A DNA stretch of 60,000 bases from Candidatus Aenigmatarchaeota archaeon. GTDB lineage: Archaea > Aenigmatarchaeota > Aenigmatarchaeia > CG10238-14 > SCSR01. The notes beneath the pieces were generated by a model. It did not search any database, was not told the DNA's origin, and saw only the letters and a program-made list of their open reading frames with translations. Positions 1-60,000 of the stretch are shown piece after piece. Where the stretch lies: assembly GCA_016213525.1 (NCBI GenBank), contig JACRAE010000005.1, forward strand, positions 83,405 through 143,404. The letters are read 5' to 3'. The position numbers and the translations under genes were made by a program. How positions within the stretch are numbered: position 1 is the stretch's first letter; each line of letters starts with the position of its first letter.

Positions 1-30
1 TTTTATCCTGCGGCTCACAAATTCCTCTCA

Positions 31-612
31 ATGTGCCTCGAATATTTTAAGTGGGCGAAGGAAGTCTGCTTCGACCCGAAGAAGAACACCAAGAAGGACT
101 ACAGGTATTTTGATTTTGTAAAGAGGCTGGCCACGGTGTCGCTCGTGTCCGGCGTCGCCATGACCGTCATGGCCTTCCTGACCTTCGGCGAGGAGCTCTC
201 GACTGGGGACATGGTTGCGTGGTCGTCCATTTTCTTCTTCGTGCCGGTCTACGTCATAGCCGCCGCGATAGGTCCCTTCGTCAACGGCGCCATATACCAC
301 TTCTTCGGCAAGATCGTCTTCAAGTTGATGAGGGGGGACTACAAGAAGACCTACAACGCGGCCGCATACATGGACGTGCCGAGCTTCATGTTCGGATGGA
401 TACCCGTCATAGGCGGCATAGTGTCGATGGTTTGGGGCGTCGTTGTGGGAGTGTCCGCGTTCTCGAACCAGCACAAAATATCCAGGGGGAAGTCCCTGGT
501 GGTCGTCTTGACCCCGATTGCAATAGCATTCGTCCTGGTGTTGTTGCTCGCAATCTTCGCCTACAGCTACGTGGCCCCCCTGTTCATGGGATCCGAGCTA
601 CCGTCCTACTAG
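31..612 (+). CDS. YIP1-family membrane protein
   Basis: 193 aa with about 5 hydrophobic segments; 'GDYKKTYNAAAY..P...GWIPVIG' and 'HKISRGKS' match the archaeal Yip1-domain pattern. Confidence 0.65.
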   Translation: MCLEYFKWAKEVCFDPKKNTKKDYRYFDFVKRLATVSLVSGVAMTVMAFLTFGEELSTGDMVAWSSIFFFVPVYVIAAAIGPFVNGAIYHFFGKIVFKLMRGDYKKTYNAAAYMDVPSFMFGWIPVIGGIVSMVWGVVVGVSAFSNQHKISRGKSLVVVLTPIAIAFVLVLLLAIFAYSYVAPLFMGSELPSY

Positions 613-643
613 CCTCTTCTGAGCAATTCGACTGCTCGAGGAA

Positions 644-1048
644 CTATCGGAACTCTTCCTTCTTCGTCCAGAGGTAGAAGACTATCATCCCGGATATCAC
701 GGTGCTGACGAAGTTTAGACTGAACAGGCTCGCCACGAAGGAGACGCCGTTGAATATGACGACCCACGTCCAGCCGCGCCTTTCCATATCCCAGAGCCAC
801 TTGGTCACTATCCCGGTCACTAGACCGAGGAGCATGAAGACTAGGCCGGTTATCTGGCTCGCCGGCCCGAACAGGCCCCCCATCATCGGCATGAATGACA
901 TGAACCCCCCAAACGACAGCAGGAACACACCGCCGACGAACTGGACTGCCGCCCCAATCCAGTTCAAAATTGATATGACAGTTATACCGAGCGGCCTCTC
1001 AGGTATCCGAGACTTTCTGGCTTTCATTCGAAATTTCTTTTTCGGCAT
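644..1048 (-). CDS. Small membrane protein (4 TM)
   Basis: 'RPLGITVISIL' start followed by 4 hydrophobic segments; start taken at MPKKK. Confidence 0.6.
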   Translation of the reverse strand: MPKKKFRMKARKSRIPERPLGITVISILNWIGAAVQFVGGVFLLSFGGFMSFMPMMGGLFGPASQITGLVFMLLGLVTGIVTKWLWDMERRGWTWVVIFNGVSFVASLFSLNFVSTVISGMIVFYLWTKKEEFR

Positions 1049-1081
1049 GTGGTCCAAGATAAGATTGGTAGCGGAGTTATT

Positions 1082-1726
1082 TTAACTTGACTTCTCACCC
1101 GTAATTCCCACCCTCCTCAGTTCTGCCAGGACCATCGATGCGTTTTCAGAAGGCGTGGCCGACGGGTCGACGCGGTACACGACTATCGGGACGCCGGCCG
1201 TCCTGTAATGGTCGTTCATCACCTTTGACATCTTTTCGTAGTAGTACATCCTCATCTTGAGGTTCTCCGGGGTGTCGTCCTCCCTCTTCACCAGGACGCC
1301 GCCGCACAAGTCGCACACTCCATGCGTCTTGGGCTTGTCTGTGGACATGTTGAAGCTGACGAAGCAGTCACTACAGACGACCCTGTAGGCGACCCTCTTC
1401 ATTATGACATCCTCCCCCATCTGGAACTCGACTATGGCGTCAATCTTGTTCGAGGCGTCGAAGAATCTGGCCTGTTCCGGGCTGTATGGGTATCCGACCA
1501 GGACGAAACCGCCGTCCATAGGGATCTCTTTCGACATGACCTCGTTGACAAACTTGTCCGGGAAGACCTCGCCCTTCCTCATGTAGTCGGAGAGCGTCGG
1601 GTCCGAGGCCGCCTTCTTCATCAGCGTGTAGCCGGAGGATATAAGCCTCAAGCCCAGGGACTTCGCAACCTCCCTGCCTATCTTGCCGCGGCCTGACGCA
1701 GGCGGGCCGAACAGTATGATTTTCAT
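1082..1726 (-). CDS. adk: Adenylate-kinase-like protein (bacterial long type with Zn lid), catalytic motifs altered
   Basis: MKIILFGPPASGRGK P-loop region, lid CSDC...CDLC, 'KREDD'; ATG at 1726 because the upstream part of the ORF overlaps a tRNA. Confidence 0.8.
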   Translation of the reverse strand: MKIILFGPPASGRGKIGREVAKSLGLRLISSGYTLMKKAASDPTLSDYMRKGEVFPDKFVNEVMSKEIPMDGGFVLVGYPYSPEQARFFDASNKIDAIVEFQMGEDVIMKRVAYRVVCSDCFVSFNMSTDKPKTHGVCDLCGGVLVKREDDTPENLKMRMYYYEKMSKVMNDHYRTAGVPIVVYRVDPSATPSENASMVLAELRRVGITGEKSS

Positions 1727-1745
1727 CTCATCTCTCCTTGTGGTG

Positions 1746-1818
1746 TGCGCCAGCCGGGATTTGAACCCGGGCTCTAAGCTTGGGAAGCTCATGTCCTACC
1801 AGGCTAGACTACTGGCGC
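1746..1818 (-). tRNA. tRNA-Gly(CCC)
   Basis: GCGCCAG acceptor stem, anticodon arm TGAGC-TTCCCAA-GCTTA, T-loop GGTTCAAATCC; CCA not encoded at the canonical position. Confidence 0.95.
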
Positions 1819-1859
1819 TCTGCTAAGAAACCCTAGTTTTCGAAGGTAAAAAGATTTTG

Positions 1860-2013
1860 CGCTGAGGAGGGGATTTGAACCCCCATAGGCTTGCGCCTGC
1901 CGGTTGCCTAGCTCCCCGCTCAATTCACCTCCGACTCATCACGGGTCAGAGTCAAGCCATGTTATCATCGGGAGATTCAAGACCGGTGCACTACCGGGTT
2001 ATGCGACCTCAGC
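1860..2013 (-). tRNA. tRNA-Ser(TGA) with 70-nt intron at position 37/38 (intron 1906-1975)
   Basis: GCTGAGG/CCTCAGC acceptor stem, G73, anticodon stem CCGGT/ACCGG, CT-TGA-A, long variable arm AGGC-GCAA-GCCT, T-loop TTCAAAT; relaxed bulge-helix-bulge at the splice junctions. Confidence 0.93.
1906..1975 (-). ncRNA. Putative intron-encoded box C/D methylation guide sRNA
   Basis: On - strand: CTCCC stem, C box ATGATAA (1968-1962), 12-nt guide, D' CTGA (1949-1946), CCC, C' GTGATGA (1942-1936), 12-nt guide, D TTGA (1923-1920), GGGAG stem. Confidence 0.82.
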
Positions 2014-2056
2014 AATCCTTGGTTGTGGCTGCAACGATATAAAAAGAGCAGTTATC

Positions 2057-2776
2057 TCACTTCAGATATTTCTCCAGGTCTATCTTCGACGTGCCGTATT
2101 TGCCGAAATATTCCCTTATGGACACCTTCAGGTCCTCGTCGTTCATCTTTTGCGTGAAGCTTAGTTGGAGCGGAACCAGGTTCAGCGCGTTGCTCATCGG
2201 ATAGTAGGGTATGCCCTCATTTTCAAATAGCTCCTGAACGCTCAGGCCGTCATCCCTCCTCTCGTTCCTGTCCGTGAGAGTCACGCAGCCCAGTATCTTC
2301 GCGCCCTTCTTCTTCGCCATCTTTATCTCTTCCATAACCGACCCGGCGGTGGTCGTCGTGTCCTCTATCACAACCGAACCGTTCTTAGGGTCGCCGAAAA
2401 CGTAGTCCCTGTACTTGGGATTCCCATGGTCGTCTTTCGGCTTGCTCCTCCTTACGATTATGGGGTAGCTTATTTTTTCGTAGTCGGGCTGCCGTTTGGC
2501 CCACTCGTAAGTGGCTATGGAGCCCAGATTACCGGAACCCTCTATAACGCCTATGAAGGATTTCGGGTTTAGGTCCTTGCTTTTTACAAAGGGAATCAAG
2601 TACTGGTTGACCAGCTCGCTGAGCGTATACGCCTCGCCCATTATGAATTTCCAGTCTATGTAGTATGGGGAAATCCTACCGGAGCTGAGCTTCGTCTCCT
2701 CGAACCCGACTATGTTATGCTCCATCACGTATTTGTTGAAGGCGCCTTGGTTGAAGGATGACCCGTTTTTGGACAT
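2057..2776 (-). CDS. pyrE: Orotate phosphoribosyltransferase-like type I PRTase
   Basis: 'LSSGRISPYYID', flexible loop 'RRSKPKDDHG', PRPP motif 'VVIEDTTTTAGS'. Confidence 0.75.
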   Translation of the reverse strand: MSKNGSSFNQGAFNKYVMEHNIVGFEETKLSSGRISPYYIDWKFIMGEAYTLSELVNQYLIPFVKSKDLNPKSFIGVIEGSGNLGSIATYEWAKRQPDYEKISYPIIVRRSKPKDDHGNPKYRDYVFGDPKNGSVVIEDTTTTAGSVMEEIKMAKKKGAKILGCVTLTDRNERRDDGLSVQELFENEGIPYYPMSNALNLVPLQLSFTQKMNDEDLKVSIREYFGKYGTSKIDLEKYLK

Positions 2777-2832
2777 GTTACATCTCGTTTATTTTTTAGA
2801 ATGTGAGCGAAGCTTTTATCCTTGTCGAAAAT

Positions 2833-3123
2833 TCACTGGCTTGATATTTCCATCTTGCCGCTCCTCGGAAGGTTGAGCTGCATCTTGTCCCTGAACTCGG
2901 TGACGTACCCGCCCTCTATTGTGAGGACGTCCCCCACGCGGACCTGATCAATCTTCTCCTCCCAGAGCGAGAGGGTTATCTGGCCGCTCTCGTCCTCGAG
3001 CACGCAGTCGGCGACCGACTTCCTGCCGTACTTAGTGTTGACCTCGCGCTTCTCTCCCTTGTCCACAACCCTGGCCTGCAGGGCTATGTTGTTCGAGCTG
3101 CGCGTAATCTCGCCTATTTTCAT
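2833..3123 (-). CDS. Single OB-fold ssDNA-binding protein (SSB/RPA)
   Basis: 'VADCVLEDESGQITLSLW...VGDVLTIEGGYVTEFRDKMQLN' matches the archaeal SSB/RPA OB fold. Confidence 0.85.
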   Translation of the reverse strand: MKIGEITRSSNNIALQARVVDKGEKREVNTKYGRKSVADCVLEDESGQITLSLWEEKIDQVRVGDVLTIEGGYVTEFRDKMQLNLPRSGKMEISSQ

Positions 3124-3160
3124 GTAAACCAATTAAACAGTTCCATATTTAAGGATTTTG

Positions 3161-4039
3161 TCAAATGGAGGTCCTGACGAGCCTGTCCGTCCTTACGGCG
3201 GAGCCCTTCTTCCTCTTCGCAATCTCCGAGCTGTCCATCTTCGCTATCCCTATCGCGACCAGCTTCCCGCCATCCGAGAGGACCGCAACGGTCTCGCCTC
3301 TTACTATACCGTCGTCGCATTTCTCCACTCCTATCACGTAAAGCGGCGAGCCCTTCAATATAGTCTCTATTGCGGATTCTTTCGCCCAGACTTTTTTCGC
3401 GTTGCCCAGACCCCTCTCTATCGGTATGGCAATCTTCTCGATCATCGAAGCGTCCCCGTTCTTCGCCATCTCGAGGGCGTCTTTCACTTCCATGAGAGAA
3501 TGAGCGTGCGATTCGTTGAACACGCCAGCCTTCGTCCTCCTGAGCTCCGCCATGTGCGCGCCGACTCCCATCCTTTGTCCCATGTCGTGGCACAGCTTCC
3601 TTATGTAGGTGCCGGCCTCCGTCTTGGTCCTGAAAAGTATGTCGTTCCCGTCGACGTCCAGTATCTCGAACTCGAATATCTCCCTCTCCCTCTCGCGCCT
3701 GGCGACGGCCGACTTCTTCGGAGGCCTCTGGCTTATCTTTCCTATGAACTCCGACACCACCTGGTCTATTTTTTCCCTTGGGACCTCATGATGTAGGTGC
3801 ATAACGCCGACGTACTCCTTATGAGACCCGGAGAAGAGGGGCATCGCCTTGACGCAGTCCCCGAGGAGGATTGGCAGTACGCCGGTTACCATCGGGTCCA
3901 GCGTGCCGGTGTGCCCGACTTTCTTCAGCCCCAGCATGTCGCGCAGCCACCCCGAAACCTGGTGCGAGGTGGGGCCCGCGTGCTTGTCCACTACAATCAC
4001 GGAATAATTTATCCAATCCGATACGTCCTTCGAAGCCAT
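3161..4039 (-). CDS. cbf5: H/ACA RNA-guided pseudouridine synthase Cbf5 (TruB family)
   Basis: 'DKHAGPTSHQV', 'GHTGTLDP', 'GTYIRKLC', C-terminal PUA domain. Confidence 0.95.
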   Translation of the reverse strand: MASKDVSDWINYSVIVVDKHAGPTSHQVSGWLRDMLGLKKVGHTGTLDPMVTGVLPILLGDCVKAMPLFSGSHKEYVGVMHLHHEVPREKIDQVVSEFIGKISQRPPKKSAVARREREREIFEFEILDVDGNDILFRTKTEAGTYIRKLCHDMGQRMGVGAHMAELRRTKAGVFNESHAHSLMEVKDALEMAKNGDASMIEKIAIPIERGLGNAKKVWAKESAIETILKGSPLYVIGVEKCDDGIVRGETVAVLSDGGKLVAIGIAKMDSSEIAKRKKGSAVRTDRLVRTSI

Positions 4040-4121
4040 GAATTAATTTTATCCGCCTAGATTAAACTGTTTAGCCGCGTGAGAAAACCAGTTACGTTCG
4101 AGGAAAATATGCTTTACTGCT

Positions 4122-4499
4122 CTACTTCTTCTCTTTCTTCGCCTTGGCTTCCTTCTTGCCGCCCTCGACGGGCTTCGCCTCAGCCTTGGCCTGGTCTTTT
4201 GCAGCCCTCGCCTTCATCTGGGCGGCGGACGGCATCTTCAGCCCGAACTTCTTCGTCAAGCCGGCCTTGTCTAGGGCCGCTATGACCTGCTCGTCAGTAG
4301 AGTTCTCCGAGACGTCGACCATGTACTGTGTGGGCTCGAGGTGCGAGACGTTGGACTTCCTCCTCTTGACACCCGTGAGTATCTTAGGTCCAGTCACCAA
4401 GCCGAAGCTCGGGCCCTCGCTCTTCAAAAAGACGCAGTAGCCTCCAGACTCCCTTCCGGCGACCTTCATGCAAACTCTGCCCACCTGTAGCGAAGCCAT
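4122..4499 (-). CDS. rpl14e: 50S ribosomal protein eL14 with Lys/Ala-rich tail
   Basis: 'VGRVCMKVAGRESG...VTGPK..TGVKRRKSNVSHLEPT'. Confidence 0.93.
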   Translation of the reverse strand: MASLQVGRVCMKVAGRESGGYCVFLKSEGPSFGLVTGPKILTGVKRRKSNVSHLEPTQYMVDVSENSTDEQVIAALDKAGLTKKFGLKMPSAAQMKARAAKDQAKAEAKPVEGGKKEAKAKKEKK

Positions 4500-4536
4500 A
4501 CAACCAACTGTTTTCCGGGGTTTAAATGTTTTTCAT

Positions 4537-4776
4537 TCATGCTGTTCTTGCTTTTTCTCTCAGCACGTCCCTGCTGCAGGCAGAGCACATAGAACCGCCG
4601 AACTTCCTGCTCACGCTCTTCTTCGTGATGGAGGAGTTCGCGAGCTTGGCCGTCCCCATCCTTTTCATACCGTGGAGCAGTACTCCGCAGGATGAGCAGG
4701 TGAGGCTAGTGGTCTTTCTCGACGTGTTCTGTGGCCTGTTTCTGTTCCCAGGCGTTCTGATTTTTCTTGTTGCCAT
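4537..4776 (-). CDS. rpl34e: 50S ribosomal protein eL34
   Basis: 'RTPG', CxxC, 'SRKFGGSMCSAC'; conserved position after DUF106. Confidence 0.88.
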   Translation of the reverse strand: MATRKIRTPGNRNRPQNTSRKTTSLTCSSCGVLLHGMKRMGTAKLANSSITKKSVSRKFGGSMCSACSRDVLREKARTA

Positions 4777-5306
4777 TAGATATCACTCCCAACTATCTTT
4801 CTCATGGCCGTGCCAGCCGCGAACCCCACCAGGAAATACCACCAGAACCACTCTATGGTCGCGATGTCCGTCATTGGTATCGTGAACGGCAGGCTTGCAA
4901 CATTTGCGTTGACCACGGCGCCCGCCTCGTCGAGATGGGCGTACTTGTAGGTCAGCCATGGGAAAAATATGAAGAATATCACTATAGAAACGACCATTAT
5001 CTTGATTGTCTGCTTCATGTACTGGCCGTTCGTCTGCATGAGCTCGTTCAGGAGGGCCTCCTGGTTCTTCTTGTCACCGGACTTCTGAGCCTTGTTGAGC
5101 CTCTCTTTTATCTCCTCCATCTTCTCCTTCACCTCGGCGAGGAGCTTCCTGTTGACGAAGAGCCTGCTCACCGCCATTATCAGCGCGGTGAGGAAGACGG
5201 CCATGATGCCTATCGTCGCGTAGTCCGGCAGCGCCTGGAATATCGGCGACAGCACCGGGTCGAGAGCGACGCCTATCGGATGCAGTGCGCTTTCAATCGA
5301 TCCCAT
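4776..5306 (-). CDS. DUF106 / EMC3-TMCO1 (Oxa1 superfamily) membrane insertase
   Basis: TM, coiled coil, then 2 TM; C-terminal 'WFWWYFL'; conserved position downstream of secY. Confidence 0.88.
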   Translation of the reverse strand: MGSIESALHPIGVALDPVLSPIFQALPDYATIGIMAVFLTALIMAVSRLFVNRKLLAEVKEKMEEIKERLNKAQKSGDKKNQEALLNELMQTNGQYMKQTIKIMVVSIVIFFIFFPWLTYKYAHLDEAGAVVNANVASLPFTIPMTDIATIEWFWWYFLVGFAAGTAMRKIVGSDI

Positions 5307-5310
5307 ACCA

Positions 5311-6855
5311 TCATGCCCCCAACATCTTCCTGAAGATGGGGTGAGCCCCCTCCAGGTCCTGGTTCCTCAGCTCCTCGTAGTAGTTGTACACTATCATCAC
5401 GGTGAGCAGTATCCCGGTTCCCGTTCCTATCGCGCCTATGGTGTCGGCGAAGGCGGCTAGCAGGCCGACGAAGAAGCCGCCGAGGACCGCGAGGTGCGGT
5501 ATGTACCTGTTCAGAACAGACTCGATTATCCTCGGGTCGCGCCTGTAGCCCGGTATCTGAAGTCCGACGCCCTGTATCTGGCCCGCGACCGTCTTGGCGT
5601 CCATGCCGGCCGTGCTCATCCAGAACACGGAGAAAATTATAGAGCCGACAGTGAGGAACACCGCGTACGTCAGTATCCTGAGCAGTTCTTGGTTGACGAA
5701 CACTCCGCCTATTATGTCGACGAGTATCCCACCTCCGCTTCCAGGCGACGAGAGGTAGTAGAGGACGCCGTCGACCGGCGTGTTGTTGTTCGCCGGATTC
5801 ACACAGCCAAGTATGCTACACATGTACCCGGTCTCCGGGTTCAGCGACATGCCGAAGCTCGACATCAGCTGCAGGTTCGCGAGCAGGGCGGTCGTGAGTA
5901 TGACCGGAACGTTGCTGGTATAGAAGAGCTTGAGCGACCAGTTCCTCCCAAAGCCGCGGAGGGCGGAGAATGCCAGCGGCACCTCGACCCTTATACCCTG
6001 CACGTATACAATAAGCAGGAAAACGCCTATAGTGGAGAGTATCGGGACGCTGCTCAGAAGCACGGCAGTCAGGTCCCCGCCGAACACTCCTATAACTGAG
6101 TTCCACAGCAGGCCTATCGGGGCGTTGGCTTCGTTGGGTATGCAGCTCTGGAAGTTGAGCGCCTCGCATCCCACGGTGAACGGCGACAGGACTCTGATGA
6201 ATATCTGGTTGCCGACGCCCGCCGCGATGAACAGGCTGATTCCAGAGCCGAATCCCCACTTGGAGACCAGGTCGTCCAGCAAAATTACTATGAGGCCACC
6301 CAGCGCCAGCTGCGCCATCACTAGGGCCATAGTCGGGCCCGGCGCTACCGGTCCGAGAGCCCCGAACGAGACGTACGCTATCGACTCCACAACTGCGAAC
6401 ACGACCGCGAGGACCTTGCTAGTCGACTGGAACTTCTTCCTGGAGTCGGGCTTCGACATGTCAAGGTTTATTATCTTCGACCCGACTAGGAGCTGCAGGA
6501 TTATTCCCGCGGTGACTATCGGCCCGATTCCCAGCGTCATCATGCTGCCGAAGCTGGCACCCAGGACTATCTCTATGTATCCGACGTTCGGGACCTTGTC
6601 CTTGTCGACGCCGATCACCGTTATGTGCGAGAGTATCAGGTAGGCGAGCAGGGCGACCCCGACCCACATCATCCTGGTGTTGAAGCTCTGCTTGTAGAGC
6701 GGCTTCTGGACGGACGGTATGAACTTGGAGAAGCCGACTATCGTGTCGAGAAGGTCGAATTTCCTGCCCTGTTTCGTTGGAGAATGGACCGGTTGGTTCT
6801 GCTGCGGTTGGGACGCTGGCGCGCTCGGCGCTGGGGCTGGCGCGTCGCCGTTCAT
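5311..6855 (-). CDS. secY: Preprotein translocase subunit SecY
   Basis: 'LGIGPIVTAGIILQLL', 'KWGFGSGISLFIAA', 'FYTSNVPVIL', 'IPGYRRD', 'GTGILLTV'. Confidence 0.97.
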   Translation of the reverse strand: MNGDAPAPAPSAPASQPQQNQPVHSPTKQGRKFDLLDTIVGFSKFIPSVQKPLYKQSFNTRMMWVGVALLAYLILSHITVIGVDKDKVPNVGYIEIVLGASFGSMMTLGIGPIVTAGIILQLLVGSKIINLDMSKPDSRKKFQSTSKVLAVVFAVVESIAYVSFGALGPVAPGPTMALVMAQLALGGLIVILLDDLVSKWGFGSGISLFIAAGVGNQIFIRVLSPFTVGCEALNFQSCIPNEANAPIGLLWNSVIGVFGGDLTAVLLSSVPILSTIGVFLLIVYVQGIRVEVPLAFSALRGFGRNWSLKLFYTSNVPVILTTALLANLQLMSSFGMSLNPETGYMCSILGCVNPANNNTPVDGVLYYLSSPGSGGGILVDIIGGVFVNQELLRILTYAVFLTVGSIIFSVFWMSTAGMDAKTVAGQIQGVGLQIPGYRRDPRIIESVLNRYIPHLAVLGGFFVGLLAAFADTIGAIGTGTGILLTVMIVYNYYEELRNQDLEGAHPIFRKMLGA

Positions 6856-7286
6856 ACCTTGACAGCCTTCCCGCCGGCCTCCTGTATCTTGGCCTCGGCC
6901 TGTTTCGAGAACATCTTCGCGTGGATCTCCAGCGGGCTCTTGATGCTCCCGTTTCCGAGGACTTTGTCGTAGCCAGCCTTTGTCAGGTCAACCCTCATCG
7001 AGCCGCCCTGCTTCTCGGCGAACTTCATCTGGACAAAATTGTCTAGCATGCTGTCTATCTGGCTCAGAGTTATCGAGACCGCCTTCGCTCCCGTGTAGTG
7101 CCTGGTGAATCCGTGGCTGCCGAAGCGCGTCTTGTCGTACTTGACGACGTAGCTCCACTTGTGCTTGTGGCCGCCGGCCAATCCCCTACCGCCCCTGTTG
7201 CCGCCGCCCCTCCACTTCCTATGCGCGCCGTGCTCGGTCCTGTGGCCGCGGAACCTTCTCCTCTTCTTCTCCCTTGTGACTACCAT
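6852..7286 (-). CDS. rpl15: 50S ribosomal protein uL15
   Basis: 'RGGGNRGGRGLAG.HKHKW', 'KVLGNG', 'FSKQAEAKIQEAGG'. Confidence 0.95.
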   Translation of the reverse strand: MVVTREKKRRRFRGHRTEHGAHRKWRGGGNRGGRGLAGGHKHKWSYVVKYDKTRFGSHGFTRHYTGAKAVSITLSQIDSMLDNFVQMKFAEKQGGSMRVDLTKAGYDKVLGNGSIKSPLEIHAKMFSKQAEAKIQEAGGKAVKV

Positions 7287-7287
7287 T

Positions 7288-7752
7288 TCAGATCATCCTC
7301 GCGATGAGCTTGTTGATCTCCTTGCCCCTGTACCCGAGGTCGCCCTTCGGGTAGGTCAGGACGACGGACTTGAACCCCTTCGACGGCGGCGTAAGCCTTA
7401 TCGTCGGTTTCAACAGGTCGTTCTTGTGAATGTCGGCCTTGCCCTCTATCAGGGCCTCGGCGAAAGAGTCAAAACTGTCGAACTTCGTCGTCTCCTTGAG
7501 CTTCTTCTCGTCTACCTTGTCGTTGCTGCCCACGGCGCGCAGCCTCTTCTTCAGCATCGCGGAGAGCGTCTCCTTGTCGACCTCTCCCCACGTTATCCTG
7601 TCCTTCGTCTTCTGCAGCATGCCCTTCACCACGTCGTTCTGCGGCAGGAGGACGCAGTTGTTGGACGCGTGCAGGTTCATCATCCTCAGGGTAGCGGCCA
7701 CGTCGCCGTTGATCTTCTGTATGCCCCTGATCCTCAAAACGGCGAACATCAC
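7288..7752 (-). CDS. rpl30: 50S ribosomal protein uL30
   Basis: 'AVLRIRG', 'ITWGE', 'RLTPP.KGF', 'GDLGYRG.EIN.LI.RMI'. Confidence 0.95.
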   Translation of the reverse strand: MMFAVLRIRGIQKINGDVAATLRMMNLHASNNCVLLPQNDVVKGMLQKTKDRITWGEVDKETLSAMLKKRLRAVGSNDKVDEKKLKETTKFDSFDSFAEALIEGKADIHKNDLLKPTIRLTPPSKGFKSVVLTYPKGDLGYRGKEINKLIARMI

Positions 7753-8585
7753 TCATTCCCCCTGTCGTAGTTGTAGGACTTCTTCAGCGCGTCGAAAAGG
7801 GCGCTTATCAGGTTGAACCTCATCGACGTGTTGCCGAAGGTCTTCACCCAGACGTCCTTGAGCCCGGCCAGCTTCAGCAGCTTCTTCGCCTCGTTCTCGG
7901 CGACTATCCCGACTCCCTTCGGGGCGGGCAGTATCTCGACCCGGACGGAGCCGCATTTTCCAATGGTCTTGAACGGGACCGAGTGCGGGGTGCCGCAGCC
8001 GCACTCCCAGCTGCCGCATCCTCTCCTGATTTTTATAACGTTGATCTTCGCCTGCTCTATTCCCTTCCTTATGGCCTCCCTCGTCTCGACGGCGCGGCCC
8101 TGCGCCATGCCTACCAGGCCGTCCTCGTTCCCGACCACGACCAAAGCCGCGGTGTGGAACCTCCTGCCCGACTTGTGCATGGCAGCGGTTATCCTGACGG
8201 GTATCCTCTGTATGCCCCCGCCCTTCCCGGCGCGACCGCCCACGAGGACCAGCTCGTTCTTTATCCCCGGCACCAGCTTGTCGATTATCTGGTACTCCAT
8301 CACCTTCTTCCCCGACTCGATGACCTCGTCCATGCTGCTGATCCTGCCCTCGAACACGTCGCGGCCGAGCTTGGTCTTAGGGACCCAGTTAATCAGCGAC
8401 TCCGGCTCCGGGGAGGATGGTATCTCGGCCGGCACCTCGGGCACTATGACTGACCCTATCTGCGCCGAGGCTATCTCCTCGACCTTCGCCTCGATTGGCG
8501 CCTCGGCCATCTCCTTCGCTTCGACCGGAGCTTCGGTTATTTCCTTGGTTTCGACCGCTTCTTGCTTCTTCGTCATAACAATCAT
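7749..8585 (-). CDS. rps5: 30S ribosomal protein uS5 with acidic N-terminal extension
   Basis: 'WVPKTKLG', 'RRGCGSWECGCG.PHSVPF', 'PAPKGVG'; exact start uncertain (8585 or 8576). Confidence 0.95.
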   Translation of the reverse strand: MIVMTKKQEAVETKEITEAPVEAKEMAEAPIEAKVEEIASAQIGSVIVPEVPAEIPSSPEPESLINWVPKTKLGRDVFEGRISSMDEVIESGKKVMEYQIIDKLVPGIKNELVLVGGRAGKGGGIQRIPVRITAAMHKSGRRFHTAALVVVGNEDGLVGMAQGRAVETREAIRKGIEQAKINVIKIRRGCGSWECGCGTPHSVPFKTIGKCGSVRVEILPAPKGVGIVAENEAKKLLKLAGLKDVWVKTFGNTSMRFNLISALFDALKKSYNYDRGNE

Positions 8586-9085
8586 CCCTTCTCCATCTTC
8601 TGCTTAATCTCTTCGAGCTTGGTCGGTAAATCCTTGTTTTGGGTGTGCTTGCCCATGACCCTGTCCTCGCTGGGGAGCATCTCCTCCCCGACCGGGATGT
8701 TCAGTCCGGCGTCCCTCGCGCCCTTCACGACCGCGTATATCCTGTTCCCCTTAGTCGACCTGTAGAGGCCGGAGTCCAGAATCGCCTCCTGTATGTTGTT
8801 CTTCAGCGCGACCTTGCCTATCGCGAATCCGACGAGGTAGGCAGCCGAGGTGTTGTCGCACGCGAAGTTCCACCCCATCTTCTTGAGGAACTTGCTGCTC
8901 GAGGACACGAGGGTCCTGTCGCCGCCCTTCTCATAAGAAATTATCTGGGCCTGGATGAACTGGAGGCTCCTCCTTACGACGAGCCTGGGCTTCCTCGACT
9001 CGAGAAGGCGCAGCCTCTTCTTGTAGTCGGTCTTTCCCGCGGTCTTCCTCTTGAAAGGCAGCGTGTAAGTCTGTGATAGCCTCAT
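8582..9085 (-). CDS. rpl18: 50S ribosomal protein uL18
   Basis: 'GKTDYKKRLRLL...RLVVRRS', 'AAYLVG', 'VKGARDAGLNIP'. Confidence 0.95.
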   Translation of the reverse strand: MRLSQTYTLPFKRKTAGKTDYKKRLRLLESRKPRLVVRRSLQFIQAQIISYEKGGDRTLVSSSSKFLKKMGWNFACDNTSAAYLVGFAIGKVALKNNIQEAILDSGLYRSTKGNRIYAVVKGARDAGLNIPVGEEMLPSEDRVMGKHTQNKDLPTKLEEIKQKMEKG

Positions 9086-9201
9086 ATTCCAACCTCACTA
9101 GATTGAGAAATGTAGTTTATTATAGTTGCGTTTTCCGCGCCGGGTTGCGATGTCTTGCCAAACCCAGCTATGGGGCCGGCGACATGTTCAAACATTTTAT
9201 A

Positions 9202-9645
9202 TCACTTCTTCTTCAGCAAACCGTGCTGCTCCAAATACAGTCTCAAGTGCGACTTGTTCCTGAAGACGCCTCCCTTGATGAGCTTCCTCATCTGGTTGTA
9301 GGTGGCGTTCTCAATCATGCCGCCCTTCTTGATGGCAGCCAGCTCCCTCCTCAGGGGTCTGACGGTCTGCACCCACCTTGTCTTCCTGTTGACTATAGAG
9401 TTCTTGGTACCCTTCCTGCGGCCCTCGCCGCGCTCCCCGGCCTTCTTCTTCTTCATCCCGACCGGCATCTTCACCTTGTCCGGGAGCCTCTTGACGAACT
9501 TCTTCAAAATTAGCTTCCTCACGTCGGAGCGCGTTATAGCCTGCTCTATGTCCTTGACCTTCTCGGGGTCCATCCAGACCTTGCTCTGGCCCACCTTGAG
9601 TATGCTCGCGGCCAGCCTTCTCTGTAGATTTGGCATATCCATCAT
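9202..9645 (-). CDS. rpl19e: 50S ribosomal protein eL19
   Basis: 'QRRLAASILKVG..KVWMDP', 'AITRSDVRKLI', 'KGGVF'; start may be 9636. Confidence 0.95.
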   Translation of the reverse strand: MMDMPNLQRRLAASILKVGQSKVWMDPEKVKDIEQAITRSDVRKLILKKFVKRLPDKVKMPVGMKKKKAGERGEGRRKGTKNSIVNRKTRWVQTVRPLRRELAAIKKGGMIENATYNQMRKLIKGGVFRNKSHLRLYLEQHGLLKKK

Positions 9646-9712
9646 TCGTGTAAAAGGATTATAAACGTTTCCAACGTCCGTTTTTCGGCTATGATGGACC
9701 CCTTCCTGAGAA

Positions 9713-9970
9713 TCAGATGAGCCTTTTGCCGTTTCTCTTGTCGATGATGTGTATGCAGAGCACCGGGCAGCCCCTCGCGGCCTCCATGTGCATGTCCAGG
9801 TCCTTGTCCTCTATGTCGAGCTCGAAGTTGCCGTCTCCCAGGTCCTTCGCTCCGACGAGATCAGCCTTGCCCGCGGCGCTGTCGACCTTCCACGTCTCCG
9901 GGCTGACCGCCTCGCAGGTGCCCGCGCCTATGCAGGACTCCTTGTCGTAGACTATCTTGTAGTTTCCCAT
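9713..9970 (-). CDS. Single-cluster ferredoxin (likely 3Fe-4S)
   Basis: CIGAGTC...CP motif with the second Cys replaced by Ala. Confidence 0.9.
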   Translation of the reverse strand: MGNYKIVYDKESCIGAGTCEAVSPETWKVDSAAGKADLVGAKDLGDGNFELDIEDKDLDMHMEAARGCPVLCIHIIDKRNGKRLI

Positions 9971-10013
9971 TTAGAAAAAATATGTCCGAGGGTAGATATC
10001 CTTTTCTAAAATT

Positions 10014-10694
10014 CTACGGCACGGTCTGGAGGAATCCCTCGAGGTCTTCATACAACACGTTGCCCACGATTATGGTCGCGAACTCCGCCATCTGCATGGC
10101 CTTTTCTCTGTCCCTTATGCCGCCGCCGTAGAAGAGGGCGGTCTTGCCGTTCATGGACTTCGACACATCCCCCACTATTGAAGGGTCGCCGAACGTGCCC
10201 GAGTATTCGAGGTAGACTATAGGGAGCCTGAAGTAGTTCTGGGCTACGTTTGCGTAGCTGACCACCTGTTCTCTCGTCAGGTCACAGTTCGCTCCCGTGT
10301 ACTTTGCGACCGATGATTTCGGGTTTAGCACTATGTAAGCCTCCGGGAACACCTTGTCCCAGTCCCTGAAGCCGGACATCGCCCATTTACAGTGCATTCC
10401 GACTATCATGTCTGGGGTCGCGCTGTTCATGACCGTCGGCACGAAGTAGCTCACACCGTCCCTGTCGACTATGTTTTCCGGGCTGGACGGCTCCATCAAA
10501 ACTGGTATGTCGTACTCTAGGACCTTGTCGACTAGAGCCGTCATCTTACTTCTGTCGACATCCAGCGTGCCGCCGACCAGAACCGCGTCCGTGCCGCTGT
10601 CCATCACCTTGGCGAGCCCGTGGTCGCTTATAGACTTGTCCGGATCGAGCTTCGTTATGTGCTTCCAGCCCCTTATCGTGCCTTGGTCCAACAT
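10014..10694 (-). CDS. Group I geranylgeranylglyceryl phosphate synthase (PcrB/GGGPS family)
   Basis: 'WKHITKLDPDK', 'TDAVLVGG', 'EAYIVLNP', 'YLEYSG', 'YGGGI', 'VGN'. Confidence 0.93.
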   Translation of the reverse strand: MLDQGTIRGWKHITKLDPDKSISDHGLAKVMDSGTDAVLVGGTLDVDRSKMTALVDKVLEYDIPVLMEPSSPENIVDRDGVSYFVPTVMNSATPDMIVGMHCKWAMSGFRDWDKVFPEAYIVLNPKSSVAKYTGANCDLTREQVVSYANVAQNYFRLPIVYLEYSGTFGDPSIVGDVSKSMNGKTALFYGGGIRDREKAMQMAEFATIIVGNVLYEDLEGFLQTVP

Positions 10695-10730
10695 TGCGAT
10701 ACAAACAAAAATTGGTCGCGGTAGTTATTA

Positions 10731-11579
10731 TTATCTCTTTCCATGCGCCTCGCCCGTGCCCCTGAGGTGGAAAATTATGTTCAAAATGGGGGCGGGGAAA
10801 GTCGCCAGAAGACCTATCAGAGCGAGATCGTACATCCCTATGTCAAACGCAGATATGCACAGGTAGCCCGCGATGAACATGTACATGACGGATGGCATGA
10901 CCGACATCGTCCCCCTCAAAATATGTTCCTCTCTCGGCCTCTTGTACTCTATGAATCTGAACAGTCCTATTGAGACCGATGATATGACGAACCATCCGAC
11001 GTAGTTTCCTATTGGTATCCCGTAGAAGGGGCCGCCCTCGGCCCAAGTCCACGATCCCTGGGCGACCTTCAGCGGGTCGAGTACAACGTCCATCGCGGTC
11101 ACAACAAGGCCGTCGAGTACTATCAGGAGCAGCAGGCTTATCTTTCTGGAGTCCGCGTTCGGCTTGTTTCTGCCGGACAGCGTGAGCATGTGCGTTACTA
11201 TGCTGTATCCGAGGATGTTGATTATGGCCCAGTTTATTGGGACCGTGACCGGGAGGCCGAAAAGCGTGGCCGGGGAGAACGACTCGTCATAGCTGTAGGT
11301 GACGCCCAGCGGATAGCCTGTCGTTATGCCAATCAGCTCGAGAAGGAAGGACATGGACAGGGTTATGACCAGGAAAACGACCGCCTTCTTGCTTCCAATC
11401 GACCAAAACAGGTAGATCGAGCACAGCGAGAAGACCATCACAGATTTCGTCCAGTCGGTGATTATCTCTGGGGAAGGCCCGACGTGATAGACCTTGTTGA
11501 ACGTCTCGACCGTGAAGACCGCAATGAAGACGCAAAATATAGCCCAGAAGACCTTTTTCAAGGCAGGACTCTCTTCCAT
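10731..11579 (-). CDS. CruF-like membrane hydratase (carotenoid biosynthesis / DUF422 family)
   Basis: 'ELIGITTGYPLG..Y.Y', 'GLPVTVPINW', 'MDVVLDP', 'WTW..GGPFYGIPIGNYVGWF'. Confidence 0.85.
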   Translation of the reverse strand: MEESPALKKVFWAIFCVFIAVFTVETFNKVYHVGPSPEIITDWTKSVMVFSLCSIYLFWSIGSKKAVVFLVITLSMSFLLELIGITTGYPLGVTYSYDESFSPATLFGLPVTVPINWAIINILGYSIVTHMLTLSGRNKPNADSRKISLLLLIVLDGLVVTAMDVVLDPLKVAQGSWTWAEGGPFYGIPIGNYVGWFVISSVSIGLFRFIEYKRPREEHILRGTMSVMPSVMYMFIAGYLCISAFDIGMYDLALIGLLATFPAPILNIIFHLRGTGEAHGKR

Positions 11580-11638
11580 ACCAGTAGTTCTTGGAGGCTG
11601 TTTATATTTGTTGCCATATTTTCCCCTCCACCCTCCCA

Positions 11639-12481
11639 TTACTCTATGAGCGATGTCAGGACGAAGGCGAGGACGATGCAGTACATTGAGATTTTCAGCA
11701 GACCCTGCGACTTTTTCGCGTCGTTCCTGAACGCGACCGCCGAGGCGCCTAGTACGACCCCGGGGAATGTCGCGATGACGTAAGTCATGGATTGCGAACC
11801 TGAGAAATACGGCAACATGACAGATACGAGAGCCAGGATGGTCAGCAACGATGCTATCTTCACGGCGTCCCGTTTTCCAAATTCGGTCGCGAGGGTCCTG
11901 GCGCCCTGTTTCTTATCACCCGTAACATCTTCGATGTCCTTGAAAACTTCCCTGGAAAACGTGCCGAAGAAGGACATAACAAATATCAGAGAGACCATGT
12001 CACCGATCCAGGCATTTTCTATCAGACCGCCCGCTATGAAGGAAGAGGACGAGAGCCACGAGACGGCGGCGTTCTTCAAGTGGACAGATCTCTTGAGCCT
12101 CCAACCATACGCGCTGAGAACCACGAAGTTGACGGCCGCTATCCCGAGGAACTGAGGCGACACGTAGGAGGCGAGCGCTATCCCGGACGCAGAGAGCGCC
12201 ACGTAGAAGATCAGCGCATTGATTCTCTTCACCGCCCCCCTGGGTATGGGCCTATTGGGCGCGTTTATCTTGTCTATCTTGTGGTCGAAGTAGTCGTTGA
12301 TGACGTTCCCGGCGGCGCATGCAAGGAAGGCCGCGATTGCGGCGGCGAAAAGTCTCGTATAATCTTGTTCCTGTCCAGAGGTCGGCTGAGCAGAGAGCAG
12401 GTAGCCGACGACGACAGCGAAGACCGCCAATAAACAAACGTTCGGCCTAATCAAACTCAGGTAATCTCGGACATTTCCCAT
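11639..12481 (-). CDS. UbiA-family prenyltransferase, probably digeranylgeranylglyceryl phosphate synthase
   Basis: 'LIRPN', 'NVINDYFDHKIDKINAPNRPIPRG', 'REVFKDIEDVTGD...GARTLA'; adjacent to GGGPS. Confidence 0.88.
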   Translation of the reverse strand: MGNVRDYLSLIRPNVCLLAVFAVVVGYLLSAQPTSGQEQDYTRLFAAAIAAFLACAAGNVINDYFDHKIDKINAPNRPIPRGAVKRINALIFYVALSASGIALASYVSPQFLGIAAVNFVVLSAYGWRLKRSVHLKNAAVSWLSSSSFIAGGLIENAWIGDMVSLIFVMSFFGTFSREVFKDIEDVTGDKKQGARTLATEFGKRDAVKIASLLTILALVSVMLPYFSGSQSMTYVIATFPGVVLGASAVAFRNDAKKSQGLLKISMYCIVLAFVLTSLIE

Positions 12482-12565
12482 AATCATTAGGGTGCTGCTT
12501 TTGGCTTAAACCGAGCAGAAACAACAATTTTAATATAACCGAATTCCCATCTTCAAAAGAAGAAT

Positions 12566-13771
12566 ATGGAAGACTACGACGTCATAATTGTGGGAGGCGG
12601 TCCAGGCGGCTCTACCTGTGCGACAAACCTGGGGAAGGCTGGCCACAGGGTACTTCTTTTGGACAAAGCAAGGTTTCCCAGGGACAAGATATGTGGAGAC
12701 GGCATAACTGGGAAGTCCAGGGGCTTCATACAGAAGCTTGGCCTCCTAGACGAGATGGAGGACAACGGGGCGATATACGACGGGATAGAAGTCATTTGGC
12801 CCAAGGGGTCCAAGACACTCATAAAAGCAGGAGATGGTTACTACAGCTATGTGTGCAAGAGGCAGATTTTCGACAACATACTTTTCCAGAACGCAAAGAA
12901 GTTCTCGGATGTGAGAGAGGGATTCTCCGTGACCGACGTCATAAAAGACAACGGTAAAGTTGTAGGTGTCAAGGCAACGGACCTTTCAGATAATTCTTCA
13001 CATGAGTTCAGGGCGAAGGTGGTGGTAGGTGCCGACGGCGCAAACTCCATCGTCGCGACAAAGCTAGGCCTAAACAAATTTGACGCCTCACACAGGATAT
13101 CCGCGATAAGGGCCTACTATAGGAATGTCAAGAACGTCGAGAAGAACCTTGAGATATTCTTTTTCGAGAAGACTATGCCAGGTTACTTCTGGATATTCCC
13201 GCTTCCTGACGGCCAGGTGAACGTCGGGATAGGAATGACCGTGAAGGAGATGCAGAAAAAGAAGCTCAGCCTCCAGAAAATAATGGAGGACGAGATAGCG
13301 AACAACCCTGCGATAAAGGAGAGGTTCGCCGGCGCCGAGCTCGTCTCCGACATAAAGGCGTGGACCCTGCCGACGGCCGAGGTGTTCAGGAAGAACTATG
13401 GAGACGGTTTCGTTTTGATTGGCGACGCTTCTTCCCTGATAGATCCAATGTCTGGGGAGGGCATAGGTAATGCGATGTTGAGCGCGAACTTGGCGGCGGA
13501 TGTTATTGGCGACGCGTTGAAAAAAGGCGATTTCTCCAGCGGCCAGATGAAGAACTACTATAATCTTTTGTGGAAGAAGCTGCGCCATGAGGTCAAGACC
13601 AATTACATGTATCAGAGGCTAGCTTCGAGCAACACCCTGTTGAAAGTCTTGGAGCCTAGGATAGCAAAGAGCAATCATTTCATTCATTCTATGAAGGTCA
13701 ATTTCCTGGACAGCGACTCCAGATGGAAGCCCAGTATTAAGGACCTGTTCCTCTTCATTTTGTCTAAGTAG
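12566..13771 (+). CDS. Geranylgeranyl reductase family FAD-dependent oxidoreductase
   Basis: GGGPGG FAD motif, 'FPRDKICGDG', 'GADG', 'PGYFWIFP', 'IGDA..LIDPMSGEGI'. Confidence 0.9.
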   Translation: MEDYDVIIVGGGPGGSTCATNLGKAGHRVLLLDKARFPRDKICGDGITGKSRGFIQKLGLLDEMEDNGAIYDGIEVIWPKGSKTLIKAGDGYYSYVCKRQIFDNILFQNAKKFSDVREGFSVTDVIKDNGKVVGVKATDLSDNSSHEFRAKVVVGADGANSIVATKLGLNKFDASHRISAIRAYYRNVKNVEKNLEIFFFEKTMPGYFWIFPLPDGQVNVGIGMTVKEMQKKKLSLQKIMEDEIANNPAIKERFAGAELVSDIKAWTLPTAEVFRKNYGDGFVLIGDASSLIDPMSGEGIGNAMLSANLAADVIGDALKKGDFSSGQMKNYYNLLWKKLRHEVKTNYMYQRLASSNTLLKVLEPRIAKSNHFIHSMKVNFLDSDSRWKPSIKDLFLFILSK

Positions 13772-13821
13772 GCTCTTCAGTGAGGGAGATCGAGCGAGTC
13801 CCTAGAGGAAAATTTCTTAAT

Positions 13822-14190
13822 CTACGCCTTTCTAGTCTTGGACTTGACGCCTGGATTCAGGACCTTAATCTTCATTTCACTTGCAATCTTTACTATTTCG
13901 GCCCTCTTTCTCGCTCCCGTCGTGGAGGATATCTTAGCTGCATCCGACTTGGCATCCATCGCTTTCAAGTCTGAGGGGGTGTGTACGATTACCTCCCTAA
14001 ATCCGCTCGGATGCAGACCCCTCTCGGAAGCCTTCGCCCCCCACCCTATGAAAGGCATCTTGACCTTGCCCTTCTCGCGCCTCCTAACTTTCGAATGGCG
14101 GCCCCTGGGGTGCCTCCAGCTCTCACCGAGTCTCGCATAAGAATCTGACATCCATCTCTTGAAGGCTGGCTTCTTCTTTTTGTTTACCAT
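13822..14190 (-). CDS. rpl32e: 50S ribosomal protein eL32
   Basis: 'KPAFKR', 'WRHPRGRHSKVRR', 'RGLHPSG', 'IKVLNP'. Confidence 0.95.
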   Translation of the reverse strand: MVNKKKKPAFKRWMSDSYARLGESWRHPRGRHSKVRRREKGKVKMPFIGWGAKASERGLHPSGFREVIVHTPSDLKAMDAKSDAAKISSTTGARKRAEIVKIASEMKIKVLNPGVKSKTRKA

Positions 14191-14268
14191 GAAATCGCTT
14201 CTTATCTATTGGTTCAGTCGCCTTTTTAAAGATTTTAGAGAACCTCGCGGCGGTCCCGAAGGAAAGAC

Positions 14269-15147
14269 CTAGAACGATATGGATTCTGCTATGATTTTCG
14301 AGACGTCTACGGTGGAAGTCGGATTAGGCACGGTGTTTGTGGATATTATTCCTTCCACACCAGAACCCATTATTCTCTTCTGCGCGTCCCCAATGAACAC
14401 TGCGTGAGTGCACGCCACGAAAATTCTACCGCAACCGCCCTTCTTCAGGAAGTCCGCGGACTTTGTTATACTACCGCCCGTAGATATCATGTCGTCAACT
14501 ATAATCACATCCCGCCCCTCTAGGTCGATGTGCCCGTTCGAGCTTATCCCGACGTCTCCGGTTATTCCGTCGCGGACTTTGTTCAGGAACGTGTAGTCCG
14601 TCCCATATATCTCTGAGAAACTCTCCGCCCTTTTTATCCCACCGTTGTCTGGGGAGACGACTATCGGGTTGTCGAGGCCGACTTTTCTCGTCTCTGCAAC
14701 CAGGTCCGGTATCGCGGAAAGGTTCCTGATGGAGCCCTTGAAATGGCGAATCCCGGCGTCGCTGTGGATATCGATTGATGTTATTTCAGACGAGCCAGAG
14801 GATTTCAAGAGCTCGGCCACAACGGACAGCGTTGATATCTCACCTGGAAGGAATTCTCTGTCCTGTCTGGAGTATCCCATGTAAGGCACTACGGAAACCA
14901 CGTCGTCCGAGAACTCCCTCGCCTTCGATATGATTGAGAGCGTTTGGACTAGATTCGTGTCCACCGGAGGGCATGTGGAATTCACAACGACTATTTTTCC
15001 GTCGCTAGGCGCCTTGGAGAGGGTGACTTTGCTCTCGCCATCTGGGAACGTCCTAACACTCGAGGACACAAAGTCCGATCCGAGCCTGTCGGATATTTTC
15101 CGGGCCAGGTCGATGGAGGCGCTGCCGCCGATTATAGTGACAGTCAT
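14269..15147 (-). CDS. prs: Ribose-phosphate pyrophosphokinase
   Basis: 'FPDGE', 'PYMGYSRQDREF.PGE', 'VSPD.GG', 'IIVDDMISTGGS', 'ACTH'; start taken at MTVT. Confidence 0.95.
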   Translation of the reverse strand: MTVTIIGGSASIDLARKISDRLGSDFVSSSVRTFPDGESKVTLSKAPSDGKIVVVNSTCPPVDTNLVQTLSIISKAREFSDDVVSVVPYMGYSRQDREFLPGEISTLSVVAELLKSSGSSEITSIDIHSDAGIRHFKGSIRNLSAIPDLVAETRKVGLDNPIVVSPDNGGIKRAESFSEIYGTDYTFLNKVRDGITGDVGISSNGHIDLEGRDVIIVDDMISTGGSITKSADFLKKGGCGRIFVACTHAVFIGDAQKRIMGSGVEGIISTNTVPNPTSTVDVSKIIAESISF

Positions 15148-15218
15148 CGAATCAATCCCTGCAAGATTAGATATGGTGGCGTCCCACAATTAAAGGTGCG
15201 CCAAGGAGCAGTCGATTC

Positions 15219-15749
15219 TTAATCTGTGTTCTTGCTGGTGATGTATATTCCGTCCTGGAATACCTTTTTGTCGAAGCCGACTATCCTGCATGTTTGTTCT
15301 ATATTGGCCGCGGTCTGGGACACATCATCCAGGCTCGCGCCGGTAACCGTTATGTCCTGTTGGTCAATCTTGACCTTCACACCACCCAGTATCTTGGCAA
15401 TCCTCGGGACGCGCTCCCCTAGGAAGTTGTTGACCAAAATCTTGTCATTCTCCGACTTCACGGTAACGGGAAAATGAGAGTATATGACGCGCAGCTTGTA
15501 CGTGTAGCCCTTGGTCGCGCCCTCCATGACGTTCTTTATGTGAGCGGATATGGCGCCCACTATCGCTTTCGTCGACCTCCTCTCGGAGTCAGACGAGACC
15601 CTCACCTTGTTCTCGATGACTTCTATCTTGACGTTCTTCGGGACGTCAAGCGCCTTCTTGACTTCTCCCTGCGGCCCGCGCGCCGTGACCTCGTTGCCGG
15701 AGATGTCGAGGGTCACGTCCTTTAGCACGTTGATTTCTTTCGAGAACAT
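15219..15749 (-). CDS. rpl6: 50S ribosomal protein uL6
   Basis: 'GPQGEV', 'YSHFPVTV', 'NFLGER', 'QTAANIEQ', 'FQDGIYI'. Confidence 0.96.
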   Translation of the reverse strand: MFSKEINVLKDVTLDISGNEVTARGPQGEVKKALDVPKNVKIEVIENKVRVSSDSERRSTKAIVGAISAHIKNVMEGATKGYTYKLRVIYSHFPVTVKSENDKILVNNFLGERVPRIAKILGGVKVKIDQQDITVTGASLDDVSQTAANIEQTCRIVGFDKKVFQDGIYITSKNTD

Positions 15750-15758
15750 AACAATCAC

Positions 15759-16145
15759 TCAGTAGACGAAAGCCACCAGCTTTCCCCCAGATTTGGTCTC
15801 CTTTGCCGTCTTGTGGTCCATTATCCCGTTGGGCGTGGTCACAATCAGGAACCCGAAGTCCCTCGCCGGCAGGAACCTCTTCTCCCACCCCTCGAACTCC
15901 GTAGTCTTGACCGAAAACCTGGGCTTGATGACGTTGCAGTCGATTATCTTGCCCTTGAGCTCGACCTTGTACTTGCCGGACTTCCCGTCGTCGACGAAGT
16001 CAAAAGAACCTATGTAGCCCTTCTCGTGGAGCACGGTCAGCACGTCCTTGACGAGCCTGCTCGCACGCGTGATGCAATCCCTCTTTCCGACCCTGTCCGC
16101 GTTCTTTAGAACCGACAGCACGTCTGCAAGTGTGTCCTGAATCAT
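15759..16145 (-). CDS. rps8: 30S ribosomal protein uS8
   Basis: 'DTLAD', 'GYIG.F', 'IKPRF', 'FLPARDFG.LIVTT..GIM.H', 'GGKLVAFVY'. Confidence 0.96.
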   Translation of the reverse strand: MIQDTLADVLSVLKNADRVGKRDCITRASRLVKDVLTVLHEKGYIGSFDFVDDGKSGKYKVELKGKIIDCNVIKPRFSVKTTEFEGWEKRFLPARDFGFLIVTTPNGIMDHKTAKETKSGGKLVAFVY

Positions 16146-16206
16146 AGTATCAACTTACAACTTTGCGGTTTAAAAGTTTATAAAAGAGTGTCCGGGGCAC
16201 GTATTC

Positions 16207-17265
16207 TCAGAATTTCCTGTTGACGGTGAAGCTCACGAGGTTGTTCAGGAAAGTGTACGAGTCCTTGTACATGTTGCCCCTGATGTCCTCGAGTATCTTG
16301 TTCGACGAGATTGCGTACGAGTCCAGGAGGCCGCGCGTGTAGTTCAGGGCGCCGCTGTCGGTGACTGCCTTCTTTATCTTTTCGAGCTCGACGTTGCTTA
16401 TGTGCCTCTTGCCAAGTATGCTGTCTATCGTGGCGTTGACCTTGCTGTTGCCCATCTCGCGGGCCTTTATCATCAAAATCGTGTTCTTGCCCTCTTCGAC
16501 GTCGCTCTTGTTAGACTTGCCTATAGTGTCCTCGCTGCCGAACAGCCCTATCATGTCGTCCTTGATCTGGAAGGCGTAACCCATGTTCATTGCATACTGT
16601 GCCAGCTTCCTGTCAACCCTCTTGCTCGCGCCTGAGGCCACGGCGGCGACCTTCACTGTGCCCTCGAAGAAGACGGCCGTCTTGAGCTCTATGAGCCTCA
16701 TGTAGTCCTTCTCCCTTATCTCCCTGTTGGCGAACTCCATGTCGAGGACCTGGCCCCTGACGGTCCTCTCCGCGAGCTGGCACACTATCTTGGCCGCCTC
16801 GGCCTTGATTTCAGCCGGGAAGTTCGAGTCCATTATGCTCCTTATCGACATGAAAATGAAGTAGTCCCCGCCGAGTATGCCTATGTTCTTCCCGTCCTCC
16901 TCGGCCCTTCCAAGCTGTCCGTGCTCCTCCATCCAGTGCTGCATGGCCTTGTGGAAGGTCGGTTTCCCCCTCCTAGTCGGGCTCATGTCCATTATGTCGT
17001 CGTGTATCAGGCACGCGTTGTGCAGGAGCTCGAAAGACCTGGACATCTGTATCATGGACTTGACGTCCTTACCGCCGAGCCCCTTGTAGACCATTATACC
17101 CAAAATCGGCCTCATCCTCTTGCCGGAGTTCATTATATAGTCCATCATAAGGCTGTCAAACTTTGACTCCCATCCCCTAGCCTGGGGGTTCGTGCTCGCC
17201 TTGACGAAGGATTCCAGCTCCCTGTTCACCATTTCCCTGTATTCTGCGAACCCGGCCATCTTCAT
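16207..17265 (-). CDS. Polyprenyl diphosphate synthase (trans-prenyltransferase)
   Basis: 'GKRMRP', FARM 'LIHDDIMD...RRGKPT', 'GQ.LD', 'KTA', SARM 'FQIKDD'. Confidence 0.93.
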   Translation of the reverse strand: MKMAGFAEYREMVNRELESFVKASTNPQARGWESKFDSLMMDYIMNSGKRMRPILGIMVYKGLGGKDVKSMIQMSRSFELLHNACLIHDDIMDMSPTRRGKPTFHKAMQHWMEEHGQLGRAEEDGKNIGILGGDYFIFMSIRSIMDSNFPAEIKAEAAKIVCQLAERTVRGQVLDMEFANREIREKDYMRLIELKTAVFFEGTVKVAAVASGASKRVDRKLAQYAMNMGYAFQIKDDMIGLFGSEDTIGKSNKSDVEEGKNTILMIKAREMGNSKVNATIDSILGKRHISNVELEKIKKAVTDSGALNYTRGLLDSYAISSNKILEDIRGNMYKDSYTFLNNLVSFTVNRKF

Positions 17266-17312
17266 TTGTAACAATAATACTTCGTCGGATTCGCTTAAAA
17301 AGAAGTTGAATG

Positions 17313-17385
17313 TGCGCCGGCCGGGATTTGAACCCGGACGGTTAGCTTGGAAGGCTAATGTACTACCAGGTTATACTACCGGCGC
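17313..17385 (-). tRNA. tRNA-Gly(TCC)
   Basis: GCGCCGG acceptor stem, anticodon arm TTAGC-CTTCCAA-GCTAA, T-loop GGTTCAAATCC. Confidence 0.95.
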
Positions 17386-17432
17386 GTCCGTACAATAATC
17401 GTCGGTCTCGGTTTTTAATCGTTTCTATGGGG

Positions 17433-17939
17433 CTATGCTATCTCGGCCCTCGTCCTCAGGTACCTTGCGTCCTCCTCGGATATTTCAGGTTCCCGCGACT
17501 TTTCCTCGCCCTTCGGGGCTGAGAACAGGTTGACGGTGGCGGACTTTATCGAGTTGGATATCGCTTCCAGATCCTGGTCGCTCGCCTTCACGGCCTGGGA
17601 CTCGGATAGGGGCCTTTCATCGCCGTAGACTGGGTATAGCTTGACGTGGAAGTGGGGCACCTCTTGCGACGGCATGACGGAGAGGTAGACGGTGTCCGGG
17701 GACAGGGAGTCTTTTATCATCTTCACAACGTTCTGCGACACCTGGAAGACGTTTGACGAGGTCAGAGGTTCGTCGTTCATGTTAGCATAGTGCTTCTTTG
17801 GTATCACGACGGACATGCCCCTCGACCTGGGGTTTATGTCCAAAAACGCGACAGTGTCCGAGTTCTCATACACCTTCTTCGCCGGTATCTTGCCCTCGGC
17901 TATGGCGCAGAATATGCAGGGCCTCGGCTGGTCTGCCAT
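17433..17939 (-). CDS. HIT-family nucleotide hydrolase
   Basis: 'CIFCAI..GKIPA..VYE', 'AFLDINP', 'VPHFHV'. Confidence 0.88.
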   Translation of the reverse strand: MADQPRPCIFCAIAEGKIPAKKVYENSDTVAFLDINPRSRGMSVVIPKKHYANMNDEPLTSSNVFQVSQNVVKMIKDSLSPDTVYLSVMPSQEVPHFHVKLYPVYGDERPLSESQAVKASDQDLEAISNSIKSATVNLFSAPKGEEKSREPEISEEDARYLRTRAEIA

Positions 17940-17963
17940 GAGTTAACTTGGCGCCGCGAAAGT

Positions 17964-18827
17964 TTAAACATGCATCATGTAGCCGTAGGCTACGATGACG
18001 GATATGAGGATTGCCATGTTCAGATGGAACGCCGGCATGAAGACGCTGTGGAGTTTGAATCCTTTCTGGCCGCCCCATATCTTGACTATCCCCAGGAACA
18101 TAACTATCGTCAAGGCGAGGTTCAGGGCGAAAAAGGGCAGCACCTCTTGCTGGGACAACATGGCTACCAGTGGCATCATTATCACCCCAATCATAATCAA
18201 TAGAGACTTTGGATTCGCGGCGAGCTTCTTGCCCAGCCCGACTTTGTAGCCCAGATAGAGCATCGTGTACAGGACCGACATGTATATCGTCGGGAGTACC
18301 AGCCGATAGTCGAATATTTCCGTCTGTGTGAACCAAACGGATCCGAACTTCATTGTCTGCATCAGCATGAAATTTGCCGCCATGAGGGGCATCATCTTCC
18401 CGATGCCGAACACCCCGCTTGAGTGCAGGAAGTTCGCCGCTATAGCCAATGACACCATTAGGAAGAACGCCGGGTTGACCAGATAGCAAATCACGAGGCC
18501 GACTGACATCAGAGCCGAAGACCCGGCTAGGAGCTCTCTCTTGGTGAGGCTGCCGGTGTGCAGAGGAGACTTCATGCTGTCCTTCTTGAATATTCTCTTT
18601 TCTCTGTCCTTCACGTCCTTGTCATAGTTCATGGTGTCATTCAGGGCGTAGATGAAGTTGTACGCAAGCAGGAAACCGACGAGCCCGGTTAGGTAGTCGG
18701 AAAAGGAGAACGCGCCGTTGTAGAAGTAGAACAGAGCCGCCATCACGGAGAATTGACTGATGTTTTTCAATGCGTTGCCGCAGTAGAACGACGAGGCAGC
18801 CATCTTCGCCTGATCGAGGAGAAGCAT
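17964..18827 (-). CDS. Second UbiA-family prenyltransferase, divergent
   Basis: Polytopic membrane protein with 'FIYALNDTMNYDKD...SPL..G.L' resembling the first Asp-rich motif. Confidence 0.65.
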   Translation of the reverse strand: MLLLDQAKMAASSFYCGNALKNISQFSVMAALFYFYNGAFSFSDYLTGLVGFLLAYNFIYALNDTMNYDKDVKDREKRIFKKDSMKSPLHTGSLTKRELLAGSSALMSVGLVICYLVNPAFFLMVSLAIAANFLHSSGVFGIGKMMPLMAANFMLMQTMKFGSVWFTQTEIFDYRLVLPTIYMSVLYTMLYLGYKVGLGKKLAANPKSLLIMIGVIMMPLVAMLSQQEVLPFFALNLALTIVMFLGIVKIWGGQKGFKLHSVFMPAFHLNMAILISVIVAYGYMMHV

Positions 18828-18862
18828 TATCTAAATAAGAAAGCGCCCCTTTAATTAGATTC

Positions 18863-19405
18863 ATGAGGTTGGCCGTATTCCTGGAGCATGCCCTGTCGCC
18901 GCTGACACTGCCGCTGTTCGCCATGTCCGTGATATTGTACGCGAGCCTGGGCACGCAGTCCTTCGTTCCGACCCTTCTGACGTCCGCGATACCAATAGCT
19001 GTCTATTGTGCCGGGTGCGTCGTTGCCAGGAGGTTCTCCAAGAACGAGAACGTGTATTTCAGCGTTCCGTGCCTGCCCGCTCTGGCGTCCTTCATCGTAA
19101 TCTATTCCGCATACGGCCCCATGCCGATACTTTTGCTGTCGACCGCGACCGTCTGCGCGTTCTTCACCGTGGTGTACCTGCTCCGCACCTATTGGAGGAT
19201 AAGTATGCATATGATGTTCTATGCCGGAGTGTCGGCCATACTTTCCATAATGGACGCCGCCTTCCTGCCGATGTTCGCCCTCGTGCCCGCCGTGGCCTGG
19301 TGCAGGCTGAGCCTCAAGAGGCACACGCCCATGCAGCTCGCCGCGGGGTTCGCCGTAGGCCTCGCCGCACCCATTTCTATGGGGGTTTTCCTCGGATTGG
19401 TCTGA
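18863..19405 (+). CDS. PAP2-like membrane phosphoesterase
   Basis: Hydrophobic; 'WRISMH' and 'WCRLSLKRHTPMQL..G' correspond to PAP2 motifs C2/C3. Confidence 0.7.
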   Translation: MRLAVFLEHALSPLTLPLFAMSVILYASLGTQSFVPTLLTSAIPIAVYCAGCVVARRFSKNENVYFSVPCLPALASFIVIYSAYGPMPILLLSTATVCAFFTVVYLLRTYWRISMHMMFYAGVSAILSIMDAAFLPMFALVPAVAWCRLSLKRHTPMQLAAGFAVGLAAPISMGVFLGLV

Positions 19406-19501
19406 GAAACAGCCCCGTCTACGGGAACGGCCATATTAGGGTGCCGTAAAAGCTTTTTATTCATATCAGGCGAAGGAATTGTATTGTATTGGGTGTATTG
19501 A

Positions 19502-20476
19502 GTGCCACAAGTAAAGAGACCAAAGCGCGGATCGCACGCGTTCTATCCGAGGAAGAAGACTAGTCGTATCTATCCTTCTCTGGAAACCTATCCCGAATCC
19601 GACAAGCCGAGGGCGATGGCCTTCGCCGGCTACAAGGCGGGCATGACTCACGCTATGATTTTCGACAACAAGAAGGGCTCGCCGACGTTCGGCATGGAGA
19701 TTCAGATGCCCTGCACCATAATCGAGTGCCCCCCGCTGAAGGTGATCTCCATACGTGCCTACCACAGGACGGCGAAGGGCGACCAGCCGATGTGCGAGGC
19801 CTTCGCGAAGGAGATGCCGAAGGGTCTGGACAGGAAGATTAGCGTCGGCAAGTTCAAGACCGACGAGAAGCTCGCCCAGATCGAGAAGATGGCGGACAAG
19901 ATATCTATTTTGAGGATGGTGGTCGCGACCAGTCCGACCATGACGGCCTTCGCAAAGAAGACGCCGGAGGTTTTTGAGATAGAGGTCGGCGGAAAGACCG
20001 GGAAGGAGAAGCTTGAATTCGCCAAGCCGCTGCTGGGCAAGGAGATAGTCGCGTCGGACGTGATGAAGGAGGGCGAGGTCGTCGACACGATAGCCGTCAC
20101 CATAGGAAAGGGGACGGAGGGACCTGTCAAGAGGTTCCACATCAGGATTCAGGACAGGCACGCCAAGCAGAAGAGGAGGCACGTCGGTGCAATCTCGCAG
20201 CAGGTCCCAAGGAAGGTCAGGTGGCAGGCGCCGACCGCCGGTCAGCTGGGATTCCAGAGGAGGACCGAGATGAACAAGCGCGTGATGAAGATAGGCGAGG
20301 GCAAGGACATCATGCCGAAGAGCGGCATACACAGGTACGGCGTCCTGAAGAGCAGCTTCGTGCTTCTGAAGGGCTCCGTCGCCGGACCGAAGAAGAGGTT
20401 GATAATGATGAGGGCATCGATAAGGCCGCCGAAGGTCAGGATTGCGGTGCCAGAGATCAGGGAGATAGCGAAGTAA
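19502..20476 (+). CDS. rpl3: 50S ribosomal protein uL3
   Basis: 'RPKRGS.AF.PRK', 'FAGYKAGMTH', 'GKG..GPVKRF', 'KGSVAGPKKR'; GTG start. Confidence 0.97.
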   Translation: MPQVKRPKRGSHAFYPRKKTSRIYPSLETYPESDKPRAMAFAGYKAGMTHAMIFDNKKGSPTFGMEIQMPCTIIECPPLKVISIRAYHRTAKGDQPMCEAFAKEMPKGLDRKISVGKFKTDEKLAQIEKMADKISILRMVVATSPTMTAFAKKTPEVFEIEVGGKTGKEKLEFAKPLLGKEIVASDVMKEGEVVDTIAVTIGKGTEGPVKRFHIRIQDRHAKQKRRHVGAISQQVPRKVRWQAPTAGQLGFQRRTEMNKRVMKIGEGKDIMPKSGIHRYGVLKSSFVLLKGSVAGPKKRLIMMRASIRPPKVRIAVPEIREIAK

Positions 20477-20477
20477 C

Positions 20478-21269
20478 ATGAAAGCAGACGTCTTCGATTT
20501 GCAGGGCAAGAAGAAGGAGCAGGTCAGCCTGCCGAAGGTCTTTTCCGAGCCCGTCCGCGCGGACCTGATAAAGCGCGCCGTGATATCCGCCCAGTCCAAC
20601 GAGAGGCAGGCTTACGGCCCGAACTGGATGTCCGGAAAGAAGACGTCGGCGCACTACCACGGCTACAGGCGCCACAGGTACACGATGATGAACAGGGAGA
20701 TGGCCAGGCTGCCCAGGCTCCATGGAAAGACGGTCCCATTTTTGAACCTCCGCGCGAAGTTCGTCCCGCACGCCATAGGCGGAAGGGCCGCGCACGCCCC
20801 GCTGCCTGAGAAGGTCTGGGAGCAGAAGATAAACGACAAGGAGAGGCAGAAGGCGGTCAGGTCCGCGATAGCCGCCACGGCTGTAAAGGACCTGGTCGAG
20901 GCGCGCGGCCACAGGATAGGCGCGATTTCGATGCCGATTATAGTCGAGGACGTCTTCCAGAGCATGAAGAAGACGAAGGACGTGGCCTCCTTCCTGACGA
21001 GCATGGGCCTCGACGAGGAGATGGAGAGGACGTCCGAGAAGAAGGTCCGCGCGGGCCGCGGCAAGATGAGGGGCAGGAAGTACGTCAAGAAGGTCGGGCC
21101 GCTCTTCGTCATCGCAGACGACAAGGGCATCGGAAAGGCCGCCAGGAACATACCGGGCGTGAACGTCTGCCGCGTGGGCAACCTTTCGGCCGAATATTTG
21201 GCTCCGGGGACGAAGCCCGGAAGGCTGACGATATTCACGAAGTCTGCGCTGGAGAAGCTCGGTGAGTGA
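20478..21269 (+). CDS. rpl4: 50S ribosomal protein uL4
   Basis: 'PVRADLIKRAV', 'GGRAAH', 'KVRAGRGKMRGR', 'LAPGTKPGRLT'. Confidence 0.97.
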   Translation: MKADVFDLQGKKKEQVSLPKVFSEPVRADLIKRAVISAQSNERQAYGPNWMSGKKTSAHYHGYRRHRYTMMNREMARLPRLHGKTVPFLNLRAKFVPHAIGGRAAHAPLPEKVWEQKINDKERQKAVRSAIAATAVKDLVEARGHRIGAISMPIIVEDVFQSMKKTKDVASFLTSMGLDEEMERTSEKKVRAGRGKMRGRKYVKKVGPLFVIADDKGIGKAARNIPGVNVCRVGNLSAEYLAPGTKPGRLTIFTKSALEKLGE

Positions 21270-21270
21270 T

Positions 21271-21531
21271 ATGGACCCCTGGAAGATTCTGAAGTACCCG
21301 CACATGACCGAGAAGTCGGTGGGCATGATTGAGAGCGAGAACAAGATAGTCTTTGTCGTGGACAGGGATTCGGACAAGGTCTCCGTGAAGAAGGCGTTCG
21401 AGTCGGCGTTCGACGTGAAGGTGGAGAAGGTGAACGTCGAGGTCACGATGAAAGGCGAGAAGAAGGCCTACATCAAGCTGAAGCCGGAGAACAAGGCGAT
21501 TGACGTCGCCGTGAAGCTGGGGATAGTATAG
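21271..21531 (+). CDS. rpl23: 50S ribosomal protein uL23
   Basis: 'P.MTEKS', 'N.IVF.V', 'VKVEKVN', 'KKAYIKL'; alternative GTG start at 21262. Confidence 0.95.
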   Translation: MDPWKILKYPHMTEKSVGMIESENKIVFVVDRDSDKVSVKKAFESAFDVKVEKVNVEVTMKGEKKAYIKLKPENKAIDVAVKLGIV

Positions 21532-21541
21532 AGGTTATGAT

Positions 21542-22258
21542 ATGGGTAAAAGAATAATTCCGAGGGCGCGCGGTGCAGGCGGACCGAGATATGTCAGTCC
21601 GTCGCATAGGTTCCTCGGCAAGATAGAATATTTTCCGGCGGTCGCGATGAAGGGGAAGATTGTAGACATCGTCAGGGACGCGATACACTCCGCGCCGATG
21701 GCTGTCGTCAAGGGCGACAACGGCAAGCAGATCCTCCAGGTCGCGGCTGAGGGCGTCATGATGGGCGACACGATAACGTACGGCGGTGACGAGCTGAAGA
21801 CGGGCAACGTGGTCGAGCTGTCCAAGGTCCCGGAGGGCGCTAGGATATTCGCGATAGAGACCTATCCGGGCTCCGGCCCGAAGCTCTGCAGGAGCAGCGG
21901 CGTCTTCGCCTTCGTGACGAGCAAGACGGGCGGCAGGGTCAACATACAGTTCACGAACGGGAGGATAGTCGATTTTGACGAGAGGTGCCGCGCCACGGTC
22001 GGGATAGCGGCCGGCGGCGGAAGGCCGGACAAGCCGTGGGTCTCCGTTGGGAAGAAGTTCCACGCCAAGCACGTGAAGGGCAAGATATACCCGAGGTCCG
22101 CCGGAGTGAACATGACGCCGGCAGACCACCCGTACGGCGGCAAGAGCAAGAGGCCGCGCCCGAGCAGGACGGTATCCAGGCACGCCCCGCCAGGCAAGAA
22201 GGTCGGCAGCATCGCCGCCCGCCGCGTGGGCAAGAGGAAGGGAGCGAGGAACGCATAA
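21542..22258 (+). CDS. rpl2: 50S ribosomal protein uL2
   Basis: 'MGKRI..RARG.G', 'CRATVG..AGGGR', 'M.PADHPYGG', 'PPGKKVG.IAARR'. Confidence 0.97.
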   Translation: MGKRIIPRARGAGGPRYVSPSHRFLGKIEYFPAVAMKGKIVDIVRDAIHSAPMAVVKGDNGKQILQVAAEGVMMGDTITYGGDELKTGNVVELSKVPEGARIFAIETYPGSGPKLCRSSGVFAFVTSKTGGRVNIQFTNGRIVDFDERCRATVGIAAGGGRPDKPWVSVGKKFHAKHVKGKIYPRSAGVNMTPADHPYGGKSKRPRPSRTVSRHAPPGKKVGSIAARRVGKRKGARNA

Positions 22259-22292
22259 ATAGCCTCCCGGCGGAATAGATGGAAGTGGAAAA

Positions 22293-22676
22293 ATGGCAAA
22301 AGAATACGTGTTCAGGGGAAAGAAAATCGAGGACCTCAAGGCAATGACACTCGAAGAGCTGTCGAAGATGCTGACCGCGAGGGAGAGGAGGACGATCAAG
22401 CGCGGGTTCTCGGACCAGGAGAAGAAGCTGATCGAGAACATAAGGAGGGACCCCGCCAAGTTCCACAAGACGCACGTCAGGAACCTCATAATTTTGCCGG
22501 AGATGGTAGGTACGAGGCTCGGGATATTCACGGGCAAGGAATGGTTCCAGCTGACGGTCGAGCCTCATATGGTCGGCCACAGGACCGGGGAATTTTCCAT
22601 ACCGGTCAAGAGGGTGAAGCACTCCGCGCCCGGAATCGGCGCCTCGAGAGGCTCTAAGAACATCGCGGTGAAATAA
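22293..22676 (+). CDS. rps19: 30S ribosomal protein uS19
   Basis: 'KTHVRNLIILPEMVG', 'MVGH..GEFS', 'PGIGASRGS'. Confidence 0.96.
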   Translation: MAKEYVFRGKKIEDLKAMTLEELSKMLTARERRTIKRGFSDQEKKLIENIRRDPAKFHKTHVRNLIILPEMVGTRLGIFTGKEWFQLTVEPHMVGHRTGEFSIPVKRVKHSAPGIGASRGSKNIAVK

Positions 22677-23036
22677 ATGAAGACATCAAACGCGACGTTC
22701 GTGGGAGAGAGGATATCGTTCAAGCACTCGCAGATAGTCGCCGATGCGATAAGGAACAAGAGCCTGGCCAAGGCGAAGAGCCTCCTCACGGACGTGCTCG
22801 CCGAGAAGAGGACGATAGGGGGCATGGTGTTCCCGAAGTCTAGTAAAGCATTTTTGACTCTTTTGAACTCCGCCGAGGCCAACGCCAAGCAGAAGAACAT
22901 CGACACGGAGAAGATGTTCGTGAAGGTCGCGAAGGCGGACAGGGCGCACAAGTACATCCGCGGGAGGTCGCTCGCCAAGTACAGGGGCCAGCGCGCGAAG
23001 GTCACCCACATATCGGTGGTTTTGGAGGCCAGATAA
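22677..23036 (+). CDS. rpl22: 50S ribosomal protein uL22, short form
   Basis: 'ISFKHS', 'FPKSS.AFL.LL.SAEANA', 'THISVVL'; canonical position. Confidence 0.9.
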   Translation: MKTSNATFVGERISFKHSQIVADAIRNKSLAKAKSLLTDVLAEKRTIGGMVFPKSSKAFLTLLNSAEANAKQKNIDTEKMFVKVAKADRAHKYIRGRSLAKYRGQRAKVTHISVVLEAR

Positions 23037-23659
23037 TGGCCATAGAGAAGCTCTTCGTCAAGGAAGGAATAAGGGACTCCCAGCTCGAGGAGTACCTCGG
23101 CGACATGTTCGACAAGGCCGGGTACAGCCACACCGAGATGCAGAGGACCCCGATGGGCACCAGGATAATCATTTTCGCGCACCGCCCGGGACTCATCATA
23201 GGCAAGTCCGGCAGGAGGATACAGGAGCTCACCGAGGCAATCAAGGTGCGCTTCGGCATAGAGAACCCGCTCCTAGACGTCAAGGAGGTCGACGAGCCGC
23301 TCCTAGACCCCGCCATCGTGGCGAAGAGGATAGCCCGTTCGCTCGAGAAGGGCATCAACTTCAAGAAGGTCTGCAACTTCTACCTCGAGGAGGTCACGAA
23401 GGGCGGCGCGATAGGGATAACGATCCGCGTCGCGGGCAAGCTGGCGGGCGTCGAGAGGTCGAGGTTCGCCAAGTTCAGGCGCGGCTTCGTAGCGCACTCC
23501 GGCGAGTACGCCGAGACGCTCGTCAGGAACGGGTTCACGCGCGCCGCGATGAAGCCGGGAATGGTCGGGATACAGGTCAAGATAATGATGGAGTCGCCGA
23601 AGGAGATCACGGTGAAGCAGAAGGTCCCGAGCGTAGAGGACATCGTAGCCGGCGCTTGA
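23036..23659 (+). CDS. rps3: 30S ribosomal protein uS3
   Basis: 'AGYS', 'RPGLIIGKSG.RI.EL', 'GKL..ERSR', 'G.VGIQVKIM'. Confidence 0.96.
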   Translation: MAIEKLFVKEGIRDSQLEEYLGDMFDKAGYSHTEMQRTPMGTRIIIFAHRPGLIIGKSGRRIQELTEAIKVRFGIENPLLDVKEVDEPLLDPAIVAKRIARSLEKGINFKKVCNFYLEEVTKGGAIGITIRVAGKLAGVERSRFAKFRRGFVAHSGEYAETLVRNGFTRAAMKPGMVGIQVKIMMESPKEITVKQKVPSVEDIVAGA

Positions 23660-23741
23660 CTCTTTCGCAGGCCGGAACTTGTTTTTGGAAAACTTAAGAC
23701 AACTCAGAATCTATTTAAACATGAGGAAAGGATTGTTGTAA

Positions 23742-23963
23742 ATGGCAATGCTAAGGACCAAGCAAGCAAGGGAAATGTCCGACAAGGACAGGAACTCCAG
23801 GCTCTCCGAGATGAGGCTCGACCTCATGAAGGAGACGGGCGGCATCAGGATGGGCAAGCCCCTCAAGAACACGGGCCGCATAGGCGAGCTGAAGAGGTCC
23901 ATAGCCAGGATTCTGACCATCAAGAACGAGATTAGAAGGCAAAACGGGGCAAAGAAGAAGTGA
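23742..23963 (+). CDS. rpl29: 50S ribosomal protein uL29
   Basis: 'REMS', 'N.GRI.ELKRSIARILTI'. Confidence 0.93.
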   Translation: MAMLRTKQAREMSDKDRNSRLSEMRLDLMKETGGIRMGKPLKNTGRIGELKRSIARILTIKNEIRRQNGAKKK

Positions 23964-24265
23964 TGGTTGAACAAATCTGTCCAGTCTGCGGCCTGCCGAA
24001 GCCGTCCCTGTGCGTCTGCGGACAGATTGAGAAGGAAGAGCAGAAGATCAAAGTTTTCACCGAGATAAGGAGGTTCAAGAAGGTCACCACCGTCGTGCAG
24101 GGGATCACGAACGGGAAGGAGGCGTCGAAGCAGCTCAAGTCCGCGCTCGCGTGCGGCGGCACCTTCAAGGACAACCACATAGAGCTGCAGGGCGACCACA
24201 GGGGCCGCATCGTCGGGATACTGAAGAAGCTGGGATACGACGAGGACCAGGTAGAAGTAAGCTGA
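23963..24265 (+). CDS. Translation initiation factor SUI1/aIF1
   Basis: 'CPVCGLP..LCVC', 'LKSALACGGT.K', 'IELQGDHR'. Confidence 0.95.
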   Translation: MVEQICPVCGLPKPSLCVCGQIEKEEQKIKVFTEIRRFKKVTTVVQGITNGKEASKQLKSALACGGTFKDNHIELQGDHRGRIVGILKKLGYDEDQVEVS

Positions 24266-25036
24266 CTATCTTTTGATTGCAGCGGTCACAAGGATGGCGT
24301 TCTCCCGTCCCCTGTCGGCGTATGTTTTCTTTATCATGCTGCCCGTCTTTGGGTAAAGTTCCGCGCCCGTGTAGCTCGGCGCGAACCAGTCATAGTCCTT
24401 GACCCCGTGGAACCTCTTGCTGCGTTCGTTCTTGGTTATGTGCCTGGCGCTCATGTAGAGTCCGTCCGTCTTAAGAATTCTGTGCATTTCCATCTGCAGG
24501 CCGGCGAGCGAGCCGTACCAGTCGGGCCTTGTGTCGTAGACGAGGTCCACAGACTCGTCGGGGAGCGGCGTCTTTTGGTTCTCGGAAATCACAAAGTCGA
24601 CGTTTTTTATCCCGAGCCTCTTTTTTTTCTCCTTCGCGTAGCCTATCATTCCTTTCGAGAAATCGAGACCGATGAAGGAAAGTTTCGGGTTCTCGAGGGC
24701 GAGGTAGCACAGTATGGTGCCGGTCCCGCAGCTAACGTCCGCCACCCTCCCGGAGACGTCCCTCCTTACAAACTCGTTCAGAGTCTCGGCCATCGCGTAG
24801 CTCTCGAGCAGAAGCTTCCTCTGCGAGAAATGGATGTCGTAAAATCTCGCCTTCGCGTCGAAAACCAACATGCTCTTGACGTGCCCGTTCGGCTCGGGGA
24901 AGTTCTTAGAGTTCTCCCTCACGTAGTCCGGTATGTCTTTTTCATTAGCCTTTCTGAACTCCTCGTTCAGCTTTACGATGTCGTTCTTTTCCATGCGTTC
25001 CGGCTTCAGCAGTCTGAAGTATTCTATGAAATCCAT
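24266..25036 (-). CDS. Class I SAM-dependent methyltransferase
   Basis: 'VADVSCGTG', 'GLDFS..MI..A', 'PLPDESVDLV', 'HRILK..G'. Confidence 0.85.
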   Translation of the reverse strand: MDFIEYFRLLKPERMEKNDIVKLNEEFRKANEKDIPDYVRENSKNFPEPNGHVKSMLVFDAKARFYDIHFSQRKLLLESYAMAETLNEFVRRDVSGRVADVSCGTGTILCYLALENPKLSFIGLDFSKGMIGYAKEKKKRLGIKNVDFVISENQKTPLPDESVDLVYDTRPDWYGSLAGLQMEMHRILKTDGLYMSARHITKNERSKRFHGVKDYDWFAPSYTGAELYPKTGSMIKKTYADRGRENAILVTAAIKR

Positions 25037-25085
25037 ACTTACTAGAAAACTCGAAAATATTTAACCTGAACGACAATTCATTCTC

Positions 25086-25367
25086 ATGCCGATAACGCCG
25101 CAGAACCTGGTGAGGCACGAGCTCATAGGCCTGAAAGTCTCCGTCTCGAAGTCCTCCGACCCGACGCAGGAGGGCCTCTCTGGGACGGTGGTCGACGAGA
25201 GCTACGGTGTTCTGACCGTTGACGTCGCCGGGAAGGACAAAAAGGTCGTGAAATCGAGCTGCGTCTTCGTCTTCACACTTCCAGACAGGAGGAAGGTCGA
25301 GGTCGACGGCAAGGTCATCGTCAGCAGACCCGAGGACAGGATAAAGAAGAAGCAACCGAAGTGGTGA
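25086..25367 (+). CDS. rnp1: Ribonuclease P protein component 1 (Rpp29)
   Basis: 'ITPQNLVRHELIGL', 'GTVVDES', 'VDGK....RPEDRIK'. Confidence 0.95.
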   Translation: MPITPQNLVRHELIGLKVSVSKSSDPTQEGLSGTVVDESYGVLTVDVAGKDKKVVKSSCVFVFTLPDRRKVEVDGKVIVSRPEDRIKKKQPKW

Positions 25368-25438
25368 AAACGCGCGAAATTAGACGGAAAATCCATTCTT
25401 CGCAATAAGTCGAGCCTCGAATCCCATTTTAGAACCTT

Positions 25439-25446
25439 TTTAAATA
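25439..25446 (+). promoter_or_regulatory. TATA box, probably for leaderless rps17 transcription
   Basis: TTTAAATA 22-29 nt upstream of the ATG at 25468. Confidence 0.55.
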
Positions 25447-25467
25447 TACGGAACGAAACTTCTTTCT

Positions 25468-25821
25468 ATGTCTAAGAGGCAAACCGAGTCTTCCGGCAAG
25501 GCTAGGAACATCGGGATAGAGGTAAAGGCTCCGAAGAGCGAGTGCCAGGACGGCAAGTGCCCGTTCCACGGGACGCTGCCTGTCAGAGGAATAATCGTCA
25601 AGGGGCGCGTCGTGTCCGCGAGGGCGACAAAATCCGTCGTTATAGAGAAGAACTACTTCCACTGGGTCCAAAAGTACCAGAGGTACGAGCGCAGGCACTC
25701 GAGGATATCCGCCTACAATCCGGAGTGCGTCGCCGCCAAGGAGGGCGATTTCGTGACGATAGCCGAGTGCAGGCCCCTCAGCAAGACGAAGGCGTTCGTG
25801 GTCGTGGAGAAGGGCGAGTGA
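25468..25821 (+). CDS. rps17: 30S ribosomal protein uS17
   Basis: 'C.D.KCPFHG.L.VRG', 'KY.RYE.R', '[10 protein letters not shown]'. Confidence 0.97.
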
Positions 25822-25822
25822 G

Positions 25823-26221
25823 ATGAAGGGGCTTAAGGCAAGCGTGACAAGGGCGCTCAACGTCGGCACCGTAGTGAACTGCGCGGACAACACGGGCGCG
25901 AAGACGGCACAGATAATCTCGGTCGGGGGCTACCACGGAGTCAAGAGGAGGCAGCCCGCGTGCGGAGTGGCCTCGCTGATCAAGGTGGTAGTGAAAGAGG
26001 GCGACCTGAAGAGCAGGCACCAGATGTTCAACGCAGTTATAGTCAGGCAGAAGGCCGAGTACAGGAGGAAGGACGGGATGCGCGTGACGTTCGAGGACAA
26101 CGCCTGCGTCATCACGGACGAGAAGGGGGACCCGAAGGGGACCGAGATCAAGGGGGCAGTCGCGAAGGAGGCCGTCGAGAGGTTCTCCGGCATAGGCAAG
26201 ATATCCACCATAGTGGTATGA
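25823..26221 (+). CDS. rpl14: 50S ribosomal protein uL14
   Basis: 'CADNTGAK', 'AVIVRQ..EYRR.DG..V.FEDNA', 'PKGTEIKG.VA.E'. Confidence 0.97.
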   Translation: MKGLKASVTRALNVGTVVNCADNTGAKTAQIISVGGYHGVKRRQPACGVASLIKVVVKEGDLKSRHQMFNAVIVRQKAEYRRKDGMRVTFEDNACVITDEKGDPKGTEIKGAVAKEAVERFSGIGKISTIVV

Positions 26222-26856
26222 TCGTTATGATGTCAACAAAACCGAACGTGCAGAGGAGGGACGACCACCAGGCCGACCTGTCCCAGAGGAGGGACGTGCT
26301 AGCTGCGCATCTGTCGAAAGAACTGAGGAAGCAGTACAAGAGGCGCTCCATGTCCCTGAGGAAGGGCGACGAGGTCAAGATAATCCGCGGCGAGCACTTC
26401 GGCAAGGTAGGGGAGATAGTCGACATCGACCTGAAGAAGTACATGATATTTGTGAACGGCGTCACCATCAAGAGGACCGTCGGGACGGAGAAGCAGGTCG
26501 CGATAGAGCCGAGCAACGTCGTGATAACGAGCATGAAGCTCGACGACAACATGAGGCAGAGGATACTTTTGAGGAAGGTCAAGGAAGTGGTCGTCCCGAA
26601 GAAGGAGGTCAAGGTCGAGCCTAAGGTCGAAGCAAAGACAGAGATCGCAGTCGCATCTGACGCGAAGGCCGAGCACGACCACTCCAGCCACGCGGGACAC
26701 GACCACGCCGGTCACGACCATGCGAGCCACGACCACGCCGGGCATGACCACGTAGCGCACGACCCCGCAAAGAGCGAGAAGAAGGAGCACCCGACCTACG
26801 CGAAGCCTGCGAAGAAGAAGGCCACGACGTCGGCGCAAAAGGAGAAGGGTTACTGA
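26218..26856 (+). CDS. rpl24: 50S ribosomal protein uL24 with long His-rich C-terminal extension
   Basis: 'AHLSKELRKQY..RS..LRKGDEVKIIRG', 'PSNVVIT'; start among ATGs at 26218-26230. Confidence 0.93.
   Translation: MIVMMSTKPNVQRRDDHQADLSQRRDVLAAHLSKELRKQYKRRSMSLRKGDEVKIIRGEHFGKVGEIVDIDLKKYMIFVNGVTIKRTVGTEKQVAIEPSNVVITSMKLDDNMRQRILLRKVKEVVVPKKEVKVEPKVEAKTEIAVASDAKAEHDHSSHAGHDHAGHDHASHDHAGHDHVAHDPAKSEKKEHPTYAKPAKKKATTSAQKEKGY
26674..26763 (+). repeat. 15-nt coding tandem repeat encoding (HDHA[G/S])n
   Basis: cacgaccacgccggt-type units; HDHSSHAGHDHAGHDHASHDHAGHDHVAHD, 12 His in 30 aa. Confidence 0.9.
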
Positions 26857-27563
26857 TGGCAAGGCTCAAGAGGCTCGTTATACCGTCCTTCTGGAGGGTC
26901 GCCAGGAAGGAGAACAAGTGGGTAGTGGCGCCGCGCGCGGGCCCGCACAAGAAGTTCGAGTCCGTCCCGCTCCAGGTCCTCCTCAGGGACGTCCTTAAAA
27001 TTGACGACAAGGGCAAGGACATCAGGACGATAATCAAGAAGGGCGAGATAGTTGTGGATGGGAGGAAGAGGAAGGACCACGCCTACCCGGTCGGCCTGTT
27101 CGACATAGTCTCGATACCGGCACTCGACAAGAACTACAGGGCGGTGCCGTCGAAGAACACGATGAGCTTCATCGAGATACCGAAGTCCGAGGCGAAGGTC
27201 AAGATATGCAGGATACAGGACAAGACGATTATAGCGGGCGGCAAGGTGCAGCTGAACCTGCACGACGGCAAGAACGTCATAGTCGACAAGGACGAGTACA
27301 AGACCGGCGACTCCCTGCTGATGGAGGTCCCGAGCCTGAAGATAGTCGAGCACATCAAGCTAGAGAAGGGCGCGGTTGGCATGGTCTCGAGGGGCAAGGA
27401 CTCAGGCTCGATAGGGAAGGTGAAGGAGATAATTGTTACGGCGACTAAGGACCCGACCAAGCTAATCTATGAGAAGGGCGAGGGCGAGGACGAGACGCTC
27501 AAGGACAGGTTCTTCGTCATAGGCAAGAGCAAGCCGCTGATAACGGTGAAGGAGGCCGACTGA
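26856..27563 (+). CDS. rps4e: 30S ribosomal protein eS4
   Basis: 'LKRL..P..W', 'GPH....SVPL', 'VDG..RKD..YPVGLFD', 'QLNLHDG.N'. Confidence 0.96.
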   Translation: MARLKRLVIPSFWRVARKENKWVVAPRAGPHKKFESVPLQVLLRDVLKIDDKGKDIRTIIKKGEIVVDGRKRKDHAYPVGLFDIVSIPALDKNYRAVPSKNTMSFIEIPKSEAKVKICRIQDKTIIAGGKVQLNLHDGKNVIVDKDEYKTGDSLLMEVPSLKIVEHIKLEKGAVGMVSRGKDSGSIGKVKEIIVTATKDPTKLIYEKGEGEDETLKDRFFVIGKSKPLITVKEAD

Positions 27564-27564
27564 T

Positions 27565-28077
27565 ATGGAGGCCAACCCGATGAGGGAGATAAGGATAGAC
27601 AAGGTCACCCTCAACATCGGCTGCGGCGACGACAAGGCCAGGATCGAGAAGGCGAAGAGGCTCCTCGAGATGCTGACGGGCGGCAAGCCGGTCATAACGA
27701 GGTCGAAGAGGAGGAGTACCTTCGGCGTCATAAAGGACAAGCCGATAGGCGTGAAGGTCACGCTGCGCAGGAAGCCCGCCGAGGACTTCATGGTCAAGTC
27801 GATAGGCGCCCTCGAGAAGAAGCTCAGGATGGGCCAAATCGACACCGACGGGAACCTGAACATCGGGATCAAGGAGTACATAGACCTGCCGGGCGTCAAG
27901 TACGCCCACGAGGTCGGCATGCTCGGGCTCGGGGTCTGCGTCACCCTGGAGAGGCCGGGCTACAGGATAAAGAGGAGGCGCATACAGCAAAAGATAATAC
28001 CCAGGAGCCACAAGTTAACTCAGGAAGAAGTGGCAGGCTGGCTGTCCAAGAAATACGGTGTTAACATTGTACAATGA
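27565..28077 (+). CDS. rpl5: 50S ribosomal protein uL5
   Basis: 'NPMREIRIDKVTLNIG.G', 'PIGVKVTLR', 'GIKEYID.PG', 'RPGYRI..RR'. Confidence 0.97.
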   Translation: MEANPMREIRIDKVTLNIGCGDDKARIEKAKRLLEMLTGGKPVITRSKRRSTFGVIKDKPIGVKVTLRRKPAEDFMVKSIGALEKKLRMGQIDTDGNLNIGIKEYIDLPGVKYAHEVGMLGLGVCVTLERPGYRIKRRRIQQKIIPRSHKLTQEEVAGWLSKKYGVNIVQ

Positions 28078-28084
28078 TGAAACG

Positions 28085-28246
28085 ATGGTGCAGGTGACGG
28101 CGAAGCTGTCCGGGATAATCCTCAGGAAGGCTGAGCTGGAGTCCGACTTCGACGGCGTCTATTCGGCGGTGTTCGAGAGGATGTTCGGCCTGGAGAACGT
28201 CGAGGGCGACGAGTTCCTGATGGTCCTAGGGGAGATTGGCGGTTAA
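28085..28246 (+). CDS. Small acidic hypothetical protein (53 aa)
   Basis: Fills the uL5-uS14 gap exactly; codon style like its neighbours (G/C third positions). Confidence 0.45.
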   Translation: MVQVTAKLSGIILRKAELESDFDGVYSAVFERMFGLENVEGDEFLMVLGEIGG

Positions 28247-28263
28247 ATTTTCGGTGATTATTG

Positions 28264-28407
28264 ATGCCTACAAAATACGGTAAGGGAACCAAGACGTGCC
28301 GCAGGTGCAGGAACCACCGCGGCGTCATAATGAGCTACGGCCTCAACTACTGCAGACGCTGCTTTAGGGAAGTCGCCCCGAGCGTAGGCTTCAAGAAGTA
28401 CATGTAG
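28264..28407 (+). CDS. rps14: 30S ribosomal protein uS14 (not in ORF track)
   Basis: Manual translation [47 protein letters not shown]; CxxC...CRxCFRE motif. Confidence 0.95.
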
Positions 28408-28449
28408 GTCCTCGGAAACTAATTATACTCTCCGGGAAAATTCATTCTT

Positions 28450-29316
28450 ATGCTCCTGGACCAGGTCATATTCGGGACCGCCCTGATAGGGTCCGGCGTC
28501 GCCTCCTACTACGACCTCAAGACGACCGAGGTCCCGAACTGGGTCTTCTACGCCATTTTAATCGTCGGCGTGCCCGCGGTCGCCCTGAACTCCCTCGTGA
28601 ACTCCAGCTTCGACATGTTCGCGGTCTCCGGAATCACGGGCCTGTCGCTGCTCGCGCTCGGGTACGGAATGTACAGGGCCGGCCAGTGGGGCGGCGCGGA
28701 CATGACCCTGCTCGCCCTCATCGGCTTCCTGATGGCGTCCGTAAGCCTCGACTTCGCGACACAGACGGCGTTTCCGTTCGGGGTCAGCTTCCTGATTAAC
28801 CTGTTCCTGATAGGTGCTGTCTATATGATAGGTTATTCCGCGGTCTTCGCCCTCAGGAGCAAGGACGTCATGAGGGCGTTCGGGTCGGACATGAGGAAGA
28901 ATCTTGTCGCGACCGCGCTGATTTCCCTCGTGATGTTCGTGGCGTTCGTCGCTCTCGCGGCCTACCTGAACGGCATGTTCGGCGGCTCGATGTCGCTGCA
29001 AGACATGCTGTTCCTGTCACTGGCGCCCGTCGCGATGACCGCGTGCTTCCTGTTGGTCTACAGGTTCGCGAAGGTCGTGGAGGGGGTCGGCTTCAAGAAA
29101 AAGATACCGGTCAGCAGGCTCCGGGTGGGCGACATGCTCATGGACGAGAGGAAGCTCGTCGGGATAGAGGAGGACCAGCTGAGGAGGATAAAGAGGTCCG
29201 GTAAGAAGTTCGTCTGGATCAAGGAGGGGGTGAGGTTCATCCCCGCGTTCCCGATGGCCCTGCTCTTCACCGTTTTGGTCGGCGACGCGATATTCTTCGC
29301 GCGGGTGTTCTTCTAG
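28450..29316 (+). CDS. A24-family prepilin/prearchaellin peptidase
   Basis: 'YYDLKTTEVPN', 'GGAD', C-terminal 'V.IKEGVRFIPAF'. Confidence 0.88.
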   Translation: MLLDQVIFGTALIGSGVASYYDLKTTEVPNWVFYAILIVGVPAVALNSLVNSSFDMFAVSGITGLSLLALGYGMYRAGQWGGADMTLLALIGFLMASVSLDFATQTAFPFGVSFLINLFLIGAVYMIGYSAVFALRSKDVMRAFGSDMRKNLVATALISLVMFVAFVALAAYLNGMFGGSMSLQDMLFLSLAPVAMTACFLLVYRFAKVVEGVGFKKKIPVSRLRVGDMLMDERKLVGIEEDQLRRIKRSGKKFVWIKEGVRFIPAFPMALLFTVLVGDAIFFARVFF

Positions 29317-30028
29317 CCTTCAGCGATAGTATCTTCTGAATCTTGTCCATGTCCCTGCGCTGCCTCTTCACGTCCACCTCGACAACCGCGACGCCTTTGT
29401 AGCGCCTTGCCATTATCGGAATCGCCTTCAGAAAGTCTATGTCGCCGTCGCCCACGGCAACGTCGTAGTCGTTCAGGCTCGATATCGGCGGCTTCTTCCC
29501 GACGAAATCCGAAGTGACGTCCCCGAAGTGCAGGTGGCCCACCTTCTTGGAGTTTTTCCCGAAGAGCCTATCCAGGTCCTCGTAGTAGTCCCTCCCGAAG
29601 CTGACGGAGCCGACGTAGAAGTGCGCCGTGTCGAAGCATATCTTCACGCCGTTCTTGAACTGCTTCTCGAGGAAGGTCAGGTTGTGCTCGTATCCGTTCT
29701 CGACGAACATGTTCTTCTCCATGGCGTCCAGCACCCCCCGCGAGAACACGTCGACGAACTGGCTGTGCACTACGATGACCGGTATGTCCGCGGCCCTCGC
29801 GAAGTCCTTCGTCTTCTCCAGGGTGTTCATGAAGTGCTCCGGCCTGGAGTGCGGCGTGTGTATGGAATAGTATTCCATTCCGTTCTCCCTCCTCGCGTCC
29901 TTGAGGAACTTCAGGTGCCTGGGCGTCAGGAACTCCTCGCGCATGTACAGCTCTATCTTGTCGAACCCGTCCTCGTGGGACCTGCGCAGGTCTCCCGGTA
30001 GCGGCGCTGTCTTCCCTATCAGTTCCAT
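29267..30028 (-). CDS. Xylose-isomerase-like / AP endonuclease 2 TIM-barrel protein
   Basis: 'GFDKIEL', 'IHTPH', 'VEN', 'ICFDTAH', 'HLHFGD', 'GDGDIDF', 'VVEV'. Confidence 0.8.
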   Translation of the reverse strand: MELIGKTAPLPGDLRRSHEDGFDKIELYMREEFLTPRHLKFLKDARRENGMEYYSIHTPHSRPEHFMNTLEKTKDFARAADIPVIVVHSQFVDVFSRGVLDAMEKNMFVENGYEHNLTFLEKQFKNGVKICFDTAHFYVGSVSFGRDYYEDLDRLFGKNSKKVGHLHFGDVTSDFVGKKPPISSLNDYDVAVGDGDIDFLKAIPIMARRYKGVAVVEVDVKRQRRDMDKIQKILSLKARRTPARRISRRRPKR

Positions 30029-30034
30029 CTAAAA

Positions 30035-31318
30035 TCACTTCTTCTTCAGGAACTCGACGCCGTCCATGTACGGGACAAGCGCCCTCGGCACCCTGATGCT
30101 GCCGTCCTTCTGCTGGTTCTGCTCTATAATCGCGACCATTATCCTGCTAGTGGCGACGGCGGTGTTGTTCAGCGTGTGCACCAGCCCCACGGAGGCCTGT
30201 CCCTTCTTCTCCCTGAACTTTATGTTCAGCCTCCTCGCCTGGTAGTCCGTGACGTTCGAGTTGGAGCCGGTTTCCCTGAACTCCCCGTCCGCCATCCAGC
30301 ACTCCATGTCTATGGTCCTCGCCGCCTTCACCCCCGTGTCCCCGCTGCACAGCTCCAGCGTGCGGTAGTGCAGGCCGAGCTGGTTGTAGAGCTCCTCGCA
30401 GTTCTGCTGCAGCTTCCCGAACCACTCCCACGAGTCCTCCGGGCTGCAGAACACGAACTGCTCGACCTTGTTGAACTGGTGCATCCTGAACAGGCCCTTC
30501 GTGTACTTGCCGTGCGCTCCGACCTCCTTCCTGAAGCACGGGCTCGTGCCGGCGAACAGCACCGGTAGGTCCTGCCTGTCTATGCTCTCGTTCATCATCA
30601 TTGCTGCAATCGGGTGCTCCGAGGTGGGTATGAGGAAAAGGTTCTCCCCGTCAATCTTGTATATCTGGTCCTCGAAGGTCGTCAGGTCCTCCGCCCCCAT
30701 AGCGGCGTCCATATTCAGCATGAGCGGCGGCTCCACGATGGTGAACCCTTTCCTGCGCAGGAAGTCGAGGGCAAACTTGGATATGGCGAGGTCCAGAAGC
30801 ACCAGATCGCCCTTGAGGTACGCGAACGCGTGCCCGGCCACGGACGCGCCCTTCTCCATGTCCACCATGCCCAGGTTCTGTAGTATCTCCAGGTGGTCTT
30901 TCGGCTCGAAGTCGAACTCCGGCTTCTTGCCCGCGACCTTTCCGACTCTGTTGTCCCCAGAGTCCTTCCCGTCGTGCACCGACTCGTGCAGCATGTTCGG
31001 CAGCCTCATCAACAAAGATTTGATCCTCGCTTCCAGGCCGGCCCTCTCCTCCTCCAGCCCTTCCATCTTCTTCGGAATCTTCCCGGCCTCCTTCATCGCC
31101 TTCTTGTCCTCCTTACCCTCCTTCTTCGCCTTCCCTATCTCCATGCTGAGCCTGTTCCTCTCTGATCTCATATTATTCAGCTCAGCGACGGACTTCCTCC
31201 ACTTCCTGTCCACGTCGAGGAGCTCGTCGAACATCTGCAAAAACGAGTCGTTGTTCCTCCTGGCCAGGTTCTTCCTGACGGACGCGGGGTCCTCGCGTAT
31301 AGCCTTTATGTCAAGCAT
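30035..31318 (-). CDS. serS: Serine--tRNA ligase
   Basis: 'MLDIKAIRE', coiled-coil arm, 'LIPTSEHP', 'CFRKE.G', 'RMHQFNKVEQF', 'HTLNNT'. Confidence 0.97.
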   Translation of the reverse strand: MLDIKAIREDPASVRKNLARRNNDSFLQMFDELLDVDRKWRKSVAELNNMRSERNRLSMEIGKAKKEGKEDKKAMKEAGKIPKKMEGLEEERAGLEARIKSLLMRLPNMLHESVHDGKDSGDNRVGKVAGKKPEFDFEPKDHLEILQNLGMVDMEKGASVAGHAFAYLKGDLVLLDLAISKFALDFLRRKGFTIVEPPLMLNMDAAMGAEDLTTFEDQIYKIDGENLFLIPTSEHPIAAMMMNESIDRQDLPVLFAGTSPCFRKEVGAHGKYTKGLFRMHQFNKVEQFVFCSPEDSWEWFGKLQQNCEELYNQLGLHYRTLELCSGDTGVKAARTIDMECWMADGEFRETGSNSNVTDYQARRLNIKFREKKGQASVGLVHTLNNTAVATSRIMVAIIEQNQQKDGSIRVPRALVPYMDGVEFLKKK

Positions 31319-31365
31319 GGATACTATAGAATGTTGTAATCCCCAAGTTAAAACTTTTCCAGGGG

Positions 31366-32097
31366 CTACTCTGGGTATGTTTCCTCGTCGTGGACATCGT
31401 CGCCGTGGTTTATCCCGGTCGAATGCGCGAAGGCCAGCTCCCACCACCACTTCACCCTGCGCTTGTCCAGGCTGGATAGTTTCAGCTCCGCGGGAATTTT
31501 TCTGACTTCCTCTATGGCCGCGTCCATGTTGCTTGCGATGTCCTTCAGGCCGTTGACTTCCTTCCCGTTGTATATCATGGCCGGCAGGACGTCGCCCTTG
31601 TGCCTCTTCTTCTCGGCCCTGTACGCCTTCGCGAGTTCTTTCTTGTTCAGGTCCAGTATGCTGTAGCCTATGCCGTACTCCTTCTTCAGGTAGTCTGAAA
31701 CGAGGTCTGTTGATTTGAAAGAATTCCTGAACGCTATGTGTCCGAATATGTCGCCGTAATAGCTGCACATTTTACCGACGGTTTTTATTTCCCTCTTGTT
31801 CAGGTCTCCGGATCCGCCGTCTGAGCACAGGAATATGGTAGGTTTGGTAACCGGGTGCGTGTTGAACAGATAATGGTTCACGAACTTCTTCGTGTCGTCC
31901 AGTCCCATCATCCTAAAGCCGTTGTAATCGAAGTCGAGAGTGGGGAGGACGCGGTTGTCCGCCCTTATTTCATAGCCTATGTTCCTCATCTCGAGGCCCG
32001 CTATTTCGAACCTGAGCTTTTCCCTTATTCCGCTCGCATCCTTTCCCGTCTTGAAATATATTTTGTCGGCCTTCTCCTGGGACTTCTGGACTAGCAT
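31366..32097 (-). CDS. Hypothetical protein
   Basis: About 243-aa ORF filling the gap, upstream TATA-like taaatatttaa; no family recognised. Confidence 0.6.
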   Translation of the reverse strand: MLVQKSQEKADKIYFKTGKDASGIREKLRFEIAGLEMRNIGYEIRADNRVLPTLDFDYNGFRMMGLDDTKKFVNHYLFNTHPVTKPTIFLCSDGGSGDLNKREIKTVGKMCSYYGDIFGHIAFRNSFKSTDLVSDYLKKEYGIGYSILDLNKKELAKAYRAEKKRHKGDVLPAMIYNGKEVNGLKDIASNMDAAIEEVRKIPAELKLSSLDKRRVKWWWELAFAHSTGINHGDDVHDEETYPE

Positions 32098-32184
32098 CAA
32101 TCAATACAATGCCGTCTAAATATTTAAGCCGTACAGCGCACCAGATTCGATATATTGAAAAGCAGAAAAACTGAAAATATCTGC

Positions 32185-33543
32185 ATGCCTAATCAGCTGA
32201 AGAGGCGCATAGGGCCGACCGAGGCCCTCTTCTATGGGCTCGGTGTGATACTCGGTGCCGGGATATACGTCCTCGTCGCGCCCGCGGCCGGCTTCGCCGG
32301 GAACGCGGTGTGGCTCTCCTTTTTAATCGCTGCCACGCTCGCCACCTTCACGGGCCTCGCCTATGCGGAGCTCGGAAGCATGTTCCCTAAGGCGGCCGCA
32401 GAGTACGTGTACGTGAAGCGCGCCTACAGGAGCCACGTGTACGCGTTCATGCTGGGATGGATGATAATTTTCACCGGGGTCGTGTCGATATCGACGGTGA
32501 GCCTAGGATTCACTGGATACTTCTCCGACCTCCTCGGCACGAGCCCCGACCAGACAAAGTATCTGCTGCCGGGGATATCCGCCGCGATGATACTCGTAAT
32601 GGGCCTGGTCAACTACGTCGGGATAAAGGAGACGTCCAGGATGAACATCGCGATGACTGCGCTCGTGATAGTCGGCCTCCTCATCGTGATTGCAATCGGA
32701 GTCTGGAGCGGGGGCTTCACGACGACGGACTACTTCCTGATGCCTAACGGCCTGAACGGCGTCTTCATAGCCGCTTCGTTGATATTCTTCGCGTACCTCG
32801 GGTTCGAGGAGATAGTGAACGTGGCAGAGGAGACGAGGAACCCGAGGAGGGTCCTGCCGAAGGCGATAATATTATCGGTCGTGATATCGACCATACTCTA
32901 CATACTTACCGCGATGTCCCTGGTCGGAATCGAGGGTTGGCAGGCCCTCGCGGAGTCGAAGGCGCCGCTCGCTGACGCCGTTCAGAACGTCTTCGGCCAC
33001 AACGCCGGCCTGGTGATATCCGTCATAGCCCTTGTGGCGACCTCTTCCACAGTCCTAGGTCTGATATTAGTGGTGTCCAGGATGATTTGGGGCATGTCGA
33101 GGGAGGGCGCCCTCCCGAGCATATTCGCTCACGTCAACCGCAGGGGTACCCCGTCAAGGGCGATAATAGTCGTGATGCTCGGCGCGATGGCCTTCGTATT
33201 CCTCGGGGACATAGCGCACGTCGCGAGCATAACGAGCATAGGCGCGCTTTTCATATTCCTGAACATAAACCTGGCGCTCATCTGGCTGAGGTACACAGAG
33301 CCGAACATGCACAGGCCGTTCAGGACGCCGCTGAACATAGGGAAGTACCCGGTTATGGGCGGCCTCGGGGTGTTCGTCAGTATGTTCATGATGATGCAGT
33401 TCAGTTTCGACGTGTTCCTGACCGGCGTCGCCGTGGCCGTCGTGGGGCTCGCCGCCTTCATCGTATACAAGAAAAGGGACTTCTTCATGGTCAGGCAGCT
33501 CGAGTCCTTCCTGAGAGACCTGAGGAAGGAAGCCGAAAGATGA
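32185..33543 (+). CDS. APC-family amino acid permease
   Basis: 'GVILGAGIY', 'YAELGSMFP', 'FFAYLGFE', 'AEETRNP.R.LP', about 12 TM. Confidence 0.92.
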   Translation: MPNQLKRRIGPTEALFYGLGVILGAGIYVLVAPAAGFAGNAVWLSFLIAATLATFTGLAYAELGSMFPKAAAEYVYVKRAYRSHVYAFMLGWMIIFTGVVSISTVSLGFTGYFSDLLGTSPDQTKYLLPGISAAMILVMGLVNYVGIKETSRMNIAMTALVIVGLLIVIAIGVWSGGFTTTDYFLMPNGLNGVFIAASLIFFAYLGFEEIVNVAEETRNPRRVLPKAIILSVVISTILYILTAMSLVGIEGWQALAESKAPLADAVQNVFGHNAGLVISVIALVATSSTVLGLILVVSRMIWGMSREGALPSIFAHVNRRGTPSRAIIVVMLGAMAFVFLGDIAHVASITSIGALFIFLNINLALIWLRYTEPNMHRPFRTPLNIGKYPVMGGLGVFVSMFMMMQFSFDVFLTGVAVAVVGLAAFIVYKKRDFFMVRQLESFLRDLRKEAER

Positions 33544-33545
33544 GA

Positions 33546-34199
33546 CTATAGTTCGGAGAGATTGACTTCATCGTAAGAGCCGAACACGGCCTTCGCCGCC
33601 TTCAGCTTATCCCTGCCGTACGTCGTCGCGATGCCTATCGAGAATATCCCCGCCCTGTTGAGAGCCTCGATGCCGTGCGGCGAGTCCTCAAAACCAACCG
33701 ACCTCTCCTTGTCAGCCCCGATTTTCTCCGCGGCGTAGTTGAATATCGCCGGGTCGGGCTTGCCCTTGTTTCCGACCTCGGCTATCGTGTACACGTGACC
33801 TTTGAAGAGCCTCCTTATCCCGGTCTTTCTGTCCGCTATCTCCATGAGCTGGTCGTACATCGCCGTGGCGACCGCAGATTTCCTGCCCTTTCCGACAACC
33901 TGCTCCTCGTAGAACTCCATGAAGCCGTCGATGAACTTCAGGTCCCTCTCGAAGATCACTTTCATTATCTCGAGTATCTCAGACTCTATCTCCCTCTGCG
34001 ACTCCGGCCAGCCGTACATCGGCACCAGCATGCCGGCTATGTCGTACAGGGACATGCCGCCTATGACGTGCTTCAGCCTGGCGCGGTCGAACTCCATGCC
34101 CCTCCTCCGGAAAAGCTCCTCGTATCCCCTGTCCCACAGGTCCTCCGTGTCCAGCACCACGCCCTCGCAGTCGAAAATTACGGCGTCTACAGCCCTCAT
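33546..34199 (-). CDS. HAD-family hydrolase (beta-PGM/CbbY-like)
   Basis: 'AVIFDCEGVVLDTE', 'KPDPAIF', 'FEDSPHGIEA..RAG'. Confidence 0.88.
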   Translation of the reverse strand: MRAVDAVIFDCEGVVLDTEDLWDRGYEELFRRRGMEFDRARLKHVIGGMSLYDIAGMLVPMYGWPESQREIESEILEIMKVIFERDLKFIDGFMEFYEEQVVGKGRKSAVATAMYDQLMEIADRKTGIRRLFKGHVYTIAEVGNKGKPDPAIFNYAAEKIGADKERSVGFEDSPHGIEALNRAGIFSIGIATTYGRDKLKAAKAVFGSYDEVNLSEL

Positions 34200-34287
34200 G
34201 TTCCTCTCAACAGAGATGCAGTTCCGTGGGCTTATACTTCCGCAGGAAAGATTAATTCCAAGCCGAGCTAATTCAGGGTTGGTCCGC

Positions 34288-34986
34288 ATGGAGATAGAAT
34301 ACGTGATTGTCAGGAAGAGCGGGAGGAGGGGTGTCTCCATATCCGTCGGGCCCAGCGGGGTCAGGGTGAGCGCGCCGGCCGGCTTCCCCGAGTCGAAGAT
34401 AGACGGTCTGGTGGAGTCTCGGAGGGCCTGGATAGAGAGGAACATGGCGCGCTTCGCGAAGAAGATGAAGATAATGATGGAGCCGGGCCTGTACGAGGAC
34501 AAGGTCATGTTCATGGGGAGGTTCGTTCCGATGAGCGTCTCGCCGGCCAGAGTCAGGGAGAAGATGTCGTTCGACGGTTCCGCGTTCACGGCTGCCCTGA
34601 GGTCCGGATATTCCAGGAGGGACGTCGAGAGGCTCTACATAAAGTGGCTGAAGAGGGAGGCGGAGTCCTTCATGCCGTCGAGGGTCGCCATTTACAGCCG
34701 CGGCCTGGGAGTCTCGCCGTCCAAGATCTCCATAAGGAACCAGAAGTCCAGGTGGGGCAGCGCCTCGAAGGACGGAAACGTGACCTTCAACTGCAATCTG
34801 CTGAAGGCCCCCGCCGAGGTGATCGACTACGTGGTCGTGCACGAGCTCTGCCACCTGAGGGTCCACGACCACTCCAAGTCGTTCTGGTCCCTCGTCGAAT
34901 CGGCGTTCCCGGACTACAAGGCGTGCCGGAAGTGGCTGAGGGACAACGGCACCGGGATAATGGACTCGTCCAAGATATTCGGCTGA
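34288..34986 (+). CDS. YgjP/DUF45 (SprT-like, M48) zinc-dependent hydrolase
   Basis: 'IRNQKSRWGS.S', 'IDYVVVHELCHL..HDHS..FW'. Confidence 0.9.
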   Translation: MEIEYVIVRKSGRRGVSISVGPSGVRVSAPAGFPESKIDGLVESRRAWIERNMARFAKKMKIMMEPGLYEDKVMFMGRFVPMSVSPARVREKMSFDGSAFTAALRSGYSRRDVERLYIKWLKREAESFMPSRVAIYSRGLGVSPSKISIRNQKSRWGSASKDGNVTFNCNLLKAPAEVIDYVVVHELCHLRVHDHSKSFWSLVESAFPDYKACRKWLRDNGTGIMDSSKIFG

Positions 34987-35052
34987 GCCGGGAAGCGCGG
35001 CGAATGTTTTATATCGCAGAGACCCGAATTTTATTGTCTCGGGTAGTGTAGT

Positions 35053-36540
35053 TTGGCTGAACAATTCTTGCTCTCATTCGCGCTGATAGCGGTAGCCATA
35101 GTCGGGGGCGGAATAGCCGCCATAAAGTTCAAGTTCCCACCGGTCGTCATATTGATACTTCTCGGGATAATACTCGGGCCGCACGTCATCGGCGTCGTCG
35201 AGGACGGCGAGAGCATCCGGCTGTTCTCGGAGATAGGCGGCATACTGCTGCTGTTCCTCATAGGGACCGAGTTCAGCTTCAACAAGATAATGAAGCTCGG
35301 CCTCAACTCGGTGATAGTCGCGGTCATAGAGCTCGGCCTGCTCTTCGTCATAGTTTACAGCATCGCAATGGTGCTCGGGTTCTCGTCCCTCACGTCGATG
35401 TTCATAGCGCTCGCCATAAGCGTCACCAGCACCGCGCTGACGGTGAAGATGCTGCAGGACCTCGGGCTCTCCAACAGGCAGGAGACGGCCCTCCTCATAG
35501 GCGTCTCCGTGATCGAGGACGTGGTCGCAGTCTTCGTGCTCGGAATACTCTCCAGCCTGGCCTCGGGCGCGGAGGTCACGCCGGAGACGGTAACGGTGTC
35601 CATAGCCAAGTCGATGTTCATTTTAATCCTGGCGTACATCGCAATCAGCAAAGCGATAGGTCACGTGCTGAAGACGCACGAGATCAACGAGGACAACATG
35701 CTGATGCTGGCCCTCGGGCTCGCCATGGGTCTGTCGTTCCTGGCCACCTACCTAGGTCTGTCTCCAGCCATAGGCGCGTTCGTTGCGGGAAACATAATAT
35801 CGTCCCTGCCCCAGGCCAAGGAGTTCAACAAGTCGATCCACAAGTTCGGCCTGCTCTTCATATCGATCTTCTTCCTCTCCATAGGGGTGCTGGTGGACCC
35901 GGGCAACATCGTCACGGAGTTCAGCCTCATAGTGCTGCTCCTAGGCCTGGCGGTCGTGGGCAAGTTCATCGGAGTGGGCATAGGGACCTACTTCGCCGGA
36001 TACTCGGGCGAGGCGGCGGTGTTCGCCGGCGTCGCCATGATGCCCATAGGGGAGATATCGCTGCTGATAGTAAAGACGGGGGTCGACCTGGGGGCGGTGC
36101 CCGCTTCATTCCTCGGGGCGACGGCCGTTCTCGTGCTGGTGACGGCCCTGATATCGTACCCGGCCATAGTCTACAACAGGAGCATCTATGGCTTCGTCGA
36201 CGCTCTCGTCCCGAAGAGGCTGAAGGAGGTCGGCAGGACGATAAGCGCCAGGATGTCCCACTACAGGTACCAGCTCTCCGTCGACGGTCCTTTGTTCAAG
36301 AAGATGACGTCCGGCAGGGGCGCCCTGCTGCTGCTGATAGGCTGCCCGGCGTTCTTCCTGATGGTGTTCTACCTGATGCCGACCTTCCTCGGGAAGAAGA
36401 TGACGCTGCTGATCGTCGGGCTCGTGATGGCGGCCGTGTTCGCGTTCCTGTACATGAGGAGCCGCAAGAACGCGCCGCAGCACTTCTCCTGGAAGAGGAG
36501 CGCGCCGAAGAAGATGAAGTACAAGTACAATCCGGCCTAG
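35053..36540 (+). CDS. CPA2 (Kef-type) cation:proton antiporter
   Basis: 'GIILGP', 'LLFLIG.EF', 'SVTSTA', 'IEDV', 'GAFVAG', 'FFLSIG', 'GE.S'; TTG start. Confidence 0.9.
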   Translation: MAEQFLLSFALIAVAIVGGGIAAIKFKFPPVVILILLGIILGPHVIGVVEDGESIRLFSEIGGILLLFLIGTEFSFNKIMKLGLNSVIVAVIELGLLFVIVYSIAMVLGFSSLTSMFIALAISVTSTALTVKMLQDLGLSNRQETALLIGVSVIEDVVAVFVLGILSSLASGAEVTPETVTVSIAKSMFILILAYIAISKAIGHVLKTHEINEDNMLMLALGLAMGLSFLATYLGLSPAIGAFVAGNIISSLPQAKEFNKSIHKFGLLFISIFFLSIGVLVDPGNIVTEFSLIVLLLGLAVVGKFIGVGIGTYFAGYSGEAAVFAGVAMMPIGEISLLIVKTGVDLGAVPASFLGATAVLVLVTALISYPAIVYNRSIYGFVDALVPKRLKEVGRTISARMSHYRYQLSVDGPLFKKMTSGRGALLLLIGCPAFFLMVFYLMPTFLGKKMTLLIVGLVMAAVFAFLYMRSRKNAPQHFSWKRSAPKKMKYKYNPA

Positions 36541-36576
36541 AAAAATCCCGGGGCGCATTCCAAGGAAAGCAAAATA

Positions 36577-37251
36577 TCATTTCTTAGTCTTCTTCATGCC
36601 GCGCACGACTGAGACGAGCTGCGCCGGCGTCCTCACGATGTAGTCGGTGCCGCGCCTCCTGAGGGCCGCCTCGTTGTTGTACCCCCAGGTGACCGATATG
36701 ATGGAGACCTTTCTCCTCCTCGCCGCGTTGATGTCCCTCACCTCGTCGCCGACGTACACCGCCTCGTCCGGCCTCATCTTTATCTCCCTCAGGGCGCGCT
36801 TCAGCATCTTGTGCTTTCCAAAAATGGAGCCGCCGGCGTAGACGAAGTCGAATATGTCCAGGTCGTTGTTCCTCAGGAAAATTCTGACGTTGTCCTTCGA
36901 GTTCAGGGTGAGTATGCCGATCTTGAACCCCATCTTCTTTATCTTGAGCAGGGCGCCCCTCACGCCGACCGTCGCCTTCAGGCGACCCATGTCCTCCCCC
37001 ATCATCTTCCTGGCCTTGCTGACGAGGAACGGCAGCACGAATATCGATATCTTCATCCGCCTGACCACCCTCTCCAGGTCCTCCCCCCTCAAAATCTTAA
37101 TCTCTTTTGCGGTAATCTTCCTGTAACCGTTCTCTTCCGCGAGCCTGTTGAATATCGCGACCGTCTCGTCCATGGTGTCGGCTATCGTGCCGTCGAAGTC
37201 GAATATCACGACCCTCTTCTCAGAGCTTCTCTTCCTGAAAAATCCCAGCAA
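36577..37251 (-). CDS. HAD-family hydrolase (phosphoglycolate phosphatase-like)
   Basis: 'IFDFDGTIADT', 'YVGDEVRDI.AA', 'VTWGYN'. Confidence 0.88.
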   Translation of the reverse strand: MLGFFRKRSSEKRVVIFDFDGTIADTMDETVAIFNRLAEENGYRKITAKEIKILRGEDLERVVRRMKISIFVLPFLVSKARKMMGEDMGRLKATVGVRGALLKIKKMGFKIGILTLNSKDNVRIFLRNNDLDIFDFVYAGGSIFGKHKMLKRALREIKMRPDEAVYVGDEVRDINAARRRKVSIISVTWGYNNEAALRRRGTDYIVRTPAQLVSVVRGMKKTKK

Positions 37252-37255
37252 GAAA

Positions 37256-38440
37256 TTACCTCGTTACCTCGGAGCTCTTGACCAGGTTGTAGAGGCGCCC
37301 CGCCTTCTCGCTCTTCTCGAAGTGCCTCCTGACCGGCATTATGATCTTGTCCAGGCTCTGGGCAGTCGACGCCTTCAGGTCCATCGGGTGCAGCTTGCCC
37401 GCGACGAAGTCCCTCTCCATCTCCCCGTAGGACCTGTAGACGACATCCCCGCCGAACTTCTTGTCCCTCTCGACCGTGACCCTCTTCAGGGCCTTGAAGA
37501 CTATGTACCTGTTGTACTCGAGTATCGGGTTGTTCTCCGCCACGCCGACCGGGCAGAACGCCTTCGCCAGCTTCCTCTTTATCTCGTCCGCGGTGTCGTG
37601 CACGAAGATGGCGGTGTCGGGCTTGCTCTTGCTCATCTTGGACGTTATCTGGAAGTTGAACTTCGAGTTATCGTCGAATTGGTTCACCACTCCCCCCACG
37701 CCGACCCTGTACGTCCCGGGGGGCACCCCCTGCACGTCCTTCTTCAAAATCTCTATGTGAGCCTTGCCCTCCTCGACCTTGTGCTCCGCCGGAATTATAG
37801 CGTCCAGCCCCCTGAGCAGGTGGTGGCTGACTATGACGGGCTTCCTCCACCCCATTTTTTCTGCAACTTCCCTCGCCAGTATCCCGCACCTCCTCTGGTC
37901 GAGGCCGAGCTGGGCTATGTCGACGTCCAGGTGGAACGCGTCGGCCGCCTGCATCATCGGGTAGAATATCTGCGCCGTGTCCTTCATGTCGCCCTGCTTC
38001 CTGCCCATTATCGTGACTGCTCGCTCGGCCCTGTTCAGCGTGGTGCTCTTCGCGACGAGTATGACCTTCTTCCAGTACTCCTCGTCTGAAACGAGGTCGC
38101 TCGCCCAGATGATTTCCACCTTCTTCACTCCGGCCGCCTTCCACACCTCGACGAAGTACTCGCCGGTCTTCTGTATCGCCTCGAGGTCTCCGCCCATCTT
38201 GTTGTTTATCCACGCGTGCCAGTCCGCTATCAAAATCTTGAATTTTATCCCGGCCCTCTGGAGGTCCGCCAGGTTTATGGCGCGCAGTATCCCGGAGCCC
38301 AGGTGCGCGAAGCCGCTCGGCTCGAACCCGTCATATGCCGTGGGACGGGCCTTCTCCTGCAGCAGCTTCAGGAGCTCGCCCTCCGTGACGATCTCCTCCG
38401 CCATCCCCCTGACCAGTTCCAATCTCTTCTCGGGCGTCAT
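37256..38440 (-). CDS. tyrS: Tyrosine--tRNA ligase
   Basis: 'AYDGFEPSG.AHLG', 'ADWHA', 'YPMMQAAD', 'GLDQRR', KMSKS, 'LHPMDLK'. Confidence 0.96.
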   Translation of the reverse strand: MTPEKRLELVRGMAEEIVTEGELLKLLQEKARPTAYDGFEPSGFAHLGSGILRAINLADLQRAGIKFKILIADWHAWINNKMGGDLEAIQKTGEYFVEVWKAAGVKKVEIIWASDLVSDEEYWKKVILVAKSTTLNRAERAVTIMGRKQGDMKDTAQIFYPMMQAADAFHLDVDIAQLGLDQRRCGILAREVAEKMGWRKPVIVSHHLLRGLDAIIPAEHKVEEGKAHIEILKKDVQGVPPGTYRVGVGGVVNQFDDNSKFNFQITSKMSKSKPDTAIFVHDTADEIKRKLAKAFCPVGVAENNPILEYNRYIVFKALKRVTVERDKKFGGDVVYRSYGEMERDFVAGKLHPMDLKASTAQSLDKIIMPVRRHFEKSEKAGRLYNLVKSSEVTR

Positions 38441-38572
38441 TGTCTTCCGTTAATTATTCGGGGCTTCAGGTTAATTATCGTTTCTGAGGAGTTTTTCGGC
38501 GCGTTTTTTCGCCGGACGGGGTCACGGATACCTTTTAATATCTCGTTTTTCGATTTAATTTAGAGATTGAAC

Positions 38573-38845
38573 ATGCCAGTGAAGAAGAACGCAAAGTCCA
38601 AGGCCTCCGGCGGGAGGAAGGTCAGGGTCAACAAGGACCTGAAGAAGCTCGAGAAGGACATCGTCAAGAAGCAGGGCAAGATGACCGAGGCCCAGTTCGA
38701 GGCGGAGGAGAGGAAGATCCTCGAGGACAGGAGGAACAACGTCAAGGGCATGGGCATAGAGAAGGAAGAGGAAGCCGGCGAGGAGCCGTACCCTGAGATA
38801 GCAGAGGCCCTGAAGGACTCGGACGAGTCGGAAGAGGAAGAGTAA
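38573..38845 (+). CDS. Small charge-segregated hypothetical protein
   Basis: Basic N-terminus, acidic C-terminus; genome-typical codon use; upstream TTTTAATA. Confidence 0.6.
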   Translation: MPVKKNAKSKASGGRKVRVNKDLKKLEKDIVKKQGKMTEAQFEAEERKILEDRRNNVKGMGIEKEEEAGEEPYPEIAEALKDSDESEEEE

Positions 38846-38870
38846 GATTTTTTTTGTGGTGTTTTGAAAA

Positions 38871-40151
38871 ATGGTACAGCTTACGTTTTTAGGGGCGATG
38901 TGCGAGGTCGGCGCGAGCGGGATGGTCCTTGAGAACCAGAGCTCCCGCGTGCTGATGGACTACGGCGCGTCGACCGAGGTCACGCCAGCCAGGCCCCCGC
39001 TCCCGTGCGGCAAGGTCAGCTCCGTGATTCTGTCCCACGCCCACGTCGACCACTGCGGCAGCCTGCCGATGGTCACGAAGGAAAGCAACGCGCCGATATT
39101 CGCCGCGCCGTGCACGAGGGAGATAACGGAGATGCTCCTCTACGACTCGCTGAAGATCAACATGCAGGCGGCGGGCACCCTCGAGGGCGCCAGCCTGCCG
39201 TTCGTCAAGGACGACGTCAAGAGGACGGTCAGCAACTTCCGCGACATCCCCTACAGGAGGCCGTTCTCGCTTCCGGGCGGTTCGAGGGCCACGCTGTTCG
39301 ACGCGGGCCACATACCGGGCAGCGCCATGACGCTGGTCGAGATGGACGGCAAGAATTTCTTATACGCCGGCAACTACAACGGCATCGACACCAGGCTGCT
39401 GAAGAAGTGCGACCTCGACCTGCCGAGGGTCGACTACCTCATCACGGAGTCGACGTACAGCGACCGCGACCACCCCGACAGGAGGAGCCAGGAGAAGGAG
39501 CTCGTCGAGATGGTGGAGCAGACCGTTGGGAACGGCGGCATAGCGCTGATACCGTCCTTCGCGGTGGGGAGGGCGCAGGAACTGCTCTTGATATTGGAGC
39601 AGGAGGGCATCGACTATCCGGTCTTCATGGACGGCATGGCGAAGAAGGCCTCGACCATAATCAACCGCCACAAGGAGCAGCTGAGGGACCCGAAGGAGCT
39701 CGACGACACGCTCAGGAAGGTCAAGTACGTCACGACGCAGCAGCACAGGGCCAAGGTCGTGAAGGAGCCTTGCGCGATCATAACCACGTCCGGCATGCTC
39801 AGCGGGGGACCTACGAACTCGTACATGAAGATGCTCCACGACGACGACAACTCATCTCTCATTTTGACGGGCTGGCAGGCGCACGACAGCCCAGGCAAGC
39901 TGCTGCTGGAGACGGGCCGCTACATCAACGAGGAGGAGAAGGTGGACGTCGAGGTCAGGATGCGCGTGCGCAGGCTCGACTTCTCGGCCCACATAGGCAG
40001 GACCGACATGTGGAACTTCATCAAGCAGCTGAACCCGAAGACGACGTTCTGCGTGCACGGCGACCACACCGAGGAGTTCGCGCGCGAGCTCAACGAGAAG
40101 GGCTTCAACGCCGTGGCCCCGATAGCCAACGACAGGATATTCAAGTTCTGA
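38871..40151 (+). CDS. MBL-fold beta-CASP ribonuclease (aCPSF-like, no KH domain)
   Basis: 'FLGA..EVG.S', 'SHAHVDH.G', 'AGHIPGS', 'ESTY', 'P.FAVGRAQE', 'FSAH', 'VHG'. Confidence 0.93.
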   Translation: MVQLTFLGAMCEVGASGMVLENQSSRVLMDYGASTEVTPARPPLPCGKVSSVILSHAHVDHCGSLPMVTKESNAPIFAAPCTREITEMLLYDSLKINMQAAGTLEGASLPFVKDDVKRTVSNFRDIPYRRPFSLPGGSRATLFDAGHIPGSAMTLVEMDGKNFLYAGNYNGIDTRLLKKCDLDLPRVDYLITESTYSDRDHPDRRSQEKELVEMVEQTVGNGGIALIPSFAVGRAQELLLILEQEGIDYPVFMDGMAKKASTIINRHKEQLRDPKELDDTLRKVKYVTTQQHRAKVVKEPCAIITTSGMLSGGPTNSYMKMLHDDDNSSLILTGWQAHDSPGKLLLETGRYINEEEKVDVEVRMRVRRLDFSAHIGRTDMWNFIKQLNPKTTFCVHGDHTEEFARELNEKGFNAVAPIANDRIFKF

Positions 40152-40157
40152 GGATTC

Positions 40158-40550
40158 TCATCGCGTGTAGTTCGGCCTTCCGGCGAAGACCTTCCTCTCC
40201 GGCCTTATCGCTATGGTGTAGCTCTCCGGGGACTCCATGCCTGCCGGCACGAGAGCCTTCGCCATGTTGGTCGTGAGGCTCGGCTTGGTGTACCATCCCC
40301 CTCTCCTCAGGTTCTTCTTGAACTGACCCTCGTATATCGGCCTGCCGTACCTGTGGGATATCGCCATCAGGTCCTGATAGGGCAGGGCCGCGCCGACCTT
40401 CAGCGAGTGCGCCGGCAGCTTCCTCGGGTCGAACTTTCCCAGGGGCGCCCCTTCGAGCCGCCTGTCCACCTCGGTGGAGAACTTCGCGACGTCCTCTATC
40501 GAGTAGAAGAACGTCTTCTTGCCCTTCACAAACGTCACCATCGCTTCCAT
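40158..40550 (-). CDS. Hypothetical protein
   Basis: 130-aa ORF from the ATG at 40550; divergent TATA-like tatttaa near 40573. Confidence 0.5.
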   Translation of the reverse strand: MEAMVTFVKGKKTFFYSIEDVAKFSTEVDRRLEGAPLGKFDPRKLPAHSLKVGAALPYQDLMAISHRYGRPIYEGQFKKNLRRGGWYTKPSLTTNMAKALVPAGMESPESYTIAIRPERKVFAGRPNYTR

Positions 40551-40614
40551 ATTGAAGAGGAGTAAACAACGGTATTTAAGCTTTTCGCTACTAGATGATA
40601 GTAACGTGATACAA

Positions 40615-40800
40615 ATGAGGGAACTGGAGAGACACATAGGCATGTGCGCGAGGCACCACGCCAAGTTCAGGAGGATGGCCGGGTACGCCAGGACCGAGGC
40701 CGAGAGGGACGTGTTGCTGGAGAGGGCGGACTTCTGGATCAAGAAGCAGGACGCGCTGGTCACGGCGTTCGACGCGTCGAAGAAGTTCGGCGGGAAGTAG
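40615..40800 (+). CDS. Small hypothetical protein (61 aa)
   Basis: ATG ORF with typical codon use, filling the gap. Confidence 0.45.
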   Translation: MRELERHIGMCARHHAKFRRMAGYARTEAERDVLLERADFWIKKQDALVTAFDASKKFGGK

Positions 40801-40848
40801 TTTCCCGCAATAGTTAGTTTAATGTTCTGCCGAGACGAGATACTGTAG

Positions 40849-42051
40849 ATGGGAAAGAAGACAGTGTTCATTGTGGTCGACGGGATGGCCGACCTCCCGA
40901 TAGGGAAGGAGGAGAGGACCCCGCTCACCGAGGCGAAGAAGCCCAACATAGACTGGTTCGCGAAGAACGGCGCCACAGGCCAGCTAACCGTCATACCCGA
41001 CAAGATGTGGAACGACCTGGCGAGCGCCAGCATAAGCCACAAGGCCGCAATCTCGCTCTTGGGCTACAACGTGGCCAAGTTCGACGTGAAGAGGGGCCCG
41101 CTCGAGGCGGTCGGGGCGGACATACCGTACCAGGACGGCCACCTCGCGCTCAGGTGCAACTTCGCCACCGTCGACAAGAACATGGTGGTGACGGACAGGC
41201 GCGCGGGCAGGTCGACCAAAGGGCTGGCCGAGCTGGCGCGCTACATCAACGAGCACGTAGACATAGGGGCGCCGTTCAACTTCATGCGCACGTACGGACA
41301 CAGGGCCGTGCTCGTCGTGAAGATGGGGCTGACCGACAAGATAGTGACGAACGACCCCCTCGTCACGGGCAGGCCGGTGCAGAAGATATCCGGGCCGGGC
41401 GCGGAGGGCGTGGTGAGCTCGAAGATACTGCAGAACTTCGCCGACAAGACGCACCAGCTGATCGAGTACCACCCCATCAACTCGGAGAGGATGGCGGCCG
41501 GCGTGCCGGCGGCGAACTACATACTTTTGAGGGAGCCGGGGAACGGCATTAAGAGACTCACGCCGGAGTTCGGCAAGAGGTTCGGCGTGAAGGCGATGTG
41601 CATATGCGAGCTCGGCGCCGTGAGGGGCGCGTGCCTGATGGCCGGGTTCGACGCGGTGACCGTCCCGGAGATGCCGTTCGAGGACACGCTTGACTTCATC
41701 TTCGAGAACGCAGACGTCGCTCTGGAGGACCACGACTTCGTGTTCATCCACATCAAGGGCCCCATAGACGAGGCGTCGCACGACGGCGACTTCGAGGCGA
41801 AGAGGAGGGCCATCGAGAAGATAGACGAGAGGATGGCGAGGTTCAAGAAGTTCGACGGCATCGTGGTGATGACGACGGACCACATAACCTCGACCGAGAG
41901 GAAGTCCCACATGCCGGGCAAGGTGCCCTTGATGGTGTGGGGCAGGGCGAAGGACGCGACCGCGAAGTTCGACGAGGCGACGGCGAAGAGGGGCAAGCTG
42001 AAGAACTGCAGCCCGTTCCAGCTGATGAAGTTCGTGTTCGGGAAGAAGTGA
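40849..42051 (+). CDS. apgM: Cofactor-independent phosphoglycerate mutase (archaeal type)
   Basis: 'VDGMADLP', 'TPL..A.KPNID', 'RGPLEA.G', 'LALRCNFAT', 'DEASHDG', 'TTDH'. Confidence 0.92.
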   Translation: MGKKTVFIVVDGMADLPIGKEERTPLTEAKKPNIDWFAKNGATGQLTVIPDKMWNDLASASISHKAAISLLGYNVAKFDVKRGPLEAVGADIPYQDGHLALRCNFATVDKNMVVTDRRAGRSTKGLAELARYINEHVDIGAPFNFMRTYGHRAVLVVKMGLTDKIVTNDPLVTGRPVQKISGPGAEGVVSSKILQNFADKTHQLIEYHPINSERMAAGVPAANYILLREPGNGIKRLTPEFGKRFGVKAMCICELGAVRGACLMAGFDAVTVPEMPFEDTLDFIFENADVALEDHDFVFIHIKGPIDEASHDGDFEAKRRAIEKIDERMARFKKFDGIVVMTTDHITSTERKSHMPGKVPLMVWGRAKDATAKFDEATAKRGKLKNCSPFQLMKFVFGKK

Positions 42052-42061
42052 GCCTGGTACC

Positions 42062-43312
42062 ATGAGAGTGCTCGAGATGCGCGCGAGGAAGGTCCTCGCC
42101 ACCAACTCCGTTCCAACCGTAGAGATAGAGCTGAGGACCGAGAAGGGCACGGTCCGGGCGTCGTCGCCGATGGGCACGAGCACGGGGAAGTACGAGTCCT
42201 ACCAGATGCCCGCGGACGACGCGCTGAGGAGGTTCAGCGTCATCAGGAGGTCGTTCACGGCGTCGGAGTTCTCCGGCCAGAGGGACCTCGACAAGGTCCT
42301 GCGCGAGGTCGACAGCACGTCGTACTTCCGCGAGATAGGCGCGAACATGGCGGTCGCCATATCCGGCGCCTTCCTCAAGGCGTTCGCGCTCGAGAAGGGC
42401 GTCGAGGTCTGGAGGTACGTCGCGAAGGAGTACGGGACGAAGCCTGCGATACCCGCGCCGCTCTGCAACGTCGTCGGCGGCTGGAAGGGGCAGAGCGAGT
42501 TCCAGGAGTTCCTGTTTTTGCCGGTGCACCAGAAGTCCTTCGCGGACTCCGTGTTCAAGATAACGGAGGCGTACCAGAGGCTCGGCGACGCGCTGAAGGC
42601 GAGGGACGGCAGGTTCAACTATTCGAAGAACCTGGAGTCGGGGTGGGTCACGCACCTCGGTTACAACGAGATACTCGAGGAGATGAAGAAGATCGCCGAC
42701 GACATGTTTTTGAAGATAGGGCTCGACGTTGCGGCTTCGCAGTTCTACAAGGACGGCCACTACGTCTACCGCGGCGTGAGGATGAACTCGCACGAGCAGT
42801 ACGACTTCCTCGAGGGGATAGTGAGGAAATTCCCGGTATTCTACATCGAGGACCCGTTCCAGGAGGACGATTGGCTGAGCTTCTCCACCGCGGTCACGAG
42901 GTGGCAGCCGAGGATTGTGTGCGGGGACGACTTCTACGCCACGAGGCTCCACAGGCTGCTGAGCAGCATCGACAGGAAGTCGACGAACGGCGCTATAGTG
43001 AAGCCGAACCAGATAGGCACCATGACGGACACGATAGAGTTCGCAAAGGAGGCGCAGAAGCATGGCCTCGTCACGGTGCTCTCGCACAGGTCGGGCGAGA
43101 CGGACGAGAGCCTCATATCTCACCTCGCGGTCGGAATCGGGTGCGAGTACGCCAAGTTCGGGATATCCGGCGAGAGGGTCGTGAAGCTGAACGAGATCAT
43201 CCGCATAGAGGAGAGGATCAACCAGGAGCCGCAGGAGCAGGTCGGGCCGGCGTCGGAGCTCTCCCAGATGATGAGGGAGAAGATTAGGCAGCTCAAGATG
43301 CCGCCCCAGTAG
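42062..43312 (+). CDS. eno: Enolase, divergent
   Basis: 'PTVE', 'GTSTG', 'QEF', 'GLDVAAS', 'IEDPF.EDD', 'GDD', 'KPNQIG', 'SHRSGET', 'ERV.KLNE..RIEE'. Confidence 0.9.
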   Translation: MRVLEMRARKVLATNSVPTVEIELRTEKGTVRASSPMGTSTGKYESYQMPADDALRRFSVIRRSFTASEFSGQRDLDKVLREVDSTSYFREIGANMAVAISGAFLKAFALEKGVEVWRYVAKEYGTKPAIPAPLCNVVGGWKGQSEFQEFLFLPVHQKSFADSVFKITEAYQRLGDALKARDGRFNYSKNLESGWVTHLGYNEILEEMKKIADDMFLKIGLDVAASQFYKDGHYVYRGVRMNSHEQYDFLEGIVRKFPVFYIEDPFQEDDWLSFSTAVTRWQPRIVCGDDFYATRLHRLLSSIDRKSTNGAIVKPNQIGTMTDTIEFAKEAQKHGLVTVLSHRSGETDESLISHLAVGIGCEYAKFGISGERVVKLNEIIRIEERINQEPQEQVGPASELSQMMREKIRQLKMPPQ

Positions 43313-43349
43313 CGGACGATTAATCCTCCCGAGTGCAATATACATACAG

Positions 43350-43793
43350 ATGCCCTACAACAGACCCACTTCGATGAGGGACTGCACGCCGGACGTTAAG
43401 GTCATGTCCGTGTACACGGACGATTTTTTCCTGGGCAGCAGGTACGGGAGGAAGCAGGTGCTCGTCGGGCAGCAGACCCTGGTCCAGGAGATGTGGGACC
43501 CCAGGAACTCGCTCATGGAGGACCTGACTCGCGGCTCGAGGCCGCCCGGGAGCATAGTCGTCGAGTTCAAGCCGCCGGAGAGGATACGCGTGGGCCCGTA
43601 CGACGTGGGCTCGATAAGGACCATGCTCGTCGGGGTCGAGGACGCGTGGATACACGACGAGGGCGCGGTGTACGCGCCGAGGGACTTCGCGGAGAAGTTC
43701 TACTTCAAGGACAGGACCATAATCATAAGGCCGGTGATCCCCGACTTCGGCCGCAACAGGATCAGCCAAGAATCTCTAAGACTTTTGCGTTGA
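43350..43793 (+). CDS. Hypothetical protein
   Basis: 147-aa ORF with typical codon use; no family recognised. Confidence 0.55.
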   Translation: MPYNRPTSMRDCTPDVKVMSVYTDDFFLGSRYGRKQVLVGQQTLVQEMWDPRNSLMEDLTRGSRPPGSIVVEFKPPERIRVGPYDVGSIRTMLVGVEDAWIHDEGAVYAPRDFAEKFYFKDRTIIIRPVIPDFGRNRISQESLRLLR

Positions 43794-43953
43794 CGATTAT
43801 CTCGCCGCCGGTCGGCTTGGCCATCTCCATCCCGCAGCCCGTGCAGACGATGACGGTGGCCGCCTTGTTGTAGATGACCTGCTCGTTCTTGCACTTCTTG
43901 CACATGACGTGGATGAACCTGCTCTTCGGCGCTTGCACTATTGATTTTGACAT
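43762..43953 (-). CDS. rps27e: 30S ribosomal protein eS27
   Basis: 'PKSRFI.V.CKKC.NEQ', 'CTGCG', 'PTGG'. Confidence 0.95.
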   Translation of the reverse strand: MSKSIVQAPKSRFIHVMCKKCKNEQVIYNKAATVIVCTGCGMEMAKPTGGEIIVNAKVLEILG

Positions 43954-43956
43954 AAC

Positions 43957-44241
43957 TTACATCCTCACTATCTCGAACTTCTTCACGCGGAAGCCCTTGC
44001 CGTGCAGGTGCTTCTTCTTGCAGACGCTGCACTTGAACCTGAGGTCCAGCCTGCGCGTCGACTTCTCCCTTCCTTTGGGGTTCTCCCTGGGGAACGACCC
44101 GTAGCCGAGGAGCTTCCTGTTGAATATCCTTTGGCCGTGCGTGAGCTCGCCTCTGGGCTTCTTCTTCGCTATCTCCACGGTCGCCTCGGTGTGCTTCTTG
44201 CACGTCGGGCAGAACATGTGCGGCTTCTGCGGGAATTTCAT
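43957..44241 (-). CDS. rpl44e: 50S ribosomal protein eL42 (L44e)
   Basis: 'FCPTCKKHT', 'GQR', 'GYG', 'LDLRFKC..C.K', 'GFR.KKFE'. Confidence 0.95.
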   Translation of the reverse strand: MKFPQKPHMFCPTCKKHTEATVEIAKKKPRGELTHGQRIFNRKLLGYGSFPRENPKGREKSTRRLDLRFKCSVCKKKHLHGKGFRVKKFEIVRM

Positions 44242-44296
44242 ACAATCACTTCATTGTAGTGATTATTATAGGTTTAAATAATTAGTCCGGGGCGTC

Positions 44297-44833
44297 CTAC
44301 TTCGAGACCTTGAACTGCTCGACCATTCCCTGGTCGATGAGGAGCTTCGTGTTGTCGTCCGGGAGCTTGGCTATGTCGCCCTTCTTGAACGGCCCGTACG
44401 GCTTCATGTCCGCGCCCATGAACTCCGGCACCTCGTCCTTGAAAACTACCATGCCCCCCTCCTCCAGCTTCTCCGAGACGAATATGTTCTTCAGTTTGCT
44501 GTCCCTCCTCTGCTTGATCGATATCTTCACCAGGTCGAAGAAGTCCCTCTCCTCCTGGGTCATGCCCTCCGGCAGTATGTTGGTGCGCGCGGCGTTCACC
44601 GCTGCCGTGACGACCTTCCTCTCGCGCCTGTCGAACACGTCCTCCACCAGGCGCTCTATGCTCTTCAGCTCCAGGACGCCCTTCCTGTCCTCCTTGACCA
44701 TCTGCTTCTTCTGGTCCATGTACGAGGCCACTGCAGAATAGAAGTTGTCGGGCATCTTCGCCAGCTTCGGCGACTTCTGCTCCTCCCTCTGAATTCGCCT
44801 TATGAGCTCGAAGGTTATAGTTTCGTCGGACAC
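44297..44833 (-). CDS. GINS complex subunit (Gins51/Gins15)
   Basis: 'L.K.P.NFY', 'RRERKV', B-domain 'VPEFMG.DMK.YGPFKKGDIA.LP..N'; sits between primase and L44e. Confidence 0.88.
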   Translation of the reverse strand: MSDETITFELIRRIQREEQKSPKLAKMPDNFYSAVASYMDQKKQMVKEDRKGVLELKSIERLVEDVFDRRERKVVTAAVNAARTNILPEGMTQEERDFFDLVKISIKQRRDSKLKNIFVSEKLEEGGMVVFKDEVPEFMGADMKPYGPFKKGDIAKLPDDNTKLLIDQGMVEQFKVSK

Positions 44834-44860
44834 GTTACCATGTGTTGCTTGGTTCTTTGG

Positions 44861-46186
44861 TTATTTATTCCTTGGTTTGGCCTTCTTTTTCGGCTTCTCG
44901 CCCGACCTGGACTTGAGGAGGCGGAACGGGTAGCTGACGGGGTTCTTGACCGCCGCGTCGTGCAGGTTCTGGCACAGGCCGTGGACGCCCATCTGCTTGT
45001 AGTAGTTCTCGTTCTCGCAGTTCGGCGGGAGCATCGGCTTGTCCGTGCGGAAGTGCCACCTCAGCTGGCCGCGCAGGTAGTTGGACCTCAGCGGCGGCAT
45101 GTTCTTGTTGTTCCACTCGTCCATCCTCTTCTCTATCTGCTCGGCGCTCCATCCCATGTTCCTCAGGAAGTTTATCAGTATGAAGACCGCCCTCTTCTTC
45201 CCGTCGCCCAGCCCGTTTTCCAAAATGTACTTTATGCAGGGCGGGAACATGTCCTCCGAGATGTACATCATCTTCCTCGCCTCCGGCCTCTTCTCCCTGA
45301 ACACCGGGTCCTTCACCTCCTTCATGTTCTTGCTGGCCCAGTCCATCGCCTCGACTATCAGCGGCTGGGCGTCCCTCGCACCGGGGTTCTGGACCAGGAA
45401 CCTCTCGTCGATCTTCACCTTCTCGGGGCTCGCCATCTCCTTCTCGAACGCGTCAATCCTGCCGGGCTTCAACGGGAGGCTGACTAGGAGGGACTTTTCG
45501 TGCAGGCTATAGGGCAGCCTGAACAGGTGCCTGGACGAGAACACGTCCATCGTGACGACCTTGAACGGGTCGAGGCCCTGCTCGTTCGTTATATCCGAGA
45601 GCGGCTTGTTGACCCTCTGCGATATCATGCTCGGCGTGTCTATCGCGAGGAACGCCTCCTTCAGCTGGTCGCGCATGTACCACTTCAAAAACTCTATCGT
45701 CTTCTGCAGCAGCTCCGGGTACATCGCGCTGCTCGGCTGCATGTTGATGCTCTCCGGTAGGGACGTGAACGGTATCCCTATGTGGAAGCTCTTGCCGCCC
45801 GAGAACTTCACCGAATAATTGGTCACGCCGTGGTCCTTCAGCGCCTCCAGGGTCTGCCTGACGGTGGCCTTGGCCAGCTCGAAGTCCGGTATGTCCGGGT
45901 CGATGAAGACGTCCCACCCCGTCCTGAGCGCGTCCTGGTCCTGCCTCATCATGCCCAGCTCGAGCTTCATCGGGTTGGACCAGTGCTCGACGGAGCCGTG
46001 GAAGGAGAACGCGCCTTCAGCGACGGCTTGCATTATGTCGCCGGGATGGTTCAGCACGTTCGGCCTCTTGCCGAAGTTCCCCTCCCTGTATATCGACGCG
46101 ACCTCCCTGTTCTTCGCGGCCTCCAGGATGGCCCTCTGCACCGATTCTCTCGAGTACCAGTTCCACACTTTAGAAAAGTCTACCAT
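44861..46186 (-). CDS. Fused DNA primase PriS-PriL (DPANN type)
   Basis: PriS motifs 'WDVFIDPD', 'KFSGGKSFHI', 'D..SSRHLFRLPYSLH' followed by PriL Fe-S domain 'FPPCI...PPNC...LC...KNP'. Confidence 0.92.
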   Translation of the reverse strand: MVDFSKVWNWYSRESVQRAILEAAKNREVASIYREGNFGKRPNVLNHPGDIMQAVAEGAFSFHGSVEHWSNPMKLELGMMRQDQDALRTGWDVFIDPDIPDFELAKATVRQTLEALKDHGVTNYSVKFSGGKSFHIGIPFTSLPESINMQPSSAMYPELLQKTIEFLKWYMRDQLKEAFLAIDTPSMISQRVNKPLSDITNEQGLDPFKVVTMDVFSSRHLFRLPYSLHEKSLLVSLPLKPGRIDAFEKEMASPEKVKIDERFLVQNPGARDAQPLIVEAMDWASKNMKEVKDPVFREKRPEARKMMYISEDMFPPCIKYILENGLGDGKKRAVFILINFLRNMGWSAEQIEKRMDEWNNKNMPPLRSNYLRGQLRWHFRTDKPMLPPNCENENYYKQMGVHGLCQNLHDAAVKNPVSYPFRLLKSRSGEKPKKKAKPRNK

Positions 46187-46244
46187 TCATTCACGTCTCA
46201 TGAGAGGCTATCGGACCCCTCGAAAGAATATTCTTCCGCCTAGT

Positions 46245-47684
46245 TTAAATCTGTTCTTTGGCGCGCTTCCACTTCGCCCCGCCCGCCGTGTCCTCGAGCA
46301 CCAGGCCGAACTCGTCCTGCAGGATCTTCCTCAGCTCGTCCGACCTCGCGAAGTCCTTCGCCGCCCTCGCCTTCTCCCTAAGCGCGATCAGCTTCCTGGC
46401 CCTGTCCGGTATCTTCTCCACCTTCGCCCTCTTCGGCAGCACCTGGAAGAACGCGCCCAGCTCCTCGATGAGCTTCCTCGCCGACTCGATCTCTATCGTC
46501 GAATAGTCCCCGCCGTCCATGTGCCTGTTCGTGAGCGACGCTATGTCGAGCAGGTGCGAGAGGGCGAGCGGCGTGTTGACGTCGTCGTTCATCGCGGCCA
46601 TGAACCTGTCGCGGATCTTGAAGAGCCTGTTCGTCAGGATGTGGCTGCCGCCGTTCGGCCTCTCCGCTGCCGCCTTTATCCTTTCTATTGTGGACGCGAG
46701 CTTCTCGACCTTCTTCCTCGCGTTTCCTATGTCTCTCTCGTTGTAGTCCAGGGGCTTTCTGTAGTGCGTGGACGCGATCCACATGCGCAGCACCTCGGGC
46801 TCGTGCTTCTCGAGGGCGTCTACCAGACGGATGAAGTTCCCCTTGGACTTCGCCATCTTCTCCCTCTTTATCGTCAAGACTCCGGTGTGGACCCAGTACT
46901 TGACGAACGGCCTCTTCCCGGTCGTGGCCTCGGCCTGGGCTATCTCCGCCTCGTGGTGCGGGAACGCCAGCTCTATCGCGCCGCCGTGCACGTCGTACTG
47001 GGGACCGAAGTACCTCAGCGCTATCGCGGTGTCCTCGATGTGCCACCCGGGGTACCCGACGCCCCACGGCGAGTCCCACTTCTGGATGTGCGACTTTGGC
47101 GACTTTATCCACAGCGCGAAGTCCCTCGGGTCCTCCTTCTCGTCCTTCACCTTCACCCTCGCGCCGGCCTTCAGCTCCTCCACGTGCCTCCTCGACAATT
47201 TCCCATAGTTCTTGAACTTGGAGACGTCGAAGTAGATGGAGCCGTCCGCCAGGTACGCGTGTCCGTTGTCGACGAGTGCCCTGACCTGCGCCACAATCTC
47301 GGGTATGTGGTCGGTCGCCTTCTCCAGGATGTCCGGCCTCAGGAGGTGCAGGCGGTCGAACGCCTCCAGGTGGTGCCTCAGATAAAAGTCTACAATTTGC
47401 TGCGGCGTCTTCTTCTCCTTCAGCGCCTTCCTCTCGACCTTGTCCTCGCCCGTGTCGTCGGTCATGTGGCCCACGTCAGTAACGTTCTGGAGGTACGTGA
47501 CGTCGAACTCCTGGTGCCTCAGGAACCTTACGAGAGTGTCGTAGAAGGCGTAGGTCCTGGCGTGGCCGAGGTGCACGAAGTCGTACTCGGTGACGCCGCA
47601 GACGAACATCTTCACCTTCCTCCCGTCGAGGGGCTTGAAGAGCTCCCTCTTCTTCGTCATCGTGTTGAATATCCTCAGCGGCAT
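46245..47684 (-). CDS. cysS: Cysteine--tRNA ligase
   Basis: 'FVCGVT.YD..HLGHAR', 'NVTDV', 'DFALW', 'PGWHIE', 'HGG..EL.FPHHE', 'KMAKSKGN'. Confidence 0.97.
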   Translation of the reverse strand: MPLRIFNTMTKKRELFKPLDGRKVKMFVCGVTEYDFVHLGHARTYAFYDTLVRFLRHQEFDVTYLQNVTDVGHMTDDTGEDKVERKALKEKKTPQQIVDFYLRHHLEAFDRLHLLRPDILEKATDHIPEIVAQVRALVDNGHAYLADGSIYFDVSKFKNYGKLSRRHVEELKAGARVKVKDEKEDPRDFALWIKSPKSHIQKWDSPWGVGYPGWHIEDTAIALRYFGPQYDVHGGAIELAFPHHEAEIAQAEATTGKRPFVKYWVHTGVLTIKREKMAKSKGNFIRLVDALEKHEPEVLRMWIASTHYRKPLDYNERDIGNARKKVEKLASTIERIKAAAERPNGGSHILTNRLFKIRDRFMAAMNDDVNTPLALSHLLDIASLTNRHMDGGDYSTIEIESARKLIEELGAFFQVLPKRAKVEKIPDRARKLIALREKARAAKDFARSDELRKILQDEFGLVLEDTAGGAKWKRAKEQI

Positions 47685-47705
47685 GCCATGTCTCCCTCTT
47701 TGCAG

Positions 47706-47780
47706 AGCTGGGGGTGGGATTTGAACCCACAATCTGCCGCTCTGCAGGCGGCCGCATTAACCGGATTCTGCAACCCCAGC
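47706..47780 (-). tRNA. tRNA-Cys(GCA)
   Basis: GCTGGGG/CCCCAGC acceptor stem, U73, anticodon arm GCCGC-CTGCAGA-GCGGC, T-loop TTCAAAT. Confidence 0.95.
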
Positions 47781-47925
47781 GTTGAAAGGAATACGCGTCG
47801 AGAGGATAAAAGCTGCCCGCCAGTCAGAGGCTCATTTTGCAAGGCAAAGACGTCCACCCATCCGAGCACCAATAGATGCTTGTGCGCCCGCCTATAAAAG
47901 TTTCGAATCCCATATGTTATTTTTA

Positions 47926-48288
47926 ATGGACGCCGCGTGCGCGCCGGCTGGGATCGGCCGCTTGTACCACAATCTGATTTCTCCGGACCTACCTCCCGAA
48001 AATCCGCACGCGCAGATAGTGTGGAAGATTTACATGGCCGGGAGGATGAGCAGGTCGGATCTCGCGAGGGCGTGCTCGGGTATGTGGAAGCCCAGGGTGA
48101 CGTCGTACCTGTCCGAGCTAGAGGAGGGCGGCCTTGTGGCGACCAAGAGGAAGCTCGTCCTCGTTGGGGAGTCGAGGGCGTGGTGCAGCGTTGGGTACCT
48201 GACGGAGAGCGGTCGCGAGGTCGCGGCGAGGATAGACGGGATGCACGGCGGGCTGTACGGGAGATATGCGACGACGATGATTCGCTAG
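47926..48288 (+). CDS. Winged-helix (MarR-like) DNA-binding protein
   Basis: 'MSRSDLA...VTSYLSELEEGGLV', 'YLTESGRE' pattern. Confidence 0.6.
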   Translation: MDAACAPAGIGRLYHNLISPDLPPENPHAQIVWKIYMAGRMSRSDLARACSGMWKPRVTSYLSELEEGGLVATKRKLVLVGESRAWCSVGYLTESGREVAARIDGMHGGLYGRYATTMIR

Positions 48289-48301
48289 AAAATTACCATT
48301 G

Positions 48302-48589
48302 CTACTTCTTGGCTGCCTTCGCCTTCTTGGCGGCTTCCTTCTTCAGCTTCAGCATCTTGACGCTGTACGCGCACTTGCTGCACTTCAAAAAGAACGCCTG
48401 CTTCATCTTCAGCCCCGTGACGAAGGGCTCCCTCCACTCCTCCCTCCTCTTCTCGTTGTACCCGCACTCGGGGCACGTGATGTCGACCATGGCGCTCGTC
48501 TCCTCCTTCGTCTTCATAATCCTTATCCTGCCCTTCACCTCGCCCTTGGAGTTCTCCATCTCCCTCATCGTGATATATTCGAGCGTCAT
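48302..48589 (-). CDS. Small zinc-ribbon protein
   Basis: CPECG...CSKC and a Lys/Ala-rich tail. Confidence 0.65.
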   Translation of the reverse strand: MTLEYITMREMENSKGEVKGRIRIMKTKEETSAMVDITCPECGYNEKRREEWREPFVTGLKMKQAFFLKCSKCAYSVKMLKLKKEAAKKAKAAKK

Positions 48590-48653
48590 GATTTTTTCCT
48601 GTAGACTTTTTGTTTTCGCTAGGCTTAAATCGTTACGCTTGTTACTCAGGACC

Positions 48654-49406
48654 ATGGAACTGGAGAGAAATCGGAGCTACGAGTCCAACTTCAAGCTCGA
48701 GTTCAAGACGGCCTTCATGAATCTTATGGACACCATCGACCTGGCGACGTGCGACGTTGGTCAGGACGAGCTCAAGAGGATGAAGGACTGCGTCTCCGGG
48801 CTGCACGAGTCAGTCGCGAGGAGGTCGAAGGCCAGGGACGCGGGCTCCCTGTTGCCGGGCAGGGAGGTCATGTTCTCTTCCGGAGTCGGGCAGCTCAAGC
48901 TCCCGAGGGAGGAGGGGATCAACGTCTTCGTGCAGGACTGCTCGGCAGGATACCTGAGCCACGTTACCGACCTGGCCGCGGAGAGCGGCATCCGGAGGAA
49001 CAGACTGACGGACCACTCCTTCATAAAAAAAGAATTCGAGGACGCGGCCAGGAACTCCGAGGTGTACAAGACGCTGAAGATCCGCCTGCAGGGGCTCGCC
49101 TACGGTGGAGAGGCCGGGAGCTTCGGCAGGATAAAGAAGCTGGACATAGCGGTAAGCGCGAGGGCCGACGACGTGTTCTTTTTGGGCCTGGTGAACGGCG
49201 TGAGCTATCAGGCGAACAAGATGGCGGTCTACGTCATGAGCGGGCTGCCGGCCAAAAACCCGGTCGAATACGTCGACCCCGACCACTTCGGATTCGACGC
49301 CCTGAGGAAGGCGTACGTTGCCAGGATGGCACTGAACTACGAGATGGTGATTGGCAGGAAGTACGAGCCCAGGCTGTTCCCCAGAAAATACTTCGCCGAC
49401 AAGTGA
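48654..49406 (+). CDS. Hypothetical protein
   Basis: 250-aa ORF from the ATG at 48654; typical codon use; family not recognised. Confidence 0.6.
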   Translation: MELERNRSYESNFKLEFKTAFMNLMDTIDLATCDVGQDELKRMKDCVSGLHESVARRSKARDAGSLLPGREVMFSSGVGQLKLPREEGINVFVQDCSAGYLSHVTDLAAESGIRRNRLTDHSFIKKEFEDAARNSEVYKTLKIRLQGLAYGGEAGSFGRIKKLDIAVSARADDVFFLGLVNGVSYQANKMAVYVMSGLPAKNPVEYVDPDHFGFDALRKAYVARMALNYEMVIGRKYEPRLFPRKYFADK

Positions 49407-49451
49407 GGGGCCGCCCTCCGACATAATGGAAGATTGTTTTGAGAAGCGGAA

Positions 49452-49622
49452 CTACGCCGGCCTCTTCTTCGGCCTGAGGGCGCGCGAGCCGCAAGCCCTG
49501 CACTTTATCGCGCCGGCCTTGACCTTGACCCCGTCGGCCTTCATCTTGGCCTTGCAGACCCTGCAGACCCAGACTCTGTTGTAGATTCTGTTCATCGCCT
49601 CAGGGAAAGTTTTCTTTACCAC
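49452..49622 (-). CDS. rpl40e: 50S ribosomal protein eL40 (not in ORF track)
   Basis: Manual translation from GTG: MVKKTFPEAMNRIYNRVWVCRVCKAKMKADGVKVKAGAIKCRACGSRALRPKKRPA. Confidence 0.9.
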   Translation of the reverse strand: MVKKTFPEAMNRIYNRVWVCRVCKAKMKADGVKVKAGAIKCRACGSRALRPKKRPA

Positions 49623-49683
49623 GAAATCACTTCAATTTACTGCTGCTGGCAGGCTTAAATTGTTTGCGGTCTTAATTTCATCA

Positions 49684-50172
49684 ATGTTCAACTTCAGAAG
49701 CATGTTTTCAAGGCCGAAGGGCGCGCGCAGGGGGGACGGCGCGACGTACGGCCTGGACTACAACATAGGCGCGACGTACGAGATAGGCGGCAAGAAGAAC
49801 TACGCCCCGGAGAAGGACTTCAGGCTCGGCGTCGACGACTTCTATCAGCTGTTCAGGGACTACTCCTCGATAACGGAGAACTTCAAGTCCGTGAGGAACG
49901 TCAATGTGCTCGTCAAGCCCATAAGCGCAGGCTTCGACTCGTCGCTCCTGAGGAAGAAGGTGGACGCGGCCGTCAGGAAGATAGTCGCCGACAAGGCGGG
50001 CCTGAGGGAGAACATAGACCTGTTGGCGTCGAACTCGCTGATGCACGACAGCCCGCTGCTTCAGGAGTACCTGCTGAAGGAGGAGCGCTACAACAGCGCG
50101 ATAAAGGGAGCCGGCCTGATCTACGAGTGGATCAAGAGGCACGAGGAGTCCGGCGACGCGCTGAAGGCGTGA
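49684..50172 (+). CDS. Hypothetical protein
   Basis: 162-aa ORF with typical codon use; no family recognised. Confidence 0.55.
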   Translation: MFNFRSMFSRPKGARRGDGATYGLDYNIGATYEIGGKKNYAPEKDFRLGVDDFYQLFRDYSSITENFKSVRNVNVLVKPISAGFDSSLLRKKVDAAVRKIVADKAGLRENIDLLASNSLMHDSPLLQEYLLKEERYNSAIKGAGLIYEWIKRHEESGDALKA

Positions 50173-50211
50173 TGGAAAATCTTAATATTCGGCGAACTGC
50201 CTCTTAGTTTC

Positions 50212-50805
50212 ATGGTCTCCGTAAAAAGGCTGTGGAGCATGCTGAACGAGGGGCCGCTCGGGTACGTCTTCTACATATTTTTGGGGATAGCCGCGGCCGT
50301 GGCCTTCACGGCCGTGCTGGGCGCGGCGCTCGACACCAGCGTGCCGCTCGTCGCCGTGCTGAGCGGGTCGATGGACCACGGCGTAACGGACGAGCCGGGG
50401 GCGTCGGCGTATCCGTGCGCGAAGAGGTCGGTCGGCTACGTGGAGAGCTTCGACGGCTGGTGGGAGAAGTGCGACTACACCTACGGGGAGTTCTCGATAA
50501 CGAGGGACCAGTTCGCCTCGTTCCCGTTCAGGGACGGCTTCAAGAAGGGCGACATACCGGTGATAAGGAACGACGGCAGCTTCGAGACCGGCGACATCAT
50601 AGTCTACAGCATACCGCAGCAGAAGGTACCGATAATACACAGGATCGTCTCCATAAATTCCGACGGCACGTTCCAGACCAAGGGCGACCACAACGCGGGC
50701 CAGAACCCGTACGAGAAGTCGGTGGGCTCGGGGCAGGTGAGGGGGAAGGTTATCCTCGTCGTGCCCTACCTAGGCTATTTAAGGGTGCTTCTCCCAATTA
50801 GTTAG
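50212..50805 (+). CDS. Signal peptidase I (archaeal/ER type S26)
   Basis: TM anchor, 'AVLSGSM', 'GDIIVY', 'PIIHRIV', 'TKGD.N'. Confidence 0.92.
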   Translation: MVSVKRLWSMLNEGPLGYVFYIFLGIAAAVAFTAVLGAALDTSVPLVAVLSGSMDHGVTDEPGASAYPCAKRSVGYVESFDGWWEKCDYTYGEFSITRDQFASFPFRDGFKKGDIPVIRNDGSFETGDIIVYSIPQQKVPIIHRIVSINSDGTFQTKGDHNAGQNPYEKSVGSGQVRGKVILVVPYLGYLRVLLPIS

Positions 50806-50821
50806 GTCGTAGTCCGGGTCG

Positions 50822-51148
50822 ATGTTTATGAAATTCTGCGAAAAATGCGGCAACCTGCTCGTGGCGAGGCCGGGAAAGAAGATTCCGGAGTGCCGCAAGT
50901 GCGGGAAGAAGGGGAAGCCGAACGAGAAGATCGTCATAGGCGAGGAGCACCACCTTCACAAGAAGGGGGTCGTCGTGATGAGCAAGGACGAGCAGCAGGG
51001 CGACCTCCCGATAACCCACATAATGTGCCCCGAGTGCGAGCACGGCGAGGCTTTCTGGTGGATGCAGCAGACGCGCTCGGCGGACGAGCCTCCGACTCTG
51101 TTCTACAGGTGCAAGAAGTGCACGCACAGCTGGAGAAGCTACGGGTGA
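50822..51148 (+). CDS. tfs: Transcription factor S (TFS)
   Basis: 'MKFCEKCGNLL', 'CPEC', 'QTRSADEP.T.FY.C.KC..SWR'. Confidence 0.95.
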   Translation: MFMKFCEKCGNLLVARPGKKIPECRKCGKKGKPNEKIVIGEEHHLHKKGVVVMSKDEQQGDLPITHIMCPECEHGEAFWWMQQTRSADEPPTLFYRCKKCTHSWRSYG

Positions 51149-51198
51149 GGGGCCCGCGGACTCCTGATATTTATTCGTCGCAGTCGGAAGAATATTCT

Positions 51199-51492
51199 AT
51201 GCAGGCCCAGAGGTACCTGCCGAGGAAGGTCTCGGAGGTCAGCAAGTCGGACTCGCGCATATCCATCCTCGGGACGGTCTCTTCCGTGAAGGAGGGCGCG
51301 TTCGAGATAAAGGACGAGTCCGGGTCGGTGGAAATATCGTCCGACTCTTCCGTGAAGGAGGGCGACATCGTGCGCGCGTTCTGCAACGTGATCGACGGCA
51401 GGCTGAAGTCGGAGGCCGTTCAAAGCTTAAATGGCTTGGACCTTAATCTCTATCAGAAAGCGCAGGAGCTTTCGAGGAAGATCGGCATATGA
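51199..51492 (+). CDS. OB-fold protein, RPA3/RPA14-like
   Basis: 'RKVSEV...DSRISILGTV', 'DESG', 'GDIVRAF', C-terminal helix 'LDLNLYQKA.EL'. Confidence 0.75.
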   Translation: MQAQRYLPRKVSEVSKSDSRISILGTVSSVKEGAFEIKDESGSVEISSDSSVKEGDIVRAFCNVIDGRLKSEAVQSLNGLDLNLYQKAQELSRKIGI

Positions 51493-52244
51493 CATTCAAA
51501 GCAACCTTGATCGGACCTGGGATACTCATAGATTCTTTGTCGTCCATAGCGGAGCTGATAGACGAGGGGATATTCAAGATAACGCAGAACGGCATCACCC
51601 TCGTCGCGGCGGACAGGGCCATGGTGGCGGTCGCGGACTTCCACCTTTCGAAGGCCGCGTTCCAGGAGTACGATGTCGACGCGGACCAGTCGATGGGTCT
51701 GAATATACTCAACCTCCTCTCAGTTTTGAAGCGCTCCTCCGGGAAGGACACGCTGAAGTTCGACCTGGTCGGCAACAGGCTCCACATCGAGATGGTGGGC
51801 GACGGCAGGAGGAAGTTCGTCGTCCCTCTCGTCGACCTGACGCAGGACGAGATACCGCAGATAGAGCAGCTCGAGTTCGCCGCGAAAGTGGAGCTCAGGC
51901 CCGACATACTCCAGTCGGGGATAGAGGACGCGGAGATAGTCTCGGACTCAGTCCTGTTCATGACGTCGCCCGGCAAGTTCACGATGCGCTCCGAGGGAGA
52001 CTCGAGCAGCGCGGAGCTGGAGATGGAGAAGGGCAACGCGAAGATGCCGGTCCTCGAGGCGGACTCCGAGACGAAGTCGAGGTACCCGCTCGACTACCTG
52101 AAGAAGATGTTCAAGGCCGCGAAGATCGCGGACAGCGTGACGCTGCAGTTCGGGCAGGACTACCCGATGAAGATATCGTTCAAGGCCGGCGACCGCGCAT
52201 CCTTGAAGTTCGTGCTCGCGCCGAGGGTCTCGGACGCAGAGTGA
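51489..52244 (+). CDS. pcn: DNA polymerase sliding clamp PCNA
   Basis: 'LIDEG.F', 'A.DRAMV', 'Y.LDYL', 'QDYP', 'FVLAPRV'. Confidence 0.97.
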   Translation: MTFKATLIGPGILIDSLSSIAELIDEGIFKITQNGITLVAADRAMVAVADFHLSKAAFQEYDVDADQSMGLNILNLLSVLKRSSGKDTLKFDLVGNRLHIEMVGDGRRKFVVPLVDLTQDEIPQIEQLEFAAKVELRPDILQSGIEDAEIVSDSVLFMTSPGKFTMRSEGDSSSAELEMEKGNAKMPVLEADSETKSRYPLDYLKKMFKAAKIADSVTLQFGQDYPMKISFKAGDRASLKFVLAPRVSDAE

Positions 52245-52277
52245 AAGACATTAAAATATTGACTCCAATCCTTGGTT

Positions 52278-53240
52278 ATGGGGAAAGTCAGGGATGTTTT
52301 TTGCGGCGACGGCTACAGCCCGGTCATAGACTCCGAGACGGGCGAGATATGCTGCGGTAACTGCGGGTTCGTCGCCGGCAGGGACGAGGGCAACATATTC
52401 GGCAGGAAGTCGGAGGCCTACGACGAAGACCATGTGGTAAAGCACGACGCGCCGCTCGACACGGACGTGCTCTCGGGCACCTACATAAGCAACACCAACG
52501 TGGACTTCACGGGCAAGACGATACCCGTCGCGACCAGGTACAGGATGAAGCCGCTGCGGAAGATGGAGAACCGGGACCGGAGGCGCGACAGGAACAGGAA
52601 CGTGAGCAAGGCGATCGAGCGCATACACAAGATAGGCGCCACCCTGAAGATGGCCGAGGCCCACATGGAGGAGGCGCTCGACGTTTACAAGTCAGCCTGG
52701 GAGAGGGACATAGTCAAGAGGAGGTCTTTCGACAGCTCGGTGGCCGCGAGCCTGATGTGCATACTGAGGAAGTACGAGGTTCCGATAAGCTTCGAGGACG
52801 TGGCCTCCGCCTCCGGAATAAAGCGCAAGAGGATAATCAAGTCCTACACGGCGATAAGGAGGAACATGGACGACATCAAGGTGACCGAGCTTCCGAGCCT
52901 CTCCAAGTACGTCTCGGACATAGTCGGGGCGAGCCGCCTGCCGGAGGTGAAGAGGGAGCTGTATAGGAGGGAGGTCATGGAGAACATACAGTACCTCAGG
53001 GACGCGGGGTATCTCGGGGGTCTGAAGCCGTCCGGTGTCGCGGGCGCGGTCGCATACGCCACACAGCGCTACAACAGAGAGTGGGAGGGCGCCGTCACCC
53101 AGCCCGGCATAGAGTCCGCGGTCGACGTCACCATGCCGACCGTGAGGCGCGGGGTGGAGGTATTCAAGAAGGCCCTCGACCGCCTGTACGCCGAGCGCTC
53201 CCTTTCCGAGAACAAAGATAAGCCGCAGACCCTAAATTAA
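52278..53240 (+). CDS. Transcription initiation factor IIB-like protein, divergent paralogue
   Basis: Zn ribbon 'D.ETGEICCGNCG', two cyclin repeats ('AASL', 'GLKPSGVAGA', 'TQ..I...VDVT..TVR'). Confidence 0.85.
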   Translation: MGKVRDVFCGDGYSPVIDSETGEICCGNCGFVAGRDEGNIFGRKSEAYDEDHVVKHDAPLDTDVLSGTYISNTNVDFTGKTIPVATRYRMKPLRKMENRDRRRDRNRNVSKAIERIHKIGATLKMAEAHMEEALDVYKSAWERDIVKRRSFDSSVAASLMCILRKYEVPISFEDVASASGIKRKRIIKSYTAIRRNMDDIKVTELPSLSKYVSDIVGASRLPEVKRELYRREVMENIQYLRDAGYLGGLKPSGVAGAVAYATQRYNREWEGAVTQPGIESAVDVTMPTVRRGVEVFKKALDRLYAERSLSENKDKPQTLN

Positions 53241-53244
53241 TCCC

Positions 53245-53538
53245 ATGGAGTCTTTCTTCGACAGGCAGGCGAGGAAGGTGTTCGACCTCGTCGTGGGCGG
53301 GACCAGGGGAGGGCCGATGAGGATGTCCATTTTAAACGAGATATCGCGCAGGCCGAGGAACACGAACGAGGTGTCAAAGGCGCTGGGGATAGACTACAAG
53401 ACGGCCGAGTACCATCTACGCGTGATGAGGGAGCACGGCATAGTCTCCGAGACCGGGGGCGGTTACGGGTCGAGGTTCTCCGTGTCGCCCCTTTTCAAGA
53501 AATGGGAAAAAGCTCATAAGGCGGGAAGTAGGAAGTGA
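53245..53538 (+). CDS. ArsR-like winged-HTH regulator
   Basis: 'GTRGG..R..IL', 'P.N.NE.S..LG.DYKT..YHL.V', 'YG'. Confidence 0.85.
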   Translation: MESFFDRQARKVFDLVVGGTRGGPMRMSILNEISRRPRNTNEVSKALGIDYKTAEYHLRVMREHGIVSETGGGYGSRFSVSPLFKKWEKAHKAGSRK

Positions 53539-53542
53539 TAGC

Positions 53543-53827
53543 ATGGAGATGGGAATAGAGTCCTCGTTCATCCTGCAGGTCCTCAACATGGGGCTGCTCT
53601 CCGTCCTGATTTTCATATACGTCAAGAACCTCACGAAGGTGAGGTCCGCGATAACGCAGGGCCTCCTCATATTCGCAGTTTTCCTGCTCGTCCAGAACGT
53701 GATGGGAGTCTACCTGGGCTTCGTGTCGATGAGCGAGATGAACGAGCCGTTCGAGAACTACGCGTTCTTCATCAACTTCATGGAGACGATAGCGCTCATC
53801 GCGCTATTCTGGGTGACGTGGAAGTAA
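53543..53827 (+). CDS. Small 3-TM membrane protein
   Basis: 'GLLIFA.FLL.QN' and C-terminal 'TW', typical of the partner gene that follows this wHTH family. Confidence 0.7.
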   Translation: MEMGIESSFILQVLNMGLLSVLIFIYVKNLTKVRSAITQGLLIFAVFLLVQNVMGVYLGFVSMSEMNEPFENYAFFINFMETIALIALFWVTWK

Positions 53828-53845
53828 GACTCCCCAGCAAATTCG

Positions 53846-54385
53846 TCACTCCTGGAACAGGAGCCCCATCACGTCGTCCGTCAGCTTGCCTTCCCTGTTG
53901 ATCGATATCTTCGACTTCTCACCGGTCACGAAAACGTCGGGTCTCTTCTTTGCTCGGGACTCTATGATGGCCGGGCTTATCTGATAACCCTTCCATTCCC
54001 TGATTATACTCGATATCTCGGCAGGCGTGTACCTGTTGTTCCCGAGGACAAGCGCGATGGTCGCGTCTATTTTGCTTATAACCCTCTGATACTCGGCGTT
54101 GTCCTTGAAGCCCCTCTTCACGGCGAGGCTGTTCTGATATTCCACGTAGCTCCCGAACCCCCTCTTCTTCGCCAGATAATAATTGTACTTCGTCTTGCTC
54201 TCAAACCCCCTGTCCACCGTGACGCGGTGCTTCTGGTACTCCGTGTAGTTCTCGAACCCCTTGTTCCTGGCCAGCTCGTCGTTGTGCTCCGTCCGGCTCC
54301 CGAACCCCCTCTTCCCAGCCCAGTGATTGTTGTATTCCCTCCAGCTCCCGAATCCCTTAGGCGGTCTCTGTCCCATGAAAGGCAT
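53846..54385 (-). CDS. Hypothetical protein with 16-aa tandem repeats and possible C-terminal HTH
   Basis: Six units of [K/R]GF-x-[S/N]-x-x-EY; C-terminal 'YTPAEISSII...ISPAIIE'. Confidence 0.65.
   Translation of the reverse strand: MPFMGQRPPKGFGSWREYNNHWAGKRGFGSRTEHNDELARNKGFENYTEYQKHRVTVDRGFESKTKYNYYLAKKRGFGSYVEYQNSLAVKRGFKDNAEYQRVISKIDATIALVLGNNRYTPAEISSIIREWKGYQISPAIIESRAKKRPDVFVTGEKSKISINREGKLTDDVMGLLFQE
54086..54358 (-). repeat. Coding tandem repeat, about 48-51 nt period
   Basis: Recurrent gaaccccctctt-type motif on +; protein units KGFGSWREYNNHWAGK / RGFGSRTEHNDELARN / ... / RGFGSYVEYQNSLAVK. Confidence 0.8.
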
Positions 54386-54410
54386 AACGCCGGAGAGGGT
54401 TAAATATCCG

Positions 54411-54447
54411 AAGAAAAAGAAAAGCCCGGGCGGCCGAAACCGCCCGG
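54411..54447 (-). terminator. Hairpin plus U-tract terminator for the Cys-rich gene
   Basis: Perfect 8-bp stem CCGGGCGG/CCGCCCGG (54426-54447) followed on - by a T-rich run, 10 nt after the stop codon. Confidence 0.7.
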
Positions 54448-54457
54448 CAGTAAAAAT

Positions 54458-54826
54458 CTATTCCTCCATTATCTCCTTCAGCTTGGCGCGCAGCTCCTCG
54501 CCCTTCCTCTCGGCTTCCTGAGCATCTTTGAACTTGCCCAGCGAGGCTTCGACCACGAGCTCGGCTATCCTGTCCAGCTTGGCTCCCTCCATCTTCTCCA
54601 CCCTCGACCTTATCCTGTCGAACAGGGCGGACTTGTGGGCGAACATGGCCATCTGGATCAGCTTGTCCTGCATCGCCTCGTAGAAGTCGCCCGAACCGCA
54701 TCCGCAGTTTTCCTGCCCGCATCCGCAGCTCTGTGACTCGCACCCGCAGTTCTCCGTCCCGCATACGCAGGACTTCGACTCGCACGCGCAGCTACTCCCG
54801 CAACTTGTCTCGCAATTGTCTCCCAT
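54458..54826 (-). CDS. Cys-rich metallothionein-like N-domain fused to a helical domain
   Basis: 12 Cys in residues 5-43 with five CxC units at 7-aa period; GGAGGTGA SD upstream. Confidence 0.8.
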   Translation of the reverse strand: MGDNCETSCGSSCACESKSCVCGTENCGCESQSCGCGQENCGCGSGDFYEAMQDKLIQMAMFAHKSALFDRIRSRVEKMEGAKLDRIAELVVEASLGKFKDAQEAERKGEELRAKLKEIMEE

Positions 54827-54844
54827 TTTCTTGTCACCTCCAAA

Positions 54845-54900
54845 TATCGGATGTCCTATACTTGGGGCCTCATCTATATAAACGTATCGGACGTCCTATA
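54845..54900. promoter_or_regulatory. Twin quasi-palindromic operators flanking a TATA box in a divergent promoter
   Basis: TATCGGATGTCCTATA (54845-54860) and TATCGGACGTCCTATA (54885-54900), 40 nt apart, with TATATAAA between them. Confidence 0.8.
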
Positions 54901-54939
54901 TGTAAGGGGGTCATGATTAAGGTGTGCGGAAACGAAGGT

Positions 54940-55272
54940 ATGAGCAGGGAAGATATGAAAGATGGATGCGGCTGCGACATGAGGGGTATGCTCTCCTTCA
55001 TGGTGCTATGGCTTTTGTCGAAGAGGAAGATGCACGGCGAGGAGATAGCGGAGGAGATAGGCAAGAGAAGGGGTGACAAGCCGTCCGCGGGAACCATATA
55101 CCCGGCGCTGAAGGTCCTGAAGGACAACGGACTAATCAGGGGCGAGAAGAGCGGCAAGAAGATTGTCTACTCGCTGACAGCGTCCGGGAAGAAGGTCTCG
55201 GTGAGCTCGATGCAGTACTTCCACAGGGTCTTCCACGACATCATCGACGACTGCAGGGGCATGAAGTGCTAG
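54940..55272 (+). CDS. PadR-family transcriptional regulator with N-terminal CGC
   Basis: 'MRGMLSF.VL.LL', 'HGEEI', 'PSAGTIYPALK.L...GLI', 'YSLT.SG'. Confidence 0.9.
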   Translation: MSREDMKDGCGCDMRGMLSFMVLWLLSKRKMHGEEIAEEIGKRRGDKPSAGTIYPALKVLKDNGLIRGEKSGKKIVYSLTASGKKVSVSSMQYFHRVFHDIIDDCRGMKC

Positions 55273-55326
55273 CCGCAATCTGGGAAAACGTTTATATGCG
55301 GTCCTGCCGATTTCTGGTTTGATAGC

Positions 55327-55935
55327 ATGAAGAACAAGGCGGTAGTCCCGATAATTATTGTGACCTTGGCAGTAGCCGGGGTGCTCGCGTTCTTCTTGAA
55401 CCAAATGACTCTAGCCCCGGCGACGAGCCAGGAGATGGTATCAAAGGACGCCTCGGCGGCCGGCGGCACCATGCCCGAGGGCTCGCCACTGCCTGAAGAC
55501 GGGGGCATGATAGGTGGGGATGCGGTTGCAAACGATGGCTCAATGATGAAGGATGTTTCTTATTCGGGCGAGGTGATTGCGGGTTCCGAGACGCCGTACA
55601 TCAGGTACAACAGGGCGGACTTCGACAGAGCGCTCTCCGAGGGCAAGTCCGTCTACGTCTACGTCTATGCGACGTGGTGCCCGACCTGCGCGGCGGAGAG
55701 GCCTAAGGTCATGCAGGCGTTCAACGAGCTGGGCGAGACGGGCGTCGTAGGGTTCGAGGCGCACTGGAACGACGGCCAGAACACCCAGGAGGACAACGAC
55801 TTCGAGAGGAACTACGGCGTCACGTCGCAGCACACGAGCCTGTTCATAGGCAGCGACGGCAAGCTGGTCGAGAAGAGCCTGAACACAATCGAGGTTGGGG
55901 CATTCAAGGCGAAGCTCGCCGCCTTCGGAGCTTAG
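55327..55935 (+). CDS. Membrane-anchored thioredoxin-family protein
   Basis: N-terminal TM, 'YATWCPTC', 'YGVTSQHT'. Confidence 0.88.
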   Translation: MKNKAVVPIIIVTLAVAGVLAFFLNQMTLAPATSQEMVSKDASAAGGTMPEGSPLPEDGGMIGGDAVANDGSMMKDVSYSGEVIAGSETPYIRYNRADFDRALSEGKSVYVYVYATWCPTCAAERPKVMQAFNELGETGVVGFEAHWNDGQNTQEDNDFERNYGVTSQHTSLFIGSDGKLVEKSLNTIEVGAFKAKLAAFGA

Positions 55936-55940
55936 TCTGT

Positions 55941-56669
55941 ATGGCAGAGATAACCATTTTGATAGCGTTCCTCGCCGGCATAGTCTCGTTCCTCTCGCCG
56001 TGCATACTCCCGCTCGTTCCCGCCTACCTGTCCTTCCTCGCGGGCACCAGCGTGTCGGACGCGAAGAAGAAAGTGGTCGACAAGAAAAAGATCATAATCA
56101 GCTCCGTCTTCTTCGTCCTCGGGTTCTCGCTCATTTTCTCGGTGGTCGGCGTGGTGCTGAACAGCCTGCTCGGCTCCGCGGCGTTCGATGTCAGGATATG
56201 GCTCTCCAGGATCGGCGGCGCGGTGATAATCGTCTTCGGCCTCTACCTCACCGGCATACTGAGGAGGGCGCTCGAGGCCCTTAACATAAACTACCTGAGC
56301 CAGACGCACAGGCTCCAACCCAAGAGGTACGGGTCCAGCTACCTCACGTCCTTCGTCTTCGGGGTGGCCTTCGCCATAGGCTGGACGCCCTGCGTCGGGG
56401 CGATACTCGGCGGCATACTCACGCTCGCCATCACGGAGCCCGCCTCGGCGTTCAACCTGATGCTCGCGTACTCTCTGGGCATAGGCATACCGTTCATAGT
56501 CGCGGGCGGGTTCATCTCGCAGATGGCGGGATTCATCGTCAAGTACTCCGGCTTCATGGGCAAGTTCACCATAGTGATGGGCTTCGTGCTGATTGCGCTC
56601 GGCGTCCTAGTGATGACGGGATACATAGGCGCGATAGCGTTCTTCGTGCCGATGGGACTCGGGGGATAG
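55941..56669 (+). CDS. ccdA: CcdA/DsbD transmembrane electron transporter
   Basis: 'AFLAG..SFLSPCILPLVPAYL', 'FA.GWTPCVG.IL', 'YSLG.GIP'. Confidence 0.92.
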   Translation: MAEITILIAFLAGIVSFLSPCILPLVPAYLSFLAGTSVSDAKKKVVDKKKIIISSVFFVLGFSLIFSVVGVVLNSLLGSAAFDVRIWLSRIGGAVIIVFGLYLTGILRRALEALNINYLSQTHRLQPKRYGSSYLTSFVFGVAFAIGWTPCVGAILGGILTLAITEPASAFNLMLAYSLGIGIPFIVAGGFISQMAGFIVKYSGFMGKFTIVMGFVLIALGVLVMTGYIGAIAFFVPMGLGG

Positions 56670-56672
56670 GGC

Positions 56673-57824
56673 ATGAGCACGAGGAGTCCCCATTCCGGCG
56701 GCGGGACGGACTACAGGCTGCCGATTATAATCATAGCGTGCGTCATCGGCGTCATCGTGGCGGTGAACGTTCTGCTGCCCACAGCGCCGCCCAGGCCGAC
56801 TTCCCTGCCTTCGGCCGGGCAGGAAAATGCCGCGGAGCAGATTGCAGAAGACGTGATATCCAAGAGCACTTACTTCACCCAGTCGCAGAAGCAGGTGATG
56901 TTCCCGCGCGCGCCGGAGCTCGCCGGAATATCCGGGTACATCAACGCGGACGAGTCGATATCGATCAGGAAGTTCGTCGAGGAGGGTAACGTCGTGCTCG
57001 TCGACTTCTGGACGTACTCGTGCATCAACTGCCAAAGAACGACCCCGTACCTGAATTCCTGGAATGAGAGGTACGGCGGCAAGGGCCTTGTCATTGTCGG
57101 CGTGCACACGCCCGAGTTCGAGTTCGAGAAGGACCGCGCCAACGTGGTGAGGAACATGGAGAGCTTGGGGATCAAGTACGCCGTCGTGCAGGACAACGAC
57201 TACGCGACCTGGAGGGCGTACGACAACCGCTACTGGCCGAGGAAGTACATCGTCGACATAGACGGCTTCGTCCGCTACGACCACATCGGCGAGGGCGCGT
57301 ACGACCAGACGGAGGCGGTGATACAGGACCTGCTGATGGAGAGGGCGGATAGGATGGGCGAGGAGGTCGCGATGCCCGACGAAGCGCCGATTATAGCGGG
57401 GGACACGGACTTCTCGCAGATCAGGTCGCCGGAGGTTTACTTCGGGTACAAGTTCGCCAGGCAAGACCTGGGCAACGCGGGCGGCTTCCAGCGCGAGTCG
57501 GAATACGAGTACGAGCTGCCCGTCGAGGGGTCGTGGAAGCAGAACGTGCCCTATCTGGGCGGTACCTGGTACCAGAACGCGGACTCGTCGGACCTGTTCT
57601 CCGACAAGGGCGAGGTCGGGCTGAGGTACTCGGCGAAGAAGGTCAACATAGTCGCGGGCGGCAGCGGGAGGGTCACGGCGTTCGTGGACGGGGAGTACGC
57701 GGGGAACGTCACCATAGCAGGCGACACCCTGTACAACGTGGTCTCGTCCCAGGGCTATGGAGAGCACTCTCTGAGGCTGCTGTTCGAGGGCCCAGTCAAG
57801 ATGTACACGTTCACGTTCGGCTGA
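56673..57824 (+). CDS. Redoxin with DipZ-like C-terminal domain
   Basis: TM anchor, 'VLVDFWTYSCINC', 'GVHTPEF.FE', 'YWPR.Y', 'SPE.Y.GY', C-terminal 'YTFTFG'. Confidence 0.9.
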   Translation: MSTRSPHSGGGTDYRLPIIIIACVIGVIVAVNVLLPTAPPRPTSLPSAGQENAAEQIAEDVISKSTYFTQSQKQVMFPRAPELAGISGYINADESISIRKFVEEGNVVLVDFWTYSCINCQRTTPYLNSWNERYGGKGLVIVGVHTPEFEFEKDRANVVRNMESLGIKYAVVQDNDYATWRAYDNRYWPRKYIVDIDGFVRYDHIGEGAYDQTEAVIQDLLMERADRMGEEVAMPDEAPIIAGDTDFSQIRSPEVYFGYKFARQDLGNAGGFQRESEYEYELPVEGSWKQNVPYLGGTWYQNADSSDLFSDKGEVGLRYSAKKVNIVAGGSGRVTAFVDGEYAGNVTIAGDTLYNVVSSQGYGEHSLRLLFEGPVKMYTFTFG

Positions 57825-57861
57825 ATCCAAATTATAAATCAGAGTCCCGCGAATCTAGGGT

Positions 57862-58746
57862 ATGCTCTGGCTTATTTTCTCAGTGCTCGCGGCGCTGCTC
57901 TTCGCGGCGTCCAGCATGGTCGACAAGTACTTCATGGGGAGGTTGGTCAGGAACCCGATGGTGCCCGTGATGTTCTCCGGCATAATCGGGGGAGCGATAG
58001 GCGCTGCGATGCTCGTCTCCAGCGGCGCGCCGGCCATGTCCTATTCCGGCATGTTCCTGTCCTTCGTCTCTGCGGCGTCGTTCACGCTGACGCTGCTGTT
58101 CTACTTCATGGCCGTGAAGCTGGAGGAGATCTCAAGGATCTCGGCGGTGTTCTACGTGTCCCCGATAATGGTTATGGTCCTGGCGTCCGTCTTCCTCAAC
58201 GAGTCCCTAGTTCCGTATGCATACCTGGGCGTCGTGCTGCTCGCGGGCGGCGCGATGCTGATGTCCTTCCGGGAAAAGATAGGGTTCAGGTTCGGGAAGG
58301 CGTTCTGGCTGATAATGGCAGCCGCGGCCTGCACGGCGGTCGGAGTCGTGATAACGAAGCACCTGCTCGGGTCGAACGACTACACGGCGGTCTACTCCTA
58401 TACCAGGCTGTGGGGGCTCGCAATAGTGATCCCGGCGGTGGCGCTGAACTTCAAGGACCTGTCGGGGATATTCAGGCCGGGACTGAGGAAGACCCTCGGG
58501 GCCGTTTCGCTGAGCGAGGGGCTGACGCAGGCGGCATTGTTCTGCGCCATACTCGCGTCCTCTCTCGGGATGGTGACGCTGACGAACGCGGTCGGGTCGA
58601 TACAGCCGCTCTTCGTCCTTTTGTTCGCGGTTTGTCTGAGTATCTTCCATCCCAAGATTCTGAGGGAGGAGATAGGGAGGAACATGCTGCTGGTGAAGGT
58701 TGCCGCGGTGGCTCTGATAGTGGCCGGGGCCGTGCTCGTTTCCTGA
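57862..58746 (+). CDS. EamA/DMT-family transporter
   Basis: About 10 TM in two repeats, 'FL.ESL', 'QPLFVL'. Confidence 0.85.
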   Translation: MLWLIFSVLAALLFAASSMVDKYFMGRLVRNPMVPVMFSGIIGGAIGAAMLVSSGAPAMSYSGMFLSFVSAASFTLTLLFYFMAVKLEEISRISAVFYVSPIMVMVLASVFLNESLVPYAYLGVVLLAGGAMLMSFREKIGFRFGKAFWLIMAAAACTAVGVVITKHLLGSNDYTAVYSYTRLWGLAIVIPAVALNFKDLSGIFRPGLRKTLGAVSLSEGLTQAALFCAILASSLGMVTLTNAVGSIQPLFVLLFAVCLSIFHPKILREEIGRNMLLVKVAAVALIVAGAVLVS

Positions 58747-58791
58747 GCCTCCGCAAAACTTTTAATCCTTGGGAAGCCTCTATTGATTCTC

Positions 58792-60000
58792 ATGGGATTC
58801 CTATCGGGCATTTTTGGGAGGGGCAAGGAGCCTGAGCAGAAGGGCGCCAGCGACGTCTCTGCATCAGAACTCACTGGTAGGCTGGAGTCGAGGCTCGCGG
58901 AGCTGGAGCTGTCCTTCGGCCCCGACATGAAGAAGCTCCACGACAAGATTCTGGCGTCGACGAAGGACCTTTCTGAATCCATGGCTAGGCTCGAGGCCGC
59001 CAAGTGCGCCACGAAGATAGATGACGCGGTGATGAAGCTCGCGACCAGCTTCCGCGCCTCCCTGATCAAGTCATTCAACCAGCCGTTCATGGACGCGGCC
59101 AAGCCCACGGAGCACGGGATGGAGCCGTTCAAGAGATACTTCGCAAAACTGTCGGCTTCGCTGGTGGAGGCGGAGAAGGACGCGATGAGGTACGTCCCGC
59201 CGATGAAGGATGTCTTTCCGGGCGAGACGAGGGACATGTTGAAGAAGGTCGATAAACTGGAGGAGGTGATCACGGAAGTGAAGGAGTTTTTGGAGGCAAA
59301 GGCAGCACAGTCAGGGCCATTATCCGTAGCCCTTGCAGACTCTAGGGATCTCGAGGCGGAGCTTGCCAAGGCCGCTCAGCTCGAGGCGAGGATGAAGGAC
59401 CTTGAGACGGACCTTTCGCAGCTGACGGCATCGAAACAGGCGAACGAAGCGAAGATATCGGAGCTGATGAGGAGCGAGTTGTGGGCCGGCCACATGGCGA
59501 GGAAGGGGGAGCTGTCGCAGCTGAAGAGGAGGACGGAGGACGTGAGGAACCTAATCGTGCAGACAATCATTTCCATGGACAGGCCGATGAAGAGACTGAG
59601 GAAGGCCGTGATAGACGGGAGGGAGACGGTGGAGGGGCCGGGTATCCTTGAGTCATACATAGGGAACCCGTTCGAGGCGTTCCAGCAGGACGACGGCACA
59701 AATCTAGAGGAGTTCGTGACGAAGATCTCCGCCCTGTCTAAGAGGGGCGAGATGGAGCTGGAGGAGAAGGAGAGGAGGATGTTCGAGAAGGCTTCGGAGC
59801 TGAACGAGATGCTGGCGAAGATGAGGGCCGACTACGGGGGTCTGGAGAGGGAGACGGCGAGGTTGGAAGAGGAACTGGCCACGTCCGAGGTCGTGCTGAC
59901 GAACAGCAGGCTGAGCGAGGAGATGAGGCTCGCGGACCTTAAAATCTCCGCCAACGGGGAGGACAAGGCTAAGGTGCAGTCCATGCTGGCGAAGTCCAAG
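58792..60000 (+). CDS. Long coiled-coil hypothetical protein (truncated by window end; not in ORF track)
   Basis: MGFLSGIFGRGKEPE... reads open to the window end; Glu/Lys/Leu heptad-rich. Confidence 0.7.
   Translation, partial: MGFLSGIFGRGKEPEQKGASDVSASELTGRLESRLAELELSFGPDMKKLHDKILASTKDLSESMARLEAAKCATKIDDAVMKLATSFRASLIKSFNQPFMDAAKPTEHGMEPFKRYFAKLSASLVEAEKDAMRYVPPMKDVFPGETRDMLKKVDKLEEVITEVKEFLEAKAAQSGPLSVALADSRDLEAELAKAAQLEARMKDLETDLSQLTASKQANEAKISELMRSELWAGHMARKGELSQLKRRTEDVRNLIVQTIISMDRPMKRLRKAVIDGRETVEGPGILESYIGNPFEAFQQDDGTNLEEFVTKISALSKRGEMELEEKERRMFEKASELNEMLAKMRADYGGLERETARLEEELATSEVVLTNSRLSEEMRLADLKISANGEDKAKVQSMLAKSK

What the first reader, a model, noticed from the sequence alone, without database searches (positions are those of the whole stretch)
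1906..1975. Complete box C/D guide RNA hidden in the intron of tRNA-Ser(TGA)
Seen: the 70-nt intron reads T-CTCCC-G-ATGATAA-CATGGCTTGACT-CTGA-CCC-GTGATGA-GTCGGAGGTGAA-TTGA-GCG-GGGAG-CTAGGC. That is C box, 12-nt guide, D', C', 12-nt guide and D box, closed by the outer helix of the bulge-helix-bulge splice motif. Known: this is the canonical archaeal C/D sRNA layout. The classic intron-encoded case is euryarchaeal pre-tRNA-Trp, whose guides methylate its own C34/U39. Inference: here the host is tRNA-Ser and the guides do not match its anticodon arm, so tRNA splicing would release a probably circular sRNA acting in trans. I am not aware of this being described for tRNA-Ser.
Basis: partly seen in the sequence, partly recalled or inferred. 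Interest (0 to 1): 0.92.

Follow-up and report, generated by a model that had tools for sequence, protein, structure and literature searches.

The report
Ribosome-targeting guide RNA in tRNA intron
The intron of a serine tRNA gene in this very small archaeal genome is itself a small guide RNA predicted to direct methylation of two functional sites near the end of the small-subunit ribosomal RNA, and related archaea carry the same guide RNA in introns of that ribosomal RNA gene instead.

Summary
Window 2013..1860 (minus strand) is a class-II tRNA-Ser(UGA) gene. Its 70-nt intron at position 37/38 (1975..1906) reads C box, 12-nt guide, D', CCC, C', 12-nt guide, D box, closed by a 5-bp helix.

The motif alone is not statistically decisive. 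A relaxed pattern gives 1 genomic hit against a mean of 0.35 in 20 shuffles. Comparison with other genomes is decisive:
- A sequence model of the element hits 77 of 118 genomes of the same order, nearly always once.
- Relatives are labelled Candidatus Aenigmatarchaeota.
- It also hits Nanoarchaeum equitans, where the copy fits the published sR13. That RNA was shown to go with Am1408 and Am1534 in 16S rRNA.

The D' guide here pairs with 9 bases at the 16S decoding site (A1408 equivalent). The D guide pairs with 8 bases of the 16S 3' end (C1535 equivalent). In 37 loci holding both guide and target, all 4 with a changed target carry the compensating guide change.

Unexpectedly, 38 copies lie in bulge-helix-bulge introns at four sites of the 16S gene, between the two targets. 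The other 44 aenigmarchaeal copies lie in tRNA-Ser(UGA). No RNA data were available. Verdict: a real trans-acting guide RNA and a new variant of a known kind.

The parts
1860..2013 (-). tRNA-Ser(UGA) gene, class II with a long variable arm, including its intron
   Evidence: Rfam RF00005 at 40.6 bits; ARAGORN with introns allowed; sequence read
1976..2013 (-). 5' exon, tRNA positions 1-37, ending in anticodon loop CUUGAA
1906..1975 (-). 70-nt bulge-helix-bulge intron at 37/38, which is the C/D box sRNA
   Evidence: model R1 scores 59.3 bits, E 1.6e-17, at 1970..1919
1860..1905 (-). 3' exon, from tRNA position 38 to the acceptor end
1970..1974 (-). 5' strand (CUCCC) of the outer helix of the splice motif, which also closes the sRNA
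   Evidence: pairs with 1916..1912; 5 contiguous pairs
1962..1968 (-). Box C, AUGAUAA (A instead of G at position 6)
   Evidence: position 6 is A with D-box position 1 U in 42 of 57 parsed copies
1950..1961 (-). D' guide, 12 nt, CAUGGCUUGACU. The N+5 base is U at 1954.
   Evidence: 9 Watson-Crick pairs with own 16S nt 1432-1440, N+5 opposite A1435, genome C3:70496; covaries with its target in relatives
1946..1949 (-). Box D', CUGA
1943..1945 (-). 3-nt linker CCC between D' and C', giving a K-loop-type internal motif
   Evidence: the linker varies in length and sequence among copies
1936..1942 (-). Box C', GUGAUGA
1924..1935 (-). D guide, 12 nt, GUCGGAGGUGAA. The N+5 base is G at 1928.
   Evidence: 8 Watson-Crick pairs with own 16S nt 1540-1547 at the 3' end (anti-Shine-Dalgarno), N+5 opposite C1543, genome C3:70388
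1920..1923 (-). Box D, UUGA (U instead of C at position 1)
1912..1916 (-). 3' strand (GGGAG) of the outer helix
1906..1911 (-). Intron 3' end. CUAG (1911..1908) pairs with tRNA positions 32-35 (CUUG) as the 4-bp central helix, with one U-U mismatch. G1907 and C1906, together with A38 (1905), form the 3' bulge.
   Evidence: central helix 3 of 4 pairs here and in the congener L010, and 4 of 4 in 12 other tRNA-Ser introns of the 27 evaluated
2037..2045 (-). A/T-rich TATA-like box (UUUUUAUAU) about 24-32 nt upstream of the mature tRNA 5' end; possible archaeal promoter
   Evidence: read directly; the promoter consensus is recalled and was not tested
1745..1818 (-). tRNA-Gly(CCC) 41 nt downstream on the same strand, possibly co-transcribed

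Best explanation
The intron of tRNA-Ser(UGA) is a functional archaeal box C/D sRNA of the family represented by N. equitans sR13.

Proposed pathway (each step inferred from known biochemistry unless marked otherwise):
1. The pre-tRNA is transcribed.
2. The splicing endonuclease cuts the two 3-nt bulges of the bulge-helix-bulge motif at 37/38.
3. RtcB joins the exons and probably circularises the intron.
4. L7Ae binds the C/D K-turn and the C'/D' K-loop, and Nop5 and fibrillarin assemble on the RNA.
5. The particle acts in trans on pre-16S rRNA. The D' guide pairs with the 5' strand at the base of helix 44, the decoding site, and puts A1408 (E. coli numbering as used in PMC5389701; own 16S nt 1435) at the methylation position. 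The D guide pairs with the anti-Shine-Dalgarno 3' end and puts C1535 (own nt 1543) there.

While paired, the sRNA holds both flanks of helices 44/45. It probably therefore also delays or orders folding of the 3' minor domain, the role proposed for sR13 in N. equitans, which lacks RsmA. No RsmA was found in this genome either.

What is shown here: the gene anatomy, the conservation, guide-target covariation for the D' guide, and the presence of all protein partners. What is inferred: splicing, circularisation, particle assembly and the methylations in this organism.
For: Anatomy:
- All four boxes, two 12-nt spacers, a 3-nt K-loop linker and a closing helix are present.
- The C-box position 6 / D-box position 1 pair is A-U in 42 of 57 parsed copies. 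It is C-G in L033 and U-A in L081. It is G-C in 8 copies of family f4 if the spacer is read as 13 nt, and in N. equitans. That makes four Watson-Crick types at one K-turn position.

Conservation:
- BLAST of the pre-tRNA against 41 related genomes finds the sRNA core at 79-90% identity in many.
- Model R1 hits 77 of 118 genomes of the order (28 of 34 high-quality ones), one copy each in 74 of the 77.
- R1 hits 54 of 151 genomes sampled from the class.
- N. equitans was not in the model and scores 35.5 bits, E 4.2e-10.

Targets:
- 9 and 8 contiguous Watson-Crick pairs with own 16S, both covering the N+5 position.
- In 37 loci that hold both the sRNA and its 16S target, 33 have GUCAAGCC with GGCUUGAC. 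Four have GUCAAACC with GG(A)UUUGAC and also the matching change in the helix-44 partner strand. That is 37 of 37 consistent. The four are from four genera and two families.

Published experiment (PMC5389701, sections 13 and 14 read):
- sR13 pairs with 16S 1405-1415 and 1531-1540.
- Am1408, Am1409 and Am1534 were found by MALDI-MS and RiboMeth-seq.

Machinery in the genome:
- fibrillarin 256 bits, Nop5 204 bits, L7Ae 104.5 bits
- EndA 89.5 bits, RtcB 566.7 bits

No RsmA:
- The only PF00398 hit in the own genome is a GCD14/TrmI-type methyltransferase.
- 0 of 26 sampled genomes of the order have a full-length RsmA match, against 78 of 125 from other orders (hand tally).
Against: - No RNA evidence of any kind. 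No RNA run holds this DNA.
- Within this genome alone the complementarities are not significant. 76 of 1000 shuffled D' guides reach 9 pairs and 176 of 1000 shuffled D guides reach 8 pairs on 16S+23S.
- The D guide cannot covary, because its target is invariant.
- The D-guide register is one base off that of N. equitans (C1535 against A1534). The methylated base is therefore not conserved between phyla, which fits a pairing role better than a strict methylation role.
- Box C and box D are non-consensus, and Rfam C/D models stay far below threshold.
- The central helix of the splice motif has a U-U mismatch here.
- In four copies with 58-59-nt introns (L011, L043, L046, L047) the D box overlaps that helix, so K-turn and splice motif may compete.
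- 41 of 118 genomes of the order gave no hit. Most of these are incomplete assemblies, but true absence cannot be excluded.
Confidence: 0.85

Rival explanations
1. The RNA is a C/D-type particle whose selected function is base pairing only. It would act as a chaperone or timer that keeps the helix-44 5' strand and the 16S 3' end unavailable until late in assembly, and methylation would be incidental or absent at one or both sites.
For: - The guide cores are more conserved than the boxes (invariant columns lie mainly in the guides).
- The terminal C/D motif is degenerate in family f4 (AUGUGGA with CCGA) and in f5 (UUAA).
- The D-guide register differs by one base from N. equitans.
- In 38 copies the sRNA sits in cis between its two targets inside the 16S gene.
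- RsmA, the usual late checkpoint enzyme, was not found in the order.
- PMC5389701 (section 14) proposes such a role for sR13.
Against: - In N. equitans both sites are stoichiometrically methylated (PMC5389701, section 13).
- The D' register is identical in all 37 copies examined and in N. equitans.
- The 12-nt spacing and the fibrillarin gene are retained.
- The two roles are not exclusive.
Confidence: 0.3
2. The guides act on tRNA rather than rRNA, as the tRNA-Trp intron does. The D guide would pair with the anticodon arm of tRNA-Trp(CCA).
For: The D guide forms 9 pairs (8 Watson-Crick and 1 G-U) with tRNA-Trp positions 27-35 in the own genome. The own tRNA-Trp intron, about 41 nt by my reading, has no C/D boxes.
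Against: - The N+5 position falls on C31 in the stem, not on position 34 or 39 as in the known tRNA-Trp case.
- The match depends on the CCUCC stretch shared with the 16S 3' end.
- The guide core GGAGGUG is invariant across copies whose tRNAs differ.
- No duplex of 7 bp or more was found with the host tRNA-Ser.
Confidence: 0.05
3. It is an ordinary tRNA intron whose box-like words are chance, or a decayed and non-functional remnant of a guide RNA.
For: - A relaxed architecture pattern occurs at least once in 6 of 20 shuffled genomes.
- Boxes C and D are off consensus.
- Rfam gives no threshold match.
- Folding z-scores are unremarkable.
Against: - Single-copy conservation in 77 of 118 genomes of the order, and conservation in a second phylum.
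- Guide-target covariation in 4 of 4 variant targets.
- The off-consensus A and U are themselves conserved as a pair.
Confidence: 0.03

Closest known systems
Nanoarchaeum equitans sR13 (Seistrup et al., NAR 2017, PMC5389701; sections 13 and 14 read)
   Same: - It is a double-guide C/D sRNA.
- The D' guide pairs with 16S 1405-1415 and selects A1408.
- The D guide pairs with the anti-Shine-Dalgarno 3' end.
- The N. equitans locus L101 6916-6965 shares the guide cores and hits model R1 at 35.5 bits.
- The organism lacks RsmA, as this one appears to.
   Different: - The N. equitans copy is free-standing, with its own A/T-rich upstream region and no tRNA nearby. Here the sRNA is a tRNA intron.
- The D guide is shifted by one base (A1534 there, C1535 predicted here).
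- Boxes C and D are G-C type there and A-U type here.
- That L101 is the published sR13 is inferred from the target description. The sRNA sequence lists are in supplements I could not open.
Intron of euryarchaeal pre-tRNA-Trp (Haloferax volcanii; Pyrococcus sR50), as summarised in PMC7994747 (passages read)
   Same: A bulge-helix-bulge intron at 37/38 that is itself a complete C/D box guide RNA and is released by tRNA splicing.
   Different: The host is tRNA-Trp and its guides methylate the host's own C34 and U39. Here the host is tRNA-Ser(UGA), there is no complementarity to the host, and the targets are in 16S rRNA.
66-nt intron of N. equitans elongator tRNA-Met (Randau, Genome Biol 2012, PMC3491384; passages read)
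   Same: A stable intron in a DPANN tRNA with C/D-like elements, proposed to be a guide RNA.
   Different: It is a different host tRNA, its C box carries a mutation, and no target is stated in the passages read. The one here has both box pairs and assigned targets.
Bulge-helix-bulge introns in 16S rRNA genes of Thermoproteales (PMC4496867; search listing and abstract only)
   Same: Archaeal 16S genes interrupted by introns that are removed at bulge-helix-bulge motifs.
   Different: Recalled, not checked: those introns often carry homing-endonuclease reading frames and lie at other positions. The aenigmarchaeal introns found here are 83-157 nt, lie within about 30 nt of one another near the 16S 3' end, and carry a guide RNA aimed at the flanking exons.
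Intron-encoded snoRNAs of eukaryotes (recalled; mentioned in PMC7994747)
   Same: The guide RNA is produced as a by-product of splicing a host gene tied to translation.
   Different: Those use spliceosomal introns with exonucleolytic trimming and are never inside the rRNA itself. Here the introns are processed by endonuclease and ligase, and some sit within the target rRNA.

Membership tests
Archaeal box C/D sRNA | Terminal box C (RUGAUGA) and box D (CUGA) able to form a K-turn with tandem G-A pairs (consensus recalled) | tested here: met
   AUGAUAA and UUGA keep the GA dinucleotides. The two deviating positions form an A-U pair in place of G-C, conserved in 42 of 57 copies, with C-G, U-A and G-C variants also seen. 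L7Ae binding itself was not testable.
Archaeal box C/D sRNA | Internal D' and C' boxes with a short linker | tested here: met
   CUGA, CCC, GUGAUGA. D' and C' are nearly invariant in 22 aligned copies.
Archaeal box C/D sRNA | Guide spacers of about 12 nt | tested here: met
   Both spacers are exactly 12 nt.
Archaeal box C/D sRNA | Guide complementary to rRNA or tRNA across the fifth base upstream of D or D' | tested here: met
   9 and 8 Watson-Crick pairs with 16S. Significance within this genome is weak (76 of 1000 and 176 of 1000 shuffles). Support comes from covariation and from published sR13 data.
Archaeal box C/D sRNA | L7Ae, Nop5 and fibrillarin encoded by the organism | tested here: met
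   all above the Pfam cut-offs. Nop5 and fibrillarin are adjacent on contig C2.
Archaeal box C/D sRNA | Stable RNA that associates with the proteins and directs 2'-O-methylation | not testable with these tools
   No RNA run was listed.
Archaeal box C/D sRNA | Match to a curated Rfam C/D family | tested here: not met
   The best matches are sR2 at 16.4 bits against 42 and snoPyro_CD at 15.6 against 45. These Rfam families model individual sRNAs of other lineages, so a miss says little.
sR13 family (16S helix 44 / 3'-end double guide) | D' guide pairs with 16S 1405-1415 with A1408 at N+5 | tested here: met
   The register is the same as in the N. equitans copy.
sR13 family (16S helix 44 / 3'-end double guide) | D guide pairs with 16S 1531-1540 with A1534 at N+5 | tested here: inconclusive
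   It pairs with the same stretch, but N+5 falls one base further on, at the C1535 equivalent, in this genome and in the aenigmarchaeal copies whose D box was parsed.
Archaeal bulge-helix-bulge tRNA intron | Two 3-nt bulges separated by a 4-bp helix, with cleavage giving a 37/38 junction | tested here: met
   Bulges AAU and GCA, central helix CUUG/CUAG with 3 of 4 pairs, 5-bp outer helix. Of the 27 tRNA-Ser(UGA) introns whose boundaries were placed correctly, 13 have 4 of 4 pairs in the central helix, 12 have 3 of 4 and 2 have 2 of 4.
Archaeal bulge-helix-bulge tRNA intron | Splicing endonuclease and RtcB ligase present | tested here: met
tRNA-Trp-intron type guide (acts on its own host) | Guides complementary to the host tRNA exons | tested here: not met
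   No duplex of 7 bp or more covering N+5 was found with this tRNA-Ser.

The most novel reading that the evidence does not exclude
The sRNA is the cargo of a mobile bulge-helix-bulge intron that is never free-standing in Aenigmatarchaeota. It has moved repeatedly between tRNA-Ser(UGA) position 37/38 and at least four positions of the 16S gene. All four positions lie inside the roughly 100-nt segment bracketed by its own two guide targets.

The most novel reading is that guide pairing tethers the excised, probably circular, intron particle to that rRNA segment and so biases where it re-inserts, by reversal of the cut-and-join reaction followed by copying back into DNA. In this lineage, which lacks RsmA, intron excision from 16S and release of the guides would together form an RNA-based checkpoint for small-subunit maturation.
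Probability: 0.2. Interest if true: 0.9.

Novelty: new variant of a known kind. Interest (0 to 1): 0.74.

Why it matters
Guide RNAs inside archaeal tRNA introns were known for tRNA-Trp, where they modify their own host, and were suspected for one tRNA-Met.

Here a whole phylum-level lineage of ultra-small archaea keeps what may be its only canonical double-guide C/D RNA exclusively inside introns. The host is either tRNA-Ser(UGA) or the very rRNA segment that the RNA targets.

This has several consequences:
- Production of a ribosome-maturation factor is tied to tRNA or rRNA splicing.
- It is a natural data set, five insertion sites, for studying how archaeal introns move.
- The sR13 idea, an RNA replacing the RsmA/Dim1 checkpoint, extends from one parasite to a large group in which RsmA was also not found. 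That makes the idea testable by comparison.
- 16S genes of this group carry 83-157-nt introns near the 3' end, and their tRNA-Ser genes are missed by default tRNA finders. Both matter for annotation and for primer-based surveys.

Tried and rejected
- ARAGORN in default mode found only 3 tRNAs in the window and missed this one. Intron mode was needed.
- Rfam at gathering thresholds gives no C/D family. At E up to 10 there are only sub-threshold C/D matches.
- Folding energies of the pre-tRNA and of the intron are not unusual, so structure prediction adds nothing.
- A pattern search for further C/D sRNAs in the genome found nothing convincing. The other hits, two half-units and two loose hits, look like coding sequence and match chance expectation. 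The patterns would also miss the N. equitans copy, whose C box ends in U. 'Only one guide RNA' is therefore a lead, not a result.
- Host-directed action was rejected: no duplex with the host tRNA-Ser.
- tRNA-Trp as the D-guide target was considered and ranked low, because N+5 falls on C31.
- The second 'tRNA-Ser(tga)' that ARAGORN calls on C4 is a 75-nt class-I tRNA with a shifted intron call. It is not a serine tRNA.
- The apparent RsmA hit in the own genome is a TrmI/GCD14-type enzyme.
- Rfam tRNA did not span 10 odd copies. By eye they are tRNA-Ser(UGA) genes with a second intron in the T-loop.
- Expression: no RNA holder was listed for window 1-6000.
- Supplementary files of PMC3491384, PMC4644070 and PMC5389701 list the N. 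equitans sRNA sequences and could not be seen.
- Not used: structure prediction, complex prediction, the protein searches and the metagenome scan.
Full report
**1. What is at the coordinates**

It lies inside a tRNA gene on the minus strand, 2013..1860.
- Rfam's tRNA model scores 40.6 bits against a gathering score of 29, with a 72-nt insert in the anticodon loop.
- ARAGORN misses the gene in default mode. With introns allowed it reports tRNA-Ser(tga) with a 70-nt intron.
- Read directly, the anticodon stem is CCGGU/ACCGG, the loop is CUUGAA, and the variable arm is long. It is a class-II serine tRNA with the intron at the canonical 37/38 position.
- The splice motif reads as follows. The central helix is CUUG (positions 32-35) with CUAG, 3 of 4 pairs with a U-U mismatch. 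The 5' bulge is AAU and the 3' bulge is GCA. The outer helix is CUCCC/GGGAG.
- The other 'tRNA-Ser(tga)' that ARAGORN lists on contig C4 is a 75-nt class-I tRNA with a displaced intron call. The gene in the window is therefore the only class-II UGA tRNA found in the assembly.

**2.

The order is C AUGAUAA, 12 nt, D' CUGA, CCC, C' GUGAUGA, 12 nt, D UUGA. Two positions depart from the recalled consensus: C-box position 6 is A, not G, and D-box position 1 is U, not C. These two positions face each other in a K-turn, so G-C has become A-U.

Several tests by themselves say little.
- A relaxed double-guide pattern gives 1 hit in the 662-kb genome, against a mean of 0.35 in 20 dinucleotide shuffles. 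Six of the 20 shuffles have at least one hit.
- Rfam C/D families stay below threshold.
- Folding energies are ordinary.

**3. Partners**

The genome is 7 contigs and 89% complete. It encodes:
- fibrillarin and Nop5, side by side, and L7Ae;
- a splicing endonuclease and RtcB.

**4. Targets in the own genome**

- The D' guide forms 9 contiguous Watson-Crick pairs with own 16S nt 1432-1440, in the window CGUCAAGCCAAU. The base opposite the fifth guide position is A1435.
- The D guide forms 8 pairs with nt 1540-1547, UCACCUCC, one base from the Rfam-defined 3' end. C1543 lies at the fifth position.
- Shuffled guides do as well in 76 of 1000 trials (D') and 176 of 1000 trials (D). These matches alone prove nothing.
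- No duplex of 7 bp or more exists with the host tRNA.
- The D guide also pairs with tRNA-Trp positions 27-35 (9 pairs, one G-U), but the fifth position falls on C31.
- The 16S gene lies about 11.5 kb outside the window.

**5. Relatives settle the matter**

- BLAST of the pre-tRNA against 41 related genomes showed the sRNA core conserved, often without the tRNA exons.
- I aligned 22 copies, built a sequence-only model R1 and searched with it.
- R1 hits 77 of 118 genomes of the order and 28 of 34 high-quality ones. 74 of the 77 have a single hit.
- R1 hits 54 of 151 genomes sampled across the class. Outside the order, hits are weaker and often cover only the C box, D' guide, D' and C'.
- An exact-pattern scan of 185,579 species genomes gave 64 loci. 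Where named, they are mostly 'Candidatus Aenigmatarchaeota'. The list also includes Nanoarchaeum equitans Kin4-M.

**6. The N. equitans copy**

- The copy (L101 6916-6965) is free-standing, with no tRNA in the 8-kb locus.
- It scores 35.5 bits with R1, although it was not used to build the model.
- Its guides fit the description of Neq sR13 in Seistrup et al. 2017 (PMC5389701, sections 13 and 14 read). There the 5' part is complementary to 16S 1405-1415 and directs Am1408. The 3' part is complementary to 1531-1540 and directs Am1534.
- Am1408, Am1409 and Am1534 were confirmed there by MALDI-MS and RiboMeth-seq.
- The authors propose that sR13 replaces the RsmA/Dim1 checkpoint, which N. equitans lacks.
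- The D' register here is the same as in L101. The D register is one base further on, so I predict the C1535 equivalent.
- That L101 is sR13 is my inference. The sequence lists are in supplements that were closed.

**7. Guide-target covariation**

In 37 loci where the sRNA and its 16S target lie on the same stretch:
- 33 have GUCAAGCC opposite GGCUUGAC.
- 4 (L022, L027, L067, L080) have GUCAAACC opposite GGUUUGAC, or GGAUUUGAC in L027. All four also carry the matching C-to-U change in the partner strand of helix 44.
- These four genomes belong to four genera and two families.
- The duplex is 8-11 Watson-Crick pairs in 36 of the 37 and always covers the fifth position. In L027 the extra A breaks it after 6 pairs.
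- The 16S 3' end is invariant, so the D guide cannot be tested in this way.

**8. The unexpected part: where the copies sit**

I found 84 distinct anchors in all fetched loci.
- 38 lie inside the 3' end of a 16S rRNA gene.
- 34 lie in tRNAs that ARAGORN calls with an intron. 25 of these are called Ser(tga). The other 9 are called Thr, Ile, Leu or Ser(aga). By eye they show the same CUUGAR anticodon loop and tRNA-Ser-like exon halves, so I count them as mis-parsed tRNA-Ser(UGA) genes.
- 10 lie in tRNA-Ser(UGA)-like genes with a second intron in the T-loop. No program called these, and I classed them by eye.
- 1 is the free-standing N. equitans gene.
- 1 is a chance hit in coding sequence (L140, minus strand).

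Every one of the 82 aenigmarchaeal copies is therefore intron-borne.

The 16S insertions:
- They are 83-157 nt long.
- They sit at four offsets of the own uninterrupted 56-nt 3' terminal sequence: 9 (n=9), 16 (n=9), 30 (n=19) and 37 (n=1). These correspond to positions after own 16S nt 1500, 1507, 1521 and 1528.
- Removing each one restores the uninterrupted sequence.
- Each has the 3-4-3 geometry. The central helix has 4 of 4 pairs in 34 copies and 3 of 4 in 4 copies. 26 of the 38 have both a 4-of-4 central helix and an outer helix of 4 or more contiguous pairs.
- All four sites lie between the two guide targets.

In four genomes with the sRNA elsewhere, tRNA-Ser(UGA) is intron-less (G004, G018, G010) or has a 12-nt intron (G020). 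In G004 (site 16, L080) and G020 (site 9, L068) the copy was seen in 16S; the contexts in G018 and G010 were not fetched.

The tRNA-Ser location occurs in several orders of the class (families f1, f2, f4, f21, f30, f34). The 16S location occurs in f1, f4 (one copy), f5, f24 and f26. Either history therefore needs several moves.

**9. K-turn pair**

Parsing 57 copies with a fixed 12-nt spacer gives the following at C-box position 6 and D-box position 1:
- A:U in 42 copies, C:G in 1 and U:A in 1.
- Non-pairs or wobble pairs in 5: U-U, A-G, A-A and two G-U. The A-A is the N. equitans copy, whose D box this fixed parse mis-placed; read properly it is G:C.
- A:C in 8 copies of family f4. These become G:C if the spacer is read as 13 nt.

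In f4 the next pair also covaries: G-C in 7 copies and A-U in 1. Terminal stems differ in sequence between copies while staying complementary.

**10. RsmA**

- The only PF00398 hit in the own genome (25.5 bits, profile positions 17-87) is a GCD14/TrmI-type methyltransferase.
- In the class sample, 0 of 26 genomes of the order have a full-length RsmA match (best E 7.9e-9, partial). 78 of 125 genomes from other orders do (E 1.3e-26 or better).
- By hand tally, R1 hits 43 of 73 genomes without RsmA and 11 of 78 with it.
- These genomes are related to one another and the model is biased towards the own order. This is a lead consistent with the sR13 hypothesis, not a test of it.

**11. Literature**

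Nine full-text searches produced no paper that describes a C/D sRNA in a tRNA-Ser intron or in an archaeal rRNA intron.
- The review PMC7994747 (passages read) lists tRNA-Trp as the tRNA-intron case.
- 'C/D' cannot be typed as a search term and subscription journals are not held, so absence from print is not established.

**12. Verdict**

The observation and the core interpretation hold.
- The element is a conserved, trans-acting C/D box sRNA of the sR13 kind, housed in a tRNA-Ser(UGA) intron.
- Shown here: the anatomy, the conservation, covariation for one guide, and the presence of the protein machinery.
- Inferred: splicing, circularisation, particle assembly, and methylation of the A1408 and C1535 equivalents in this organism. 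No RNA data were available.
- New: the host tRNA, the fact that the intron guide targets rRNA rather than its host, and above all that the same guide alternates between this tRNA intron and four intron sites inside its own target region of 16S rRNA.

Noticed in passing
Own genome contig C2:91472-91696 (outside the window); class-wide: No RsmA/KsgA/Dim1 gene was found in this genome. The only PF00398 hit is a TrmI/GCD14-type methyltransferase. None of 26 sampled genomes of the order has a full-length match, whereas 78 of 125 genomes of other orders in the class do.
   Followed up: partly
Loci L012-L151 (16S genes of relatives); own 16S at C3:70383-71930 has none: 16S rRNA genes of many Aenigmatarchaeota carry short bulge-helix-bulge introns at four sites within the last 50 nt or so. 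Six loci also have a second insertion that carries no sRNA: L023 (46 nt), L044 (33 nt), L130 (60 nt), and L131 and L151 (23 nt each).
   Followed up: partly
L082, L096, L100, L103, L110, L112, L116, L135, L145, L149: tRNA-Ser(UGA) genes of other aenigmarchaeal lineages appear to have a second intron that interrupts the T-loop after GGUUCAAA. Both ARAGORN and the Rfam tRNA model miss these genes.
   Followed up: partly
Own genome C1:23063-23176 (outside the window): tRNA-Trp(CCA) has an intron of about 41 nt by my reading and no C/D boxes. ARAGORN parses it as a 22-nt intron plus a false long variable arm.
   Followed up: partly
Whole own genome: Pattern scans find no other canonical double-guide C/D sRNA in 662 kb. 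This intron may be the main or only guide for the retained fibrillarin machinery. The patterns are not exhaustive.
   Followed up: partly
Window 37009-39019 (C3 c[120413,122423]): ARAGORN in intron mode reports a tRNA-Thr(ggt) with a 1917-nt 'intron'. It could be an artefact, a split tRNA, or a tRNA with a very long intron.
   Followed up: no
Own genome C3:58283-61785 (outside the window): The 23S rRNA match spans 3503 nt against a 2987-position model, so the large-subunit gene may also hold insertions or introns.
   Followed up: no
L011, L043, L046, L047 (tRNA-Ser introns of 58-59 nt): In these short introns the D box UUGA is itself part of the 4-bp central helix of the splice motif. K-turn formation and endonuclease recognition should therefore be mutually exclusive on one molecule.
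   Followed up: no
L084, L086, L087, L141, L152 (family f21 and similar): In some other orders the tRNA-Ser intron keeps the D' guide aimed at the A1408 region but has a different second guide and an AUGAAGA C' box. The target of that second guide is unknown.
   Followed up: no

Follow-up and report, generated by a model that had tools for sequence, protein, structure and literature searches.

The window, i.e., the whole stretch of 60,000 nucleotides analysed in this work (its first letter is C3:83405), carries on its minus strand a tRNA-Ser(UGA) gene interrupted by a 70-nt intron, and this intron has, from end to end, the anatomy of a box C/D sRNA with two guides. ARAGORN, run with introns, reads 1860-2013 as tRNA-Ser(tga), with 85 nt in the mature form and intron i(39,70). 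It is the sole tRNA-Ser(UGA) gene detected in the 662-kb genome assembly, which is of Aenigmatarchaeota type; a second ARAGORN call for this tRNA, on contig C4, was discarded as a mis-parse. The features of the locus, in the order of transcription, are the following.

1860-2013, minus strand: tRNA-Ser(UGA) gene with intron, long variable arm and discriminator G (Rfam tRNA model, 40.6 bits)
1976-2013, minus strand: 5′ exon, 38 nt, with 3′ end ...CUUGAA; its CUUG (1978-1981) belongs to the central 4-bp BHB helix
1906-1975, minus strand: intron, 70 nt, at the canonical 37/38 position, coextensive with the box C/D sRNA (ARAGORN and fold)
1970-1974, minus strand: 5′ half of the terminal stem, CUCCC (fold; partner 1912-1916)
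1962-1968, minus strand: C box AUGAUAA (ATGATAA in DNA), with A, not G, at position 6
1950-1961, minus strand: D′ guide, 12 nt, CATGGCTTGACT (RNA CAUGGCUUGACU), facing own 16S 1405-1413, with predicted N+5 at A1408
1946-1949, minus strand: D′ box CUGA, invariant in 56 distinct homologues, which the search pattern partly imposes
1936-1942, minus strand: C′ box GUGAUGA, 3 nt past the D′ box
1924-1935, minus strand: D guide, 12 nt, GTCGGAGGTGAA (RNA GUCGGAGGUGAA), facing own 16S 1532-1539 (UCACCUCC), with predicted N+5 at C1535
1920-1923, minus strand: D box UUGA (TTGA in DNA), with U, not C, at position 1
1912-1916, minus strand: 3′ half of the terminal stem, GGGAG (fold; 5 bp with 1970-1974)
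1860-1905, minus strand: 3′ exon, first letters AACCGG (read from the sequence)

Both junctions, at position 37/38, form a BHB motif, [CUUG](AAU)...[CUAG](GCA), with one U.U within the 4-bp helix (fold and ARAGORN). Transcription would give a pre-tRNA with the wider motif [CCGGU][CUUG](AAU)[CUCCC] ... [GGGAG][CUAG](GCA)[ACCGG], the splicing endonuclease would cleave both bulges, and RtcB would ligate the exons and circularise the 70-nt intron. The genome encodes EndA (89.5 bits) and RtcB (566.7 bits), as well as L7Ae (104.5 bits) and, in adjacent genes, fibrillarin (256 bits) and Nop5 (204 bits). The intron is present as a circular RNA whose ends meet precisely at the predicted splice sites: RNA runs X18, X19 and X20, which come from three studies, contain one 100-letter contig apiece, documenting presence and circular junction only, that has no differences from 1906-1975 and runs through the back-joint 1975->1906. 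Its length, 70 + 30, is the expectation for a cyclic contig at k=31. The tRNA exons and flanks have zero cover in these three runs, which has no bearing on tRNA expression, and the back-joint was not found in DNA run X1.

The guide spacers measure 12 nt each, and both guide sequences quoted in the preliminary description are present on the minus strand, the D guide as the reverse complement of 1924-1935 and the D′ guide as that of 1950-1961. The C and D boxes of an archaeal box C/D sRNA, RUGAUGA and CUGA, form a K-turn, and both depart from this consensus here; the G6-C1 pair of these boxes is A6-U1 in the intron and G...C in relatives of family f4, so that the U at position 1 of the D box keeps the pair as A-U. 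The letters of the terminal stem vary among homologues and their complementarity is kept (e.g., GGCTATAG/TTATAGCC, AGCAA/TTGCT). Eight archaeal C/D families of Rfam match full-length at 1917/18-1972, all below the gathering score (e.g., sR2, with 16.4 bits against a threshold of 42, and snoPyro_CD, with 15.6 against 45); since these models are guide-specific, such scores are no argument against the box C/D class. In crude scans of the same genome, the canonical C...D pattern with stem gave 6 matches, none with C′/D′, and a relaxed four-box pattern gave 3, of which the element at 1906-1975 alone is convincing.

Complementarity of the guides to the 16S rRNA

As had been said earlier, the 16S gene of this organism lies outside the window (C3:70383-71930). 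Targets were sought in its own 16S, its 23S and 56 tRNA forms, pre- or mature, 10.3 kb in all. The D′ guide makes 9 contiguous Watson-Crick pairs with 16S CGTCAAGCCAAT, at 1405-1413 in E. coli numbering, and the D guide 8 contiguous pairs with the 16S 3′ end, ATCACCTCCTCG, at 1532-1539. A MAFFT alignment to E. coli 16S equates GTCA with 1405-1408 and CCTCC with 1535-1539, which places the N+5 nucleotide at A1408 for D′ and at C1535 for D, the latter being the first C of the anti-SD CCUCC, just as the preliminary description had predicted. That description had also allowed for better matches elsewhere; among the organism's own rRNAs and tRNAs there are none, the best N+5-covering site of each guide being in the 16S.

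Guide pairing with stable RNAs across N+5 usually spans at least 9-10 bp. Earlier expectations were of at least 10 contiguous pairs, longer than either guide attains in its own genome (9 and 8 bp), with a lower limit of 9 bp that D′ reaches and D, at 8, falls short of. Nor does the pairing extend into the 16S 3′ trailer: TCG stands where GAC would be required. Shuffled guides (300 per guide) match the 16S over at least 9 bp in 2.3% of cases for D′ and over at least 8 bp in 8.7% for D, so that the match in this genome alone is suggestive, not decisive; the weight of the target assignment rests on the comparative and RNA evidence. All considered, the intron of tRNA-Ser(UGA) is very probably a box C/D guide RNA that would act on A1408 and C1535 of the 16S.

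For the D′ guide, two 16S sites had been put forward. The one in helix 44, at A1408, stood: TTGAC, the invariant 3′ part of the guide, pairs only there, and the covariation and the 10-11 bp pairings of relatives described below point to the same place. The one near the 16S 5′ end, AAGCCAUG, did not, since its 8 bp leave guide positions 1-4 unpaired and site-C lineages with guide CAAGGC would retain 5 bp only. Two 23S candidates are no better than the 16S sites, AGCCAAGCCATA for D′ having 10/12 Watson-Crick pairs with a mismatch at position 3 and TTTGACTCCGAC for D lying upstream of the 23S start with a mismatch at N+5. Across the whole genome the D guide has 149 near-complements (at least 10/12 Watson-Crick or at least 9 contiguous), which probably reflect the abundance of GGAGGTGA-type motifs, so that beyond the stable RNAs a complementary stretch is not by itself specific; the near-complements, most of which lie there, were not taken as targets.

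A C/D sRNA that is itself a BHB intron at 37/38, released by the endonuclease, is known from pre-tRNA-Trp (sR50, described by Clouet d'Orval 2001 and by Singh 2004, both cited in PMC7994747). By analogy with this euryarchaeal tRNA-Trp intron, the intron studied here could be imagined to guide methylation of its own host tRNA, in whose variable arm a 6-nt match, CAAGCC, can be spotted by eye. However, the 56 tRNA forms, whether precursor or mature, contain no N+5-covering site of at least 7 contiguous bp, and relatives carry this sRNA in 16S introns; such self-directed methylation can hardly be entertained at all. The differences from sR50 are then two: the host is tRNA-Ser(UGA), not tRNA-Trp, and the guides match the 16S rRNA, whereas the host tRNA has no target site. 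A tRNA intron other than that of tRNA-Trp that would serve as a C/D guide, aimed at rRNA and not at its host, appears to be new.

As an rRNA guide, the 70-nt circle would bind L7Ae, Nop5 and fibrillarin and act in trans on (pre-)16S rRNA. Its D′ guide would settle on 1405-1413, in the decoding site, where helix 44 has its base, and fibrillarin would 2′-O-methylate A1408; its D guide would settle on 1532-1539, the last 16S nucleotides including the anti-Shine-Dalgarno CCUCC, where C1535 would be methylated. The likeness of the D guide to a Shine-Dalgarno sequence, together with the circle being the sole part of the locus seen in the three metatranscriptomes, could also suit a stable circular sRNP that sits on the anti-SD of the mature 30S and influences translation initiation, be it as a regulator or as a sponge. 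This is quite improbable, though, as the helix 44 to which the conserved second guide pairs is buried in the mature subunit, and action on precursors would fit better.

Guides and host sites in related genomes

BLAST with the whole gene retrieves the sRNA part at 84-90% identity across many genera of the family, at 23 loci. The full alignment holds 56 distinct homologues, most of them fetched by a pattern fixing TTGACY-CTGA, TGATG and GAGGTGRR, so that the invariance of these columns is partly circular; the 23 BLAST loci and the fit of the guides to each organism's own 16S are exempt from this. The sRNA sits either in the tRNA-Ser intron or within the 16S 3′ minor domain, where BHB introns at four positions host it, and 33/56 homologues lie inside the 16S gene, between both target sites. 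These 16S insertions have two 3-nt bulges around a 4-bp helix, and cutting at the bulges restores an uninterrupted 16S; a strict BHB search demanding an adjacent outer helix gave no consistent motif for them, and the motif is consistent once that demand is dropped. From such sequences, the guide RNA appears to have changed its host site many times among close relatives, which seems to be a new observation.

The D′ guide covaries with its helix-44 target. In 25 of the 33 distinct 16S-hosted copies, 16S GTCAAGCC goes with guide GGCTTGAC, and all five copies with 16S GTCAAACC carry guide GGTTTGAC (3) or GGATTTGAC (2); the rest comprise one G.U pair, one guide with an inserted A and one copy without the 16S site in its locus. 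Pairing is also longer in some relatives. In sister family f4 it reaches 11 bp for D′ (16S GCCATC, guide GATGGC) and 10 bp for D (TCACCTCCTT), D′ pairs over 11 bp at loci L067, L085 and L131 and over 10 bp in families f19 and f21, and the D guide pairs over 9 bp in five 16S-hosted lineages.

Among known systems, the nearest is sR13 of Nanoarchaeum equitans, a DPANN archaeon that lacks RsmA/Dim1; none is detectable in the genome studied here or in its order either. According to Seistrup et al. 2017 (PMC5389701), who also report the absence in N. equitans, sR13 guides Am1408 and Am1534, as determined by mass spectrometry and RiboMeth-seq, with its D′ guide complementary to 16S 1405-1415 and its D guide to 1531-1540 in the anti-SD. 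The supplement of PMC4644070 gives 16S A1395, equivalent to E. coli A1408, as its predicted D′ target. The likeness is one of layout and targets: both are double guides with the same arrangement, directed at the same two 16S regions (1405-1413 and 1532-1539 here), and a dual target of A1408 region and anti-SD is thus already known. They differ in that the D target is C1535 for the intron and the neighbouring A1534 for sR13, that the intron pairs over shorter stretches (9 and 8 bp), that the RNA here is a tRNA-Ser(UGA) intron (a 16S intron in relatives) seen as a circle, and that its host is an Aenigmatarchaeota member from groundwater, not a hyperthermophile.

Given this precedent, could the D guide nonetheless be 'empty', with D′ alone functional and the Shine-Dalgarno likeness fortuitous, or serving the K-turn and stem? 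Its 8 bp in this genome, equalled by the share of shuffles given above, would allow it, and so would its distribution: outside this order the D guide lacks complementarity to the anti-SD, which leaves the A1408 guide as the only one conserved class-wide. Dennis et al. likewise list no D target for Neq sR13, giving it as 'NP' in supplement 1 of PMC4644070. Yet the core (G)GAGGTGA is constant through the order whilst the 5′ part of the guide varies (GTC, GTT, GTA, CAA), the D pairing grows to 9-10 bp where flanking bases permit, and the Am1534 measured in N. equitans is assigned to the D guide of sR13 in PMC5389701. An idle D guide is therefore unlikely, and the dual guide remains the preferred reading.

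The relatives' short 16S insertions, with their bulges and 4-bp helix, resemble the 16S BHB introns of Thermoproteales (PMC4496867). Those, however, are described with homing-endonuclease ORFs or no cargo, whereas the cargo in the relatives is a C/D guide directed at the flanking exons, and the relatives' BHB motif has no adjoining outer helix; the words sRNA, box C, guide and methylation are absent from the text of PMC4496867. There is also a likeness to eukaryotic intronic snoRNAs, in that a gene of the translation apparatus acts as host and its intron gives rise to the guide RNA, although the introns here are of the BHB-endonuclease type, not spliceosomal, the product is circular, and relatives have the target rRNA as host. 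The presence of the same guide within endonuclease-type 16S introns, between its two targets, appears to be new, and these copies would be the first rRNA intron carrying a guide for its own exons.

RsmA/Dim1 and a possible role in 30S assembly

A profile search of the genome, which is 89% complete, found no true homologue of PF00398 (RsmA/Dim1); its sole match, at 25.5 bits, is a GCD14/TrmI-type protein, which reaches 70 bits with the GCD14/TrmI family itself. Among 151 sampled genomes of the class, themselves incomplete, RsmA/Dim1 is present in 1/25 genomes with an anti-SD-type D guide, in 5/16 with another D guide and in 72/110 without the sRNA; by family, the counts are 0/14 in f1, 0/8 in f4 and 0/3 in f5. 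That the presence of the guide goes class-wide with the absence of RsmA/Dim1 appears to be new, but related genomes are not independent (21/25 of those with the anti-SD-type guide come from one order), so that the anticorrelation may rest on few events.

Since the D′ and D pairings would let one RNP grip both ends of the 3′ minor domain, the sRNP might serve, instead of or besides guiding methylation, as an assembly clamp or timer, sitting on the anti-SD tail as well as on the 5′ strand of helix 44. Until its release it would hold back the folding of the 3′ minor domain, and its use, thereby replacing the RsmA/KsgA/Dim1 checkpoint, and methylation would be a by-product. Exactly this was proposed for N. 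equitans sR13 by Seistrup et al. (PMC5389701), and the idea is repeated for 'some additional nano-sized archaea' by Knueppel et al. (PMC7897474). The alternative raised in the preliminary description, of a chaperone or of a mask on the anti-SD, matches the sR13 hypothesis of PMC5389701. The lone GCD14/TrmI-type match in this genome and the distribution of RsmA/Dim1 in the class speak for such a clamp. Against it speak the kinship of the genomes with the anti-SD-type guide, the incompleteness of the genomes in general, the 38 genomes of the class sample with neither sRNA nor RsmA/Dim1, and genome G139, in which both are present. A clamp is thus a reasonable possibility, though the odds seem to be somewhat against it, and the methylation guide remains the preferred reading.

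Literature searches covering papers open without subscription returned no report of a guide in a non-Trp tRNA intron, of a guide in a 16S intron, of changes of host site or of a link to RsmA/Dim1. It is tempting to speculate, more tentatively still, that in the Aenigmatarchaeia a mobile intron-borne C/D guide took over the near-universal RsmA/KsgA/Dim1 checkpoint of the small subunit, clamping the nascent 16S both at the base of helix 44 and at its anti-SD tail. In many lineages it would do so from an intron inside the same 16S precursor (i.e., as a self-guided rRNA intron), the 30S would be licensed once the circular sRNP is spliced out and released, and the element would have moved repeatedly between tRNA-Ser(UGA) and at least four 16S sites. 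Taken together, the tRNA-Ser intron guide, its copies in 16S introns, the changes of host site and the link to RsmA/Dim1 make the idea of an RNA-guided clamp replacing a conserved protein checkpoint testable by comparison and reconstitution. One contig of DNA run X1, from a relative, is without exactly 1906-1975, i.e., it represents an intron-less allele.

The tRNA-Ser(UGA) intron and its circular form

The tRNA-Ser(UGA) gene of this archaeon is split by an intron that is a box C/D guide, most likely for 2'-O-methylation of A1408 and C1535 of 16S rRNA (E. coli numbering), delivered as a circular tRNA intron. ARAGORN places its 70 nt after gene position 38, i.e., at the canonical 37/38 site, leaving a mature tRNA of 85 nt, and the guide strings and coordinates of the preliminary description proved correct when the minus strand was read again.

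Elements of the gene and its intron (window positions; sRNA elements read from the sequence)
1860-2013, minus strand: intron-split tRNA-Ser(UGA) gene (Rfam tRNA, 40.6 bits; ARAGORN with introns allowed)
1906-1975, minus strand: 70-nt intron, read as a box C/D sRNA
5' of the C box, minus strand: 5' half of the terminal stem, CUCCC (5 bp)
1962-1968, minus strand: C box AUGAUAA
1950-1961, minus strand: D' guide spacer CAUGGCUUGACU, 12 nt
1946-1949, minus strand: D' box CUGA, then 3 nt before the C' box
1936-1942, minus strand: C' box GUGAUGA
1924-1935, minus strand: D guide spacer GUCGGAGGUGAA, 12 nt
1920-1923, minus strand: D box UUGA
3' of the D box, minus strand: 3' half of the terminal stem, GGGAG

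The C and D boxes each have one non-consensus position (A at position 6 and U at position 1, respectively); these two positions pair in the K-turn geometry, so that the departures are compensatory, and the corresponding bases in relatives of the sister family (f4 in our numbering of the families of Aenigmatarchaeia) are G and C. In Rfam, eight archaeal C/D families match across 1917/18-1972 at full length, all below threshold. In f4 relatives (loci L015, L018, L028, L036, L044 and others) the C box is seemingly shifted, CCGAUGU with a D box CCGA or CUGA, making the C-to-D' spacer 16 nt rather than 12, with D' still pairing 11 bp with 16S.

The exon-intron junctions fold as a bulge-helix-bulge, [CCGGU][CUUG](AAU)[CUCCC] ... 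[GGGAG][CUAG](GCA)[ACCGG], with one U.U within the 4-bp helix. Four public runs, three metatranscriptomes and one DNA run, were mapped onto window positions 1780-2100. Each metatranscriptome (three studies; lake water, ice, lake water) yielded one 100-letter contig with 0 differences, covering 1906-1975 only and carrying the back-joint 1975->1906, with no cover on exons or flanks within the mapped interval; at a word length of 31 letters, assembly of a 70-nt circle should give exactly 100 letters, and the circle was opened at differing points in the three contigs. The back-joint is absent from the DNA run, probably the source of the assembly, where a relative's 37.7-kb contig with 4 differences omits exactly 1906-1975 and thus represents an intron-less allele. 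The joint in RNA and the intron-less allele in DNA thus each confirm the predicted splice sites, and in nature the intron persists as a stable, circular RNA.

The source genome (662 kb in 7 contigs, cited as C1, C2 and so on; 89% complete), in which the window is C3:83405-143404, encodes adjacent fibrillarin and Nop5 genes, as well as L7Ae, tRNA splicing endonuclease and RtcB. Crude pattern scans of all contigs of the 662-kb assembly turned up no second box C/D sRNA that convinces, though the fibrillarin, Nop5 and L7Ae genes are retained. A second ARAGORN 'tRNA-Ser(tga)', on C4, is a mis-parse (a 75-nt tRNA without long variable arm), which makes the window gene the sole tRNA-Ser(UGA) found in the assembly. 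Downstream of it, 41 nt away and in the same orientation, is a tRNA-Gly(CCC) gene (1745-1818, minus strand), which makes co-transcription of the pair possible. The tRNA-Trp gene (C1:23063-23176) has an intron of about 40 nt, mis-parsed by ARAGORN; in contrast to its euryarchaeal counterpart, it showed no clear C/D boxes on visual inspection.

Probable targets in 16S rRNA and guide-target covariation

Both rRNA genes lie outside the window, as the preliminary description had said of 16S:
C3:70383-71930, same strand as the tRNA: 16S gene
C3:58283-61785, same strand as the tRNA: 23S gene

That description had aimed both guides at 16S, one of them at the anti-SD (CCUCC at its 3' end). A scan of the organism's own 16S, 23S and 56 precursor/mature tRNA forms (10.3 kb) for contiguous Watson-Crick pairing over N+5, the predicted methylation position, bears out the sites as the best ones, with pairings of 9 and 8 bp, respectively: 16S CGTCAAGCCAAT for D' (guide positions 2-10) and ATCACCTCCTCG at the 16S 3' end for D (guide positions 2-9). 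No site of 7 bp exists for either guide in the 56 tRNA forms. A MAFFT alignment with annotated E. coli 16S puts GTCA at 1405-1408 and CCTCC at 1535-1539, hence N+5 falls on A1408 (D') and C1535 (D). Since 2.3% of shuffled D' guides and 8.7% of shuffled D guides (300 of each) reach these lengths within 16S, one genome alone would not settle the targets.

Whole-gene BLAST against 61 related genomes showed the sRNA portion to be 84-90% identical in many genera, often without tRNA exons. The pattern TTGACYCTGA-N(1-30)-TGATG-N(4-9)-GAGGTGRR, scanned over one genome per prokaryote species, returned 112 stretches; 61 passed a stricter regular expression, the remainder being chance matches in bacteria and other archaea. 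Together with 23 BLAST loci that pass it too this gives 84 loci and, after duplicate removal, 56 distinct sRNAs: 21 in a tRNA-Ser(UGA) intron, 33 inside a 16S gene and 2 left unclassed by a T-loop regular expression, both resembling the tRNA-hosted f4 type. Public records with the same sRNA are nearly all labelled Candidatus Aenigmatarchaeota or uncultured archaeon. Columns prescribed by the search pattern are invariant partly because of that pattern; how well each guide fits the 16S of its own genome is an observation independent of it.

For D', this fit covaries. Among the 33 distinct 16S-hosted copies, 25 pair 16S GTCAAGCC with guide GGCTTGAC, whilst all five with 16S GTCAAACC carry GGTTTGAC (three) or GGATTTGAC (two); the other three show one G.U pair, one A inserted in the guide, and one locus too short for the site. 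Compensatory changes occur in copies at differing host sites, suggesting more than one event. Where 16S extends to GCCAAT, the guide has ATTGGC in three lineages, and f4 combines 16S GCCATC with guide GATGGC, D' pairing 11 bp in both; in f19 and f21, of other orders, the D' guide meets the helix 44 (h44) site with 10 contiguous bp.

Covariation of D cannot be seen because its target core UCACCUCC is invariant. This guide keeps a constant core, (G)GAGGUGA, with a variable 5' part, and pairs 8 bp in most copies, 9 bp in five with GTAGGAGG, 7 bp in L022, L007 and L008, and 10 bp in f4 (CAAGGAGGTGAA with TCACCTCCTT). Its target is the anti-SD throughout the window's order, as well as in f24, f26 and f30; the f21 version pairs 8 bp with another part of 16S. 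The one guide that stays constant class-wide is D' (A1408). As a whole, the preliminary observation is real and its interpretation supported.

E. coli has a modified base at U1498. At 1498-1499 of the organism's own 16S (L001), as in most of f1, the near-universal GUCGUAACAAGG is replaced by GUCGCCACAAGG; f4 has GUCGCAAC there, and some relatives GUCGUCAC or the canonical form. The 23S match (L002, C3:58283-61785) is 3503 nt long where the model has 2987 positions; this gene therefore probably holds insertions or introns.

Copies within 16S genes and changes of host site

The 33 16S-hosted sRNAs (L016, L017, L023, L024, L041 and 28 other distinct loci, in the 3' minor domain) follow the h44 site by 110-201 nt and precede GGATCACCTCC by 32-99 nt, hence lie between their two targets.

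Host sites in 16S (E. coli numbering)
Site A, about 1492: within GGGGCUA/AGUCG, at A1492/A1493
Site B, about 1500: within AAGUCGCC/ACAAGG
Site C, about 1513: 5' strand of helix 45, GCCGUA/CGGGAAC
Site D, about 1520: 3' strand of helix 45, CGGGAAC/GUGCGG

We read these insertions as putative endonuclease-type rRNA introns that would carry a guide for their own exons. In a scan for a 4-bp helix between two 3-nt bulges, with an inner helix of 3 bp or more and the product not prescribed, the top candidate yields an exact intron-less 16S in 21 of 31 representatives, and one within the top three in 24; the seven failures are chiefly site-C variants whose 4-bp helix has one mismatch. A more stringent search requiring an adjacent outer helix found nothing consistent among the insertions.

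Some 16S genes have further, sRNA-less introns. Extra short insertions without recognisable copy occur in L030 and L124 (site B), L136 and L139 (after GTCGCCACAA) and L191, L193 and L194 (site B); those of f5 contain a AATGATGAT motif and might encode a different guide. One MAG has two 16S 3' ends, on scaffolds L084 and L085, the sRNA being at site B in one and site A in the other; either two rRNA operons or a mixed bin could account for this.

The sRNA appears to have changed host repeatedly between the tRNA-Ser intron and 16S introns, either direction being possible. A quick maximum-likelihood tree (700 nt of 16S, 27 genomes; long branches, SH-aLRT support only) requires 10 host-site changes against a minimum possible of 4, and its well-supported branches alone force at least three for the tRNA label. 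The sRNA of G036 is in the tRNA, against site C in its genus-mate G022, and the tRNA-hosted G025 is nested among site-B genomes; these two cases are anchored by single contigs on which the tRNA is accompanied by an intron-less 16S. Across the class-wide sample, the sRNA is hosted by tRNA-Ser(UGA) in f1, f4, f19, f20, f21, f23, f28, f30, f32 and f34, and by 16S in f1, f5, f24 and f26.

Nanoarchaeum sR13 and RsmA/Dim1

The dual target is already known from Nanoarchaeum. Seistrup et al. (PMC5389701) showed by MALDI-MS and RiboMeth-seq that N. equitans 16S carries Am1408, Am1409 and Am1534; they assigned Am1408 to the D' guide of the C/D sRNA sR13, complementary to 1405-1415, and Am1534 to its D guide, complementary to 1531-1540. 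The intron sRNA shares its layout and targets, with the D site one nucleotide away. A1408 is also a predicted target in N. equitans and S. acidocaldarius according to Dennis et al. 2015 (PMC4644070). The tRNA-Trp intron, acting on its own tRNA, is the only intron-located archaeal C/D sRNA named in the available portion of a 2021 review (PMC7994747), and the words sRNA, box C, guide and methylation are all absent from a paper on Thermoproteales 16S introns (PMC4496867). Within the text portions covered by a full-text literature search, no report was found of rRNA introns that carry C/D guides, or of such guides from Aenigmatarchaeota. Apparently new, as far as found, are the tRNA-Ser-intron and 16S-intron hosting, the repeated host changes and the link with loss of the small-subunit maturation methyltransferase RsmA/KsgA/Dim1 (PF00398).

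N. equitans is without RsmA/Dim1, and sR13 was proposed to stand in for that checkpoint through control over how helices 44 and 45 fold (PMC5389701); some nano-sized archaea lack KsgA/Dim1 (Knueppel et al. 2021, PMC7897474). As a corollary, the enzyme is expected to be missing from the present lineage. A PF00398 search of the whole assembly (89% complete) found no true RsmA/KsgA/Dim1, the sole match (C2:91472-91696, 25.5 bits) being a GCD14/TrmI-type methyltransferase (70 bits for that family), and none was found in 25 sampled genomes of the order. In an evenly drawn class sample of 151 genomes, a sequence-only sRNA model matched 41 and PF00398 (E<=1e-12) 78: both in 6, sRNA only in 35, RsmA/Dim1 only in 72 and neither in 38, a split that is a pattern and not a statistic, because related genomes are not independent and a single order supplies 21 of the 25 whose D guide is of the anti-SD type. 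The pattern suggests that presence of the sRNA may be linked with loss of RsmA/Dim1. The enzyme occurs in one of the 25 genomes with an anti-SD-type guide (G139) and in 5 of 16 with another D guide; by family, it is found in f1 0/14, f4 0/8 and f5 0/3, as opposed to f10 8/8, f14 15/17, f19 11/11 and f22 5/5.
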